A stretch of DNA of 64,000 nucleotides. Origin: Eledone cirrhosa (taxonomy: Eukaryota). The translations under genes and the position numbers were made by a program. The stretch lies in NCBI GenBank assembly GCA_964016885.1, contig OZ024742.1:142910001-142974000 (forward strand), written 5' to 3'. Of the stretch, positions 1 to 64,000 are shown one piece after another; position 1 is the first letter of the stretch; each line of letters begins with the position of its first letter. The notes below the pieces were generated by a model that worked only from the letters and a program-made list of their open reading frames with translations, had not been told where the DNA came from and searched no databases.

Positions 1-1405
1 CATCATTTTATGTCTGTTTCCATGTTGTCATGAGTTGAATGAGTTGTCATAATCTGCGACTAGACGGATCAGAGGGCCATGTTCCATTTTGGCATTGTTT
101 TTATAGCTGGATGCCCTTTCTAATTCCAGCCACTTTACAGAGTGTACTGGATGCATTTTATTGTAGCATCAACACTACCACTTTACAGAATGTACTGAGT
201 GCATTTTATTAATGCACCTACACTACCCCTTTAGAGAATGTTCAGGGTGCATTTTATCATGGAACCAATACTACTGCTTTAGCGTGTACAGATATTTAAA
301 AAGGGAAAATGAAGAGAAGGGCAAGATCTGTAAGGTCACAGAAAGATGAGAGGGTGAAGAGGGAGGGTGATGGGTTCTAGGCCTAGGACGCTGCGGTGTG
401 CGGCTGCCCCCCCCCCCCCGGACAAGACTGCAAAAGTGTTTAGCGGACAATGGTCAGCGACACCTACTGTAACAACCACATCATCTCATGGGGCTCCTTC
501 CTCAGATGGGATGGAAAGTGAAAGCTCAGATGGCAAAAGATCAGAATGCAAGCATAAATGTATCTTAAACGAGGCAAACCACAGAAAGTTGCTAAAGATT
601 GGTGTGAATGGTGTTGAATCATCAAATACTTATTGGGAAGTAGATGATTAATAATAATTATATGAATTTGGGTATCCTTGACAATAAATCTCAAATAAAG
701 ACAATGAAAATATATCTCGTCTGATTCACTGTGTATGCTAGGGTTAAGGTCCCCTCATGAATATGTAAAGAGTGGAGCATGCAAAATGAATCCAATTAAT
801 CGGGGAACACTCCCTAACCTCTTCTCTCAGACTCTTATTTCCTTACTGATGAAGGACTAACGCCAATACTTTGAAGGCACTTATTATTCTTTTCCTAACA
901 GACATTTTTTCTCGGATTTCCTTGGGAACTTTCTAGGTGCAAAATCCATGGTCATTTATGACCAAGGTTTTTTATTTTTTACTTATCTGTTTATCTACCT
1001 ACCTACTTGTGTGTGCGTGTTAGGTGTGTAATTAGTTATAGGCGGCGCACCGTTTAAAGCACTCAAGCTGTTATGGTCAGTCTCGTTCGGGTTGTATATA
1101 TATAATATATATATGTACATTTTCTTCTTTGCGCGATCATAATATAATCTTGTAATTAATTTTGAAATTAAAGAAAACAAAAATTAACTCAGGTTGAAAT
1201 CGTATTATGTATTTTTTTAAAAATCGTCTAACTTTATATATTTATTCCAAATTGGTAGATTCATCACAGTAGCACTCCCTGTGACAACTATTAATATATG
1301 GCTGGTTCCCTTCTGCATCGCTACACGGAAGTTAAAATAATTATACTCAAATTTTAGTGAGTACTTTTTCTCTTGTTTATAAAGAAAAGAAAGAAAAGCC
1401 CTCCG

Positions 1406-1448
<43 letters not shown>

Positions 1449-1582
1449 GTATGTTGTGTACCGGTATTGAGCGCTCGCGTTTCATAAATGTGTGTGAGAG
1501 AGAGATAGATTACAAGTATGAATGCAAATCTAAAGGAGAAAGTAAAGTGCTAAATATAAAAGTTTATAAAATACATAGTTAC

Positions 1583-1664
1583 CGTTTGATAAATCATTTT
1601 CATTACACAAACAAAGAGTCAATTGTACCGAAAGAACAAATAAAATAACAGTAAATGCCGCCAT
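1583..1664 (-). CDS. Probable first coding exon (signal peptide) of an unidentified secreted or membrane protein gene
   Basis: Minus strand reads aatATGGCG MAAFTVILFVLSVQLTLCLCNENDLSN+1 nt, then donor GTAACT (phase 1). Hydrophobic core followed by polar residues, in a locally CpG-rich region. No downstream exon confirmed. Confidence 0.5.
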
Positions 1665-3164
1665 ATTAACAAAATACACACTAGGTTCACTGCCTCAGTA
1701 ATAGCTTAATAGAGACTGTGAACCTTATTGATAGCGTCGAAATTATCGTCTGCAGTGAATATTATATTAAACGTGTTTATGTTTGTTTTTCTTTTCTAAA
1801 ATTAAGATATATATATATATTTCCCATCAGAGTCTTTTTACCAGTATTGGTACTTCGAAAGTGGAAGTAAATTCATAACGACTACAACGGTTGAATTGGT
1901 ATCAATATTTTTAAAAAAGGAAATATTTCGTTTCATTCACTGAATTCATATCGTAAATATATTTAAGAGTGTATTTCGTACTTTGTGATTAAAAAACAAA
2001 CAAAAACTAAATTAACGCTCCGTTTTTGTAGTTGTAGTACACTATCATTTTCCGCGTTCCATTAACAAAATATTATTCTCACGCTGAATTTTCAACAATT
2101 ATTGACTCTATTATTAATTAGCGATAGCTCTGAAACCCAACCACTTGGTATTATAGACATGTAGGGTCAGATGGTTAATTGGTATTGGTAGGTATGGTAG
2201 CATCCATTTGCCTAAGGACTTCGTTTCTGAGCGGATCCCTTTTGGTTTTGCCAGCTGCACGCTAGAGACATCACAGCCCACAGGTTATGAGTTTTCACTC
2301 CAGAGCTTTGTTCAGAGTCCAGGCTTGGCACTGGTAGATGAGGATGGAGCAAAGATTGAGTTAAACACTTTGATCTCCATTGGTAAGCTTGGGTTTTTAT
2401 GAGAAGTGATATATATAAATGTATATGTTACAATCCAATCTTCATCATCCTGATCTTTTTTTTTTTTAAAGAGTATGTAGGAATTCATTGGGAGTATAAC
2501 TTACAAGAGTATAACTTACCATTTCCACTTTCTCCAAGGTCTTAACGTCAGTAATTTATCAGCTTTCACTTTTGCAGTTGCCTCTATCATAAACCTATAG
2601 TTATCAATTTATCAAAGACCATGTTATATTTTGTAATTATTTATTTCATAGATTCTAGAAAAGACCCACCCACCAGTACAAGCACCATGACACTAAATGT
2701 AAATTTGATGAGAGGTCAGAGAATGCATGGAAAATAGAGATCCCTTTTTAGCTTGAATCGGATGAAACAATCTTTCTCGTTTGGGCACAAGAATAAAATG
2801 CACCCAGTATGTTCTGTAAAGTGGATGGTGATCTAACAGACAATAAAGGGTAGAGAAGACTCATCAGTCTTGCCAAGTGCAAGCCAACATCTCTAATGCT
2901 GACACCATAATAAAATACACCCAATACACTCTAGAAAGTGGATGGCTCAAGGAAAGGCATCCAGTCATAGAAACCATGCTAGATATGGAATGTAAGGGCA
3001 AGATGTGATTACCTAACTAATCTTATCTTGGACCATGATGATCTATCCAACCCATGTCAGCATGGAAAGTGGACATAAAATGATAATGAGGATAATTTAG
3101 TGAATCGTTTTAGTCACCTCTTATGAAATGCAAGGATGAGGTGTACTGTGAATCTGATACATAC

Positions 3165-3565
3165 ATCATCATCATTGTTTTTACATCCATTTTTCCATGC
3201 TTTCATGGGTTCTATTCAGCACAGCATCTCTCCACACATTGTGATCCTTCGTCATTTCTACAATGAGTTTCAGAGATTTGAGATCAGCTTTCATCATCTC
3301 TGCCCAGGTCATCTTTGGCCTTCCTTCTATTGGGATTTCTTGGCAATCACTATCCATGCGCATCACATGTCCGTACCAATGAAGTCTTCTCTCTTGCACA
3401 CTACTTCTGATGCCGCTTATACTCAGTTCATCCAAGCTCTTAACATTGCTCATCTATCAAAACAAACTTGCTTTATTTCTCTCCAGCCTGCGCATATCCT
3501 CTGCAGTCACTGCCTATGTTTCTGAACCATGCGGCATAGCACTTCACACACAGGCAGTCATAGGA
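3165..3565 (-). mobile_element. RTE-clade LINE 3' fragment (degenerate)
   Basis: Translation ERRLHWYGHVMRM...GRPKMTW matches the C-terminus of the longer RTE copy at 36773-38092; (GAT)n tail at about 3165. Confidence 0.75.
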
Positions 3566-5435
3566 AAATAACTAACAATTTACTTTCAGTCTGCCTTGCA
3601 GCAAAACAAAGGCTTCTGGCTCAACACAGTTCCCTCTTTCTCAACTGGCAATCTTTTTGACGATGAGTGTACATACATGAGAGTTACCTTACAGTGTTTC
3701 AATCTTTACCTGTGTGAGAAAAAAACAACACAAGACAAATGTATAATTTACAGCTCACATCTATGCAGGCCTAATACAAATGAGACTGCATCTCATCAGA
3801 AGTTTCTTAACTGTTTTAATGATAGGGGCCTGTCCTATCATGAAAAGTAACATAAAATAAAGTATCATGCTGAAGAACACAATGTGCCAGCTGGTCCAGT
3901 ATTTGAATTCATGATCTTACAATCAAGAGTTTCACAGCCCGTTCATTAGGCCACTTGCCTGTATGGGTGAAATAAATGCTGTAGTGGAGCAACTGTTAAT
4001 GAATTTGGACTGTATCTATTCCTTTGTTGTCACATTAAAAAGAGCTTTGATGCTGCCTGTTTCCCATCATAACTGGAACCTATTGCCATTAACCATAGCA
4101 ACAGTAAGAATCTGGACAGAACAACCCTTTTCCCATACAACTTCATTAAAAGTTATGGAATTGGTGATTTAACTTTCTCATTATTATGTTAGTGTTTGGC
4201 ATATAGCTTAGCAAAGGTTCTTACATAAAATTATAATTTCAGGTGGTTTTGTATCAAAGGGGTCAATAGTTTGAGGTCTTAAAAGACAACACCCATCAAG
4301 ATGCCACATAGTATGACATAGTCTAAGGGGCCAGCTTTGTTGCTTTAGATATAAGCCCAAGAATGCTTGCCTGCAATAAAGAGGAAAGATGAAAGATGAA
4401 TAAATGCCAGTCATTAACAGACATTCAATTTCAAGACAGTCTAACGGTTAGCCTTGTTGCTTCAGATTTATGCCCAAGAATGCTTGTTTATTTCAAAGAA
4501 GCCAGTGTTGAGAACTTGGATGTCCTTTATCCCCAGACTGATACTGTCTTCTTTGTTGAAAGTGTTAAGCTTGAGGGAAGAGCCCTGAGAGATAGAGTGG
4601 CTGATGCAGCAGACATTGCTGGTTGTTCTTCACAGCAATGATTAAGCAATCTTGTATGCAGGGTATAGATGAGATGTTCGACAAGGTATGAAGTGTTTCA
4701 CTGCATACATGTATTTTTAAAAAATTAAAATGTTAAATTTACTTCATTTAATAGCAATTAAGACAATGAATTGGCAGAGTCAATAAAATGCTTTGCAATA
4801 TTCATTCTGACACGGCTCCCATTATTTAACGTCCATTTTTTCCACACTAGCTCGGGTTAAATGAGTTGTCACGTTGAGACAAGCCAGGTCAGATGACCAT
4901 GCCTAGCTCATACAGAACTGATTCTGGCTCAGTTTCTACGACTGGATCCCCTTCCTAATGCCAACCACATGTGAAGTGTGTACTGGGTGCCTTTTTGGAT
5001 TGATAAATATGTGCAAGCCTAGTATTGGGGTTGAGTTTTCTCTTGCTTTCTTTCTCTCTCAGAAAGAAATCTGGTATATATCAAACCTGGAGAAGGATGG
5101 ATGATATCAAGTTTAAAATGCTTATGACACACTGTAAATCTCAATGGTGCCCCTACGGCACCATTAGGAATCATGAGACAGTGTTCAATGAAAAAATATA
5201 ATACAATCCGTATAGTTTTCAGGCAAAGGTTTTTATACATTTGTGCAAAAAAACAATTTTCAATGGAAAAAAGAAATTAAAAAAAACAAACTAATGATAT
5301 TTGTCCCTCAATTGATTTGAGAAAGATTTATTTTATATATCACTATTACATACATTTTTGGTTTTGTTTTACATTTAATTTTTAATCTATAGATGTGTAA
5401 AATATCAAGCATAATCTATATAAGGGGTAAAGAAT

Positions 5436-5860
5436 AATGGTTTCTAACATAGGCACAAGGCCAGTAATTTGCAGGGGAAGGGAGAGTCGATTATATATCG
5501 AACCCAGTAACTGACTGGTACTTCATTTTATCAGCCCTTGAAGGATGAAAGGCAAAGTTGATCATAGCAGGATTTGAACTCAGAATATAAAAAGCCGGAT
5601 CAAATACTGTTATGCATTTGTCTGATGCTCTAACCACTCTGCCAATCCACTGTCCTTAATGGTTTATAATTTAAGCACAAAGCCTGCAATTTGAGAGTAG
5701 GGAAAAGTCGATAAAATCAGCTCCAGTACTTGACTGGTACTTTATTTTATTGACCATGGAAGAATGAAAATCAAAGTTGACCTTCGAGGAATTTGAATTC
5801 TGAATATAATGAACTAGAACAAATACCACAAAGCATTTTGTATGATGCTTTAATGATTCT
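5436..5860 (-). mobile_element. Two adjacent older tRNA-derived SINE copies
   Basis: Two repeats of the motif set ggtactt.attttatc.acc...ggatgaaaggcaaagt.gac...gatttgaactc (B-box-like GAGTTCAAATCC on the minus strand), shared with 5880-6060 and 62196-62420. Confidence 0.7.
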
Positions 5861-5879
5861 GCCAGTTGGAATAAATAAT

Positions 5880-6060
5880 TGTTTCTACTTTAGGCACAAG
5901 GCCAGCAATTACCCAGTGCATTACTGGTACTTTATTTTATCGACCCCGTAAGGATGAAAGGCAAAGTCAACCTCGGCGGGATTTGAACTCAGATCGTAAA
6001 GGGACGTAACTATGCTGGAAAGCATGGCGTCAGACCCTCTACCGATACTGCCAATCCACC
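5880..6060 (-). mobile_element. tRNA-derived SINE with 19-bp target-site duplication
   Basis: Minus strand begins GGTGGATTGGCAGTATCGGTAGA (A-box-like) and has GAGTTCAAATCC (B-box-like). Flanked by direct repeat GCCAGTTGGAATAAATAAT at 5861-5879 and 6061-6079. Confidence 0.85.
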
Positions 6061-7120
6061 GCCAGTTGGAATAAATAATAATAATATTTTTCAACTAAAT
6101 AAAGACTAAAAAAAAAAACACAAACCAATTGTGTTCACAAGAATATTTTAGTTTTCTGAATATAAGGACTGATGTACAGCAGCAATCTTTCAGTACTTAA
6201 AACTCTGAGTCGTCAGTTAATTTTATTAATAGATCACAATATTCTAAATGAGTACCTGTAGCAACAGCTGAGGGATAATCCTACAATGAATTGGTGTCTC
6301 ATTCAGGGAAGTGAGTATTGTACACTCAGCCATTTAACACCAACGAAACCACGATAAGTTACCGGTTGATGAGCCTCTGGACTTAGGACAGACTAACTTT
6401 TTTTAATGTTAATATGCCACATGAAGATTCCTTATGTATCCCATTTAGAATAGATACACTGTATCCCTGCCTGTCATAAGAGGCAACTAAAAGAGTTGGT
6501 GCCAGAGGGCATCTGGTTGTAGAATATTGTCTCAAAAAGGATCCCCATGATGAGTATTAAGCTTGTCATGGGGTCTGCAAGGCTAATCCCAGCTTTAGCA
6601 AGGAAGATGGCTTTTAAATGCTTATTATTATTATAATATGTCACTTGAAAAACAAATAAATAGCTGTCTATTTATATTTGCCATCACGACTGGCAAACTG
6701 CCTATGCCAAAAAAATTACAATAAATCCCTCAAAATACCATAATCATCTAATCCCCATTGTAAAAAATTGTTTAAATGCTATTATTAGTCAAAATGTTTC
6801 ATAATTCTGAGATAAATCTAATTCAACAGCAAGGGATGTAAATGATATTAAAATATATATTTATACATATATATGTATATAGTTCAATGTGAAGATCTAA
6901 ATTTTATAAAAAAAATAAATTAAAAAAAAAGACAGAAAAAGATATTTTAAGAGATGGAGGGTTAATCTCTGAAATTTAAATGGAATTTTTATTCTGGCTT
7001 GATTGTGCATAAGGAATAATAATATACACAGACATAATTTGGACAATGATTGGTCATCACAACCAAAAAAATGGTGGTGTTCAGATGTTCAACATAAACC
7101 AGACGAAAGAAACAGCAGTA

Positions 7121-7192
7121 TTATTGGCATGTATTGTAAGAACCACAGTCAGGGCACTTCAATCCTAAAAAGTGAAGGTCAACGACATTATG
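7121..7192 (-). CDS. RCHY1: RCHY1/Pirh2 coding exon 8 (last), C-terminal zinc ribbon
   Basis: ttttcAG acceptor, then HNVVDLHFLGLKCPDCGSYNTCQ*, matching the Pirh2 C-terminal H..G.KC..C.SYNT motif. Confidence 0.93.
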   Translation of the reverse strand, partial: HNVVDLHFLGLKCPDCGSYNTCQ

Positions 7193-7233
7193 CTGAAAAG
7201 AGAAAAAAAAATTACTAAAATATGTTCAAGTTT

Positions 7234-7317
7234 ATATTATAAATAGACTAGATGATAAGGTGTTTATATTATAAATAGACTAGATGATAAGGTGTGTATA
7301 TTATAAATAGACTAGAG
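7234..7317. repeat. Short tandem repeat, 32-bp unit, about 2.5 copies
   Basis: tatattataaatagactagatgataaggtgt repeated directly. Confidence 0.8.
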
Positions 7318-7376
7318 AATCGGATTCGAAATCGTGAGGTTGCAAGTTTGATTCCCGGGTGATGCTTTATGTCTTA

Positions 7377-8060
7377 TAATAATGAAATTATTGTGTAAAG
7401 TGCTCAGGTGCACTACAACTCGTCAAAGGTGCATGTATAGTGTATGAGTCATGATATACATGTGTGTATATGTATGGAGAGGGGAACATTAGGTGTAGTG
7501 TTGGCGAATCTTGGGAAGCATGGAGGATTTAAAGGATGCAGTGTTTCCGAAAGTCATGGGAACTGTGCTGTTTTCTGACTTTGTGGGCATGCCAACGTGT
7601 GTTAGACACATGGAAATCAAAAAGGTACTCAGGGTTGTTGTTGGCAAGATGGTTAACAATTTTGTGGGTGTTTACCAAGTCAGTTGCCAGGCGTCGGAGC
7701 TTCAATGTATCCATGCCCAGGGAAGCAAGGCGTTCAGAATATGGTAGATGCCTGATGGAGTGTATTCACTTGGTTGCACGTCCCTGAACAGTTTCTAGGC
7801 GGTCAATGTTCTGAGCAAGGTAGGGGTTCCAGACTGGTGATGCAAAAGTGTGGCCGCACCATAGCCATGTACAGCCTTAAATAGATAGCTGGAGAGCGGC
7901 TGACAAAGGTCTTGCTGAGTGATGCTAAGACACCCTCGGCCCACTTGACAATTTTAGAGACGTGCTTCATCCAACGCAAATCGCTGCTGACTGTAATGCC
8001 CAGCTCATGTTCACAAGAAGACTTCTTGTTATTAGTGCTGTGGAGGGAGTATGTGGACGC
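7377..8060 (-). mobile_element. CR1/L2-like LINE 3' fragment inserted into a SINE
   Basis: Translations LYMAMVRPH... and MDTLKLRRLATDLVNTHKIVNHL...RKH resemble CR1-group RT C-termini. The SINE head at 7320-7376 resumes at 8061 (ttgagcaaaacactttatttcacattgctc). Same family at 33780-34290. Confidence 0.8.
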
Positions 8061-8609
8061 TTGAGCAAAACACTTTATTTCACATTGCTCTTTCTGCCAG
8101 GAGTTGCAATTGGTAGATGGTATTAGCAATTGAAAGACCAATGGAAACATTGTTTCCTTGGTTTGATTTGACGAGTTCCACCCCACTTGGTAAGTGAATG
8201 AGATCTGGGATTTTGTTGATTGAGCCCCAAGTTGGTAAGCTTGCTGCCAGCTAGACCCTGCAGCAAACATGAAATGTTTGCTTTGCTCACATTTTACAAT
8301 TTAGCAAATAAAATAATTCACTTATGTTATAATTATAATTGTAATGTTAGTATAAATACAGTAATCTCCTCCTCTCCTATCTTTGTTTTGTAATATAAAA
8401 AAAAAAAAAAAAAAAAAATTAATCCATATAGAAGACAATGCCTGTTCATCAACATAATCGTCGTTTTTATGTCCACTTTTCCACACTTGCATGGGTTGGA
8501 TGATTTCATCATCATCGTTTAACGTCTATTTTCCATGCTAGCATGGGTTTGTCCCATTAGAAGCAACTTGGGTTGGGTGACCATGTCTCGCACATATAGG
8601 ACTATTTCT

Positions 8610-9062
8610 ACACCTGTACAAGAGCATCGTGCTGCCGACAGTGCTTTATGCGAGTGAGACCTGGAAGAGTACGGCAGAAATAGAGACGGCTGAACGCTTT
8701 CCACCAGTGGTGCCTGCGAAAGATCCTTCGTGTGTCCTGGCGCGACCGAGTGCGAAACGAGGAGATCCTGCAGAGAGCCGAGTCGTGGACGCTACAGAGA
8801 GTGGTGACGGAGCGTCGGTGCCCTCTGGCTGGCCATATTCTGCGTCAGCCAAATGAACAGCATTCGAAAACAGCGATGAACTGGACTCTGCCTGGCGGTA
8901 AACGGAGGCGGGGTTGCCCAAGATCACCTGGCGACGAATGTTCCGGAAGGACCTGATGGCAGCCAACATCACCTGGCACCGTCTCGAAAAAGTTGCCGCT
9001 GATCGTGACCGTTGGTGAGTACTTTCTATTCGATGTGCCGAACAGCGCGGAAGAATCTAAGA
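8610..9062 (+). mobile_element. GC-rich LINE 3' fragment (RTE-like, distinct family), nested in an older LINE 3' UTR
   Basis: VLPTVLYASETW...SWRDRVRNEEIL...LAGHILR...GKRRRGCP; abrupt rise in GC and CpG content. Confidence 0.75.
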
Positions 9063-9126
9063 CTACGGCTGGATGCCCTTCCTAACACTAACCACATTTA
9101 CAGTGTGGACTGGGTGCTTTTTGCCA

Positions 9127-9260
9127 TGAATACTATACGACCACTTAACAGTTGGGCTGAGTGGTTTTTGTTGTGAATACTACACGACCACTTAACAGTT
9201 GGGCTGAGTGGTTGTTGTTGTGAATACTACACGACCACTTAACAGTTGGGCTGGGTGTTT
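9127..9260. repeat. About 47-bp tandem repeat, 3 copies
   Basis: tgaatacta(c/t)acgaccacttaacagttgggctg repeated three times. Confidence 0.85.
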
Positions 9261-9672
9261 TTTGTCTTGACACCTACACAAGAGTATGTGAGGGAGTTAG
9301 ATAGATGAGAGTATGGACAAATACACAGGCATTGTTTTATATATTTATTATATTAAAGTGGTTGCATCTGTGGCGTTAATTGCCTGTCATGCTGTGGAAA
9401 GGAAATGGTAAGAATTTGTGAGCAATAAAGAGAAAGTGAGTGGCAACAATGGTAGTTGTGGTGGCAGCAGCAGACACTAAAATATTGTATTTTTTTAATT
9501 TAATGTCTTCACAGGAGAGAGAGCCAGCAGTGGTGTTGCTGAAAAATTTTTAAGCCTATGTTCTAAGAAAATATTGTTTATACTCAAATTATAAATGAGT
9601 AAAATATTTCATTTTGGTAGTTCCAGTCATATGTTAAAAATTTATTCAATTTATATCTAATTATATACAGTA

Positions 9673-9856
9673 TGAGGGTAGGCTGAAAAATTCATAGGCT
9701 GATTATAAAGGAGTGATGCTAGAGCTGTGAAATCTTGCATACATTAATTTCAACACTTATTAATAACTGCATTAATTCTTTCCAGGGACTATGTTGAAAA
9801 ATAATCCTCATTTGGTCATTCCATGAGTGTATCTTGGTCACCCTATGAACTTTTCG
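9673..9856. mobile_element. Mariner-like MITE remnant
   Basis: TA|TGAGGGTAGGCTGAAAAATTCATAGG on the left and partial inverted copy CCTATGAACTTTTC-G|TA on the right (right TIR internally deleted). Confidence 0.5.
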
Positions 9857-10909
9857 TACATATTATTTGAGTATATATACATATCTATATTTAAATTTGA
9901 GCAACTTCTGTCCGTGTTTGTGTGTATGTGTTTGTAAAAGGAAGGAAGGAGATGGTTAAAAAAACTATAACAAAACAGCAGCTGGCATTCCATTTATTAC
10001 ACTGTGTGTGAGTGTATGTGTGTGTTTGTGTAAATGTATGTATGTATTTGTGTGAATGTCTGTGAGCATGTATTTTTGTAGTGTGTCTGTGTTTGTGCAT
10101 TTATATTTATATACTCATATATATAAATGTATACATATACACATCAGCATGTTGAAAAAAATCCTAGATTTTAGATCATAGTGATTTTTAATATGTAGTA
10201 GTTGTTTTTAATCAAACTGTGGAATTTCCATGGTGTCAACTAGTATAGATAAATGTGTAAAGAAAGTCATCATGAAGAAAAAGTCTGAATTTTTTCTGAG
10301 ATGACAAATTATCATTATTAGGTTCATTTTATTTTTCCGATTAGTGTCCTCATTTTGATTGTTATAGTTACATTTTGGCCAGTGTGTCCTACCTACTTCT
10401 TCAAGTGTCTGTTGTATTTGATAATGTTCTTGGGATTTTGAACCACACCTTTTTTTCAAACTAGATGGGTAGATCATTCTCATTTCATTGTCCATGCCTT
10501 GGATAGCATCATCATCATCATTTAGTCAATTAGTTACTTGTGATGTCACTTGTTTGTCCTACTATAGTCACAGGCTAACCTATGCATTGTGCATGAAAAT
10601 TTGATAGACGAAAATTGTACAGAAGCCCATATGTGTGTGTGTGCGCGTGAGCATCCGTTTCTGTGTTTATGTTTATTGTTTGGATATGTCCTATAACTTA
10701 GTTGTTCAACAAAAAGAGATTGATAAAATAAGTACCAGACTTGAAGAAAATAAATACTGGGATCTATATGATAAACTAAATCCCTTCAAGCTTCAAGGTA
10801 GAGCCCCATCATGGTTGCATTCTAATGACTGAAACTAGTTAAAGGATAAAAGAAAAAAAAAAGAATTTAACAGACAGTAGAAATAACAACTGACTACAAA
10901 CAGCCTTAC

Positions 10910-11054
10910 CTTATGGCAATCACGGCAAAGAATATTTGTCTTCACTTCTTTATAAGGAGTGGGCATTTCAGTTTGTTTAACCTCTTCATCTTTCAACTTC
11001 CAGAAAGAGGACATGTTAATCATAGATTTACCACAGATAGGACATGCAAAATGG
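10910..11054 (-). CDS. RCHY1: RCHY1 coding exon 7
   Basis: poly(T)ccAG acceptor; (G)HFACPICGKSMINMSSFWKLKDEEVKQTEMPTPYKEVKTNILCRDCHK; GTAAGG donor; 145 nt. Confidence 0.95.
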
Positions 11055-11084
11055 CTGGAAAAAAAAAAAAAAGATATATAAATA

Positions 11085-11293
11085 CAGGGTATATCAAAAA
11101 GGTTATATTTTAAAAGGCTATATTTTTTAAACAAATGACCAAATAAACATGTGGTAACTTGTACAATACATGTCTGAATATAAAGTTTTATTCTTTTTTT
11201 TATAACTTTTATAAATTTTTTAAAAGTTATTTACATATTGAGTATTTGTAAAAATTGTAAATAAAATTGAATGGTTCTTTTTGACACACCCTG
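11085..11293. mobile_element. Tc1/mariner-type MITE, 209 bp
   Basis: TA|CAGGGTATATCAAAAAG ... CTTTTTGACACACCCTG|TA imperfect 17-bp TIRs with TA target duplication. Confidence 0.75.
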
Positions 11294-11388
11294 TATAAAA
11301 TCATAGAAGTAGATATTGATTTCTTTCTAGGCACTTAATTAGCAGTCAGACGTCATTTATATGCTTGTTTTTTTATTTTCTTGCAATA

Positions 11389-11622
11389 CATCATCATCAT
11401 CCAGTTTTTGATTATGCAGGACACAATTAATCCCTAAGTAGGGGTGGGTTCTGCCTGACAGTGTTCCTTAGTCTCCCGTTCCATGTGTTTCTGTCCGCCG
11501 GTCTCACTTGGGCCGGGCCAGGCCAGGCCAAGTCTAGCTTGATCCCGACGGACATCCCCCATCCAAGTCCTTTTTGGTCTTCCTGGGCCTCGACTGCCTC
11601 ATTCATCACTCTGCGCTCGACA
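11389..11622 (-). mobile_element. LINE 3' end fragment (RTE-like)
   Basis: GC-rich; minus strand encodes ...GRPKRTWMGDVRRD... and ends near a (GAT)n tract. Confidence 0.6.
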
Positions 11623-13584
11623 TGAAAGTTATATAAATTTCAAAACTGATTATTCCCATCACTACAAGTTGCACATTAAGCTGTAAAATATAAAAAATTC
11701 CAAAATTTCTTGTTCACAAATTTTGTGTTCAACCAATCATGAACAGTATAAGGTAAGACTAGACAGGTCAGTGAACCATGCCTTGCTCATACATTCCATT
11801 TCGGACATGGTTTCTATGACTGAATACTCTTCCTAATGCCGACCACTTTAGAGAATGAACTGGGTATATTTTATTGTGACACCAGATCTATCATTTTACA
11901 AAGTGTACTGGGTGCATTTTATTGTGGAACCAACACTACCACCACTTTACAGAGTCTACCAAATATATTTCACTTTTCAGAGTGTACTGGGTGAATTTCA
12001 TTATGGAGAGGTTGTTAGGTCCTCAGCATGGCTAAAGGGATCCCCCTCCAACTCTCATTTCAATATCAACCACTTTACTGGCTCAGTGGTTAAGGTGTTG
12101 AATTCATGACCATAAAGTCAGAGGTTCAATTTCTCTACTGGGTATTGAGATGTACTCTTCAGCAAAATAACTTTATTTCATGTTGATCCTTCTGCTAGGA
12201 GTTGCAATAGGCTGATAGTACCAACAATGGAAAGACCAACAGAAATATAGCTTCCTTGGTACGATCTGATGATCAACTCATTTCACTATTTTTTCCATAT
12301 ACATACACATATACTGAAATTGTTATTTACAGATGTCAACATAACAATCATCAACCATATAATATGACTATTTTGATGGGTAAATTCCATTATCATGCTG
12401 TTTGTGATTGGTTGAACATGAAATTTGTAAATGAGAAATTTTTGAACATTTTATTATTAAAAGTGTATAATATTCTAAGAATTATCATGAATAAATTAAG
12501 TGTTCCCCAGATGTGTTGCACAGAACTGCAAGGTAGAGTTTTGTGCATAACAACCCACGATGAATGCAAAGCATAAGTGAAAGCTGGACAGAAAACAAAT
12601 TGAGCATGCTCCATTGGGTGTGTAATGTCAGTGTGCATGAACGGTGAAGCAAGGATAGACCGAGAGGATTACACTAGTATGTACAGGTGATGCATATGGA
12701 TGTTGATTGTTAGGTAAAGAAGTGCCAAGAGTTCCCAGCGGAAAGATGTTGCAGAAGATGACGAAGGACTGAAGAAGTGGAAGGAAGCTGTGCTAGAGAA
12801 GACCTGTCCAACCTATTTGAGTATGGAAAAACAGATGTAAAATGATGACAATGATGCTTCTTTAGCATCCTCATTATCATTTTTATGCCTGTTTGAGTTG
12901 GACAAGACATTTTGTAGTAGGTTTTCTAAAGCCAGATGCCTTTACTAACACCAACCTATTTGTATGATACATCCTCATAGATGAACTGGGCTGCATCATC
13001 AGTGATGTGACCAGAAGTTTTTCCACATCCTACAGTGTTTCCCATAGAACCCAGCCAGGGTTGATCAGGCTCTGTCTTGCATTTCAACAGCAATGACCAA
13101 TGAACCAGCTCTTTTCATTCAAAATTGCTTTCTCTGTGGGTTTGCCTGTGGATTGAATGGCTCTCCTCTTGCTACTCCTGTAAAGCCTGTTCGGTGAGTA
13201 TCCTGCAAAACCTCTACAGCCCAACTCAATGGGCTCAAAGTCTGCCCTGGCACTTCTCCACTTATTTTAAGTATGGAGTGTATATATGTATATCGGCCTC
13301 AATCCCCACATGCCAGACTAATTGCCTGCCTTCCTCACCCATCTTGAACATTTTTTTTTTATTCTCTCTCCAACCTTTCAACTCTGATACATTGAAACAT
13401 TTATTTATCTATTTTTTCTTTATCTTCATTCCCAAGAGTGAAACAAATAAATAAGACTTTGTATTTTTGCATGTTTGTCTTATTCATTTTGATCTATACA
13501 CATATACACTCCATCCTGTGTTAGCAAGGAAAACAGACATTAAATGTTGATAATGATATTTCTGATGGTCATTGAACCACTAGG

Positions 13585-16500
13585 CTGCAGGACATACTGT
13601 TTATTGAGAGACATAACAACTGTCACTGCAGGACATACTGTTTATTGAGAGACATAACAACTGTCACTGCAGGACATACTGTTTATTGAGAGACATAACA
13701 ACTGTCACTGCAGGACATATTGTTTATTGAGAGACATAACAACTGTCAGTGTAGGACATATTGTTTATTGAGCGACATAACAACTGTCACTGCAGGACAT
13801 ATTGTTTATTGAGAGACATAACAACTGTCACTGCAGGACATATTGTTTATTGAGAGACATAACAACTGTCACTGCAGGACATATTGTTTATTGAGAGACA
13901 TAACAATTGTCAGTGCAGGACATATTGTTTATTGAGAGACATAACAACTGTTACTGTATGACATACTGTTTATTGAGAGACATAACAACTGTTACTGTAG
14001 GACATACTGTTTATTGAGAGACATAACAACTGTCACTGCAGGACATATTGTTTATTGAGAGACATAACAACTGTCAGTGCAGGACATATTGTTTATTGAG
14101 CGACATAACAACTGTCACTGTAGGACATACTGTTTATTGAGAGACATAACAACTGTCACTGCAGGACATACTGTTTATTGAGAGACATAACAACTGTTAC
14201 TGTAGGACATATTGTTTATTGAGAGTCATAACAACTGTCACTGTAGGACATACTGTTTATTGAGAGACATAACAACTGTCACTGCAGGACATACTGTTTA
14301 TTGAGAGACATAACAACTGTCACTGCAGGACATATTGTTTATTGAGAGACATAACAACTGTCACTGTAGGACATACTGTTTATTGAGAGACATAACAACT
14401 GTCACTGCAGGACATATTGTTTATTGAGAAACATAACAACTGTCAGTGCAGGACATATTGTTTATTGAGCGACATAACAACTGTCACTGTAGGACATACT
14501 GTTTATTGAGAGACATAACAACTGTCACTGTAGGACATACTGTTTATTGAGAGACATAACAACTGTTACTGTAGGACATATTGTTTATTGAGAGACATAA
14601 CAACTGTCACTGTAGGACATACTGTTTATTGAGAGACATAACAACTGTCACTGCAGGACATATTGTTTATTGAGAAACATAACAACTGTCAGTGCAGGAC
14701 ATATTGTTTATTGAGCGACATAACAACTGTCACTGTAGGACATACTGTTTATTGAGAGACATAACAACTGTCACTGTAGGACATACTGTTTATTGAGAGA
14801 CATAACAACTGTTACTGTAGGACATACTGTTTATTGAGAGACATAACAACTGTCACTGCAGGACATTGTTTATTGAGAGACATAACAACTGTCAGTGTAG
14901 GATACATTGTTTATTGAGAGACATAACAACTGTCACTGTAGGACATACTGTTTATTGAGAGACATAACAACTGTCACTGTAGGACATACTGTTTATTGAG
15001 AGACATAACAACTGTTACTGTAGGACATACTGTTTATTGAGAGACATAACAACTGTTACTGTAAGACATATTGTTTATTGAGCGACATAACAACTGTTAC
15101 TGTAGGACATACTGTTTATTGAGAGACATAACAACTGTCAGTGCAGGACATATTGTTTATTGAGAGACATAACAACTGTCAGTGTAGGACATACTGTTTA
15201 TTGAGAGACATAACAACTGTCACTGTAGGACATACTGTTTATTGAGAGACATAACAACTGTCAGTGCAGGACATATTGTTTATTGAGAGACATAACAACT
15301 GTCACTGTAGGACATATTGTTTATTGAGAGACATAACAACTGTTACTGTAGGACATATTGTTTATTGAGCGACATAACAACTGTCACTGCAGGACATATT
15401 GTTTATTGAGAGACATAACAACTGTCACTGTAGGACATACTATTTATTGAGAGACATAACTGTCAGTGTAGGACATATTGTTTATTGAGCGACATAATAA
15501 CTGTCACTGCAGGACATACTGTTTATTGAGAGACATAACAACTGTCACTGTAGGACATACTGTTTATTGAGAGACATAACAACTGTCAGTGTAGGACATA
15601 TTGTTTATTGAGAGACATAACAACTGTCACTGTAGGACATACTGTTTATTGAGAGACATAACAACTGTCACTGTAGGACATACTGTTTATTGAGAGACAT
15701 AACAACTGTCACTGTAGGACATACTGTTTATTGAGAGACATAACAACTGTTACTGTAGGACATACTGTTTATTGAGCGACATAACAACTGTCACTGTAGG
15801 ACATACTGTTTATTGAGAGACATAACAACTGTCACTGTAGGACATATTGTTTATTGAGAGACATAACAACTGTCACTGTAGGACATACTGTTTATTGAGA
15901 GACATAACAACTGTCACTGTAGGACATACTGTTTATTGAGCGACATAACAACTGTCACTGTAGGACATACTGTTTATTGAGAGACATAACAACTGTCAGT
16001 GTAGGACATATTGTTTATTGAGCGACATAACAACTGTCACTGTAGGACATACTGTTTATTGAGAGACATAACAACTGTCACTGTAGGACATACTGTTTAT
16101 TGAGCGACATAACAACTGTCACTGTAGGACATATTGTTTATTGAGAGACATAACAACTGTCACTGTAGGACATATTGTTTATTGAGAGACATAACAACTG
16201 TCACTGTAGGACATACTGTTTATTGAGAGACATAACAACTGTCACTGTAGGACATACTGTTTATTGAGCGACATAACAACTGTCAGTGTAGGACATACTG
16301 TTTATTGAGAGACATAACAACTGTCACTGTAGGGCATACTGTTTATTGAGAGACATAACAACTGTCACTGTAGGACATATTGTTTATTGAGAGACATAAC
16401 AACTGTCAGTGTAGGACATATTGTTTATTGAGCGACATAACAACTGTCACTGCAGGACATATTGTTTATTGAGAGACATAACAACTGTCACTGCAGGACA

Positions 16501-18507
16501 TATTGTTTATTGAGAGACATAACAACTGTCACTGCAGGACATATTGTTTATTGAGAGACATAACAACTGTCACTGCAGGACATTGTTTATTGAGAGACAT
16601 AACAACTGTCAGTGTAGGATACATTGTTTATTGAGAGACATAACAACTGTCACTGTAGGACATACTGTTTATTGAGAGACATAACAACTGTCAGTGTAGG
16701 ACATACTGTTTATTGAGAGACATAACAACTGTTACTGTAGGACATACTGTTTATTGAGAGACATAACAACTGTTACTGTAAGACATATTGTTTATTGAGC
16801 GACATAACAACTGTTACTGTAGGACATACTGTTTATTGAGAGACATAACAACTGTCACTGTAGGACATACTGTTTATTGAGAGACATAACAACTGTCACT
16901 GTAGGACATACTGTTTATTGAGAGACATAACAACTGTCAGTGCAGGACATATTGTTTATTGAGAGACATAACAACTGTCACTGTAGGACATATTGTTTAT
17001 TGAGAGACATAACAACTGTTACTGTAGGACATATTGTTTATTGAGCAACATAACAACTGTCACTGCAGGACATATTGTTTATTGAGAGACATAACAACTG
17101 TCACTGTAGGACATACTGTTTATTGAGAGACATAACAACTGTCAGTGTAGGACATATTGTTTATTGAGCGACATAATAACTGTCACTGCAGGACATACTG
17201 TTTATTGAGAGACATAACAACTGTCACTGTAGGACATACTGTTTATTGAGAGACATAACAACTGTCAGTGTAGGACATATTGTTTATTGAGAGACATAAC
17301 AACTGTCACTGTAGGACATACTGTTTATTGAGAGACATAACAACTGTCACTGTAGGACATACTGTTTATTGAGAGACATAACAACTGTCAGTGTAGGACA
17401 TATTGTTTATTGAGCGACATAACAACTGTCACTGTAGGACATACTGTTTATTGAGAGACATAACAACTGTCACTGTAGGACATACTGTTTATTGAGCGAC
17501 ATAACAACTGTCACTGTAGGACATACTGTTTATTGAGCGACATAACAACTGTCACTGCAGGACATATTGTTTATTGAGAGACATAACAACTGTCACTGTA
17601 GGACATACTGTTTATTGAGAGACATAACAACTGTCACTGTAGGACATACTGTTTATTGAGAGACATAACAACTGTCACTGTAGGACATACTGTTTATTGA
17701 GAGACATAACAACTGTCACTGTAGGACATACTGTTTATTGAGAGACATAACAACTGTCAGTGTAGGACATACTGTTTATTGAGAGACATAACAACTGTCA
17801 CTGTAGGACATACTGTTTATTGAGAGACATAACAACTGTCACTGTAGGACATACTGTTTATTGAGGCGACATAACAACTGTCACTGTAGGACATACTGTT
17901 TATTGAGAGACATAACAACTGTCACTGTAGGACATATTGTTTATTGAGAGACATAACAACTGTCACTGTAGGACATATTGTTTATTGAGAGACATAAACA
18001 TAACAACTGTCACTGTAGGACTACTGGTTTATGAGAGACATAACAACTGTCACTGTAGGACATACTGTTTATTGAGCGACATAACAACTGTCAGTGTAGG
18101 ACATACTGTTTATTGAGAGACATAACAACTGTCACTGTAGGGCATACTGTTTATTGAGAGACATAACAACTGTCACTGTAGGACATATTGTTTATTGAGA
18201 GACATAACAACTGTCACTGCAGGACATATTGTTTATTGAGAGACATAACAACTGTCACTGCAGGATATATTGTTTATTGAGAGACATAACAACTGTCACT
18301 GCAGGACATACTGTTTATTGAGAGACATAACAACTGTCACTGTAGGAACATATTGTTTATTGAGAGACATAACAACTGTCACTGTAGGACATATTGTTTA
18401 TAGAGAGACATAACAACTGTCCTGTAGGACATACTGTTTATTGAGAGACATAACAACTGTCACTGTAGGACATATTGTTTATTGAGAGACATAACAACCG
18501 TCACTGC
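13585..18507. repeat. 41-bp minisatellite array, about 120 units, in RCHY1 intron 6
   Basis: Unit GACATA(C/T)TGTTTATTGAG(A/C)GACATAACAACTGT(C/T)A(C/G)TG(C/T)AG, head-to-tail with no spacers. Confidence 0.98.
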
Positions 18508-18715
18508 TGGTTTTTATAAACAGTGTTAATATGACATTAGCAACAACTGGCATGCAAACATACACATATATATATAATATAATACATACATATATATACC
18601 TATACACACATACACATTTGTGCATATATATCTATACATATATATAAACACACACACACATATATATATGCATACACACACACACAACACATATATATAT
18701 ACACACACACACATA

Positions 18716-18760
<45 letters not shown>

Positions 18761-18869
18761 CGAGAGATACACATATACATATGCACACACATACACATAG
18801 TTATAAAATTATGTTAATGTAACAAGAAAATTGAAATAGAAAGCAAATAAAGACAAAATAAATACATAC

Positions 18870-18898
18870 CCAGATTGAAGAAGTTTTTCAAAACACTC
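18870..18898 (-). CDS. RCHY1: RCHY1 coding micro-exon 6 (29 nt as assembled; 30 needed to keep frame)
   Basis: ttttcatAG|GAGTGTTTTGAAAAACTTCTTCAATCTGG|GTATGT encodes ECFEKLLQS(G) and supplies a RING-H2 Cys; its GG joins the first C of exon 7 as Gly. Confidence 0.85.
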
Positions 18899-19301
18899 CT
18901 ATGAAAAACAAACAAAAAGTTATAAAGATAAAGAGTTAAAAAGGGGTTGATTGCAGTCTTGCCAGAGCATCATATAGAGTTAATGTGTTGCAATATTTGT
19001 TCTGGTTCTGAGTCCAAATCCTGTCATGGTCAACTTTGCCTTTCATCAAAGTGGAGTCGCTAAAGAAAGTACCAGCCCAGTGCTGGTACAACATCCCTCT
19101 CATATCTAGCACATGCTGGATGTTCTGTTATAACAAGGGTGGGATGGTCAAGGGAGTGTGTTTGTGTCTGCTACCAACTATCTGGGCACATAGAAATATT
19201 AGCAAAAGCATGGTTAATACTACTAAGTCATCCTTAATTGAGAGTTATCGCTGTAGTTACATTAGCCTGTTGGTTCTAGGAATCTCTAAACATGCTCCAA
19301 C

Positions 19302-19501
19302 NNNNNNNNNNNNNNNNNNNNNNNNNNNNNNNNNNNNNNNNNNNNNNNNNNNNNNNNNNNNNNNNNNNNNNNNNNNNNNNNNNNNNNNNNNNNNNNNNNN
19401 NNNNNNNNNNNNNNNNNNNNNNNNNNNNNNNNNNNNNNNNNNNNNNNNNNNNNNNNNNNNNNNNNNNNNNNNNNNNNNNNNNNNNNNNNNNNNNNNNNNN
19501 N
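19302..19501. other. Assembly gap (200 N)
   Basis: Run of N characters. Confidence 1.
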
Positions 19502-20930
19502 GCCTGCTAACAGGAAAGCATCAGGGGCACTCTCTTCAGAGAGGTGAATTCTCAGAAGTTGGAAAGATTATTTTGTTGATCTCCTAAACCCAGTCACAAC
19601 ACATTTTCTTATGTACATGAGGTGCATCTGGGAGCAATGACAAACTTCACAGAAGCTAAAGTCACAAGTAATTTGACCTAAGATGTTAAAAGCCTTAAAT
19701 AGAGAAGGCATTCTCTAGCTGACTTATGTTTGCTGGGTGGCCAGGATCTCTAGAAAGGCACCTAAACAATGACAATCGAGAGTGATAAACCCTATCTTCG
19801 AAAAGGGAAACAAGAGATTGTTTCAATTATAGAGAGATCTCCTTGTTAAGCTTCCCTGTTAAAGTCTTTGGCAAAGAGATGTAGGGATATTGTCAAGTTC
19901 AAGCTAACTGACACAACAGTGTGGTTTTTGCTGTAGATGCAGGACAAACAACCAAATATTCCCACTGTGGCAGGTCTTGAGAAATTGTGGGAGTATTGCC
20001 AAAAAAATGTGTTTTTATTTTGTAAACTTCGAAAAGGCATTTGACCTCCTTCCTGTTGTGGAAGGTTCTGCAAGAGTATGGAATCGATGGACAGCTTCTT
20101 GTTGCCCTGATGTCTCTATATGAATGCCCTAGTATTTGCGTTTGGGTAAATGGTGCTAAGTCAAAACTATTCAATGTGGTTGTTAGACTCTGCCAAGGGT
20201 GTATACTGTCACTTCTGTGAATAATCTTCATGGACAGGATTGACACAGCTGGGTTAGAAGTGGTATCAAGATAGGGATGTGTAGTTCAGTCAGCTGGAAT
20301 TTGCAGACGACATGATACTACTTAAGTCATCAGAAGATGATCTCCGACATGTATTTGATAGGTTTGTGCCGAGCGCTGCACGGCAGGAATGAAAATCAGT
20401 GTTGCAGAAACTGAGACAATTGTCCTCCCAAAGAAGCAGGTGAAGTATCTTGGGTTGTGTTCACAAGTGATGGAAGGAAAGAGGCTGAATTTGGTGCAAT
20501 AATTGCAGAAGTTGATGCAGTAATGCACCAGCTTCTGCACTCTGTAATCAGAAGAAGGGTGTCAGGTGTAAAAGCCAATTTCGCTATCTTCAATTCTGTA
20601 TTCGTGCCAATCCTTACCTATGATTATGAATCTTGGGTAATGACTGAAAGAGTGTGATTGCAAATACAAGCAGGGTCTTTGGAGTATCATTACTCGATAG
20701 AGTGCATAGCTCAGAGATTAGAGAGTCATTCCAGGTAGAGCTGCTACTTCTTGAGAGGTCACAGCTCCGATATTATGGACATATGGTTAGAATGTCTCAG
20801 GAAAGAATGGCTGAACAGATTTTACAAGCAAAAACCAACTGGAAGGAAACTCTGAGGCAAACTCTGAGCAAGATGGTTAGTCTTGCTTGGGGATCCAGTC
20901 AGATCAAATGGAGACAGTTGTGAGGAGGAA
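19502..20930 (+). mobile_element. Degenerate RTE-clade LINE (second family), RT region
   Basis: Broken motifs KKG..RDCFNYR, QGCILS, LEFADD, KYLG, SVFVPILTYDYESWVMT, QLRYYGHMVRM with many frameshifts; related copy at 49320-49760. Confidence 0.8.
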
Positions 20931-21072
20931 GAGAAGAAAGAAAGAGCTTTATCGGTATATGCAAGGATTCTGTGATTTTTTGGAGAATAAAGGTTCCACA
21001 ACAAAATATGTTTCAAAAGCACTGCTTTAACTTTTAAAAAAACACTAAAAATGAAAGTTTTCACCAACTTAC

Positions 21073-21176
21073 ACATGAATCATGTGTCGACATTTTGGAA
21101 TCTTAGAAGGCATTCTGGAAGTGTGCAGATTCTGAAGACATACTGGACACTCATTGCGGGAGATTTTTTCTAAGCA
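21073..21176 (-). CDS. RCHY1: RCHY1 coding exon 5, RING-H2 N-terminal part
   Basis: tatAG acceptor; CLEKISRNECPVCLQNLHTSRMPSKIPKCRHMIH+GT; GTAAGT donor; 104 nt. Confidence 0.95.
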
Positions 21177-21492
21177 CTATATAATTAAAAAAAAATAAAA
21201 TTAATTATTGAAAATTTTATTCACATAAAAAAAAAATTAAAATTCCATTTCACTTCCAATCATTATTTCAAATTGTTTATTCTAATTATCAATTCCAAGA
21301 AGATATCAACATAACGAAGGCAAAATTCTTTCACCTTAGAAGAAAAAATATTTAAAAGTTTTATAAAATAAAATTAAATTCATTAACCAGAGCTGTTGAA
21401 ACAAGTGGAGATTTCAGCTGCTAAGATGGGAAAAAAACAGAAGTGGACTGAGAACTAACTCTGATGCACCTCTATCTATACCTTGAATTTCT

Positions 21493-21532
<40 letters not shown>

Positions 21533-21537
<5 letters not shown>

Positions 21538-21648
21538 AACGAGTAGGACCCCGACGGCTGAGCTCAAGCCGTTTCGACGGCTAATTCTGTCCAGAATTAG
21601 CCGTCGAAATGGCTTGAGCTCAGCCGTCGGGGTCCTACTCGTTCCTAT
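21533..21648. repeat. Near-perfect GC-rich 116-nt palindrome between (TA)n tracts
   Basis: 57-bp arms around TC at 21590-21591; one G-T mismatch (21571/21610). Confidence 0.95.
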
Positions 21649-21789
21649 TACCCACTCTACTACCCTAAGTATTGAGTACTTTGATGCGTTATGGTCCACC
21701 TGGTTCCTTACCACATTTCCTTCGTTATATATATATATATATATATATAGTAAAAAATTATATATATATATGTATATATATATAGTAAG

Positions 21790-21851
<62 letters not shown>

Positions 21852-21972
21852 AAGTTATATTTAAATTGTTGGGTTACAACTAGTAAATATTTATAACTGA
21901 TATAAAAGCACTCGACAAATATTTGGAGTATATTTACAATATTAAATAAATGGAAACTATATTTATAAAACC

Positions 21973-22049
21973 ATATTTATTTCATTATATATATTTCAGG
22001 GATATCATATTAACAATATGCTATGCCTTCCTCAGACAAAATACAATAT
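21973..22049 (-). ncRNA. Type I hammerhead ribozyme motif (PLE-associated)
   Basis: Exact reverse complement of 25005-25081. Confidence 0.8.
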
Positions 22050-23400
22050 AAACAGTTTTATAGATAAATAGATTCGACATACCGTAACATCTACTTGCAT
22101 TCGAGAAGGTTGATTTGGTAGTGACAAAATTGTACACAAAGAGAAAGAAAGAGAGAGAGAAAGAGAGAAAAAGAGAGAAAAAAGAAAGAAAGACAGAAAA
22201 CGAAGAAAAAGAAAAAGAAGAAATGCATGGAACAAAATAGAGAGATGGAAAGATAGATAAAGAGAAGAACTTCATGTAAAGAAACAGAAAGAGATATATA
22301 TATATATAGAGAGAGGAAATAGAGATAGATAGATATATATAGAAAGCTAGGTAGTGGGACGACTGTTGAATAACGTATCAATGATACATTTATTTATTTA
22401 TTTATTTATTTAGCTCTAGTATTAATGTAAGGGAGATATATGGAGGGAAAACCAGCTGTTATATAGGGAGAGAAAAAATATAGAGAGAGAAAAAAATTCA
22501 AAAATATCCAGACACAGGCGAGGCGTAAAAAACCTCTGTTTTAATATAGAGGTATTAGTATTTACAAAACCAGCCTCTACATTGTAAATATCAGTATTCC
22601 TGAATGAGATATGTATCCACAATGTGTGAAAATTAATGATCTTATGTTTAGTTTTTAAAAAAAATTCATATGTTTATGTGATAATTACAAACATCTATGT
22701 GAATGTACATGATCAATTCTGCAAACCATAAGTTCACGGAAAGTATTCTCAATGTGGTATAAAAATTTAAGTATACATATATGTGTATATAGAGTCAATA
22801 TTACTATTTCAGTCTATCAAGCAAAGATAGAGCAGATTTCAATATACTAATAAAAATAAAAATAAAAATATATCGGAAACAAAACTAAAAATAACAATAA
22901 TAATAATAAGTAATAATAAAATAGAAAACTAAGAAATATTACGAAAGAATATTACATATTAAAAATATTACATATTAAAAAATTTACATATTAAGAATAT
23001 TAAAAATAAAAATAAAAATTAGGAAATACTACAATAATAAAAATAAAATAAACCACAAAGATCAACCCTTCAAAATTAATTGACAATATATTGCCAAGTT
23101 CATTATAAACATCAGAGTCGAAAAACAGATAAAGCCAAAAATTATCTATCAAATCGCATCTAGTAAAGATCATTTCAAAAAGTATAGGATGCCCAATTTG
23201 GTCTACATGTGTTCTTATATTTAATATAGAAGTTTATCTAGTGTAACGTTTATTCGAAATATTTGGAGCATCAACTTTTAGGATAGCTTAATTTTTCATG
23301 AAGAATGTTTAAATAAATAAAATAAAAATAAAAAGAATAAAAAGGGAATCAAAGATTTATCGGCTAGTTTCCCATATAATTATAAATCAAACTAAATATA

Positions 23401-23973
23401 CTACATTTTAAATTTAAATTTATATTTAAACGTTGAGTTTAATCTATGTTTGCAACAACTGAATAAATTTGTCCGTAGATTAAGGGAATTTTTAGATTTT
23501 AGTATAAAGAATATCTCCTCTGCGCAGAGGTCACATGTCTCAGAGGATGAATTAAAAGGAATCCCTCTTGAGACTATATTCCAAGCCGTCGAATATCTAA
23601 CGTTATCTAGCTTAAGTTGCCATAGTACGCCTGATAGTGCCGTTGAAGATTTTTTACTTGGATCTGTGAAAGAATTCTTGTGGTTATTATAGCGAAGTTT
23701 AAATTCCGTCGATGTGGAACCGACGTAGTTAAAAGAATTAGAGTCAGTATTAACATTACAATTGTATACTATATTTTTAACTAAGCAGTTGTTATTTAAC
23801 GGACATTTAGATCTATCTCTACAGTTACATTTGTTAACTTGTATATTATTTATGCTGTTATCACTAGGTTTTAAGTTCCTATTATTTATTCTATTGATAT
23901 TTTGTGCTAAATTTTTGGTGGATGAGTAGGTTAATTTAATTGTATGTCTATTGAAAATTGAGTGATATCTATG
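23401..23973 (-). pseudogene. PLE GIY-YIG endonuclease domain, 5'-truncated open frame of 190 codons plus stop, no start codon
   Basis: Manual translation HRYHSIFNRHTIKLTYSSTKNL...CNCRDRSKCPLNNNCLVKNIVYNCNV...YVGSTSTEFKLRYNNHKNSF...STALSGVLWQLK...W...CDLCAEEIFFI...LNLRTNLFSCCKH...*. IVY/YVG is the GIY-YIG signature, with the conserved R, E and N residues. Confidence 0.9.
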
Positions 23974-25004
23974 TTAATTTTTGAAGGGTTGATCTTTGTG
24001 GTTTATTTTATTTTTATTATTGTAGTATTTCCTAATTTTTATTTTTAATATTCTTAATATGTAAATTTTTTAATATGTAATATTTTTAATATGTAATATT
24101 CTTTCGTAATATTTCTTAGTTTTCTATTTTATTATTACTTATTATTATTATTGTTATTTTTAGTTTTGTTTCCGATATATTTTTATTTTTATTTTTATTA
24201 GTATATTGAAATCTGCTCTATCTTTGCTTGATAGACTGAAATAGTAATATTGACTCTATATACACATATATGTATACTTAAATTTTTATACCACATTGAG
24301 AATACTTTCCGTGAACTTAAGGTTTGCAGAATTGATCATGTACATTCACATAGATGTTTGTAATTATCACATAAACATATGAATTTTTTAAAAAACTAAA
24401 CATAAGATCATTAATTTTCACACATTGTGGATACATATCTCATTCAGGAATACTGATATTTACAATGTAGAGGCTGGTTTTGTAAATACTAATACCTCTA
24501 TATTAAAACAGAGGTTTTTTACGCCTCGCCTGTGTCTGGATATTTTTTTTCTCTCTCTTTTTTCTCTCTCTATATTTTTTCTCTCCCTATATAACAGCTG
24601 GTTTTCCCTCCATATATCTCCCTTACATTAATACTAGAGCTAAATAAATAAATAAATAAATAAATGTATCATTGATACGTTATTCAACAGTCGTCCCACT
24701 ACCTAGCTTTCTATATATATCTATCTATCTCTATTTCCTCTCTCTCTATATATATATATCTCTTTCTGTTTCTTTACATGAAGTTCTTCTCTTTATCTAT
24801 CTTTCCATCTCTCTATTTTGTTCCATGCATTTCTTCTTTTTCTTTTTCTTCGTTTTCTGTCTTTCTTTCCTTTTTTCTCTCTTTTTCTCTCTTTCTCTCT
24901 CTCTTTCTTTCTTTTTGTGTACAATTTTGTCACTACCAAATCAACCTTCTCAAATGCAAGTAGATGTTACGGTATGTCGAATCTATTTATCTATAAAACT
25001 GTTT

Positions 25005-25081
25005 ATATTGTATTTTGTCTGAGGAAGGCATAGCATATTGTTAATATGATATCCCTGAAATATATATAATGAAATAAATAT
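25005..25081 (+). ncRNA. Type I hammerhead ribozyme motif (PLE-associated)
   Basis: Stem I 5' ATATT-G-TATTTTGT; core CTGAGGA (25019-25025); stem II AGG-c-ATA-g-CATATT[GTT]AATATG-a-TAT-c-CCT; GAA then palindromic ATATATAT; cleavage-site A at 25068; stem I 3' ATGAAATA-AATAT. Confidence 0.8.
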
Positions 25082-25113
25082 GGTTTTATAAATATAGTTT
25101 CCATTTATTTAAT

Positions 25114-25162
<49 letters not shown>

Positions 25163-25178
25163 TATATATATATATATA

Positions 25179-26719
25179 TCAATGACCGAACTAGAGAAGA
25201 AATTCCAAACATGGAAGCACGGCCTAGAATCAAAAGGCCTTAAAATTAACCTGGCTAAGACTAAAGTTCTAGTTTGTAGGAAAGAAAATAAGGCGCCGGT
25301 CCCTTCCGGGAAATGGCCATGCTCAGTGTGTAGGAAAGGCGTAGGTAGAAACTCCATTTTATGTCCCAAATGCAAAGTATGGGTGCATAAAAGATGTAGT
25401 GGGATCACAGGTAAGCTAACTAAGAACATAGATTTTACATGTGGCCAGTGCTCTGGTGCAATAAGTAGCAGCAAGTGCCCACAAAATACTAGCTCTTTCA
25501 ATTGCGCAGAGGGTGCTATAGAAATAGTGGACAGCTGGGTGACAAAATCAGCAGTGGGGGGTGGGGGGTGGGTGTGCTCTGAAAGTACAGTAGCTAGAGT
25601 CAGAACTGGATGGAAAAAGTTCAGAGAGCTTATACCACTATTAGCCGCTAGAGGGTTCTCCCTAAAAATGAAAGGCAGGTTATACGATGCCTGCATACGA
25701 ACAGCAATGCTGCATGGCAGTGAGACCTGGGCATTATGTGCAGAGGATATACGCAGACTAGAGAGGAACGAAGCTTGCATGCTCCGCTGGATGTATAATA
25801 GTAATATACGTGAACGGCTAAGCATAAATGAACTAAGGAAAAAATTAGAAATAAAAGGGATCAGATGTTGTTTACTCGAGAGAAGGCTACGTTGGTACGG
25901 TCACGTGATGCGCATGAAAGACGACAGCTGTATAACAAAGTGCAGGGCAATAAAGATAGACGGTAGCCACGGAGTAGGCAGACCCAGAAAAACCTGGGAC
26001 GACATGATAAATTCCGACCTCACACGCTTACACCTCTCCAAGACAATGTCACTGGACCGAGACCTTTGGTGGTACTCAGTAATAGAGAAGACCCGCCTTA
26101 CCTAAATACAAAGTAAAACCTACTACAGTCAGTAGGCATCTCTATCAAAACACACCCCCGTCCCACCACCCCCACCTCATCCACACCGCCCCTTTCAATG
26201 TAAAGTTATGTTGGTGCCACAACATCCAGGCCGAAACAAATGAGATCGTGTAGGTGTCACGACAAAAAAAAAACACAGTCCACGCTGTAAATGTGGCCGT
26301 GTAGGCAACACGGTAAAAACCTCCCAGCCCCACACTGTAAATGTGGTTGGTGTTAGGAAGGGCATCCAGCTGTAGAAAACCCGCCAGACAGTCCACGCTG
26401 TAATGTGGCCATGTAGGCAACACAGTAAAAACCTCCCAGCCCCACACTGTAAATGTGGTTGGTGTTAGGAAGGGCATCCAGCTGTAGAAAACCCGCCAGA
26501 CAGTCCACGCTGTAATGTGGCCATGTAGGCAACACGGTAAAAACCTCCCAGCCCCACACTGTAAATGTGGTTGGTGTTAGGAAGGGCATCCAGCTGTAGA
26601 AAACCCGCCAGACGGTCCTATGCGAGCAAGACAACCACTCTTGCCTCAAGTGGGAAAACCCCCGTCCAAACCCATGCAAGCGTGGAACACGGACGCTAAA
26701 CCTTGATGATGATGATGAT
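25179..26719 (+). mobile_element. RTE-clade LINE, 5'-truncated young copy (ORF 25182-26105, 3' UTR, (GAT)n tail)
   Basis: Protein almost identical to the C-terminal part of ORF 36773-38092; three 112-bp UTR repeats; begins directly at a (TA)n tract. Confidence 0.95.
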
Positions 26720-27365
26720 ATATAATATATATATATATAGAGAGAGATAGTAAGAAATTATATATATATATGTGATGGGCTTCCACACAGTTTCTGGCAA
26801 CCAATTGTCACTTATAAGCCATTGGTCAGCCTAAACCGATAACAGATGGCACTTGTCTGAGGTTCCACACAGTGGTATTGAACCTAAAGGTATGTGGGTA
26901 TGAAATGTGTCATACAGTCATACCTGTGCCCTCCTCACCACAGCATAATCATTGTGTTACATATATTTTCCATGCTGACATGGTTTAGAGGTGTTGTCAG
27001 ATGACTGTGTCTTGCTAATACATTTCATTTTGGCATGGTTTGGTATCACCTTATCATCATTGTTTTTATGTCAAATTTTCCATGCTGGCATATGTTGGAC
27101 ACTACTTTCTGATGCCAACTCATACTTACTTTTAAGTATGGTACCTACTCCATTGATCTTCATTCTTTGAACTGATAATATGTGAGACATAAACAAATAG
27201 CATCAGTTTATTTTTTAAAGTGACGTCAATGTGAAGGCATATGGGGTGACATACACACATCATCTCATCTCATCTCATCTTCGTTTAACATCCATTTTCC
27301 ATGGGAGTTGTCCCACTTGAGGCAAGGTTGGTCGGGTGACCATGTCTCGCTCATATAGGACTATC

Positions 27366-27993
27366 TGAGTACCGCCAAAGGTCTCTGTCCAGTGACATTG
27401 TCTTGGAGAGGTGTAAGTGTGTGAGGTCGGAATTTATCAGCTCGTCCCAGGTTTTTCTGGGTCTGCCTATTCCGTGGCTACCGTCTATCTTTATTGCCCT
27501 GCACTTTGTTATACAGCTATCGTCTTTCATGCGCATCACGTGACCATACCAACGTAGCCTTCTCTCGAGTAAACAACATCTGATCCCTCTTATTTCTAAT
27601 TTTTTCCTTAGTTCGTTTATGCTTTGCCGTTCACGTATATTACTATTACACATCCAGCGGAGCATGCAAGCTTCGTTCCTCTCTAGTCTGCGTATATCCT
27701 CTGCACACAATGCTACAACATCAAGGCCGAAACAAATGAGATCGTGTAGGTGTCACGACAAAAAAACACACAGTTCACGCTGTAATGTGGCCGTGTAGGC
27801 AACATGGTAAAAACCTCCCAGCCCCACACTGTAAATGTGGTTGGTGTTAGGAAGGGCATCAGCTGTAGAAAACCCGCCAGATAGTCCTATGCGAGCAAGA
27901 TAATCACTCTTGCTCCAAGTGGGAAAACCCCCGTCCAAACCCATGCAAGTGTGGAACACGGACGTTAAACGTTGATGATGATGATGAATGATG
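27366..27993. mobile_element. RTE copy with 5' inversion (ORF end on minus 27366-27712, 3' UTR and tail on plus 27714-27993)
   Basis: Both halves match the family at 25179-26719 but in opposite orientations. Confidence 0.85.
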
Positions 27994-28412
27994 ATAGGAC
28001 TTTAGTCTTAGACAAGTTAACTTTAAGGCCTTTTGATTCTAGGCCATGCATATATATATGTTTAATATTTATTTTCCATGCTTGCATTGGTTAGATGGGC
28101 TGTTATTTTCTATGGCTAGACATGTCAGATGACTGTGTCACACTCATACATTTCATTTTGGTACATTTTCTTTGACTGGATGCCATTCCAAATGCCAATT
28201 GTACTCGAGTATGTTTTATTGTAGTGTGACATCACCAAATTTTAGACAATAAATCCCTTCTTTTCGTATCTTGTAAAAATGGTTCTGTTTTTTTTTTAAG
28301 TGTAGAAAGATCAAAAACTTAGATTTTCAAGGAGTTAAAATCTAGAAAGGCAGGTAATTTCAAGAAATAAAAATTGCACTGAGAAAAACTATATTAACAA
28401 AAGATTAGTCAC

Positions 28413-28491
28413 CTCATGAGAGTCTTTCATTGATAACAAAAGGCACACATCACATTTCTTACAATGAAAATATTTTTCTCGGCCACCAACC
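28413..28491 (-). CDS. RCHY1: RCHY1 coding exon 4, CTCHY zinc finger
   Basis: ttacAG acceptor; (R)VGGREKYFHCKKCDVCLLLSMKDSHE; GTGACT donor; 79 nt. Confidence 0.95.
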
Positions 28492-29084
28492 CTGTAAGAC
28501 AACAAAAAAGACAAAAACACTTTATTTTTAGATTTCAGATAAACTTAATGTAGATATCAACATCATCATTTTACGTATATTTTCTACGCTGGCATGGGTC
28601 AAGATTAAACATGCTTATGATTAGACATGCTCATGTGTTCCATTTTTGATATGGTTTCTATGCCTGGATACTTTTGCTCATATCAACCACTTTAGAATGT
28701 GACCTGGGTGTATTTCATCATGGCACCAGAACTACCACTTTACAAAGCATACTGGATGCATTTTATCATAGCACAAGTAATACCATTTTACAGAGTGTAC
28801 TGGGTGCATTTTAATATGGCACCACCAATGGAGAGGTTGTTATGACCTTAGCAGGAGAAAAAAGGATTTTCTCAAACCCTCCCTTGTCTCCCTTTGAGTG
28901 CCAGTCATAGCACGATAACTTCTCTACATTAAAAAACAGAATTGTTTGAAATATTCCACAAAAATCTTGTAACTGTTTCATGGACAAGATCTTCAAGTGA
29001 ATAGTTAATTTAACTTAGTGAAAGATAATAAGGCAAAGAGGAAGAATAAGAGAAATGATTTTACAAAAAGGAATTTCATCTCAC

Positions 29085-29203
29085 CGACAGAGTCCGCAAT
29101 CATCACAGTGAAATTGTTCTAAGTCATTGTTATCATAAAGTCGACACTTTTCGCAGAAGTACTTAGCAAACTTGATCTCACATTTTGAACAATGCTCACA
29201 GAC
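29085..29203 (-). CDS. RCHY1: RCHY1 coding exon 3, CHY/CTCHY zinc fingers
   Basis: tgtcAG acceptor; VCEHCSKCEIKFAKYFCEKCRLYDNNDLEQFHCDDCGLC(R); GTGAGA donor; 119 nt. Confidence 0.96.
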
Positions 29204-30055
29204 CTGACAGAAATAGTACAAACATTAAGAAAATATTAAAAACAAAGAAGCATATGTATACAACACAACAAGCATTTTAAGGCCATTTTCTCTGCTATAG
29301 CAGGGCTTAGCCTAATGGGCATCCCATTTGAAGACACAAATGTTCACCAACTCATACACACACCCTCTCTTTCTCTCTATCTCTCGAGACCATCATCACC
29401 ATTTAATGCCTATTATCCATGCTTGCATAGGTTAGATGGCTGTTACGTTCTGAGGTCAAACTGGTCAGGTGATTAGGTCTTGCTCATACACTTTGTTAGT
29501 CTGTATTCTTGATTATTTTAAAAATCAGTTGAAACACAATGTAGTTTGTTTAAAATATGACCCAAAATGGATTAATGTTTGAGTCTAGAACAACTACCAA
29601 ATACATAAAATGTTACCCAAATCCAAATCATTCAGTTTACTTTATACAGGCAAAATTAGAATTAATACACACAGAAATATATAAATAATAGTTTTGAACT
29701 GTTGGTAATTTCACCTTTAATAACAAATAATATAATCATCATCATCATCATTATTTAACGTCCATCTTCCACGCTACCATGGGTTAGGCAGGTTTGTCCC
29801 ATTTGAGGCAAGTTTGGTTGGGCGACTGTGTCTCGCTCGTATAGGACTTTTTCTGGCTGGTTTTCTACGGCTGGATGGCCTTCCTAGCACCAATCACATT
29901 TACAATGTGTGCTGGGTGCTTTGTGCCATGTCTCCTACACAATCACTTTACAGTGTGGACTGGGTGCTTTCTGTTGTGACACCTACACGATCACTTTACA
30001 GTGTGGGCTAGATGCTTTGTGGTACCAACATAATATATAAAGATATATATATATA

Positions 30056-30898
30056 TCATCATCAGTTTCAGTTTCAGTTTTACGCCGATTCTTCCATGCT
30101 AGCATAGGTTAGACAGGTTGTTCTGTTGTGGGCAATGTTAGGTTGGCTGACCTTGTCTTGCTCGTACAGGAACTGATTTTGGCTTGATTTCTACAGCTGG
30201 ATGCCCTTCCTAACACCAACCTCATTGACAGTGAGTGCTGGGTGCTTTTTTCCCATGGCGCCTACACGTCCACTTTAGTGTGGTCTGGGTGCTTTTTTAT
30301 CATGACACCACGACCACTCTGCAGGAGGAGGGTATGGGGAGCATATTGCCTATATGCTTCGGCTTATTCTCGTGGGAAGTCGGGTCTTCTGTATTACTGC
30401 GTGACGCCAGAGGTCACGGTCCTGTGTCATCGCCGTTGAGAGGTGCAATTGGGCAAGGTCCACTTTTATCACCTCGCCCCAGGTCTTCTTGGGTCTCCCC
30501 ACTCCACGGCTGCCATCAATTTTTAGTGCTCTGCACCTTTTTATGCAGCTGTCATCCTTCATACGCATCACATGTCTGTACCAACGCATCCTCCTCTCCT
30601 GCACACAGCATTTGATTCCTCTTATGCTCAGTCTCTCTCAGTTCGTTTATGCTTTGCTGTTTACGTATATTACTATTACACATCCATCGGGGCATGCAAG
30701 CTTTGTTTCTTTCTAATGTATGCAAGTCTTCTAGGCACAGCACCCAGGTCTCACTACCATGTAACATTGCTGTTCGTACGCATGCATCATACAGTCTGCT
30801 TTTCATTTTGAGGGAAAAGCCTTTTGCAGCTAGCAGTGGCAGTAGCTCCCTGAACTTTCTCCATCCCGTTCTTATCCTGGTTACTGTACTTTCAGAAT
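30056..30898 (-). mobile_element. RTE LINE 3' fragment with UTR
   Basis: RLYDACVRTAMLHGSETW and ERRMRWYRHVMRMKDDSCI...GRPKKTW, frameshifted. Confidence 0.85.
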
Positions 30899-30913
30899 AT
30901 ATTTATATATATA

Positions 30914-31060
30914 TGGAGGCACATGGCTTAGTGGTTAGAACATTGGCCTTGCAATCGAAGGGTTGTGAGTTCAATTCTCAGACCGGGTGATGTGTTGTTT
31001 CCTTGAGCAAGACACTTTATTTCACATTGCTCCAGTTTACTCAGCTGTAGAAATGAGATG
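30914..31060 (+). mobile_element. tRNA-derived SINE (second family), partial
   Basis: TGGCTTAGTGGTTAG A-box, GAGTTCAATTC B-box, then tccttgagcaagacactttatttcac; fuller copy at 56812-57145. Confidence 0.75.
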
Positions 31061-31272
31061 ATAGGGACTGGAGTCCCTATAATTCCACTCTAAAGTGGTC
31101 GTGGAGGTGCCACGGCAAAAAAGCACCCAGCACTCACTGTAGGTTGGTGTTAGGAAGGGCATCCAGCTGTAGAAATCAAGCCAGAATCAGTTCCCGTCCC
31201 AACCTTGCAAGCAGGGAAAAGCGGACGTAAAATGATGATGATGATGATGATATATATATATAGATCATGATA

Positions 31273-31455
31273 ATTGTTTCTATTTTTGGCACAAGGCCAG
31301 CAATTATCCCAGTGCATTACTGGTACTTTATTTTATCGACCCCGTAAGGATGAAAGGCAAAGTTAACCTCGGTGGGATTTGAAATCAGACGGCAAAGGGA
31401 CATAACTCTATGCTAGAAGGCATGGCGTCCGACCCTCTACCAATACTGCCAATCC
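31273..31455 (-). mobile_element. tRNA-derived SINE (same family as 5880-6060)
   Basis: Near-identical to 5880-6060. Confidence 0.85.
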
Positions 31456-31523
31456 TGATAATGAGATATATATATATACATTTGTGTGTATATATCATCA
31501 TCATCACCATATATGTATATATC

Positions 31524-31921
31524 ATCATCACCACTGTTTTACGTCTATTTTTCATGCTAGCATGGGTTAGACGAGTTGTCCTGTTGTGAGCAATGCTAGG
31601 TCTGGTGACCATGTCTTGCTCATACAGGACTGATTCTGCTTGGTTTCTACAGCTAGATGCCCTTCCTAATGCCAAACTCATTTACAGTGAGTACTGGGTC
31701 CTTTTTATTGTGACGCCTACACAACCATTTTACAGTGTGGACTGGGTGCTTCTCTAGTTCTACCATAGATTCAGCTATGAGTGTAAGATCATCCGTATAC
31801 AGAAGTTCCCATGGGCATCCGGTCTTAAACTCCTCTGTTATAGCCTGCAAAATGATAATAAACAGGAGCGGGCTAAGAATAGAGCCCTGGTGGATGCCAA
31901 CTTGTACACTAAATTCCTCAA
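31524..31921 (-). mobile_element. Internally deleted RTE fragment (RT core joined to 3' UTR)
   Basis: GIHQGSILSPLLFIIILQAITEEFKTGCPWELLYTDDL followed directly by UTR motifs. Confidence 0.8.
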
Positions 31922-32033
31922 ATATACATATATTTTCCAAGAGATGGCAACATGAATGAACTTGTTATTTTTCTCTAAAAACATTTTTTCCGATCCCACC
32001 CAGCCCATCCCTTCAATCTTTCTAATTTCTCAT

Positions 32034-32069
32034 TCTTCTGATGAAGGACTAGTGTCCGAAATGTTAAGA
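32034..32069 (+). ncRNA. Minimal type I hammerhead motif, slightly decayed
   Basis: TCTT-CTGATGA-a-GGAC[TAGT]GTCC-GAA-ATGT-T-AAGA; ATGT is one CpG transition away from the palindromic ACGT helix III. Confidence 0.6.
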
Positions 32070-33779
32070 CCCTCTTCCTGTATTTCAAGTGTTAAACTAA
32101 TATATTCCTTCCATATACTGTACCATTTGTGTCGTTATTTCTGTTTACCTTTTATATACATATATATATATATATAACCAAATGAAAAAGATATATGTAT
32201 ATCTGGCGTCACGCAGTAATACAGAGTACCCGACCTCCCATGGGTACAAGCTGAAGCATATAGACGATATGCCTCCACCCCCTCCCACTGCAAGGTGGTT
32301 GTGGAGGCGCCACGGAAGAAAGCACCCAGCACTCACTGTAAATGAGGTTGGTGTTAGGAAGGGCATCCAGCTGTAGAAATCAAGCCAAAATCAGTTCCTG
32401 TATGAGCAAGGCATGGTCAGCCGACCAGACACTGCCCACAACAGGACAACCCGTCTAACCCATGCTAGCATGGAAGAATGGACGTAAAACAGTGATGATG
32501 ATGATGATATATATATAGAGGAGCCATATATCGTAAAAGAAACACAGTATATTGTATATATATATATATAGCAAATACATGTTCTATATACATATTCTGG
32601 ATAATGTCTATTAAAAGCTTAATAGACATTATCCAGAATATGTATTTGGTATATATACAATATACTGTGTTTCTTTTACGATATATGACTCCTTCTCTCT
32701 ATATATGTACATATATCTTATTGAGAAACACAAAATTCTAAACATATTTGATATGTTTTGATTCACTATATATATACACACACACACAAATACATACCAA
32801 AAGCTATTTACTACTTCTTAGGAACCTTCTGAGCATTTGAGGGAGTAAATTTTATGAGTAGCTTTACTGTTGAATACTCCTATGCACCTGTCACATTTGA
32901 AATCTAGCTTCTCTATCAACCTATCAGTGATACCACTAAACCTTTTGTTCACACTCTATACAGTACCTACCTATTCCTTGTTTGCATACTGAGCACAGCC
33001 AACTCCCAGAAAGTAGTAGAGTTTTATCCTATTTCTTACTAAAACTTTAGTTTTTGATAGATTTACTCACACACACATGCATGCAGCTTATGTAACTAAC
33101 TGAACTATTGATATCAATACCATAGCTATTTATAAAGCCTGAAGATTTCAAAATATTTAACACTATTTTTTATTGTAAACAGATGAGTATTTCTATAAAT
33201 TCAGTGATATGTATAGTGAACTGAGAGCAAGAGAAAGGTGAGAGGAAGGAAGATAGAAATATTGGTGTGAGGGGGGAGGGGGGATTAAACTAGACATGGG
33301 AGTTAATATATTGAAATGAGTTATAATAATTAGGATAGTTTAAATATGAAATATATACTTTAATAACAAGATGAGTGCCATATATCAGTCATAAGAAAAA
33401 AAAAAGAAAATTAAGTAGGTTAAAGACGATTTGCTACACTGCATCTGATTAGATATAAAATCAGCAATTCAGATATAATGACAATGAGTGCATAACATAA
33501 AGAAAAGGCAATCCTCTGAAACACCTAAGTATGAAAGTTAGCGAGGTGATTAATTTTGTTGTAAGTTTAGCTGGCAGCCTATGAGGCACATCAAATTACT
33601 AAAGAAGGTTTTTAGATGAACATAAATGCTTTAAACAGTTATGTATTGTAGAACTAGTACCAGTTCAATATCATAAAGGTTATCATCATTATAACAACCA
33701 TCACCATCTGTTGAACCACAGAGCTACAGGATATCAATATCGCCAGCTACCAAGCAGAGTCAATGTGAAGATACACATT

Positions 33780-34290
33780 TTCCTCCTGGAAACTGTTCAG
33801 AGACGTGCAACCAAGCGAATACCCTCCATCAGACACCTACCATACTCTGAACGCCTTGCTTCCCTGGCAATGGACTTGGTAAACACCCACAAAGTTATTA
33901 ACCATCTCGCTAACAACAACTCTGAGTACCTCTTTGATCTCCATGTGTCTAACACACGTGGACATGCTTACAACATCAGAAAACAGCACAGTTCCCATGA
34001 CTTTCGGAAACATTTTTTGACGCTCAGAGTTGCTGAAGCATGGAACAAACTACCTGCGTCAGTTGTTGGCTGCCGAGACACTGCATCCTTTAAAACCCTC
34101 GTGCTTCCCGAAATTCGCCCAAACTACACCTGATGTACCCCTTCCATACATATGCACACGTGTATATCATGACTCGTGCACTGTTCATTTTCCTGACGTT
34201 TGTACATTACCCTATGTACTATACATACACTTTTAGATGAGTTGTAGTGCACCTGAGCACTGTACACAATATTTCATTATTATTATTATT
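33780..34290 (+). mobile_element. CR1/L2-like LINE 3' fragment
   Basis: LLETVQRRATKRIPSIRHLPYSERLASL...NTRGHAY...RKHFLTLRVAEAWNKLP; (ATT)n tail. Confidence 0.85.
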
Positions 34291-34544
34291 TCAATCAAAA
34301 GTAGTTGTCAGCCTGAGGTTATAATAGAAGATACATAGCCAAGGTGCCAGAGAATGGGATCAAACCACACTGTTATGCCTGTGTCATCATATTAATATAC
34401 TTGCTTTAAACGTTGTTGGTAAACTGACACAGATGCGCACAAACACACACACTCATATATATATATACATATACACACACACACGCATATATATAATATA
34501 TTTTACATCTGATTCAGCTACACCTAGCTTCCTAAGTACCCAGC

Positions 34545-35210
34545 CGAGCATGGGACTTGGTCAAAGGCCTTCTCCATATCTACGAAAGCCAGATACAGTG
34601 GCTTACTCTTAGATTATTATCTTTTCTGCAGTTGTCTCACTATAAAGAGTGCATCAATAGTACTCCTGCCAGGCGTCTCCTTTGCGCTTGTAGAAATTTA
34701 CAATGATACTGCTACACCAGGGATTGTGTATGACCTCCTCTTGTACTACTTTTAGCATCTCAGTAACTATACCAGATGCACCAGCTGCCTTCCCTGCCTT
34801 CATATCCTTAATTTAATTGCTTTATCTATCACACTGCAATCAACTTTTATGGCAAGTCCCTCAGTTGGATCAACATGAGGTAGGCCCATGCTGTCCCATT
34901 TATTCTCTTCATTCTCTTCCTTCTTTTCAACAACAGACAGGGCAAGTGCTTCACTATCATTTTGTATGCACTTTTCCCCAATCACATCACAACTTTCTCT
35001 AGTACACCGTCTCGCAATCCAAAATACTTCAAGCCTCTGATTTTCATGGAGCAGAACATGAGCAATTTTTTTTCTTTTCTGCCTCTGCCCTTGCTAGGTA
35101 TACTTGGTGCCTGGTTTCATAGCTATTTAGTATTTCTCCCTGTCTCCCCCCTCTCCTCCAGGCTTGTCTTTTTGCTTTTATGGCTCTACGTACCTTACTA
35201 TTCACACCAT
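34545..35210 (-). mobile_element. Degenerate RTE fragment
   Basis: IGEKCIQND..., LPHVDPTEG and YLAFVDMEKAFD remnants homologous to 37970-38830. Confidence 0.75.
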
Positions 35211-35712
35211 GTGTATATATATATATATATATATATACACATACATATCACCGTTTCACATCAATTTTTCCACGCTAGAACGGGTTAGACGAGTTGTCCT
35301 GTCATGAGACAAGCCACATCAAATGACTGTCTTTTTCATATAGAACTAATTTTGGCTTGGTTTCTACAGCTGGATGCCCTTCCTAATGCCAACCTCATTT
35401 ACAGTGAGTACTGGGTGCTTTTTGTTGTGTCACCAACACGACTACTTTACAGTGTGGACTGGGTGCTTTTGCCATGCCACCATCACAACCACTTTACAGT
35501 GTGGGCTGGCAGCTTCACTGGACGTATACTTTGTACTGCCCTTGTGGGAGATGTATGGGAAGATGGGGTGGGGCATACTGTATATATGCTTCAGTTTCGG
35601 CCTGTATCCATGAGAAGTCGGGTCTTCTGTATTATATATTTATATATATCATCATCATCATCACCACCATGACATATGTTAGCGTGGAAAAATGGACGTC
35701 AAACAGCGATGA

Positions 35713-35755
<43 letters not shown>

Positions 35756-36046
35756 AATAAAGGAAGGTCTGCGGGATTGCGTACGGTTTATTTTTTTTTA
35801 TCCTGTTTGTAAAATAATTTGGATTACTTTGAATAAATAATGAATGAATATTACATAATTTATCTACTCAATTTCGTAAACAAAAATAATTTAAAATTGA
35901 CTTCTTTTCAAAGTTGCACTTCAGGTATATCGTCGCCACCACATCATCATCATCATCATCAACGTTTAACGTCCATGTTCCACGCTTGCATGGGTTTGGA
36001 CGGGAGTTTTCCCACTTGAGGCAAGAGTGGTTGTCTTGCTCGCATA

Positions 36047-36606
36047 GGACTGTCTGGCGGGTTTTCTACAGCTGGATGCCCTTCCTAACACCAACCACAT
36101 TTACAGTGTGGGGCTGGGAGGTTTTAACCGTGTTGCCTACATGGCCACATTACAGCGTGGACTGTCTGGAGGGTTTTCTACAGCTGGATGCCCTTCCTAA
36201 CACCAACCACATTTACAGTGTGGGGCTGGGAGGTTTTTACCGTGTTGCCTACATGGCCACATTACAGCGTGGACTGTCTGGAGGGTTTTCTACAGCTGGA
36301 TGCCCTTCCTAACACCAACCACATTTACAGTGTGGGGCTGGGAGGTTTTTACCGTGTTGCCTACATGGCCACATTACAGCGTGGACTGTCTGGCGGGTTT
36401 TCTACAGCTGGATGCCCTTCCTAACACCAACCACATTTACAGTGTGGGGCTGGGAGGTTTTTACCGTGTTGCCTACATGGCCACATTACAGCGTGGACTG
36501 TCTGGCGGGTTTTCTACAGCTGGATGCCCTTCCTAACACCAACCACATTTACAGTGTGGGGCTGGGAGCTTTTTACCGTGTTGCCTACACGGCCACATTA
36601 CAGCGT
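36047..36606. repeat. 112-bp tandem repeat, 5 units, in the RTE 3' UTR
   Basis: Unit begins ggactgtctgg..ggttttctacagctggatgcccttcctaacaccaacc; the 112-nt period is also visible in the ORF track (36188, 36300, 36412). Confidence 0.95.
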
Positions 36607-36772
36607 GGACTGTGTGTTTTTTGTCGTGACACCTACACGATCTCATTTGTTTCGGCCTGGATGTTGTGGCACCAACATAACTTTACATTGAAAGGGGCAG
36701 TGTGGATGGGGTGGGGGGTGGGTGTATTTTGTTAGAGATGCCTACTGACTGTAGTAGGTTTTTACTTTGTAT

Positions 36773-39166
36773 TTAGGTAAGGCGGGTCTTCTCTATTACT
36801 GAGTACCGCCAAAGGTCTCTGTCCAGTGACATTGTCTTGGAGAGGTGTAAGTGTGTGAGGTCGGAATTTATCAGCTCGTCCCAGGTTTTTCTGGGTCTGC
36901 CTACTCCGTGGCTACCATCTATCTTTATTGCCCTGCACTTTGTTATACAGCTGTCGTCTTTCATGCGTATCACGTGACCATACCAACGTAGCCTTCTCTC
37001 GAGTAAACAACATCTGATCCCTCTTATTTCTAATTTTTTCCTTAGTTCGTTTATGCTTTGCCGTTCACGTATATTACTATTACACATCCAGCGGAGCATG
37101 CAAGCTTCGTTCCTCTCTAGTCTGCGTATATCCTCTGCACACAATGCCCAGGTCTCACTGCCATGCAACATTGCTGTTCGTATGCAGGCATCATACAACC
37201 TGCCTTTCATTTTTAGGGAGAACCCTTTAGCGGCTAATAGTGGTATAAGCTCTCTGAACTTTTTCCATCCAGTTCTGACTCTAGCTACTGTACTTTCAGA
37301 GCACCCTCCCCCACTGCTGATTTTGTCACCCAGGTAACGGAAGCTGTCCACTATTTCTATCGAACCCTCTGCGCAATTGAAAGAGCTAGTATTTTGTGGG
37401 CACTTGCTGCTACTTATTGCACCAGAGCACCGGCCACATGTAAAATCTGTGTTCTTAGTTAGCTTACCTGTGATCCCACTACATCTTTTATGCACCCATA
37501 CTTTGCATTTGGGACATAAAATGGAGTTTCTACCTACGCCTTTCCTACACACTGAGCATGGCCATTTCCCGGTAGGGACCGCCGCCTTATTTTCTTTCCT
37601 ACAAACTAGAACTTTAGTCTTAGCCAGGTTAATTTTAAGGCCTTTTGATTCTAGGCCGTGCTTCCATGTTTGGAATTTCTTCTCTAGCTCGGCCATTGAT
37701 TCAGCTATCAGCGTTAGATCATCTGCGTATAGGAGTTCCCATGGGCAGCCGGTCTTGAACTCCTCTGTTATAGCCTGAAGGGCAATAATAAATAGTAGGG
37801 GGCTAAGAACAGAGCCCTGATGGACACCAACTTTTACGCTAAACTCTTCACTATATTCGTTGTTAATTCTAACCTTGCTGACTGTTTCTTTATACATGGC
37901 TTGTATAGCTCTCACAAGCCATTCGTCAACACCTAGTTTTCTAAGAGCCCACCAGATAATGAAACGGGGGACTCTGTCGAAGGCTTTCTCCAAGTCGACA
38001 AAAGCTAAGTATAGGGGTTTACTTTTAGCTAGGTACTTTTCCTGTAGTTGTCGTACAATGAAAAGAGCGTCTGTGGTACTTTTACCTGACACAAACCCGA
38101 ACTACATTTCATCTAGATCAATTCTCTCTCTGATTAGTTGCGCTATTACTTTTTCCGTGACCTTCATGACCTGGTCGATTAATTTAATGCCTCTATAGTT
38201 ACTCCTATCTAGGGCGTCTCCTTTACCCTTGTAACAGTTAACGATGATGCTGCTACGCCAGTCCTTCGGAACAACCCCATTCTGTATGACTTGGTTTACT
38301 ATCCGGGTGACCATGGTGTGTCGCACCGTTCCAGAGGCTTTCAGCATCTCAGCAACTATTTCCAAAGGCCCAGCCGCCTTACCCGTCTTCATATCTTTGA
38401 TTGCCTTACTTATTATACTACCTTCGACTAACACTGCTGGTCCCTCTATTGGGTCGATGTGGGGGAGACTGTCTTTCTCCCATTTATTTTCCTCATTTAG
38501 TAGCCTTTCGTAGTAACACTTCCAAGCTACCTTCTTATCAGTGTCAGTGATGGCAAGTACGCCATCATCGTTAAGTACACACTTCTCCCCGACAATATCA
38601 CGGTTTTCCTTGACACATTGCCTAGCAATCCTGAACACCTCACGTTGTAGAACATGCTTGAACTTTCTTTCCTCTGCTTCCCTTCTTGCGAAGTACACTT
38701 GTCTCCTAGCTTCCCTCCTGGCCACTTGATAGTCTTCTCTACTTCCCCCATCTCGCCATGCTTTCCAAGCCTGCTTTTTGGCCTTGATTGACCCCTCCAC
38801 CTTACTGTTCCACCACCATGTTACTCTCCTCCTGCCTACAGGCCTGCTCCAGCCACAGACTTCGTCTGCCGCCATCAGCAGGTTTGCTTTCAGGAATTCC
38901 CACTGTTCCTCTACCTTGTACGACTCTAATTGCTCTTCCTTACTGTCGAAAGCATCAAGTAATATGCTTTGAAATTTATTTCTGGCTGTGGGATCCTTTA
39001 GCTTCCATATTTTTCTCCTGAGGATAGTCCTCTTCTGCTGTCTAGTACGTCTCGTCCTGACTATGAGGTCGCTAATTATCAGTCTATGTTGGGAGGTGCA
39101 TTCTTCATGGGGGAGGGATTTAGTGTTTACAACAGACACTCTGTTACGTCTTCTGGTAAGGATATA
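36773..39166 (-). pseudogene. RTE reverse transcriptase ORF with one in-frame nonsense codon
   Basis: ORFs 38102-39139 and 36773-38092 are in the same frame, separated by DEM*FGFV (TAG at 38102-38104) where the paralogue at 43076-43624 reads DEMQFGF. Confidence 0.93.
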
Positions 39167-39692
39167 TATATATAGAAAGAGAGAGTTTGTGATGTCAACA
39201 CTTCCGGTGGCGATCGCTTAAATAAACATACTCATTTTCTCCTAATGCAGTTTATATATAATATCGTCTTTTTTTAATGTATCATGGATTACGTTACTGA
39301 TTACATAACAGTGTAACGCAGTCTTCGTTCAATTTCTGTGTATATTGTCAATTAGTCAATTACAATTTTATTTGATGTATCATATCTACATGTATATATA
39401 TACCTGAGTATATCAATATACACACTACACATGCTAGCAGAAAACCACCCGAAGGGTGGTTTTTCTGCTAGTATTTAAAATTATATAAGTTGATAAAACA
39501 ACAGTAACGCGTTCAGATATTTATTTAAAGCTCAAATGTGGTTTATTATATATCCAGAATAATGCGAGATATTTCAGAGGTGAATCCAGTTGATATACTT
39601 CCAGTCATCCCAGATTGAAATCACAGAGCATATATTAAAAAAAAAATAGCTGTTGAACTTGGTGACTCATTTCTTTGTTTTATATATATATA

Positions 39693-40490
39693 CAGGGTGT
39701 GGACGATATTTGTTTGCAATTTTCAACTGCTAATTTTATGCAAATTTTTTTAACTTCCGTTGTCACTCATGTCTTCATAAAAACAGTGACTATATTTCCA
39801 TTATTTATTTTCAGAATAATTGATTATGAATAATTTTGAACCTCCAAATTTGTGGAAGAGACAAGGAGTTCTTCTTGGAATCCACGCCGGGAGAACAAAT
39901 AAGACCAGAAGATCAACTCCCAGAACAACAGGTGGCTCGCTCTCTCGTCCAAAGAAATGCCCAGAGTCATGCAGACAAAGTTTCCAGCGACAACATTGGT
40001 CTTAGGTGTCGTCATGCCACCTCACTTCTTGTAGCTGCAGGTAGGCCGTACATGTGGCAGCAAGACTCAGCGCCCTGCCATACCAGCCGAAAGACCCAAG
40101 CTTGACTGTCAGAGAACTTCGTCGACCACACTTCACCTGACATCTGGCCTTCCAGCTCGCTTGACTGCAACCTCCTCGACTTCTTTGTGTGGGGCGCAGT
40201 GGAACGAGACACCAACAGATCTAGCTGCAATACGAAAGACGATCTGAAGGCCAGGATCACAAGTGCCTTTAGGGGGCTAAGTCGGGGGACAGTGACGAAG
40301 GCCTGTAGCCGGTTCTGAGGCCGCCTTGAGGCTGTCATCAAAGCCAATGGCGGGTTTATCGAGTGAGATCGAAAGAACAAGTCATGAAGACAAACTGACC
40401 CAAGTTTGATAAATAAATCTTAAAAAATAAAACTACTGTGTTATTTTTTCCTAGACACTAATCTTGCGAACAAATATCGTCCGCACCCTG
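39693..40490 (+). mobile_element. Tc1/mariner superfamily transposon, DD37D (maT) type, internally deleted
   Basis: TA|CAGGGTGTGGACGATATTTGTTTGCAA ... TTGCGAACAAATATCGTCCGCACCCTG|TA. Remnant WQQDSAPCH...WPSSSLDCNLLDFFVWG has 37 residues between the second and third Asp; in-frame stops present. Confidence 0.92.
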
Positions 40491-40511
40491 TATATATATA
40501 TATATGGATAG

Positions 40512-40786
40512 ATTGTAGTGTGTGAGAGAGGAGACTGCGATGGTATGGACATGTGATGCGCATGGAGGATGACAGATGGGTGAAGAAGTGCCAGGAAATG
40601 CCAGTTGAAGGAAGACGTGGTAGAAGTAGACAACAAAAAACATGGGCAGAGGTGGTGAGAGCAGACCTCAGATCGCTGAAGCACACAGTGGAGATGACGA
40701 AGGACCATGACAAGTGGAAAGATGCTGTGCTGAATAGGACTCGTCCCACCCTTGCAAGCAGGGAAAAGCGGACGTAAAATGATGAT
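40512..40786 (+). mobile_element. RTE LINE 3' fragment
   Basis: ERRLRWYGHVMRMEDDRWVKKC...KTWAEVVRADL; GAT tail. Confidence 0.85.
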
Positions 40787-40989
40787 ATATATATAGAGAT
40801 GAGAGTTTGGAGGGGGGGGGGGGAGCAAGTCCAACGTGGACAATGTGCATGGGATATTTAGCATGTGAGATGGGACATTAAGACTGTGGAGAGTGAATCA
40901 GGAGAGGTGAAGAGAAAATTGGTGCAGACTAAGTGTGTCTTCTACATGTTTTATTCATTCCTTTTGTGCACATGTGAAAGGAGGTGTCC

Positions 40990-41825
40990 AGCATGATGCC
41001 AGAGATCTTGCTCTTGTGTCATCTCCTTGGGCAAAGTCAGCTTTTATCACTTCATCCTAAACTTTTCGAGGTCTTACTCTTCCAGAGACTTTAAGTACCC
41101 TGCACCTTTTTATACAGCTGTCATCCTCCATATGGATAACATGCCCATACCACTGCAATCTTTTCTCCTGCACACAGTGCCCAAGTCTCACTTCCATGCA
41201 ACATTGCTATTCGTACACAAGCATCATACAATCTGTTTTTATTTTGAGAGAAAATCTTTTGTAGCCAGCAGTTGTAACTACCTGAAAATTTTTAAACCCT
41301 TTCTCACTCTTGCTACTGTACTCTCAGAACACCCACCTCCATTGCTAATTTGGTCACCCAGGTAACAGAAACTATCAACTACTTCAATGAAGCCCTCTGA
41401 GCATTTACAGAGGCTTGTTTCCTGTGAGTTCTTGCTGCTTACCACTCCAGTGCATCAACCACATATAAAACCTACCTTCTTAGCTAGCCTGCCAAAGATC
41501 CCACTACATCTCATATACCCATAGTTTGCATTTGGGAAATAGGATGGAATTACTACCCAATACTTTTCTGCAAACAGAGCAAGGCCATCTCCCTGAATAA
41601 ATCTGGGCCACATTTTCCTTTCTACTTACTAGGATTTTAGTCTTTGCTAAGTTGACTTAGCATCCATGTTTGGAATTTCTTCACTTATTCTGCCATAGAT
41701 TTGTCATATAGGAGTTCCCATGAGCAACCACTCTTAAATTCTTCCATTATAGCAGGCAGAATGATAAAAAGGAGAGGGATAAGAACAGAGCCCAAAGAAC
41801 TAAATTCTTCACTATAATCATTAAT
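40990..41825 (-). mobile_element. Degenerate RTE fragment
   Basis: Homologous to 36800-37860 (FCYLGDQISNGGGCSES, WPCSVCRK, WELLYD). Confidence 0.8.
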
Positions 41826-42559
41826 TTAAACATATACATACATATATACCCTTTCTTTGTCTTCTTCCGTCCTTCTATAGGTGCTGTTTGTTTTATCACA
41901 CATACATCATACCAGCAGAAAGGCTAATTTTTCTGTTGCATGATCCAGCATTTAAAAATAATATCTCAAATCGTGTAAAACCATTTTGCTGGTTTGAGAG
42001 CTGATGAGAGTGCAGGTGTGTGAACTTGTACATCACTTTTCTTTATATCCTTCTTCCAGTCACCTCTATGCACCAAACACTTCTTATCCTCCTCCTTTTT
42101 CAATCTTTTCTGTTTCATCTGCCTATCACTCACTTAATGGATTGTCTCTCTCTGTTGACCACTGGCCACTGGTTTGTCCTCTGAGGTATTTTTGACAGCA
42201 TTTAACTGTTTCAACAGTTGTTCTAGCAATGAGTTTTCTCATTTTTATATGAATATATAAATGTAATCTGAGTTTTTCGAATATTGATAATATTTGATTT
42301 GTTTGTAATTATGCAAACAGCCTCTTTAAAGCCATATCAGTAGAATGGCCCCGTCATTCTTACTCTTGTGTTGAGGGGTCATTCTACTGACATGGCTTTA
42401 AAGAGGCTGTTTAAATAATTGCAAACGAATCGAATATTATTATTATTAATAATAAAAAAACTCAGATTACATTTATTTAATTCAGCCATGTAGAATGATA
42501 AACTATTTGTTAGTTATATACATGCATATACACACATATATTTGTGTATATGCATATTT

Positions 42560-43895
42560 GTTTGATGAGCCCTTTTCAACACAGCATCTCTCCACTCGCC
42601 ACGTTCTTTTATCATCTTCTCTGTGAGTCTCAGCGATTTGTGATCAACCACTTCTATGGATCCTTCACATAATGGGAAATGACTTATATCACTGACACTC
42701 TTCCTGTCGATTACCCCAGTGCATATTCTATATACAAAGTCTTCCCTTCCTGTTAGTCTACCTGTTATCAAACTACATATCTTGTGCATCCAAAAATTAC
42801 ATTGTGTACATTGTATAGAATCTATGCCTACCTTTTTTTACATATTGAGCAGGGCCACTTCTCTAAAGGAATCAGGGTCCTGTCTTCTCTCCTACTTACT
42901 AGCACTTTATTTTTGGTTAAGTTTACTTCCAGCCCTTTTGATTCCAAATTCTGTTTCCATAGTCGGAACTTATTTTCTAGTTCTTTTATGGATTCAGCTA
43001 TAAGGACCAAATCATCTGCATAGAGAAGTTCCCATGTACAGCCAGTCTTAAACTCCTCTGTTATGGCTTGGAGAACTATGATGAACAGCAGTGAGTTGAG
43101 AACTGAACCCTGATGAACTCATACCTGTACCTAGAATTTTCCCCTAAACTCACTTTACCAGCAGCTCCTCTGTACATGGCTTGCATTGTTCTCACAAGCC
43201 ATTCTTCTACAGCTAATTTCCTTAAGGACCACCAGATAATACATGGAGGTACTCTGCCAATGGCCTTTTCTAGATCAACAAAAGCTAAATATAGCGGCTT
43301 GTTCCTGGCTAGGAACTTCTCTTGTAGTTGTCTCACAAAAAAGAAGGTATCTCTAGTACTTTTCCCAAGCATAAAACCAAACTGCATCTCGTCTAATTTG
43401 ACTCTTTCCCTAATTAGCTGTGCTATAACTCTTTCCGTCACTTTCATAACTTGGTCCATTAGTTTTATTCCTCTATAGTTGCTCCTTTCTAGAGCATCAC
43501 CTTTACCCTTGTAGCAATTTATGTTTATACTGCTGCGCTTGTCATTGGGTATGACTCCGTTCTGTATTACCTGATTGACTATGCAGGTTACTAGTTTGAC
43601 TCCTACTTCTAATGCTTTTAGCATTCAGCAACTATCTGACAGTCTTGCAGCTTTACCATTCGTCATCTCCTTGATTTCTTTTTTGACCCTATAACTGTCA
43701 ATTTCAATAGCTGGTCCTTATGTTGGGTAAGGTGGGGGTAGTCTCTCTTATGCCCATTCATCAGTCTCCCGTAACATTTCCAGGCCTTTGTCTTTAGGTG
43801 CACCAGTGTCATTTTTAACACACTTTGCCCCAACAACACCCTGATTCACACTGAAACACTGCCTTGCAATGTAGAAAACTTCATATCTCTGAAAG
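42560..43895 (-). mobile_element. Degenerate RTE fragment (RT core)
   Basis: NCYKGKGDALERSNYRGIKL, YLAFVDLEKA, WELLYADDL, WPCSICKK, with frameshifts. Confidence 0.9.
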
Positions 43896-43948
43896 GTTGA
43901 TATATGTGGGTGTGTATGTATATATATATAAGTATATATAAATATATG

Positions 43949-43994
<46 letters not shown>

Positions 43995-45071
43995 CATCAT
44001 CCTTTTACATCTGTTTTCTATGCTGGGATTGGCTGGGAAAGTTGGCATGATCCAAGACTAGATGAGTTGGTGGTGGGGATCAATCATGTCTTGCTCATAT
44101 ATTTCATCTTAGGCATCATTTCTACAGCTGGATACTCTTCCTAATACCAACCACTTTACAGAGTGTACTGAATGTTTTTTATCAAGGCACCAACACTATT
44201 TTTTTACAGTGTGTAAGAAGTACAGTTTATCATGGCATTAACACTAGAAAGGCTGTTGAGACCTCGATGGCAAAGTAAGGCTGTAATGGGAGAAGAAGTG
44301 TAATGTTTTTGTGGGAATGGCACTGTTGAGGAGGCAATGGCAGCTACACATATATTATGAAGAGATAGGGAGAGAGGAGGATGTTGTGGTAGGTGGTGGA
44401 TAGTGATGGAAATGGCTTTGACATCTAGTGATGGCTGGCTATTCATACAAAGTTGTGCTGCAGTGGAGGAATAAATTCATAAGATTACAGGCAAGGAAAA
44501 GAATTGGATATATATATAACGTGGTCATGTAGATGACACAACTAAATACACCCGGTCCACTCTGTGTTGGTGACACGATGAAAAGGTACCCATTCCAATC
44601 TGTCAGTTAGTTGTTATAGTGCCATGATAATAAGCACCTGGTCCACACTAAATGTGGTTGGCATTAGGAAGGGCATCCAGCCATAGAAACAAAGCCCCAA
44701 ACAGTTCTGCATGAGCAAGACATAGTCATCTGATCAACTCATCTAATTCATGCTAGTGTGGAAAATGGAAGTTAAATGGTGATGATGATAATTAAGCTTA
44801 TCTCTCTTTATGTGGGCAACATAAAACAATGAATAAGGGAGTGGGTGGATGAGCATTAGAGGGTGATGGGAGTCTGACAGAAATTATCTGAAAGAAGGTG
44901 AGTGTATATTTTCCCTTACATTTTCTGTTTACAAGCTTCCATATAAGGCATTGTTCAGCCCAAAATGTCACATAGTGGGCTGGAACACTAAATCAGATGG
45001 TTACTAAGCAAAAGTCGTAATCACACAACCATGGCATGTTTAATTTAGAAAATTCAAAAGGTAAAACTTAC

Positions 45072-45191
45072 AGGTTGTCTTGTGGTGCATTTGTTACATA
45101 CAATCTCTTGGACTAAAGACCTGTCCAAACAGTGATCTTCCACATCATCATGACATACACGGCATATATAGACCTTGTTGCAGCAAGGGGC
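45072..45191 (-). CDS. RCHY1: RCHY1 coding exon 2, CHY zinc finger
   Basis: ttgtAG acceptor; APCCNKVYICRVCHDDVEDHCLDRSLVQEIVCNKCTTRQP; GTAAGT donor; 120 nt. Confidence 0.96.
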
Positions 45192-47559
45192 CTACAATAA
45201 ACAAAAAAAAATACCACTGAGAGAGATGTATTATTGAAGCATTAATTAATTCTTAACATCCTATACCATATGAGACTACATTAGTAAGACATTCATACAA
45301 AGTACAAAACAGCTCTCTGACTATCACATTAAGAATTAAAGTTTTTAGATTACTACAAATTTCCACATTCTGTTCACTAGTGAAAATATAAAAATTTCAA
45401 TTACCAAACATTTTTTAGATATCCTCTGCTAAATCATTACAGAATTTTAAGAGTTAATTTAATCAAAATATACTCTTATCATCATCATCGTTTAACATCT
45501 GCTTTCTCTGCTAACAAGGGTTGGCCGGGTCTACATTGACCAAGTCAGGGGCTACTGACCTCCTAGATAGGCCGGGGGTGTCTGCATCTTACTTATGTAC
45601 AGTCTTACATTCTATTGCGTGCACAGGGGAGGTTGTCATGTCTTAGAAACAACTGAAGGGTCCTCCCAACCCTTTGTTTGACAGGCTGCTGCAGCTGGAT
45701 GCCTTTCCTATCACTTTAATTTAATTAAAACAAGTTGCTCAGCCTTAATATTTTTATTAGTATATTTCTAATGTAATATATTTCATTTTGGCAATCATTA
45801 ATATATACCATTTTTTTTTTCTGTAAAATAAATTTTTAAATCAGAACTTAGCAACTATAATTCTTGATTATTCTCAAAATTATTTGAAAATCATAAGAAG
45901 TGTTTTCATTAGAACTATGGTAATGAAAGAGTTAAATACCACAAGACATTTTATCTGATGCTCTAACGATTATGTCAATCCACTTCTCTCTTGATCAGAT
46001 TTGATAAACATATATCAAACAAGACGACGACAATGTATGGGTTTTTGTAGGGATAAACAAAATTTTTCAAAACAAAAAGTTGATAGTCTAATTCATTTTA
46101 GTTTCTGTGCATATTCTAAAATGGAGATTTGAACATAATTACACCTTCCGCAACCCCGTCCCTTAACTTCTAACCCCAAACTAAACCTGAAATCCTAAGC
46201 AATCAAACATAAATTGTATTAAATTTTATTGAACATTACTGCATGTATTTTAGCATATGTGCAAAAAAGCAAAATGAATTGAACTATCAATTATTTGTTC
46301 AATCTGGGATTGCTAGACACCTCCACTTTGAAGGACTTTCGTGGAACCTTCACAAAGTGGTTGGAGCACACAAGAAGTGCAATGAAATCAGAGGATCCTA
46401 CTCTGAAAGAGATTAGAGTTTTGTACTTCTTTGAAATTAGTAAGTGTCTCTCCTGGAGAAGTCTCAAAACTTCCTGAAGGCATCTTGTATATATATATAT
46501 ATATCATCATCCTTCTCATTTTCATGACCTTTTTTCCCAGCTAGCAAGGGTTTGTCAGGTCTGCGCAAACCAAGTCAGTACCCAAATGGGGCGACTGACC
46601 TCTCAGATGGGCTGGGGGTCTACATCCCATTTATATACGATCTTATGTTATACCAAGTGCATTTTATCATAACACTAGCAAGGTTGTTATGTCCTCGACA
46701 CAGCTGAAGGGGCCTATCAACCCTTTGTCAGGTTTTCTGTGACTGGATGACTTTCCTATCACTAATCACTTTACAGAGTAACCTTGATGTGCTTATCATG
46801 TAGATGACCAACACTAGAGACTTTGTCATCTCTTTGAAACAACTGAAGGGTCCTCTCGACCCTTTATTTGGCAAGCTTTCAATAACTGTTTGCCCTTCCT
46901 ATCACCAACTACTTTACAGCATGTACTGGATGCATTTATTGTTTTGATTACCAACACTGGCGAGGTTGTGTGCTGATGACACAACTGAAGGGGTCTTCTT
47001 GATCCTTTTTGGCATGGTTTTTACAGTGGAGTGCCCTTCCTATTGCCAACCACCTTAGAGGGTGTAAATTTTCGTAGCACTAGCACTAGAGAGATTGTTG
47101 GTCATTGTCTAAACTGAAGAGCCCTCACTGCCCTAGAGAGGGGGATAAGTATGATGTTATGGGTGTATAACAATGTAAGAGAAGAGTGATATCCGTTAGC
47201 GTAGAGGGGTCACCAGTGTCAGGTTTTTAGAAGGGGAATGTAGTGATATATACGTGTGTGTGTGTGCGTTGGTAGTAAGAGGTGACTAAAGTATTGGCGC
47301 AAGGAAGGGCATCCTGCCGTATAAAACAAAAAGGACCCGATGGCGAGTATTTAACATGAAATCCACAAGGCTAACTTCTAATTTAGCAAGGAAAACGGTT
47401 TTTAAATTCTTGTATCTATGATGGCAGTGCTCCAAAAAGGCCAAAGTCCGCAACTGGAATAGGTAAAAAAAAAATGTGTGTGTGTTTGTAAAGAAACTAC
47501 CAATAAACAATGTAATTTAAATAAATATTTGAGATATCTAATAATGAACTTAGTACAAT

Positions 47560-48830
47560 AATTGCAATCCGAATGGTAGTAAACTTTCGAATTAATATAT
47601 TTAATTAGTGGGTCAAAAGAAGAAAAAAAACAAATTTTAGTTAAAGCATTTGGACGTAGTCATAAAACAAACTACGCCCTAGTAAAACTTGAAAGGACAA
47701 CTTTATACATCTACAACTACCACGAATTTGACGAGTCTCATCTAACCAACTGGACATCGTTTATTACACGAATTTAGTTTCAAGTAATAAAATAGAAATA
47801 ATTTCTCTATAAATTTAAAATAAATTCAATCTCCGATGAAACGAGTCTTTTACCATGTATAGTGTCAAGTTGTACAAGTGATTTAACTTTCATGTAAAAA
47901 TGACTTCGATAGACAGAAAACTAATAGAAAATTTTGGGTATTTTGACAACAGATCTCGAAAAAGAAACCGAAAATATCTCGTTCGATGAACAGGATTCAT
48001 GACATTATTCTTTCGATATTTCATATTGAGATTTTTTAATTTAAACTTTTACGTTCGAGTTATAAAATCATATTATTTCACATTAATACTTAAACAAGTG
48101 ACGAAAGGAAAAAGACAAAAAGAAACATTGACAAGTGAGGTGAGGTTAAATAGAGGGGGTTATGGGTCCACAAATATAGTTATTTCAGCATACTAGTTTA
48201 GTGTCCCCACATCGCCGACTTTTTCTCATTAATCCCTTAGTAATGCATATTTTTTTAATGAAATCTTGCAAGATATGTTCATTAAATATTTTAAAAAAAA
48301 CACTTTTTTTCAAAATTCTTAGTTGTAAAAATGACATTACTTTCCTGTAGAAAATATCTGATATTATTCATTGTCAACATGATGAAAAAATTCATAGTTT
48401 GCGTTCAGCCTTACTACTTTGAAGTAGTCGAATGCTTTCAGTAATAATTGCATTAACGATCGAATACAATACTGAAAAAATTATGTTCCCTTCATTTCCA
48501 AGTAATCGTAATAAACGTATTTTCATTACTCAGTCGATAACTTACCACTAAAGAGCAATCTCGTTTGTAATGTGTACAACCATCTGCAACGCTGGCCATT
48601 TTGACAATAACAGACAGTGAAGAAACACCTGATTAGAAAAAAATCGTTGCAATTGGAATTTATATAATTATTTTTATTATCAAATAAATGCAGTCAATTA
48701 AAACATTTTTCAAACATATTGAAAAATATAATTAAATTATAATTATTCAAAAAATTTTCTAATATATTTATTGCAACATAAAAAAATTGTCGGTAACGCT
48801 CAGGGTCCTATGATGTCATTTCCTGTTAAT
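47560..48830 (-). promoter_or_regulatory. CpG-enriched promoter / first-exon region of RCHY1
   Basis: AT-rich but visibly richer in CpG than the flanking introns and largely repeat-free; surrounds the start codon (AAAATGGCC, YY1-like). TSS not located. Confidence 0.45.
48546..48599 (-). CDS. RCHY1: RCHY1 coding exon 1
   Basis: caaaATGG start; MASVADGCTHYKRDCSLV (CxHY motif of the CHY domain); GTAAGT donor; phase 0 matches exon 2. Confidence 0.95.
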
Positions 48831-49319
48831 AATTTTTTTTCTATCATTCATAAAGCACTATTGTAGCTGTCGAATTCATAGTAATTTCATTGTTTATTAT
48901 TTCATTGCATCTATAATTACACCAATTCCATCAGTTAGAAAAGTGTACAAAAGTGAAAGCCTGTATTGTGTTTATTTTCAGAATTATGTTGAGAATGGGT
49001 TTGAAATTACATACTCATACAATCAACAAATCAAATTGACAATAACAATAAAAATGGATCAGAAAGAAAAGGAATGCACACTACACCAGAGAATACTTGT
49101 GTATCCATAAAATGTGTTGAGAAAACCTCAAACACTCAAGGCGTTTCGCCGGTTTTTAGCAAGGCTGAGTCGGTATAACAATCAAGCATCCACACGAGCA
49201 AGCATGACTTTACATTTCAGTAAGACGAACCGCCAACAATAACAAAAACTTCGTTGTCAGCGGTCCAGCATCACGGACTGGAAAATGTAATTTTCCTACA
49301 TATAGTATTATTCTTGCTC

Positions 49320-49760
49320 GGAATATATCCCTGGGTCTCCTCCTGGCTGGTTTTGCCTATGAAATCTGTGCAGCAATTCTTTCCTGAGACATTCTAACTA
49401 CATGCCCGTAGTATCGAAGCTGTGATATCTCAATTCAAAGAAATAGCGGCTCTACCTAGGGTGACTCTGATCTCTGAACTACGCACTCTATTCAGTAACA
49501 TTACTCCAAAGACGTTTCGGAGGAACCCCATTTCGGCTGCTTGTATTCTTTCAGTCATTACCCAAGATTCATGATCATAGGTAAGGGTTGGCACGAATAC
49601 TGAATTGGAGATAGCGAGTCTGGCTTTTACCTCCTTTCTTCTGATTACTGAACGCTGAAGCTGATTCATTACTGCACTTACTAGCTCTTGCAATTCTTGC
49701 ACTTAACTCAGCTTCCTGCCTTCCATCACTCATGAACACAGCCCCGAGATACTTGAACTC
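49320..49760 (-). mobile_element. RTE fragment (family of 19502-20930)
   Basis: EEFKYLGAVFMSDG...SVFVPTLTYDHESWVMTER. Confidence 0.8.
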
Positions 49761-50305
49761 CTCCTCCTGGGTACACAAGAGGTGTGGGATCTCAGGAAGT
49801 CTAGCTAAAATGTTTTTCACATTGAACCGCCGCATCGAGGCAGTAAGCAGCAAACGACCACAGGAAACAAGCACTATCAAATTCCCGGAAGGTTCAGTAG
49901 GCAGCTTCTGTTACCTGAGTGACCAAATTAGCAGTGAAGGTGGGTGTTCTGAAAGTACTGTAGCCAGACTAAGAATGAAATGGAAGAAGTTCAGAGAGCT
50001 ACTATCGCTGTTAGCTACAAAAGACTTTTCCCTCAAAATGAAAGGCAGACTATAATGTGTGCATACGAACAGCAATGTTGCACGATAGTGAGACCTGGGT
50101 GCTGTGTGCATAAGACTTGCGTAGATTGGAAAGAAATTAAGCCTGCATACTCTGGTGGATGTGTGATAGTAATATACGTGAACGACAAAGCATAAACAAA
50201 CTGAGAGAGACACTAGGCATAAGAGGAATCAGATGCAGTGTGCAAGAGAGAGTGTGTTGGTATGGACATGTGATGCATATAAAAAGGTGCTGAGTGTTCA
50301 AAGTC
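49761..50305 (+). mobile_element. RTE fragment (family of 35942-39166)
   Basis: WVHKRCGISG...FCYLSDQISSEGGCSESTVARLR...WYGHVM. Confidence 0.8.
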
Positions 50306-52078
50306 AAGTCGAGTCCTCTCGTGCATGTACCGAGGTCCTCCCGTGAAGGTAGAAGGCAGGATGCAGACCTTGCCAATGTTTCGGGGATCCCCGTCGTTGG
50401 TCAAGCCGTCTCGCAGGTGTATGTAGCTTTCGCTACGCAGTTGCTGCTGGTGGGTTCGAATGAAGGCCAGTCGTTCTAACTCCATCTTTGCTGCCATATC
50501 CACCGCAAATTGGTTCAGTAGGTCCTGCGATCTGTGCAAACTGTTGAAACAGTTTCTCCGAGGCATGAGTCGGTATGCGTAAAATTCCTTGCAGGACGCG
50601 GTTTTGGCGGCAGCAACGGAGGGCTGGTTTGGCTGGCAGTGTGGAGTCTTGAAGTGGTAGCCGTCCTCGCCGCGGGGGAAAAGTAGAGGGTATTGGAGGC
50701 TGTCGTAGGAGCGGTGTGTTTCGCGTATTCTGTGGAGGCCAGTTGCACGGTTGGATATGACGATATCCCGGGGGTTGCGCTGGTCTCCGTGAAGGACGAC
50801 TGCCACCTCGTTGCACGCGGGCGCGTTGAATCGACGGGCGTGTTCTCCGGATGGTCTTTTGTCGGCATCGATGACAATGTTGAAGTTAGGCAGGTCAGTA
50901 GTCTCCAAGGCGTACTTGAAGCTCTGCACGTAGCTGTTTTCGGAGTGTAGCATTTGCTGCAGCGCAAGGAGGACGTCTCTGTCCAGGTTCTCTCTAGTGC
51001 CATCAGCTGGGATGACAGATGAGTGCATGTCAGCCTGCTTGTTGTAGTCAGCTATGAAGTAAATTTGCAGGAAGGCGGGTTGTGCTGCCGGCTCAGGCTG
51101 TAGAGGACCGACATAGTGGTAAACCTGGCCCTGAACCTTAAAGGTTGGCATCCACCCGCTTTCTCGTACAATTTTGGCCCTGAACGAAGTCATCTGGAAA
51201 GCGCAGTTGTATTTCCTTATGTTGCCAAGGAAGTCTGTTGACGTAGAGGTCTCTCCACTAAGAAGTTCTCGCAAAGGTTCTGGAGGGGCCGCCAAAGGAG
51301 GAAGTGAAACCTTCCCATTAGAGCAACACAGGCCAGGTGTTTCTCCGGGCCACTTCTCTGCACCACAGAATTGGCATATGACATCCATCCTGCCTAGTTG
51401 AATGTCCGTACGGTCGGAGTATTTTACTGTTGGATCGTAGTTGAAAGCCTTCATAAGCCCAAATGACTCATGTGGACTCATTGTTCCTCTGGCGGTGTCT
51501 CTTCGTGCGTTGTTTGTGTCCAACCGAGCACGGCGAGCTGTTTGATGTTCTGCGGCACGGGAGGCGGCAGTGGATACAGCGTTCTGGGACCTTCGGATGG
51601 CTGTCTGTATCTCGGTCTGGGATGCTCTGGCAGCTGCGGTGGAGGCGGAGTCCTTGGACCTTCAGATGGCTGTCTCCTGGTCGGTTTCTGCGGCACGGGA
51701 GGCGGCGGTTGAAGCAGCGTTCTTTGACCGTCTGGTGGCTGTTTGCTGTTTAGTTTCGGAGGCCCTTGCAGCAGCAGTAGTTGCAGCATTCCTAGCCCTA
51801 CGAAGAGCTCTTTGGCTGTCACTCTCTGCTGCCCTAGAGGCGGCTGTTGCAACTGCATTCCGACAATTACGAATGGCACGATTCGAAGCAGTAACCGTAG
51901 ATAGAGAGGTGCTGGGTTGGGCTGTGCTAGGAGTACTTAAGTTTGAAAGTGAAGTAACAGGGGTTTGTGGCCAAAAATGCAGTCCGGCATCCGTAGACTG
52001 CTCATTCAATCGCCTCTTTTTTGAAACAACAGACGATGTTTTCCTACGGTTAAGGGTACTCTTTCTTTTCAGTGGCAT
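50306..52078 (-). pseudogene. Helitron RepHel N-terminal region (repeats, zinc-binding motif, helitron_like_N), one premature stop, truncated before the HUH and helicase domains
   Basis: ORFs 51662-52078 and 50213-51523 are in one frame. CQFCGAEKWPGETPGLCCSNGKV, FLGNIRKYNCAFQMTSF, FKVQGQVYH, YDSLQYPLLFPRGEDG and ILPSTFTGGPRYM are typical RepHel motifs. Confidence 0.92.
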
Positions 52079-53240
52079 GGTTGCAATAGTACAGTAAACA
52101 GTAAAGGGGAAGCAGGTTTACAGCAAAGGCAAAAAAGCGAAGGTGATAAGCAGTATTATGGGGAAGGTAAAAAAAAGTGACAAATTGTTACAATTTTAAG
52201 CAAGAAAAAAGTAAACAAAAAACGTACTGAGAATGGCAAAGTCCGAAAGCGAGGTCACAAAATGTAATGCAGTGAGAGTGAAGCACACGTCTACACAGTA
52301 GCCTAACCAAGTAGCAAGTGTAGCGTTTGAAAACCAAAGCTTTGCAGGCCACTCAAATCAACGATAAGAGTCTGCAGAATTTTTTGATAGCAGTCTTGCC
52401 AAAACAGAATAAAAGCTGCCACCTCCAGCCGTCCATGAAATTTTTTTTTTGATTCAAGGCGAAAATTTGTCCACTTCTCGACCGAAAGAAAGCAAAAACT
52501 GACTCAACTGGTGCCAGGTGGTCAGAACTGGCAGGAACTGGTTTGTGTCACGTGAAGCTGTAACTATAGCAACAGTGGTTCCCTCGGTCTCAAAGACCAA
52601 AGTAAGTGGAGAGGGGAAGGTAATGTTACTGTAACACCAACAACGTCTCTCTCTATATTCCTCGCTCAATAAAGAAGGGGGAGGGGGAAGGTAATGTTAA
52701 TATAGCAACAGTGGTTCGCTCACTGACCAAAGTGGAGAGGGGAATGTAATATTTCTGTGACACCCAAAACTTCTCTCTCTATCTTCCTCTCTCTCTCTCT
52801 AAAGAAGAGGGAAAGGGAAGGTAATGTTACTATAAGACCTGTTATTCCTGTCTCTCTATATACGAAGTGGAGATTCGACCTCGAGCTTCACTCTCGACCG
52901 AATTTCGAAATGATTCGAGCACGTCAACAAAATTTAGACTCTTTTCTACCCATATTAGCAAAAAACCGGGTCAAAAAACTCAAAAGGAAAAATTTTTCAC
53001 GCGTGCATAAAATGCAACCTCATCTCCCGATTTCACCCAAAATAGACAAAAAGGTGGATTGCGGGCCCCTAGGGGGACCTATCAAAAAACAAAGTAGCCT
53101 AAGCAATGTAAAGGGTCATGAGGAGTGATGTATGCAAATTTGAGCGAGATCGGGCGAGCGGTGTAGACGCCAACCTCGAATAATGTAGCATCCACACACA
53201 CACACAGACAAACACACATCCTCTGTTTTATATATATAGA
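50306..53240 (-). mobile_element. Helitron, 5' portion (3'-truncated)
   Basis: Minus strand starts A|TCTATATATATAAAA (canonical Helitron 5' end) and contains the N-terminal part of a RepHel ORF; no hairpin/CTRR 3' end seen; the left junction is approximate. Confidence 0.9.
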
Positions 53241-53945
53241 TACTATATATATGTATTCAAAATAGAGGGTGGACAGGACAATGACAATGTAAAAATACAG
53301 AAAGACGGACAGTCCCATTTCAGTCAACCATTGGAAATCACTGCGGTTTTCCTTTTAGAATGATGTCCTAATATTTATTTTAACACCTATTTTCCATGCT
53401 TACATGGGTTAGACAGGCTGTCAAATTCTGAGGCTAGACTAGTTAGGTGACTATATCTATTGCATACATTCCATTCCATTATTGGCATGGTTTCTATGGC
53501 TGGATGCTCTTCCTAATGCCGACCACTTTACAACATGTACTGAATGGGGTGGATACTTTTCATCATGGCACCAGTACTACCAGTTTACAATGTTGACTGG
53601 AAGCATTTTATCATGGTACCACTTTACGAGTGGGCTCTGTGCATTTTATTGTGGTACCAGCAGTACCCCAGTACAACACTAGGGTGCTAGTTGTGCTCTC
53701 AACCAGGCATTCTTTACTTTGGTATGCTATTGCAAGGACTTAATATTTAGATACCATACTATTTTCAAGACATTTTATACATTTAATCATCATCCCAACA
53801 GTTGAATTCATCATTATTTCAAAAGCAAATATAAATAACATGCTCAAATATTGAATAACAACTAAAACAATGAAAAGTGAAAAAATATCTATTCTCTTTT
53901 ATTAATATATTTCTTTCCTACTATTATAAACTAACAAGTAGTTTT

Positions 53946-54053
53946 TCATGGGGTGAAGATACCATCTGCAAAAAGTTTTTGCCATTCACTTCCATTGGGA
54001 TACTCATATTCATCTAGGGAGGATGTCTTCATTTGAGAACTATATCCAGCTTT
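53946..54053 (-). CDS. ENOSF1: ENOSF1 last coding exon
   Basis: ttttcAG acceptor; KAGYSSQMKTSSLDEYEYPNGSEWQKLFADGIFTP*; AATAAA at 53898-53903 on the minus strand. Confidence 0.92.
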   Translation of the reverse strand, partial: KAGYSSQMKTSSLDEYEYPNGSEWQKLFADGIFTP

Positions 54054-54637
54054 CTGAAAATAGTAAAACAATGACATTGAAATTACTTTCATTTAAAGAA
54101 ATTAGTTGCACAAGTGAGTCCATGTTAAAATTTTAGTGTAGATTGGAATAAATAAATAAAGGTTGCTCAGGATATCTGTGGGGCTGTGTGGAGGAGGTGA
54201 CCGGAAGCTGGGGACGCTTGACCGGAGGCAGAGGAGGAGTGACGTCAGATGCGTTTCTGAGGCAGCATCTGTAGGCTGCGTCTCCTCGCGGACTTGGAAG
54301 AAAGACGGACGTACCAGATGAAGCTGCAGCTTGGCGAATGAATTATAAAACGAAGATTGATGCACGGCTTTGAGTGAACCAGCAGACTCGCGGTAAGTGG
54401 AATAGCTTTCACACCACATATTCAACACTGGTTATGGTCTGGTTTTAATCAACAATTAATCATTGTTATACAGATGCTGGAACTATATGGTCAATATTTT
54501 CAAAATGCACACTCTGTGGCAACAGATATCTTATATAAAATAATTCTTTCTAAGTTTAATATTATATATTAATGCACCATGACCCTGTTCTAATATTAAT
54601 GTTTACGTCTTTACAAAAACAAAGGTGTAATACTTAC

Positions 54638-54719
54638 TAATGGAACTTGGTAGTGTCCACTCTTTACACGAACAGGATCCAAGAAATGTTCATGTAAATG
54701 ATTCGCAAATTCTGTAATA
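54638..54719 (-). CDS. ENOSF1: ENOSF1 coding exon
   Basis: tttcAG acceptor; (S)ITEFANHLHEHFLDPVRVKSGHYQVPL; GTAAGT donor; 82 nt. Confidence 0.93.
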
Positions 54720-55817
54720 CTGAAATAAGCAATAATATTTCGTTAATATATATCTGTCAATGGCTACATTTATAAACACTAAGAGAAATAATGTGTAAAG
54801 AAACTTGAGTGTTCTGAGTGTATCAAATATTGATTTCTCTCAATAACACAGGGGCTCATATTTATAGCGAAGTTTTTAATTGATCAAATCAAGTAGTAGC
54901 AACAATGTTCAATTGATTCCTAGCATAGTTACAAGGCCTCAACATTTGAGGGATTGGTATAGCCAATCAGAACAACCCAGTACTCAAATGGTACTTAATT
55001 TTATCAAACTCAGATGGATGAAAAGCAAAATTGACCTTAGTGGGATTTAAACAAAGAATTGTTGTATGCATCTAATTACCACAAGACAGTCTTTCTATCC
55101 CTCTTTTGATTCTGCTATTCTTCCATTCAGCACTATCAAAAATTATTCATCATATAAACACAAGACCATAAACTTGTGACAGGAATAGTTGATTATATTG
55201 ACACTAATTATTGATGGGTACTTTTTTTTATCAAGCCCTGAAAGATGAGAAACACAGTTGACCTCAGCAAATTTTAAACTTGGGATATAAAGAGTTGTAA
55301 CTAAGTTATTTTACTCAATGCTTTAAAAAATCTGCCAATTCATAAGAGCTGTAAAATTGACAAATATTTTGTGCATTTGTAATGTTGACTTCAATTTCTG
55401 GGGATTTAAAGAAGGTAGTGGGAAACCATCAATCTAAGTATGCTCAATAAAAAGTTTCCAAAGTCAAACTCGGCAGGATTTGAACTCAAGAGAGAGGATC
55501 AAAACTAAGTACTGTAAAGCATTCTAGCCTTTTTATTTATCTTCTGTTTTGTTTAAATTATAATTTGTACTCTCAAATAGTTCTGTATTGTGTAAGTTAA
55601 TCAGTGCATTTTATCATGACACCAGCACTAAGGATGTTGTCATGTCTTTGACACAATTGCAGAGTCCTCCCAACCCTTTTGCAAATTTGCTGAATCTGGA
55701 TGCCTTTCCTATCAACAATCATTTTACATAGTGTACTGAGTGCATTTATCGTGTAGCTCACCAACACTGGAGAGGTTCCCATGCCATCAACACATCTGGA
55801 GAGTCCTCTTGTGTACA

Positions 55818-56772
55818 TCTGTATATATATAAAATTAAGTATGTGTGTGTGTCTGTGTATTACCTATAGGGGCCTACATCTTACGACCGATTTTCATGAA
55901 ACTTTACAGGCTCATAGATTAGTCATTGGGGAGTGTTTTCTATATATCAGCGTATCGTTTTTTTATTCCGGGGTCATTCTGCAGATAAAAATCGATAGGG
56001 GGGGTCACCTTTTTTAGGTATCGAAACATAAGATTTTTGGCTCTAGCTCCCACATTTTGCCACCGATTTCATTCAAATTTTAAAGCAAAATAGAATTTAT
56101 CATTGCACATCCTGTAATGGCTTTATATTTTGCATTTGTTGTTCAGGGACGGCGTGGCAGCCGCTTAAATATTCAAATATTCCACTCAAATTTCCACTTT
56201 TTTGGCTCTAGCTCCCACATTAATCAACCTACTTTGTTCAAATTTTACACTATTTTGGATCTTTTGTTCAGGAACGGCGTGGCAGCCGCTTAAATATTCG
56301 AAAATACCACCTTTTCACTCAAATTTCCGTCTTTTTGGCTCTAGCTCCCACATTTTTCAACCGATTTCGTTCAAATTCGAAACTTCAGCTCCACCTCACA
56401 CATAAATCAATTTATTTGGTTCAACTTTTATACTACGATAGAACCTATCATTGCACATCTTATAGATGGTCAAAGGCAAAACGATGGCCACTGACGTCGT
56501 CTGAGCTTTTAGTTGTGTATTTGAGAATTCATCGAATACTCAAGTAGCGTGAGGAAATTTGGCTTAGTGTTAGAGGTCATTACCTCCCTCCCCCAGTATG
56601 CCCCTTCGTCAGTCACCCGCGTTTCTCAGTGATAGAATCATCACCACCCTACCCCACATGGCCTGTGTGTGGCCATAGATGAGTCATTGAAGAGCAATCG
56701 CTAAGATCAACACCTTTTCCTCAAAGCAGATATTATTTTACCTACCCAGGCAACGCTGGGTACTGCTGCTAG
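55818..56772 (+). mobile_element. Complete non-autonomous Helitron, 955 bp
   Basis: A|TCTGTATATATATAAAA 5' end; 3' hairpin TACCCAG-gcaacg-CTGGGTA then CTAG|T; no TSD; internal triplicated block starting ttggctctagctcccacatt. Confidence 0.9.
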
Positions 56773-56811
56773 TATATATATATATATAGAGAGAGATAGA
56801 TATATGTATGT

Positions 56812-57145
56812 GAAGGCACATGGTTTAATGGTTAGAGCTTTGGGCTTACAATCGGGAGGTTGTGAGTTTGATTCTTGGACTGGGTGGTGTGTTATGTCCT
56901 TGAGCAAGACACTTTATTTCACGTTGCTCCAGTTTACTAAACAACTGTAGAACTGAGTTGGGACGCCGCTGGTGCCAAGATGTATCGACCATTGCTTTTC
57001 CCTTGGATAACATTGTTGGCATGGAGCTGGGAGACTGGTATGCATGGGCAACTGCTGGTCTTTCACAAACAACTTTTCCTGGACTTGCACCTTGGAAGGG
57101 AACTTTCTAGGTACAAATCCCATGGCTATTCCTGACTAAAGACTT
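56812..57145 (+). mobile_element. tRNA-derived SINE (second family)
   Basis: TGGTTTAATGGTTAGAGC A-box, GAGTTTGATTC B-box, tccttgagcaagacac central segment. Confidence 0.8.
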
Positions 57146-57537
57146 TACTATATATATAATAGAAATTGAAGCTTTCGCCATATTTTTGACTAAAGAAACT
57201 TTAGCCTGATAGTGGGGTTTAGAACCCTCTAAGAAATGGAAAAAGATGAGTATTGACATACATGGGAGTTGTACCACATCTTTGGTTATCCAGACCACTG
57301 TGCTACCATTACACCAACACATCACACATCTTTTTGGTAGCACAGAGGTCTAGATAACCAAAGATATGGGTTCAACTCCCATGTACGTCAATACTCATCT
57401 TTTTCCATTTCTTAGAGGGTTCTAAACTCCACTATCAGGCTAAAGTTTCTTTAGTCAAAAATACAGCAAAAGCTTCTATTTCTATTTTAAAACTCACTCG
57501 CTGTTTTAAAAACATACTTACTTGTCATATATATATG

Positions 57538-57572
<35 letters not shown>

Positions 57573-57720
57573 CATTATTTTATATAGAAATGACTTCTAC
57601 AGGAATAGAACTGATTTTATACAAATTAGTCACCATATCGATTTATCATGGTCAATGCCTTTTGTCTTCATTTCTTGACACATGCATTTATGTATTTATA
57701 TATATATATGCACATATATG

Positions 57721-57807
<87 letters not shown>

Positions 57808-57930
57808 AAAGTTATATTTAAAATTGTTGGGTTACAACTAGTAAATATTTATAACTGATATAAAAGCACTCGACAAATATTTGGAGTATATTTACAATAT
57901 TAAATAAATGGAAACTATATTTATAAAACC

Positions 57931-58007
57931 ATATTTATTTCATTATATATATTTCAGGGATATCATATTAACAATATGCTATGCCTTCCTCAGACAAAAT
58001 ACAATAT
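57931..58007 (-). ncRNA. Type I hammerhead ribozyme motif
   Basis: Identical to 21973-22049. Confidence 0.8.
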
Positions 58008-59715
58008 AAACAGTTTTATAGATAAATAGATTCGACATACCGTAACAACATCGACTTGCATTTGAAGAGGTTGATTTGGCAGTGAAAAAATTGTACACAG
58101 AGAGAAAGAAAGAGAGAAAAAAGAAAGAAAGACAGAAAACGAAGAAAAGGAAGAAAAAGAAGAAATGCATGGAACAAAATAGAGAGATGGAAAGATAGAT
58201 AAAGAGAAGAACTTCATGTAAAGAAACAGAAAGAGATATATATATATAGAGAGAGAGGAAATAGAGATAGATACATATATATATAGAAAATTAGGTAGTG
58301 GGAGGTCTGTTGAGTAAATGTATCAATGATACATTTATTTATTTATTTATTTATTTAGCTCTAGTATTAATGTAAGGGAGATATATATAGAGAGAAAAAA
58401 AATATAGAGAGAGAAAAAAATATAGCGAGAGAAGAAAAAATTTAAAAATAACCAGATATATGCGAGGCGTAAAAACCCTATGTTTTAATGTAGAGGTATT
58501 AGTATTTATAAAACATCCACTATATTGTAAATATCAGTATTCCTGAATGAGACAAGTATCCATAGTGTGTGAAAATTAATGATCTTATGTTTAGTTTTTT
58601 AAAAAATTCATATGTTTATGTGATAGCTACAAACATCCATGTGAATCTACATGATCAACTCTGCAAACCCTAAGTTCACGGAAAACATTCTCAATGTGGT
58701 ATAAAAATTTGAGTATACATATATGTGTATTATTATTCCTGTCTTTACTCTACAAGATTATCTATCAAGCAGAAATAGAGAGCAGATTTCAATATACTAA
58801 TAAAAATATATATCAGAAACAAAACTAAAAAAATAACAATAATAATAATAGTTAGTTTTCTATTTTATTATTACTTATTATTATTATTGTTATTTTTTTA
58901 GTTTTGTTTCTGATATATATTTTTATTAGTATATTGAAATCTGCTCTCTATTTCTGCTTGATAGATAATCTTGTAGAGTAAAGACAGGAATAATAATACA
59001 CATATATGTATACTCAAATTTTTATACCACATTGAGAATGTTTTCTGTGAACTTAGGGTTTGCAGAGTTGATCATGTAGATTCACATGGATGTTTGTAGC
59101 TATCACATAAACATATGAATTTTTTAAAAAACTAAACATAAGATCATTAATTTTCACACACTATGGATACTTGTCTCATTCAGGAATACTGATATTTACA
59201 ATATAGTGGATGTTTTATAAATACTAATACCTCTACATTAAAACATAGGGTTTTTACGCCTCGCATATATCTGGTTATTTTTAAATTTTTTCTCTCGCTA
59301 TATTTTTTCTCTCTCTATATTTTTTTCTCTCTCTATATATATCTCCCTTACATTAATACTAGAGCTAAATAAATAAATAAATAAATAAATGTATCATTGA
59401 TACATTTACTCAACAGACCTCCCACTACCTAATTTTCTATATATATATGTATCTATCTCTATTTCCTCTCTCTCTATATATATATATATCTTTCTGTTTC
59501 TTTACATGAAGTTCTTCTCTTTATCTATCTTTCCATCTCTCTATTTTGTTCCATGCATTTCTTCTTTTTCTTCCTTTTCTTCGTTTTCTGTCTTTCTTTC
59601 TTTTTTCTCTCTTTCTTTCTCTCTGTGTACAATTTTTTCACTGCCAAATCAACCTCTTCAAATGCAAGTCGATGTTGTTACGGTATGTCGAATCTATTTA
59701 TCTATAAAACTGTTT

Positions 59716-59792
59716 ATATTGTATTTTGTCTGAGGAAGGCATAGCATATTGTTAATATGATATCCCTGAAATATATATAATGAAATAAATAT
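59716..59792 (+). ncRNA. Type I hammerhead ribozyme motif
   Basis: Identical to 25005-25081. Confidence 0.8.
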
Positions 59793-59824
59793 GGTTTTAT
59801 AAATATAGTTTCCATTTATTTAAT

Positions 59825-59871
<47 letters not shown>

Positions 59872-59913
59872 ATAATGATAAATTTGAAGACTAAACTTTA
59901 ATCTGTTATTTTA

Positions 59914-59949
<36 letters not shown>

Positions 59950-59994
59950 TAAAATAACAGATTAAAGTTTAGTCTTCAAATTTATCATTATTAC

Positions 59995-60026
<32 letters not shown>

Positions 60027-60390
60027 ATATATTCATACATATAATATATACATACACATATCATCATTGTTTAATGTCTATTTTCCATGCTTGCCTGGGT
60101 TAGCTGGGTTGTCATGTTATGAGACACATCAGGTTCAGAGACCATCTATGTCTTGCTCATACGTATCTGTATTTTGGCTTGGTTTCTATGGATGGATGCC
60201 CTTCCTAACACCAACTACATTACATATATATATTTACATACATAGGATGTTAAACGAAGATGGTGATGATGATGATGATATCTAAACACTCAATATGCTC
60301 TCTAGTAATTTCTTGTATAGCTAACATATTTTTAATTTTCAGTAAATATATTTCATATATGGTAGGATTAACACACAAAAGGCAGATTAC

Positions 60391-60484
60391 CTGAGTTTTC
60401 CAGAAACACAAATATAATCAAACATTGAAAGGTGTTGTACCAACTCACACAGACCAACACCACCAGCATGTGGGCATACAGGAA
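60391..60484 (-). CDS. ENOSF1: ENOSF1 coding exon
   Basis: ctgtAG acceptor; (I)[30 protein letters not shown]; GTAATC donor; contains the conserved His motif CPHAGG. Confidence 0.95.
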
Positions 60485-60825
60485 CTACAGTAAGGAGAGA
60501 AATTCATATTATAGGATTTAAAAAATAGCTTATTAAAAGAAAATATTTCCTGGTAAACATATATATTTATGTTTCTGGTGTAGTTTATTACACTCAAATA
60601 GGCTTCAACACTGTTAAATTTACCTGAACCAATTGTTTTTTTTCCAGTAATCAAAATGACACTGATTTGAACAAACCACTGAGGTGACTTCTATGCATTC
60701 CTCTATGTGGTTCTACTAGAAACAGGTGCTAAATCCCTTCAAATCCACTACCACTAGTGGAATCTGTCCCCATGACCCTCTCAGGAATAAGTGGGCAAAG
60801 AAGGAGAAGAAGAAGAAGTTCTTAC

Positions 60826-60997
60826 TTTTGAATTTTGCTGCCATTAAAATGACAGCTAGGTTTTCATTTACTCCTCCAAGGCGACAGCTATCTATTTGAC
60901 AGAAATCCATAGCTTTTCCTTGCAAGAACTGTTTGAACATAATTCGGTTTTGACATTGTTCTCCCGTGGCAATTCCAATATTCAATGGTCTGAGATT
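60826..60997 (-). CDS. ENOSF1: ENOSF1 coding exon
   Basis: tgacAG acceptor; [57 protein letters not shown]; GTAAGA donor; 172 nt. Confidence 0.96.
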
Positions 60998-62195
60998 CTG
61001 TCAATTAAAAGAAACATTATATTGAGGGATCCTGGTACAATGCAATCACATGAAAACAAAGAAAGCATGATATCATTGAGAGTGGCATGTTGAAAGAAAC
61101 AATTGGTACTAAGGTGGCATAACTGGTGGACTCCAAAAAGGTTTAAAACTTGCAATGTCATTTGTGCTGTTCACAGATTGAGAGATAAAGCTTGAGTGAA
61201 ATGCCAATTCAGATACAATAATTATTCAGCTGCGCACCAGTTATTAGATACATGTTGAGAAGCTAGTATATTTTAATCAATGATGAACTTTCTAGTTATA
61301 TTACATTGTAGATCGATCAAACTGATCGACAAGATCCCACATCTCATTTGCTTACTGAGTGGGGTGGAACTTGTCAAATTGGACCAAGGAAGCAACATTT
61401 CCATTGGTTTTTCCATTGCTGATGCTATCTACCAGTCAATTCCTGGCAGAATGAGCAATGGGAAATAAAGTGTCTTGCTCAAGGTCATAATATATCACCC
61501 GATCTGGGGATCAAACTTGCAACCTCACAATTGCAAATCTAATTCTCTAACCACTAAGCTACGCACCTTCACATTCCATTCTGGACTCATATTATAATGT
61601 GGATTAACCAAAGGATCTATCTTGTTCTAATTTAACTAAAATATAATGGCTTTGTTTTCCTCATCACCTCATTTAATGTCTCTTTTCTCTGCTATCGATG
61701 TACTTTATAATTTTTCTTTCAAACACTTCTTACCAATCTGTCTTTTTAGTAGTGTGGAACAAAGTTAAATATATTTTGTTGAAATTTTATAGTGATTTAA
61801 GTGTCTGTTTGTCTCCTGACATATTGTACTTAAAAATACTCTAATAGTTCTGACCATCCTTGTATCACTGTAAGAAATCATTATGAGTCTTATTAGTTTG
61901 TAGTTATAGATAAAATCTTATTGAAATGTTACACCATCAGCCATTCCCTTTGAGACGTACACAAAGTAGTGCTTGTAGTTGGGTATATGGCCCTTTATGT
62001 TCTGAGTTCAAATACCGCCATGGTTAGCTTTGCCCTTCATCCCTACGGGGTTGATAAAAATAAAGTAGCAGTCACGCACAGGAGTCAATTTAATCAACTT
62101 TTCCTCCCCTAAATTGCTGGCCTAGTGCCTAAATCTGAAACCATTATTATTGTTAATGTAGTTAAGTATAATGTTATTATTATAACTTACTTTGA

Positions 62196-62420
62196 GGGCG
62201 GTGGATTGGCAGTATCGGTAGAGTGTCAGACGATATGCTTTGTGGCATAGAGTTACGTCCCTTTACGTTCTGCATTCAAATCCTGCTATGGTTAGCTTTG
62301 CCTTTCATCCTTATGGGGGTCGATAAAATAAAGTACCAGTAATACACTGGGGTCAATTTAATCGACTTTCCCTTCCCCTTGAAATTGCTTGCCTTGTGCC
62401 AAATGTAGAAACAATTATTA
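62196..62420 (+). mobile_element. tRNA-derived SINE (family of 5880-6060), preceded by a partial copy at about 61990-62150
   Basis: GGGCGGTGGATTGGCAGTATCGGTAGA...gcctttcatccttatgggggtcgataaaataaagtaccag; ends a few bases from the ENOSF1 donor at 62427-62428. Confidence 0.85.
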
Positions 62421-62428
62421 TAACTTAC

Positions 62429-62563
62429 TTTACCAATCAGAGCATGCCCTGCAATATCATCAGGACTTGTAGGTTCCTCAATCCACAAAGGTTTATATTC
62501 TGCCAGTTCTTTCATCCAGTCAATTGCCTCTTGTACTTCCCATTTTTGATTGGCATCAACCAT
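62429..62563 (-). CDS. ENOSF1: ENOSF1 (enolase superfamily member 1 / L-fuconate dehydratase) internal exon; upstream exons lie beyond the window
   Basis: tttAG acceptor; [45 protein letters not shown] with metal-ligand motifs DANQ and IEEP; GTAAGT donor; phases are consistent across all five exons. Confidence 0.96.
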
Positions 62564-63574
62564 CTAAATAAATAAGTCAATATTTATAGTGTTCACATTA
62601 ACTCGTAATACTTTCAAATCAAATCATTCATTAACAAATAAATAAATATTTTACAGTATTCAATTTACTTCCTCTATGATCAAATATTGAATTTAACCCA
62701 AGATGATGTTACCTTATTTTTTTTAACCTCCAGGGTCAATAAAATATTACACCATGGTGAACTAAATTGACTATACTCTTCCCCAAATTCTGTACTCTTT
62801 GTGTCAACTTAGAAATTATTGTTTTAAAATGTTTCCTTGTTATCAGACAAAGTGTTGAATGATTTTATTTGTTGTCTTCTATTTTGAGGAAGACTTCTAA
62901 AATGAAGGATCAGGTTAACATGGTAAGAAATAAAACATAATTATGAAGAAAGTTCCAGTGGGGATAGTTATAAGGTAGAAACATTGATAAAAGTGTGAGA
63001 ATTGGGATACAATATTGTAAATAAAGCTGAAAATGGAATAATTAATAATTAAAAGTTTTACTCTAGATCTTAAACATTTCCCCCTTTTTAATTTTTATTT
63101 GAGTTTTAAGTTTTTTCCTTTTCTCTTTTTTATTACTTGTCTCACTAGCTCTTTTTGATTACCAACTGTAAGGAGCACTTGATACTTCCCCTAGTTTGTG
63201 ATGACTTACTAGCTCTATACGGACGTTTAAATTGAATAAATAAATAAATAAATAAACAACTTCTAGGTAGTTTTAAAAGATGGTGAATCGACCGGGATAG
63301 TCATTTGTGAGCTGGTGGTGTTGACAAAAGGCTAGGCAAAACTGCTAGGTAGTTTTGAGGGATGTGGCATTGACCGGGGAAGCCATTACAAGCTGCTGGT
63401 GTCGACAAAAGGCAAAGAGCAACTGCTAGCTAGTTTTGAAAGATGATGCCTCGACTGGGGAAGTGCGAAGCAACTGCTGGGCAGAAGTCGTCTTTTGTAT
63501 TCATGCACCACCAACCCTAAGAGCTGGTGAGGGAAAAAGCATGACCAAATTACTCTACAACGATAAAATAGTGT

Positions 63575-63775
63575 CATTGCTTGCTACACTTCCTTGCTTC
63601 CCGAAATTTACCAATATTCCCTCTCCATAAACACGCACGCATGTATCTGTGTGTATATCCTGACTCATACACTGTTCACTTTCCTGACATTTGTACATTA
63701 TTCTATGTACTATACATGCACCTTTGATGAGTTGTAGTGCACCTGAACATTGTACACAATAATTTTCATTATTTT
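63575..63775 (+). mobile_element. CR1/L2-like LINE 3' tail
   Basis: Matches 34075-34290 (gatgagttgtagtgcacctga.ca.tgtacacaat). Confidence 0.75.
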
Positions 63776-64000
63776 ATTTATCTTTTTTTTTTCTTAAGAA
63801 ATTTAACTCTTCCATTGACTACATAGAGGCTCCTTCATTAGTTATGACTAGATATGATATCTGCTTACAGCTGGGTAAACTAGTCTATTAAACATTTAGT
63901 GGTAATATTAGCTACAGTAATATCCCAGTACAGTGTTAGGTTGTGGTAGTTTAATACTCTATTAACTGGATTATCTATAACAAAATAACTAAAACAAATA

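Follow-up and report, generated by a model that had tools for sequence, protein, structure and literature searches.

A probable Hydra-clade Penelope-like insertion, likely dead, of two head-to-head partial copies with an unusually long 3′ region in an RCHY1 intron of Eledone cirrhosa

The window analysed here is a 64,000-nt stretch of the Eledone cirrhosa contig OZ024742.1, in which the exons of RCHY1 (Pirh2) can be followed on the minus strand from 48599 to 7124. Seven of the eight exons match Octopus bimaculoides RCHY1 at 72–92% identity; the short sixth exon is a weak match (64%) whose call is supported by its splice sites. A 3.3-kb fold-back unit at 21849–25119, with (TA)n tracts on both flanks, sits within one of the introns. 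The features discussed below are the following.

21177..28412, minus: host intron, coding intron 4 of RCHY1 (Pirh2), enclosing the whole element; from exon matches
21533–21725: unrelated mini-element of the same plan, with 58-nt arms, a 77-nt one-sided tail and a 2-nt centre, in (TA)n
21849..21934, minus: 3′ tail of 86 nt, on the left arm only, adjoining (TA)n at 21794–21848; the second insertion is likewise tailed (87 nt)
21935..23079, minus: left arm, the distal 3′ untranslated region of the main 5′-truncated copy (sense minus); from alignments
21978..22043, minus: predicted type I hammerhead motif; from a structural descriptor and shuffles
23080..23097, minus: near-perfect palindrome of 18 nt, its 3′ foot adjoining the start of the inverted arm
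23080..23400, minus: proximal 3′ untranslated region, single copy, in the loop
23401..23973, minus: 5′-truncated ORF end, comprising the RT–endonuclease linker, CxCx5C, the GIY-YIG core, CxxC, CxH and the stop
23973..23974, no strand: head-to-head junction of two 5′-truncated copies
23974..25119, plus: right arm, an inverted 5′-truncated copy, sense plus; a hammerhead motif of its own (C3 at 25017), tail absent
57806..59830, no strand: second insertion of the same family, a near-perfect hairpin with no coding part; from alignments and the descriptor

The two arms of the unit were compared in two ways. BLAST pairs 21929–23079 with 23974–25125 in inverted orientation at 97.8% identity over 1,159 columns, with 10 mismatches and 5 gap openings. 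Aligned globally, the arms show 6 mismatches, of which one falls at the TA boundary, and 6 gaps, most of them within simple repeats. With the ambiguous TA run set aside, the arms are 21935–23079 and 23974–25119, ∼1,145 nt apiece, and the 894-nt loop between them contains a 190-codon frame. A first-pass annotation, made from the letters of this DNA, had described two ∼1145-bp inverted arms in a unit at 21849..25119 with an inverted, 5′-truncated partner; alignment recovers the same bounds and places the two copies head to head at 23973/23974, and it adds the 86-nt left tail, which had gone unmentioned. The right arm runs into (TA)n at 25118–25159. No direct (tandem) pLTR is left, and a target-site duplication is unreadable within the (TA)n. 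An inverted head-to-head insertion with a one-armed tail is the standard Penelope signature, and an inverted copy with a one-sided 30–40-nt tail is described as typical of Penelope-like elements (PLEs) (PMC8557442; PMC3846280).

The second insertion repeats this plan. Its arms are 99.2% alike around a 25-nt offset, or centre, its 87-nt tail is on the left arm only, and its right arm ends at the same base as that of the first insertion. Both insertions are bordered by (TA)n on either side, four ends in all. The insertions share ∼1,050 nt at ∼91% identity, and the differences are unevenly spread, with no substitutions in the last 240 nt against 69 of 771 sites upstream (Fisher p 5e-9), which points to probable selection on a terminal cis-element. 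Both insertions are recent and yet differ at 69 of these 771 positions, so that two or more diverged source lineages, ∼9% apart, were recently active. The second independent copy reported earlier is thus real, diverged and ends at the same tail-less base, and the "young family" label is too strong: the insertions themselves are recent (arms 97.8% and 99.2% alike), but the ∼9% between lineages makes the family recently active rather than simply young. Arm-to-arm gene conversion could make the insertions appear younger. The open frame is a poor guide to age: of 54 conserved columns it deviates at 8, where the median for relatives is 5.

The frame occupies 23973–23401 of the minus strand, 190 codons from stop to stop, and begins at the inversion breakpoint as first annotated. 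Every motif named at that stage can be read in its translation, which contains CNCRDRSKCPLNNNC, IVY..YVG, CDLC and CCKH; the residues are C49/C51/C57 (CxCX5C), C147/C150 (CxxC) and C174/H176 (CxH), with one Cys only between Y70 and Y83 (IVY to YVG). The catalytic R94, H98, E153 and N165 are all present, and the stop codon comes directly after CxH. There is no initiating Met and no RT. Homology to the relatives starts at residue 1 of the frame, and its upstream stop codon is supplied by the inverted arm, which makes it the truncated end of a longer ORF. The word "intact" used in the first-pass annotation therefore applies to the endonuclease domain only, in a frame that lacks its Met and RT and is cut at the junction. 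Because start codon and RT are missing, the 5′-truncated copy at 21849–25119 is likely dead.

An exhaustive phmmer search returned 5,370 proteins at E ≤0.001, the best 150 of the 5,370 being 31–48% identical to the frame. Among the matches listed, frame residues 1–177 match residues 519–700 of the 713-aa RT protein P0022, and the frame corresponds to the C terminus of all 15 relatives of at least 580 aa. Within that same set of listed matches, YRDD occurs in 15 of 15, DKT in 12 of 15 and an RW[KR] pattern in 9 of 15; P0004 additionally begins MRWK. A structure model built from a 132-sequence alignment (pLDDT 87.7) matches I-TevI best (Z 9.0, rmsd 2.1, 88 aligned), followed by T4 EndoII (Z 7.3), the UvrC GIY-YIG domain (Z 6.1) and a 5hmC-specific restriction endonuclease (Z 5.5). 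Only these 4 of 48,161 chains reach a Z of at least 5; all four are nucleases, and three are titled or known as GIY-YIG. The protein of the frame is thus predicted to fold as a GIY-YIG nuclease, in agreement with the earlier call. As a separate observation, an Atlas lead gave a GIY-YIG cluster at 0.96, of whose members 23% are annotated. The frame deviates at 8 of the 54 conserved columns, and at least 8 deviations are found in 25 of 100 relatives; one change, E169N, is present in 0 of 123 relatives. Given the conserved catalytic residues and Cys/His motifs together with this deviation count, the endonuclease domain is plausibly, and putatively, functional.

Several profile and database searches were negative. 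An HMM search of the translation had been proposed as a check on the GIY-YIG call; Pfam assigned the frame no family, GIY-YIG included, and in 12 long relatives it found neither an RT nor a GIY-YIG family. Searching PDB sequences with the 132-sequence profile gave zero matches. Foldseek with the model returned none at E ≤0.001, with E-values of at least 0.18, though the top two rows are GIY-YIG nucleases. When seven RT–endonuclease relatives were compared with the 64-kb window by tblastn, the frame at 23401–23973 was the sole match and no RT-bearing copy was found. No relative was found in the viral contigs searched. A run index listed 23 runs, 7 of them with 0.30–0.51 of the words of the loop (4 organism labels, 3 studies) and none of these 7 from RNA; these overlaps are not counted as evidence here.

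The fold, the RT–endonuclease relatives, the predicted hammerhead and the inverted truncated partner together sustain the identification as a PLE, and the features of the sequence place the element in the known Hydra clade, apparently as a new family within it. Craig et al. 2021 (PMC8557442) define the clade by an endonuclease that is C-terminal and lacks CCHH, by the CxCX5C linker, CxxC, CxH, RWK and DKT, and by canonical hammerheads and (TA)n, and nearly all Hydra families are reported to target (TA)n (PMC8557442). The window element agrees with Hydra on each feature testable in the copy: the frame has no CCHH and carries the CxCX5C linker and the C-terminal CxxC and CxH, the predicted hammerhead motif lies 137 nt from the long end, and (TA)n is found at the four ends noted above. 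An endonuclease C-terminal to RT in a single ORF is seen via the relatives, the window copy having lost its RT. The RWK/DKT region is likewise truncated away in the window copy and these motifs were read in relatives only; since no RT-bearing copy of the window family was found, the RT-level Hydra marks rest on relatives of ∼40% identity. Described members of the clade, including Hydra-1_Obim of Octopus bimaculoides (2,507 bp, PMC8557442 supplement) and Penelope-13_HM, resemble the window element in the C-terminal GIY-YIG without CCHH, the CxCX5C motif, CxxC/CxH around the catalytic E and N, the canonical hammerhead, (TA)n and the inverted 5′-truncated partner (PMC8557442); Penelope-13_HM is the Hydra copy on record there as inverted and 5′-truncated. 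Compared with Hydra-1_Obim as given in PMC8557442, the window family differs in its endonuclease and hammerhead sequences, as judged by eye rather than by alignment. Neptune, Nematis and Penelope–Poseidon were also considered and set aside; their CCHH motif, with two Cys between GIY and YIG, is not present in the frame.

Scanning both strands of the window with the descriptor yielded five hammerhead hits, namely the four arms of the two insertions and a weaker site at 32038. The motif consists of an 8-bp stem I, a CUGAGGA core (C3 at 22035), a long stem II, GAAA and a palindromic AUAUAUAU stem III, with cleavage predicted after AUA at 21986. In 2,000 dinucleotide shuffles of the 1,552-nt 3′ region the descriptor gave no hit, so this predicted motif exceeds chance. 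The hammerhead named by the first-pass annotation is accordingly retained as a predicted type I motif in both arms; an Rfam search detected no hammerhead in the element. The motif is not the minimum-energy monomer fold (−5.5 vs −6.9 kcal/mol; z 0.27). This agrees with what is described for PLE hammerheads of animals, in which the short palindromic helix III probably requires dimers and cleavage is weak (PMC4209133). Single-strand folding z-scores were significant in 0 of 4 segments, and the hammerhead 22-mer had no match in metagenome contigs. A candidate second hammerhead at 23115, a CTGATGT near-core, was rejected; it has two core mismatches and no adjacent stem I, and it fails the descriptor.

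From the stop codon to the hammerhead C3 the window element measures 1,365 nt. For comparison, an RT–endonuclease alignment search gave 98 loci of relatives with 84 endonuclease ends that include a stop, 77 of them non-redundant. A relaxed descriptor finds a hammerhead in 46 of these 77, 47–515 nt past the stop with a median of 130, in a sample that is biased against long ends by its many short contigs and in which 31 of the 77 ends have no descriptor hit. Twelve of those 31 were rechecked, and a core was seen 46–181 nt past the stop in four and none in eight. The stop-to-hammerhead distance, ∼10x the median of the relatives, is unusual, and the earlier statement of an unusually long 3′ region with ∼1.35 kb between stop and ribozyme is upheld. 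The corresponding distance in Hydra-1_Obim is ∼126 nt (counted from PMC8557442). At another locus, L030, the first long (TA)n lies 1,702 nt past the stop, possibly a further instance of a long end. Of the 98 loci, 20 contain inverted repeats of at least 80 nt, some of 600–1,500 nt. The 3′ region itself is T-rich with many simple repeats; the only two ATG-started frames of at least 50 aa in it (57 and 84 aa) look like low-complexity read-through and were dismissed. Against published canonical PLEs (Arkhipova et al. 2013, PMC3846280; Frangieh et al. 2024, PMC11167929), the window family is alike in its head-to-head inverted copies, one-armed tail, AT-rich targets and two defined 3′ ends, and it differs in the length of the tail, 86–87 nt as opposed to the 30–40 nt reported there.

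The insertion likely arose from two offset cDNAs. Purified anole Poseidon protein has been reported to cut and extend both strands at AT-rich DNA in vitro, with its RT starting at two internal sites that bound the tail and with the hammerhead dispensable in vitro (PMC11167929); this two-start model derives from another clade, with a 30–40-nt tail. By analogy, an RT–GIY-YIG protein from an intact master copy elsewhere would nick both strands of a (TA)n tract, and reverse transcription would be primed from both nicks, one cDNA starting at the far 3′ site and the other at an internal site that lies 86 nt upstream of it. Two start sites 86 nt apart would thereby leave a one-sided tail. The longer cDNA would reach 2,125 nt, into the linker ahead of the endonuclease, and the shorter would halt at ∼1,145 nt, possibly on the 18-nt RNA hairpin at 23080–23097, after which host repair would join the two cDNA ends. 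The palindrome as the stop site of the shorter cDNA is only suggestive, being one of five palindromes of at least 8 bp in the 2,125 nt and spotted post hoc. The cis-acting signal would likely be the last ∼240 nt, where the hammerhead and the two start sites lie. Microhomology to (TA)n was considered as a sufficient cause of the tail-less end and rejected: a 7-of-8 match is found there, but matches as good or better occur several times within the last 260 nt and went unused.

Fold-backs are a known artefact of long reads, and an assembly or chimeric-read palindrome had to be weighed for that reason. It is scarcely credible here: substitutions and indels set the two arms apart, neither the 894-nt loop nor the tail has a mirror image, a diverged copy 36 kb away shows the same tail-less end, and the RCHY1 exons keep their order on both sides of the element. 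If the unit is real, its clade could be questioned, and the first-pass annotation had seen a resemblance to Naiad in the Cys pattern. The element shares with Naiads a Cys-rich motif ahead of the GIY-YIG core, (TA)n targets and inverted insertions, and Naiads are reported from Octopus species (PMC8557442); in (TA)n preference, inverted structures and octopod occurrence the window element is indeed Naiad-like. In domain order, Zn-finger motifs, DK motif and hammerhead it is unlike them. Naiads are described as having an N-terminal endonuclease, CX2-5CxxC and CCHH motifs, DKA and no canonical hammerhead (PMC8557442), whereas here the endonuclease is C-terminal in the relatives (residues 519–700 of 713 in P0022), the linker is CxCx5C, a single Cys rather than a pair lies between IVY and YVG, CCHH is absent, the relatives have DKT and a canonical hammerhead is predicted. 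The element departs from Naiad on three features, and neither the N-terminal endonuclease, nor CX2-5CxxC/CCHH, nor the absence of a canonical hammerhead was found. We therefore consider Naiad membership highly improbable and set the resemblance aside. The unit is very probably a likely dead, doubly 5′-truncated Hydra-clade PLE insertion, in which two partial copies stand head to head with their 3′ ends outward into (TA)n.

Two further alternatives concern how such an insertion arose. For the same element, a single cDNA could have yielded the mirror arm through fold-back self-priming or template switching, with the tail trimmed by the endonuclease; this would alter the mechanistic step only. 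Near-perfect hairpins, as such a process might leave, are seen in the second insertion (25-nt centre) and the mini-element (2-nt centre), self-priming has been proposed earlier from junction palindromes (PMC3846280) and endonuclease-mediated resolution has been proposed for the tail (PMC8557442), and the three insertions do not separate it from the two-nick model. We regard it as possible and somewhat doubtful, in that 894 nt separate the arms of the main element, no complementarity is visible between the cDNA end and the re-priming site (read by eye; at most 2 nt ambiguous), and both target strands are extended in vitro according to PMC11167929. Less likely still is that the long 3′ region is a composite of a short Hydra end (∼300 nt) and a captured or separate hammerhead-bearing, non-coding 1.15-kb module that is mobile alone in trans. 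The ∼10x distance would be explained in this way; the inverted arm begins exactly at the foot of the palindrome, 36 nt past the sole other near-core at 23115, and the second insertion contains this module alone. That near-core is nevertheless the defective one described above, the second insertion is truncated ∼150 nt further in rather than at 23079, and copies without the coding part are explicable by ordinary 5′ truncation. There is a precedent in Pen1_Av of the rotifer Adineta vaga, where a non-coding stretch of 0.9–1.5 kb likewise lies between ORF and terminal repeat (PMC3846280); those spacers are described as captured host DNA, unrelated between copies, whereas ∼1,050 nt at ∼91% is common to the window insertions.

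As the element lies within an intron, it would be carried in RCHY1 pre-mRNA. When the two arms alone are folded, 97% of bases are paired, hammerhead included, and a 1.15-kb double-stranded stem masking the hammerhead is predicted. Whichever strand is read, transcription of a head-to-head unit reaches the antisense arm first, and this would mask the ribozyme. Octopus is reported to show exceptional hyper-editing and dsRNA potential (PMC5625713), and it is plausible by analogy that kb-long intronic hairpins of this kind would serve as octopus ADAR substrates and be edited.

The Hydra clade is thinly sampled, with 27 families listed and one of them from a cephalopod (PMC8557442), and our literature search found no later study of Hydra PLE ends. 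The window family was undetected by Pfam and Rfam, and such repeats therefore easily stay unannotated. The insertion architecture is already known, and the unusual lengths of the 3′ region and the tail are oddities of degree rather than a new kind of system; save for a long untranslated end with a predicted self-cutting RNA motif, the element is otherwise ordinary. More speculatively, and in our judgement improbably, an octopod Hydra lineage could have gained a kb-long 3′ module (∼10x the clade norm, with an 86-nt tail) that spreads itself as a protein-free hairpin, silences its own hammerhead in introns and supplies kb-long dsRNA stems for octopus A-to-I hyper-editing. The 3′ ends fall at two fixed sites 86 nt apart, which suggests that the model of two start sites, shown in vitro for a Poseidon element, extends to Hydra with a longer spacing.

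Downstream of the endonuclease frame of the fold-back Penelope-like element (PLE), a three-way junction is predicted at window 23125-23061 on the minus strand, 285 nt past the stop codon and adjoining the start of the inverted arm. The junction contains a near hammerhead core, CTGATGT, with two core mismatches, and as a hammerhead it does not satisfy the structural descriptor; it is possibly a decayed ribozyme. Among the relatives that encode reverse transcriptase and endonuclease (RT-EN), locus L030 (2414-4146) is a candidate for a second long-ended Hydra element: 1,702 nt separate its stop from the first long (TA)n tract, and a search for a hammerhead core in this relative found none. The Hydra-type RT-EN loci L081-L098 lie on contigs assigned to bacterial MAGs and symbiont genomes, and their source is most likely host animal DNA that was co-binned with bacteria or symbionts.

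Other features of the window (positions, strand where assigned, description)
7124-48599, minus: RCHY1/Pirh2 gene, 8 exons
from about 13550: tandem satellite, 41-bp unit, ~95% identity among copies
21533-21725: mini fold-back in (TA)n, unrelated to the element
25161-26719 and 35946-39217: LINE fragments, mutually inverted, 96-98% identity
32038-32075, plus: lone hammerhead-like core, CTGATGA-stem-GAAA, with a weak stem I
50213-52117, minus: open frame, 482 aa
57254-57323, minus: low-scoring match to a tRNA (30.9 bits)
59862-60001: perfect inverted repeat, ~140 nt, with a (TA)n run at its centre, immediately past the second insertion of the family

The mini fold-back has 58-nt arms, a 2-nt centre, and a 77-nt tail on one side only. 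Within it we note an apparent hammerhead 3' half (GAAA, stem, GTC), and it is likely the stump of a different PLE family. The inverted repeat past the second insertion has no similarity to the element, and it may represent either target DNA duplicated in inverted orientation or a tail-to-tail stump. The tRNA match is possibly a SINE head. The 482-aa frame resembles the N-terminal portion of a Helitron Rep-helicase. For the satellite, the repeat-finder count of 115 refers to in-register windows.

The closest named match of the RCHY1 gene is from Octopus bimaculoides (80% across the queried exon); intron 5 of the gene in the window contains a 200-nt N gap at 19302-19501. The LINE fragments, which we take to be RTE-like from their ORF motifs, are young, and one begins immediately past the (TA)n that bounds the element on the right. 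Inverted, nearly identical, and with one member adjoining the element, the pair would give the RCHY1 pre-mRNA more long dsRNA.

Follow-up and report, generated by a model that had tools for sequence, protein, structure and literature searches.

A conserved type I hammerhead motif in the terminal repeat of a Hydra-clade Penelope-like element (PLE) of Eledone cirrhosa, and copy ends lying just upstream of a duplicated hairpin

In a stretch of 64,000 nucleotides of Eledone cirrhosa DNA (the window), one 77-nt hammerhead motif occurs four times. Its helix III is an (AT)4 palindrome, made of the same TA repeat into which the host elements insert. This raises the question whether the cleaved RNA end chooses the insertion target and, if it does not, what sets the ends of the copies.

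The hammerhead motif and its host elements

The four copies of the motif lie in two elements, A and B, each consisting of two arms in inverted orientation. The features of the two elements are as follows.

21849–25119, both strands: element A, a 5′-truncated Hydra-clade PLE on the minus strand joined at about 23974 to an inverted plus-strand arm
23401–23973, minus strand: C-terminal 190 aa of the element A ORF, with CxCX5C linker, GIY-YIG-type endonuclease, CxxC and CxH
21849–21934, minus strand: tail of element A, from the short to the long end site
57806–59830, both strands: element B, a near-perfect palindrome of two 3′ UTR/pLTR arms centred at about 58846
57806–57892, minus strand: tail of element B
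25005–25081, plus strand: type I hammerhead motif in the short-ended arm of element A (core 25019–25025, stem II 25026–25056, GAAA 25057–25060, helix III 25060–25067, predicted cut after 25068)
21973–22049, minus strand: identical hammerhead in the long-ended arm of element A
57931–58007, minus strand: identical hammerhead in the long-ended arm of element B
59716–59792, plus strand: identical hammerhead in the short-ended arm of element B
24989–25093, plus strand: predicted distal extension of helix I (24989–24999 pairs with 25083–25093; 11 bp in most subfamilies)

Element A has its long end at about 21849 and its short end at about 25117–25119, both in (TA)n; the long and short ends of element B are at about 57806 and 59828–59830, respectively. 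The hammerhead is located in the pLTR of a very abundant Hydra-clade PLE, and one 25-nt anchor downstream of the cut gave 47,138 matches in the 3.0-Gb genome. The genomic copies include an intact 737-aa ORF and a tandem unit that is 3,868 nt long, in which the order is 3′ UTR, hammerhead, hairpin 1, hairpin 2 and ATG. The ORF of locus L118 has DKT at residue 118, the CxCX5C linker at residue 596 and, at its C-terminus, a GIY-YIG-type endonuclease (EN) with CxxC and CxH. At the RWK position it has RWR (residue 37), as has Hydra-1_Crog, and the CX2-5CxxC finger (CCHH motif) was judged by eye to be absent from it. The element ORF had no domain match in Pfam, and its best named homologues were from Argonauta (38%). 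Compared by motif and by eye, the family matches the Hydra clade as characterised in the available text of Craig et al. (2021, PMC8557442) in DKT, CxCX5C, CxxC, CxH, the hammerhead and the (TA)n flanks. The length given there is generally under 3 kb, a tendency of the clade and not a diagnostic feature, and the unit found here is longer because of its long 3′ UTR. A non-LTR retrozyme was considered and rejected, as the tandem units are 3.87 kb long and coding and the short copies are inverted, not tandem.

The 77-mer has exactly four exact occurrences in the window (25005 and 59716 on the plus strand, 21973 and 57931 on the minus strand), as a sequence-only reading of this DNA had claimed. The parts it had named were also present: the CUGAGGA core, GAAA, the (AT)4 helix III with a predicted cut after 25068, a stem I of 13 pairs (two G.U, one bulge) and a stem II of 12 pairs. 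That reading further held that the arms of the two elements differ outside the motif. The two elements indeed diverge: a comparison over about 1,050 nt gives 64–68 mismatches, and gaps open at 16 places. But identity is not confined to the 77 nt: the block shared by all four arms is 155 nt long (24965–25119) and thus extends beyond the ribozyme. Arm-to-arm identity within one element is 97.8% and 99.2%, and since both arms of an element come from one insertion, the four sites count as two observations. At 6–7% divergence, 77 identical nucleotides would be expected by chance with p of about 0.005–0.008. A 29-nt part of the motif was matched exactly at 6,188 genomic sites, so that identity among the four arms alone is weak evidence.

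An Rfam search for hammerheads gave no match at gathering level in the window, nor at E ≤ 10 on a tandem copy, and this proposed check of the motif therefore came out negative. Three weak Rfam matches on the tandem copy were dismissed as chance. None of nine related Hydra loci received a hammerhead score either, including the seven with a pattern-detected hammerhead, which shows that the Rfam models miss this class; nor did Rfam return a match to the hairpin motif described below. Folding of the 77-mer alone was no better than that of shuffles (z 0.54). Judged on its primary sequence and pairing, the 77-nt motif is a type I hammerhead ribozyme sequence and an ordinary member of the known PLE class.

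The window holds several other features. A 482-aa ORF with a Helitron N-terminal domain lies at 50213–51661 (minus strand). LINE-type RT ORFs with a PHD finger are found at 36773–39217 (minus strand) and 25180–26105 (plus strand), the latter fragment beginning directly after the TA tract of element A. A 41-bp satellite array of 120 copies covers 13585–18506, and a weak tRNA match of 30.9 bits at 57254–57323 (minus strand) is possibly a tRNA-derived SINE head. A short palindromic insertion with a TA centre (59868–59995) adjoins element B; sequence related to it is also found beside copies at L018 and L076, and the insertion is probably the end of a third TA-targeting element.

Variation and predicted folding of the hammerhead across the family

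We recorded variation in 100 anchored copies, the first ones on contig 1. CUGANGA was present in 87 of these, C3 was changed in 2, and the core was absent in 11, mostly through truncation or deletion. The core was variable at N7 only (U 55, A 15, G 11, C 6). The alignment comprised 62 of the 100 copies plus the window copy (63 sequences); truncated, deleted, some core-damaged and redundant partner arms were excluded. Among these related and selected copies, a variant shared by at least three copies occurred in none of the 12 invariant core columns, compared to 37 of the 65 other columns. Of all cells, 87% retained pairing, compared with 83% in shuffles and 40–52% in slid controls, and 97 cells showed double changes against 50 in shuffles. 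Two of five whole-structure measures, the number of double-change pairs and the number of pair types, were no better than shuffles. Stem II covaried, with G-C/A-U swaps, G.U intermediates and double changes at 7 of the 13 helix II pairs. In helix I the changes were mostly single-sided (G.U/A-U), and the conservation of its distal extension is partly by construction because its 3′ strand is the search anchor. Both the core conservation and the stem covariation expected from the sequence-only reading were thus seen across copies. Its claim that the motif is under selection is supported by this family-wide variation, and not by the four-way identity. Contigs from sequencing runs carried variants at N7 and in helix III as well.

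When the G10.1-C11.1 closing pair was sought, the first pair of stem II proved to be A-U (unpaired in 9 of 62 copies), followed by G-C or A-U; this first A-U may be an extra nucleotide pair as in PLE hammerheads. Helix III has a single variable position, A to G, and according to our computations this change is tolerated in the dimer as tandem U.G. The computed cost of helix III in the monomer is 2.9 kcal/mol, and the 8-bp duplex has −3.2 (AUAUAUAU) and −2.2 (AUAUGUAU) kcal/mol. A short, self-complementary helix III that is unstable in the monomer is characteristic of the dimer-cleaving PLE hammerheads, and the assignment of the motif to PLE hammerheads with a self-complementary helix III was borne out.

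Neither single-sequence folding nor RNAalifold of the short alignment returned the hammerhead fold. Both gave an inactive register instead, with GAAA and helix III as the pairing partners of the helix I 5′ strand. For 51 of 63 sequences the predicted monomer favours this register over the active one, and the active fold of the window copy is predicted to lie about 5.5 kcal/mol away. Within 25005–25081 the 7-mer UGAAAUA is present at the core and again in the 3′ strand of helix I, an arrangement conserved family-wide. Because of this repetition, the 5′ strand of helix I can pair in the inactive register, which would form first during transcription and is possibly a built-in off state or else a by-product of A/U content. 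The folding predictions and helix III fit a weak, dimer- or protein-dependent cleavage, as published for other PLEs in the available text of PMC4209133 and PMC11167929.

Ends of genomic copies and the duplicated hairpin

The sequence-only reading had suggested a possible link between the cleaved RNA end and target choice; in such a link, cleavage would leave a (UA)4 3′ end, which would anneal to nicked (TA)n and in this way choose the target. Some copies end as this predicts: at 22 sites the cut is followed directly by (TA)n, and those with a visible partner are the short-type arm. However, these are 0.35% when set against the 6,188 sites reading through the cut, and a neighbouring, non-cleaved TA microhomology has 21 such ends. 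At least 7,014 sites end at the regular short site, counted with a pattern spanning more subfamilies than the cut-site counts. Sites that begin at the cut after a TA run numbered 32, against 15 at a control site of shorter homology, and 2 of the 30 cut-start sites viewed were helix III expansions; this excess fits the longer microhomology at the cut. That cDNAs pass through the cut site is clear from 30 of the 547 near-full-length units: 22 continue across it, 8 end before reaching it, and no unit begins there. There was also no 5′-truncation hotspot at the cut among 100 copies, by a method that overestimates lengths in TA-rich flanks.

Helix III itself was no better indicator of the copy ends. 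It is interrupted, AUAUGUAU, at 17,531 sister sites, and 35 sampled AUAUGUAU copies have the same two end sites and are TA-flanked. In the AUAUGUAU subfamilies, a pattern for cut-site ends that covers only part of them gave 13 matches against 2 in the reversed control, with 6 of 10 viewed belonging to the family, and we take this count as supportive only. According to the available part of the supplement of PMC8557442, (TA)n insertion is found in 26 of 27 Hydra families and an (AT)4 helix III in none of the 25 listed hammerheads. None of 28 hammerhead groups of related loci had an all-A/U helix III, and one had a TATATA centre. The window also holds a second family that inserts in TA, and its helix III is GC-rich. 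In other TA-inserting Hydra families helix III is unrelated to (AT)4. A choice of target by the cut end, or a marking of copy ends by a TA-repeat helix III, is not supported by these genomic copies; as the main route the proposed link is refuted by the end counts, and we give it hardly any credence.

The ends were found at two other sites. Past the cut, 58 of the 100 anchored copies ended at about 50 nt (short), 38 at about 140 nt (long) and 4 elsewhere. A hairpin motif lies next to each of these sites, and copies of it in the window, with the insertion that holds the third, are:

21907–21929, minus strand: hairpin motif copy 1 of element A (ACUC...GAGU-GCU), starting 5–6 nt after the short end site
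57865–57887, minus strand: hairpin motif copy 1 of element B
21654–21680, plus strand: hairpin motif copy 1 of a second family, with 30,907 exact genomic matches
21536–21727, both strands: mini-palindromic insertion of this second, likely Hydra-clade family, in the same TA tract as element A

At tandem junctions one hairpin copy follows each end site by a few bases, and the spacing is 90–92 nt. Copies 1 and 2 were alike in all 8 tandem junctions, beating at least 986 of 1,000 shuffles. For end mapping, a motif had to lie within 30 nt. Of the 233 TA runs that follow a hammerhead, 99 were placed on the template and 134 were unmappable. Among the 99 mapped ends, 96 lay at −2 to −8 from a hairpin; copy 1 accounted for 61 of the 99 and copy 2 for 38. 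A G is retained at −7 of the long site and an A is lost at −5 of the short site, which suggests a start near −6 or −7. The copies thus have two fixed end sites, each a few nucleotides upstream of one hairpin copy.

We also searched for the hairpin in related families, using 95 loci from public contig collections, with 44 ORF clusters that had enough upstream DNA. Two hairpins preceded the ORF in 26 clusters (spacing 55–83 nt), one in 10 and none in 8, where the 18 clusters with at most one hairpin by the strict pattern include truncated, variant or false ORF starts. As controls, the reverse strand had one hairpin in 3 of 44 clusters, and windows in the ORF interior had one in 2 of 284 and two in 0 of 284. 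The 58 distinct instances from 30 loci share the form RCUC, inner stem, 2-nt U-starting bulge (UH), GAGY and RCU, with a spacer of 8–26 nt that covaries as a stem. The first inner pair was kept in 58 of 58 (41 C-G, 17 U-A; shuffles 46), and the second and third in 41 and 39 of 58 (shuffles 25 and 22); the outer 4 bp barely vary and are part of the search pattern. In these other families 13 of 32 TA-run ends had a matching template (19 were unmappable), and all 13 lay within 10 nt of a hairpin, 9 of them at −3 to −6. By eye, the hairpin is present in 4 of 6 published Hydra consensus sequences, twice in Hydra-1_Ajap and Hydra-1_Crog and as a degenerate copy in Hydra-1_Obim. The duplication is therefore visible in the consensus sequences of PMC8557442, without mention in the available text of that article.

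Copy 2 of the hairpin starts about 34–70 nt before the ORF in the related families, and positions −8 to −3 before the hairpin are almost all A/T. This would fit hairpins that serve transcription or translation of the downstream ORF, with nearby ends merely reflecting a TA-rich neighbourhood. Against this, longer TA stretches nearby, helix III included, have ends at the background rate, set against the at least 7,014 at the short site, and we consider this explanation very improbable.

The second family behaves in a similar way. What the insertion at 21536–21727 carries of the hammerhead is the 3′ half, in which helix III is GC-rich; the short end of the insertion lies on the left and the long end on the right. 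The ORF fragments of the family are 36–53% identical to the first family, and its target is also (TA)n. In the hammerhead of this family position 8 is an A; of 8 full copies, 4 combine it with U3 and 4 with C3. The stem II region spans about 55 nt, and helix III is long and GC-rich. Different ends were seen at L328, L369, L379 and L381, where hammerhead-bearing repeats without the hairpin end in a common TGTGCAA motif before (TA)n; L379 and L381 have a very short palindromic helix III. These four loci probably represent another PLE clade with its own end signal. L369–L385 are Hydra-type animal retroelements in contigs of bacterial genome bins and are apparently host DNA that ended up in these bins.

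Inverted insertions, a proposed priming reaction and known systems

Among 41 distinct inverted insertions, 38 joined a long to a short end, 2 were long+long and 1 was short+short; element A of the window, itself long+short, was left out as a duplicate. In both long+long cases one arm reads into a further tandem unit. Against this one-of-each rule, locus L369 has two short ends facing outward. In the second family, 24 of 27 inverted insertions were long+short, and the other 3 had one unclassified end. The longer arm is not always of the same kind: it was the short-ended one in 12 of 20 asymmetric insertions, which means that each arm has sequence absent from the other.

We propose that the family carries a conserved type I hammerhead in its terminal repeat and that the two hairpin copies, just downstream of the fixed ends, likely position two RT starts on uncleaved RNA, a reading that we hold to be reasonably probable. 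A pair of proteins bound at the two hairpins would nick both (TA)n strands, and each nick would prime on the A/U-rich stretch immediately 5′ of one hairpin. The template RNA would be uncleaved or re-ligated and give two cDNAs, one per target strand. These would truncate independently and then be joined head to head, and the tail would correspond to the spacing between the hairpins. Two cDNAs from two hairpins are proposed because nearly all inverted insertions are long+short and, in 12 of 20 asymmetric ones, each arm has sequence of its own. The hammerhead would set neither the target nor the ends; it probably cuts at a low rate, either in dimeric form or aided by protein, and may process or circularise tandem transcripts. 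Standing against the two-start reading, the available text of PMC11167929 reports no strand difference and non-homologous initiation, whereas a one-of-each rule and TA microhomology are needed here.

Genomic ends cannot separate an RT start from later endonuclease trimming. The endonuclease could read the hairpins in DNA or cDNA and trim a longer intermediate at two TA-rich sites, in which case the ends would be cut sites. As far as the available texts go, tails were attributed to EN-mediated resolution in PMC8557442 (a published guess), and PMC11167929 describes that the element's own junction is cleaved and refers to EN recognition in D. virilis that depends on the tail. In addition, 3 of 30 near-full-length units begin on their 5′ side at the long site (L263, L278, L280). 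More generally, some such units at L263, L278, L280 and L284 (about 1400–1500) begin at or near the long or the short end site, as if the cDNA stopped, or the element cut, at another start site. However, an 8–26 nt spacer that covaries as a stem fits a single-strand fold, not a duplex site, and the tail ends of Poseidon coincide with measured RT starts in the available text of PMC11167929. Trimming alone also leaves unexplained that each arm has sequence missing from the other. We regard it as unlikely.

Alternatively, one cDNA or an antisense template could fold back and prime itself, with the hairpins fixing the starts and one start used per event. Self-priming was proposed for inverted PLE structures in the available text of PMC3846280. 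It would account for the 17 of 38 long+short insertions that are near-perfect palindromes without spacer, and for private variants common to partner arms. In 12 of 20 asymmetric insertions, however, the short arm has extra 5′ sequence and the long arm has the tail, so that neither copies the other, and self-priming is in our opinion distinctly improbable. Thousands of palindromic insertions of 97–100% identity are found genome-wide. If such insertions were transcribed, long double-stranded RNA would result, on which small-RNA silencing or A-to-I editing would be likely to act.

A wider form of the two-start reading concerns the whole clade. The duplicated hairpin would be a template-positioning element for a telomerase-related RT, and two enzyme copies would prime both strands at once, giving the tail and the head-to-head repeats; helix III may also hold two RNAs together. 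We consider the chances for and against this wider form to be evenly balanced.

As seen in the available sources, published work already covers the presence of hammerheads in Hydra PLEs, their (TA)n targeting, their inverted copies and their tails on one side. For the duplicated hairpin and its link to both ends we found no description in the text of the openly accessible literature searched or in Rfam. The available text of PMC8557442 names the start of PLE reverse transcription and the origin of tails and inverted repeats as open questions, and the in vitro work of PMC11167929 has given a partial answer. The main value of our data lies in the duplicated hairpin and in the one-long-one-short rule, with which it becomes directly testable how PLE tails and inverted repeats arise. 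With about 25 nt, present twice at a set distance from both ends and conserved from octopus-like to coral and echinoderm families, the hairpin offers a precise mutational handle; if our reading is true, it would act in cis as a start signal in the RT class that is closest to telomerase. The two families together contribute tens of thousands of hammerhead-bearing, often palindromic insertions to the genome.

Compared with the Hydra clade as described in the available text of PMC8557442, for example Hydra-1_Obim, the family is alike in its single RT-EN ORF with DKT, CxCX5C linker, CxxC and CxH, in the hammerhead near the 3′ end, in (TA)n insertion, and in the inverted 5′-truncated copy and one-sided tail. 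It differs in its unit of 3.87 kb with a 1.5-kb 3′ UTR, in RWR for RWK and in its tail of about 90 nt, where PLE tails in general are given as 30–40 bp; its hammerhead is unlike that of Hydra-1_Obim, and its helix III is all-A/U. With the PLE hammerheads of Cervera and De la Pena (2014, PMC4209133), as far as available, and of Lunse et al. (as cited in PMC6765202), it shares the type I topology, palindromic helix III, enlarged helix II, a weak monomer fold and variable families per genome. Here, helix III is an 8-nt A/U palindrome that tolerates one A-to-G change (tandem U.G in the dimer), a C.C mismatch is conserved in stem II after the first 3 bp, and helix I is predicted to extend a further 11 bp.

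For the Poseidon element PAc of Anolis in vitro (Frangieh et al. 2024, PMC11167929), the available text describes that both strands are nicked and extended, that two internal starts flank the tail, and that the hammerhead is dispensable and uncleaved RNA is used. PAc is of a different clade, starts inside the ORF in an AC-rich stem loop without target homology, and has neither a reported duplicated element nor strand asymmetry in that text. It is similar to the family studied here in its two fixed ends parted by a tail, downstream of the hammerhead, in its need for RNA 3′ of the start sites, and in the uncleaved template proposed for this family.

The proposed reaction can also be set beside LINE-1 twin priming, from which it would differ in that its two cDNAs cover one and the same terminal region, starting from two fixed sites that are marked by hairpins. 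In LINE-1 twin priming, two target nicks prime two cDNAs, which copy non-overlapping parts from a variable internal site and give rise to a 5′ inversion.
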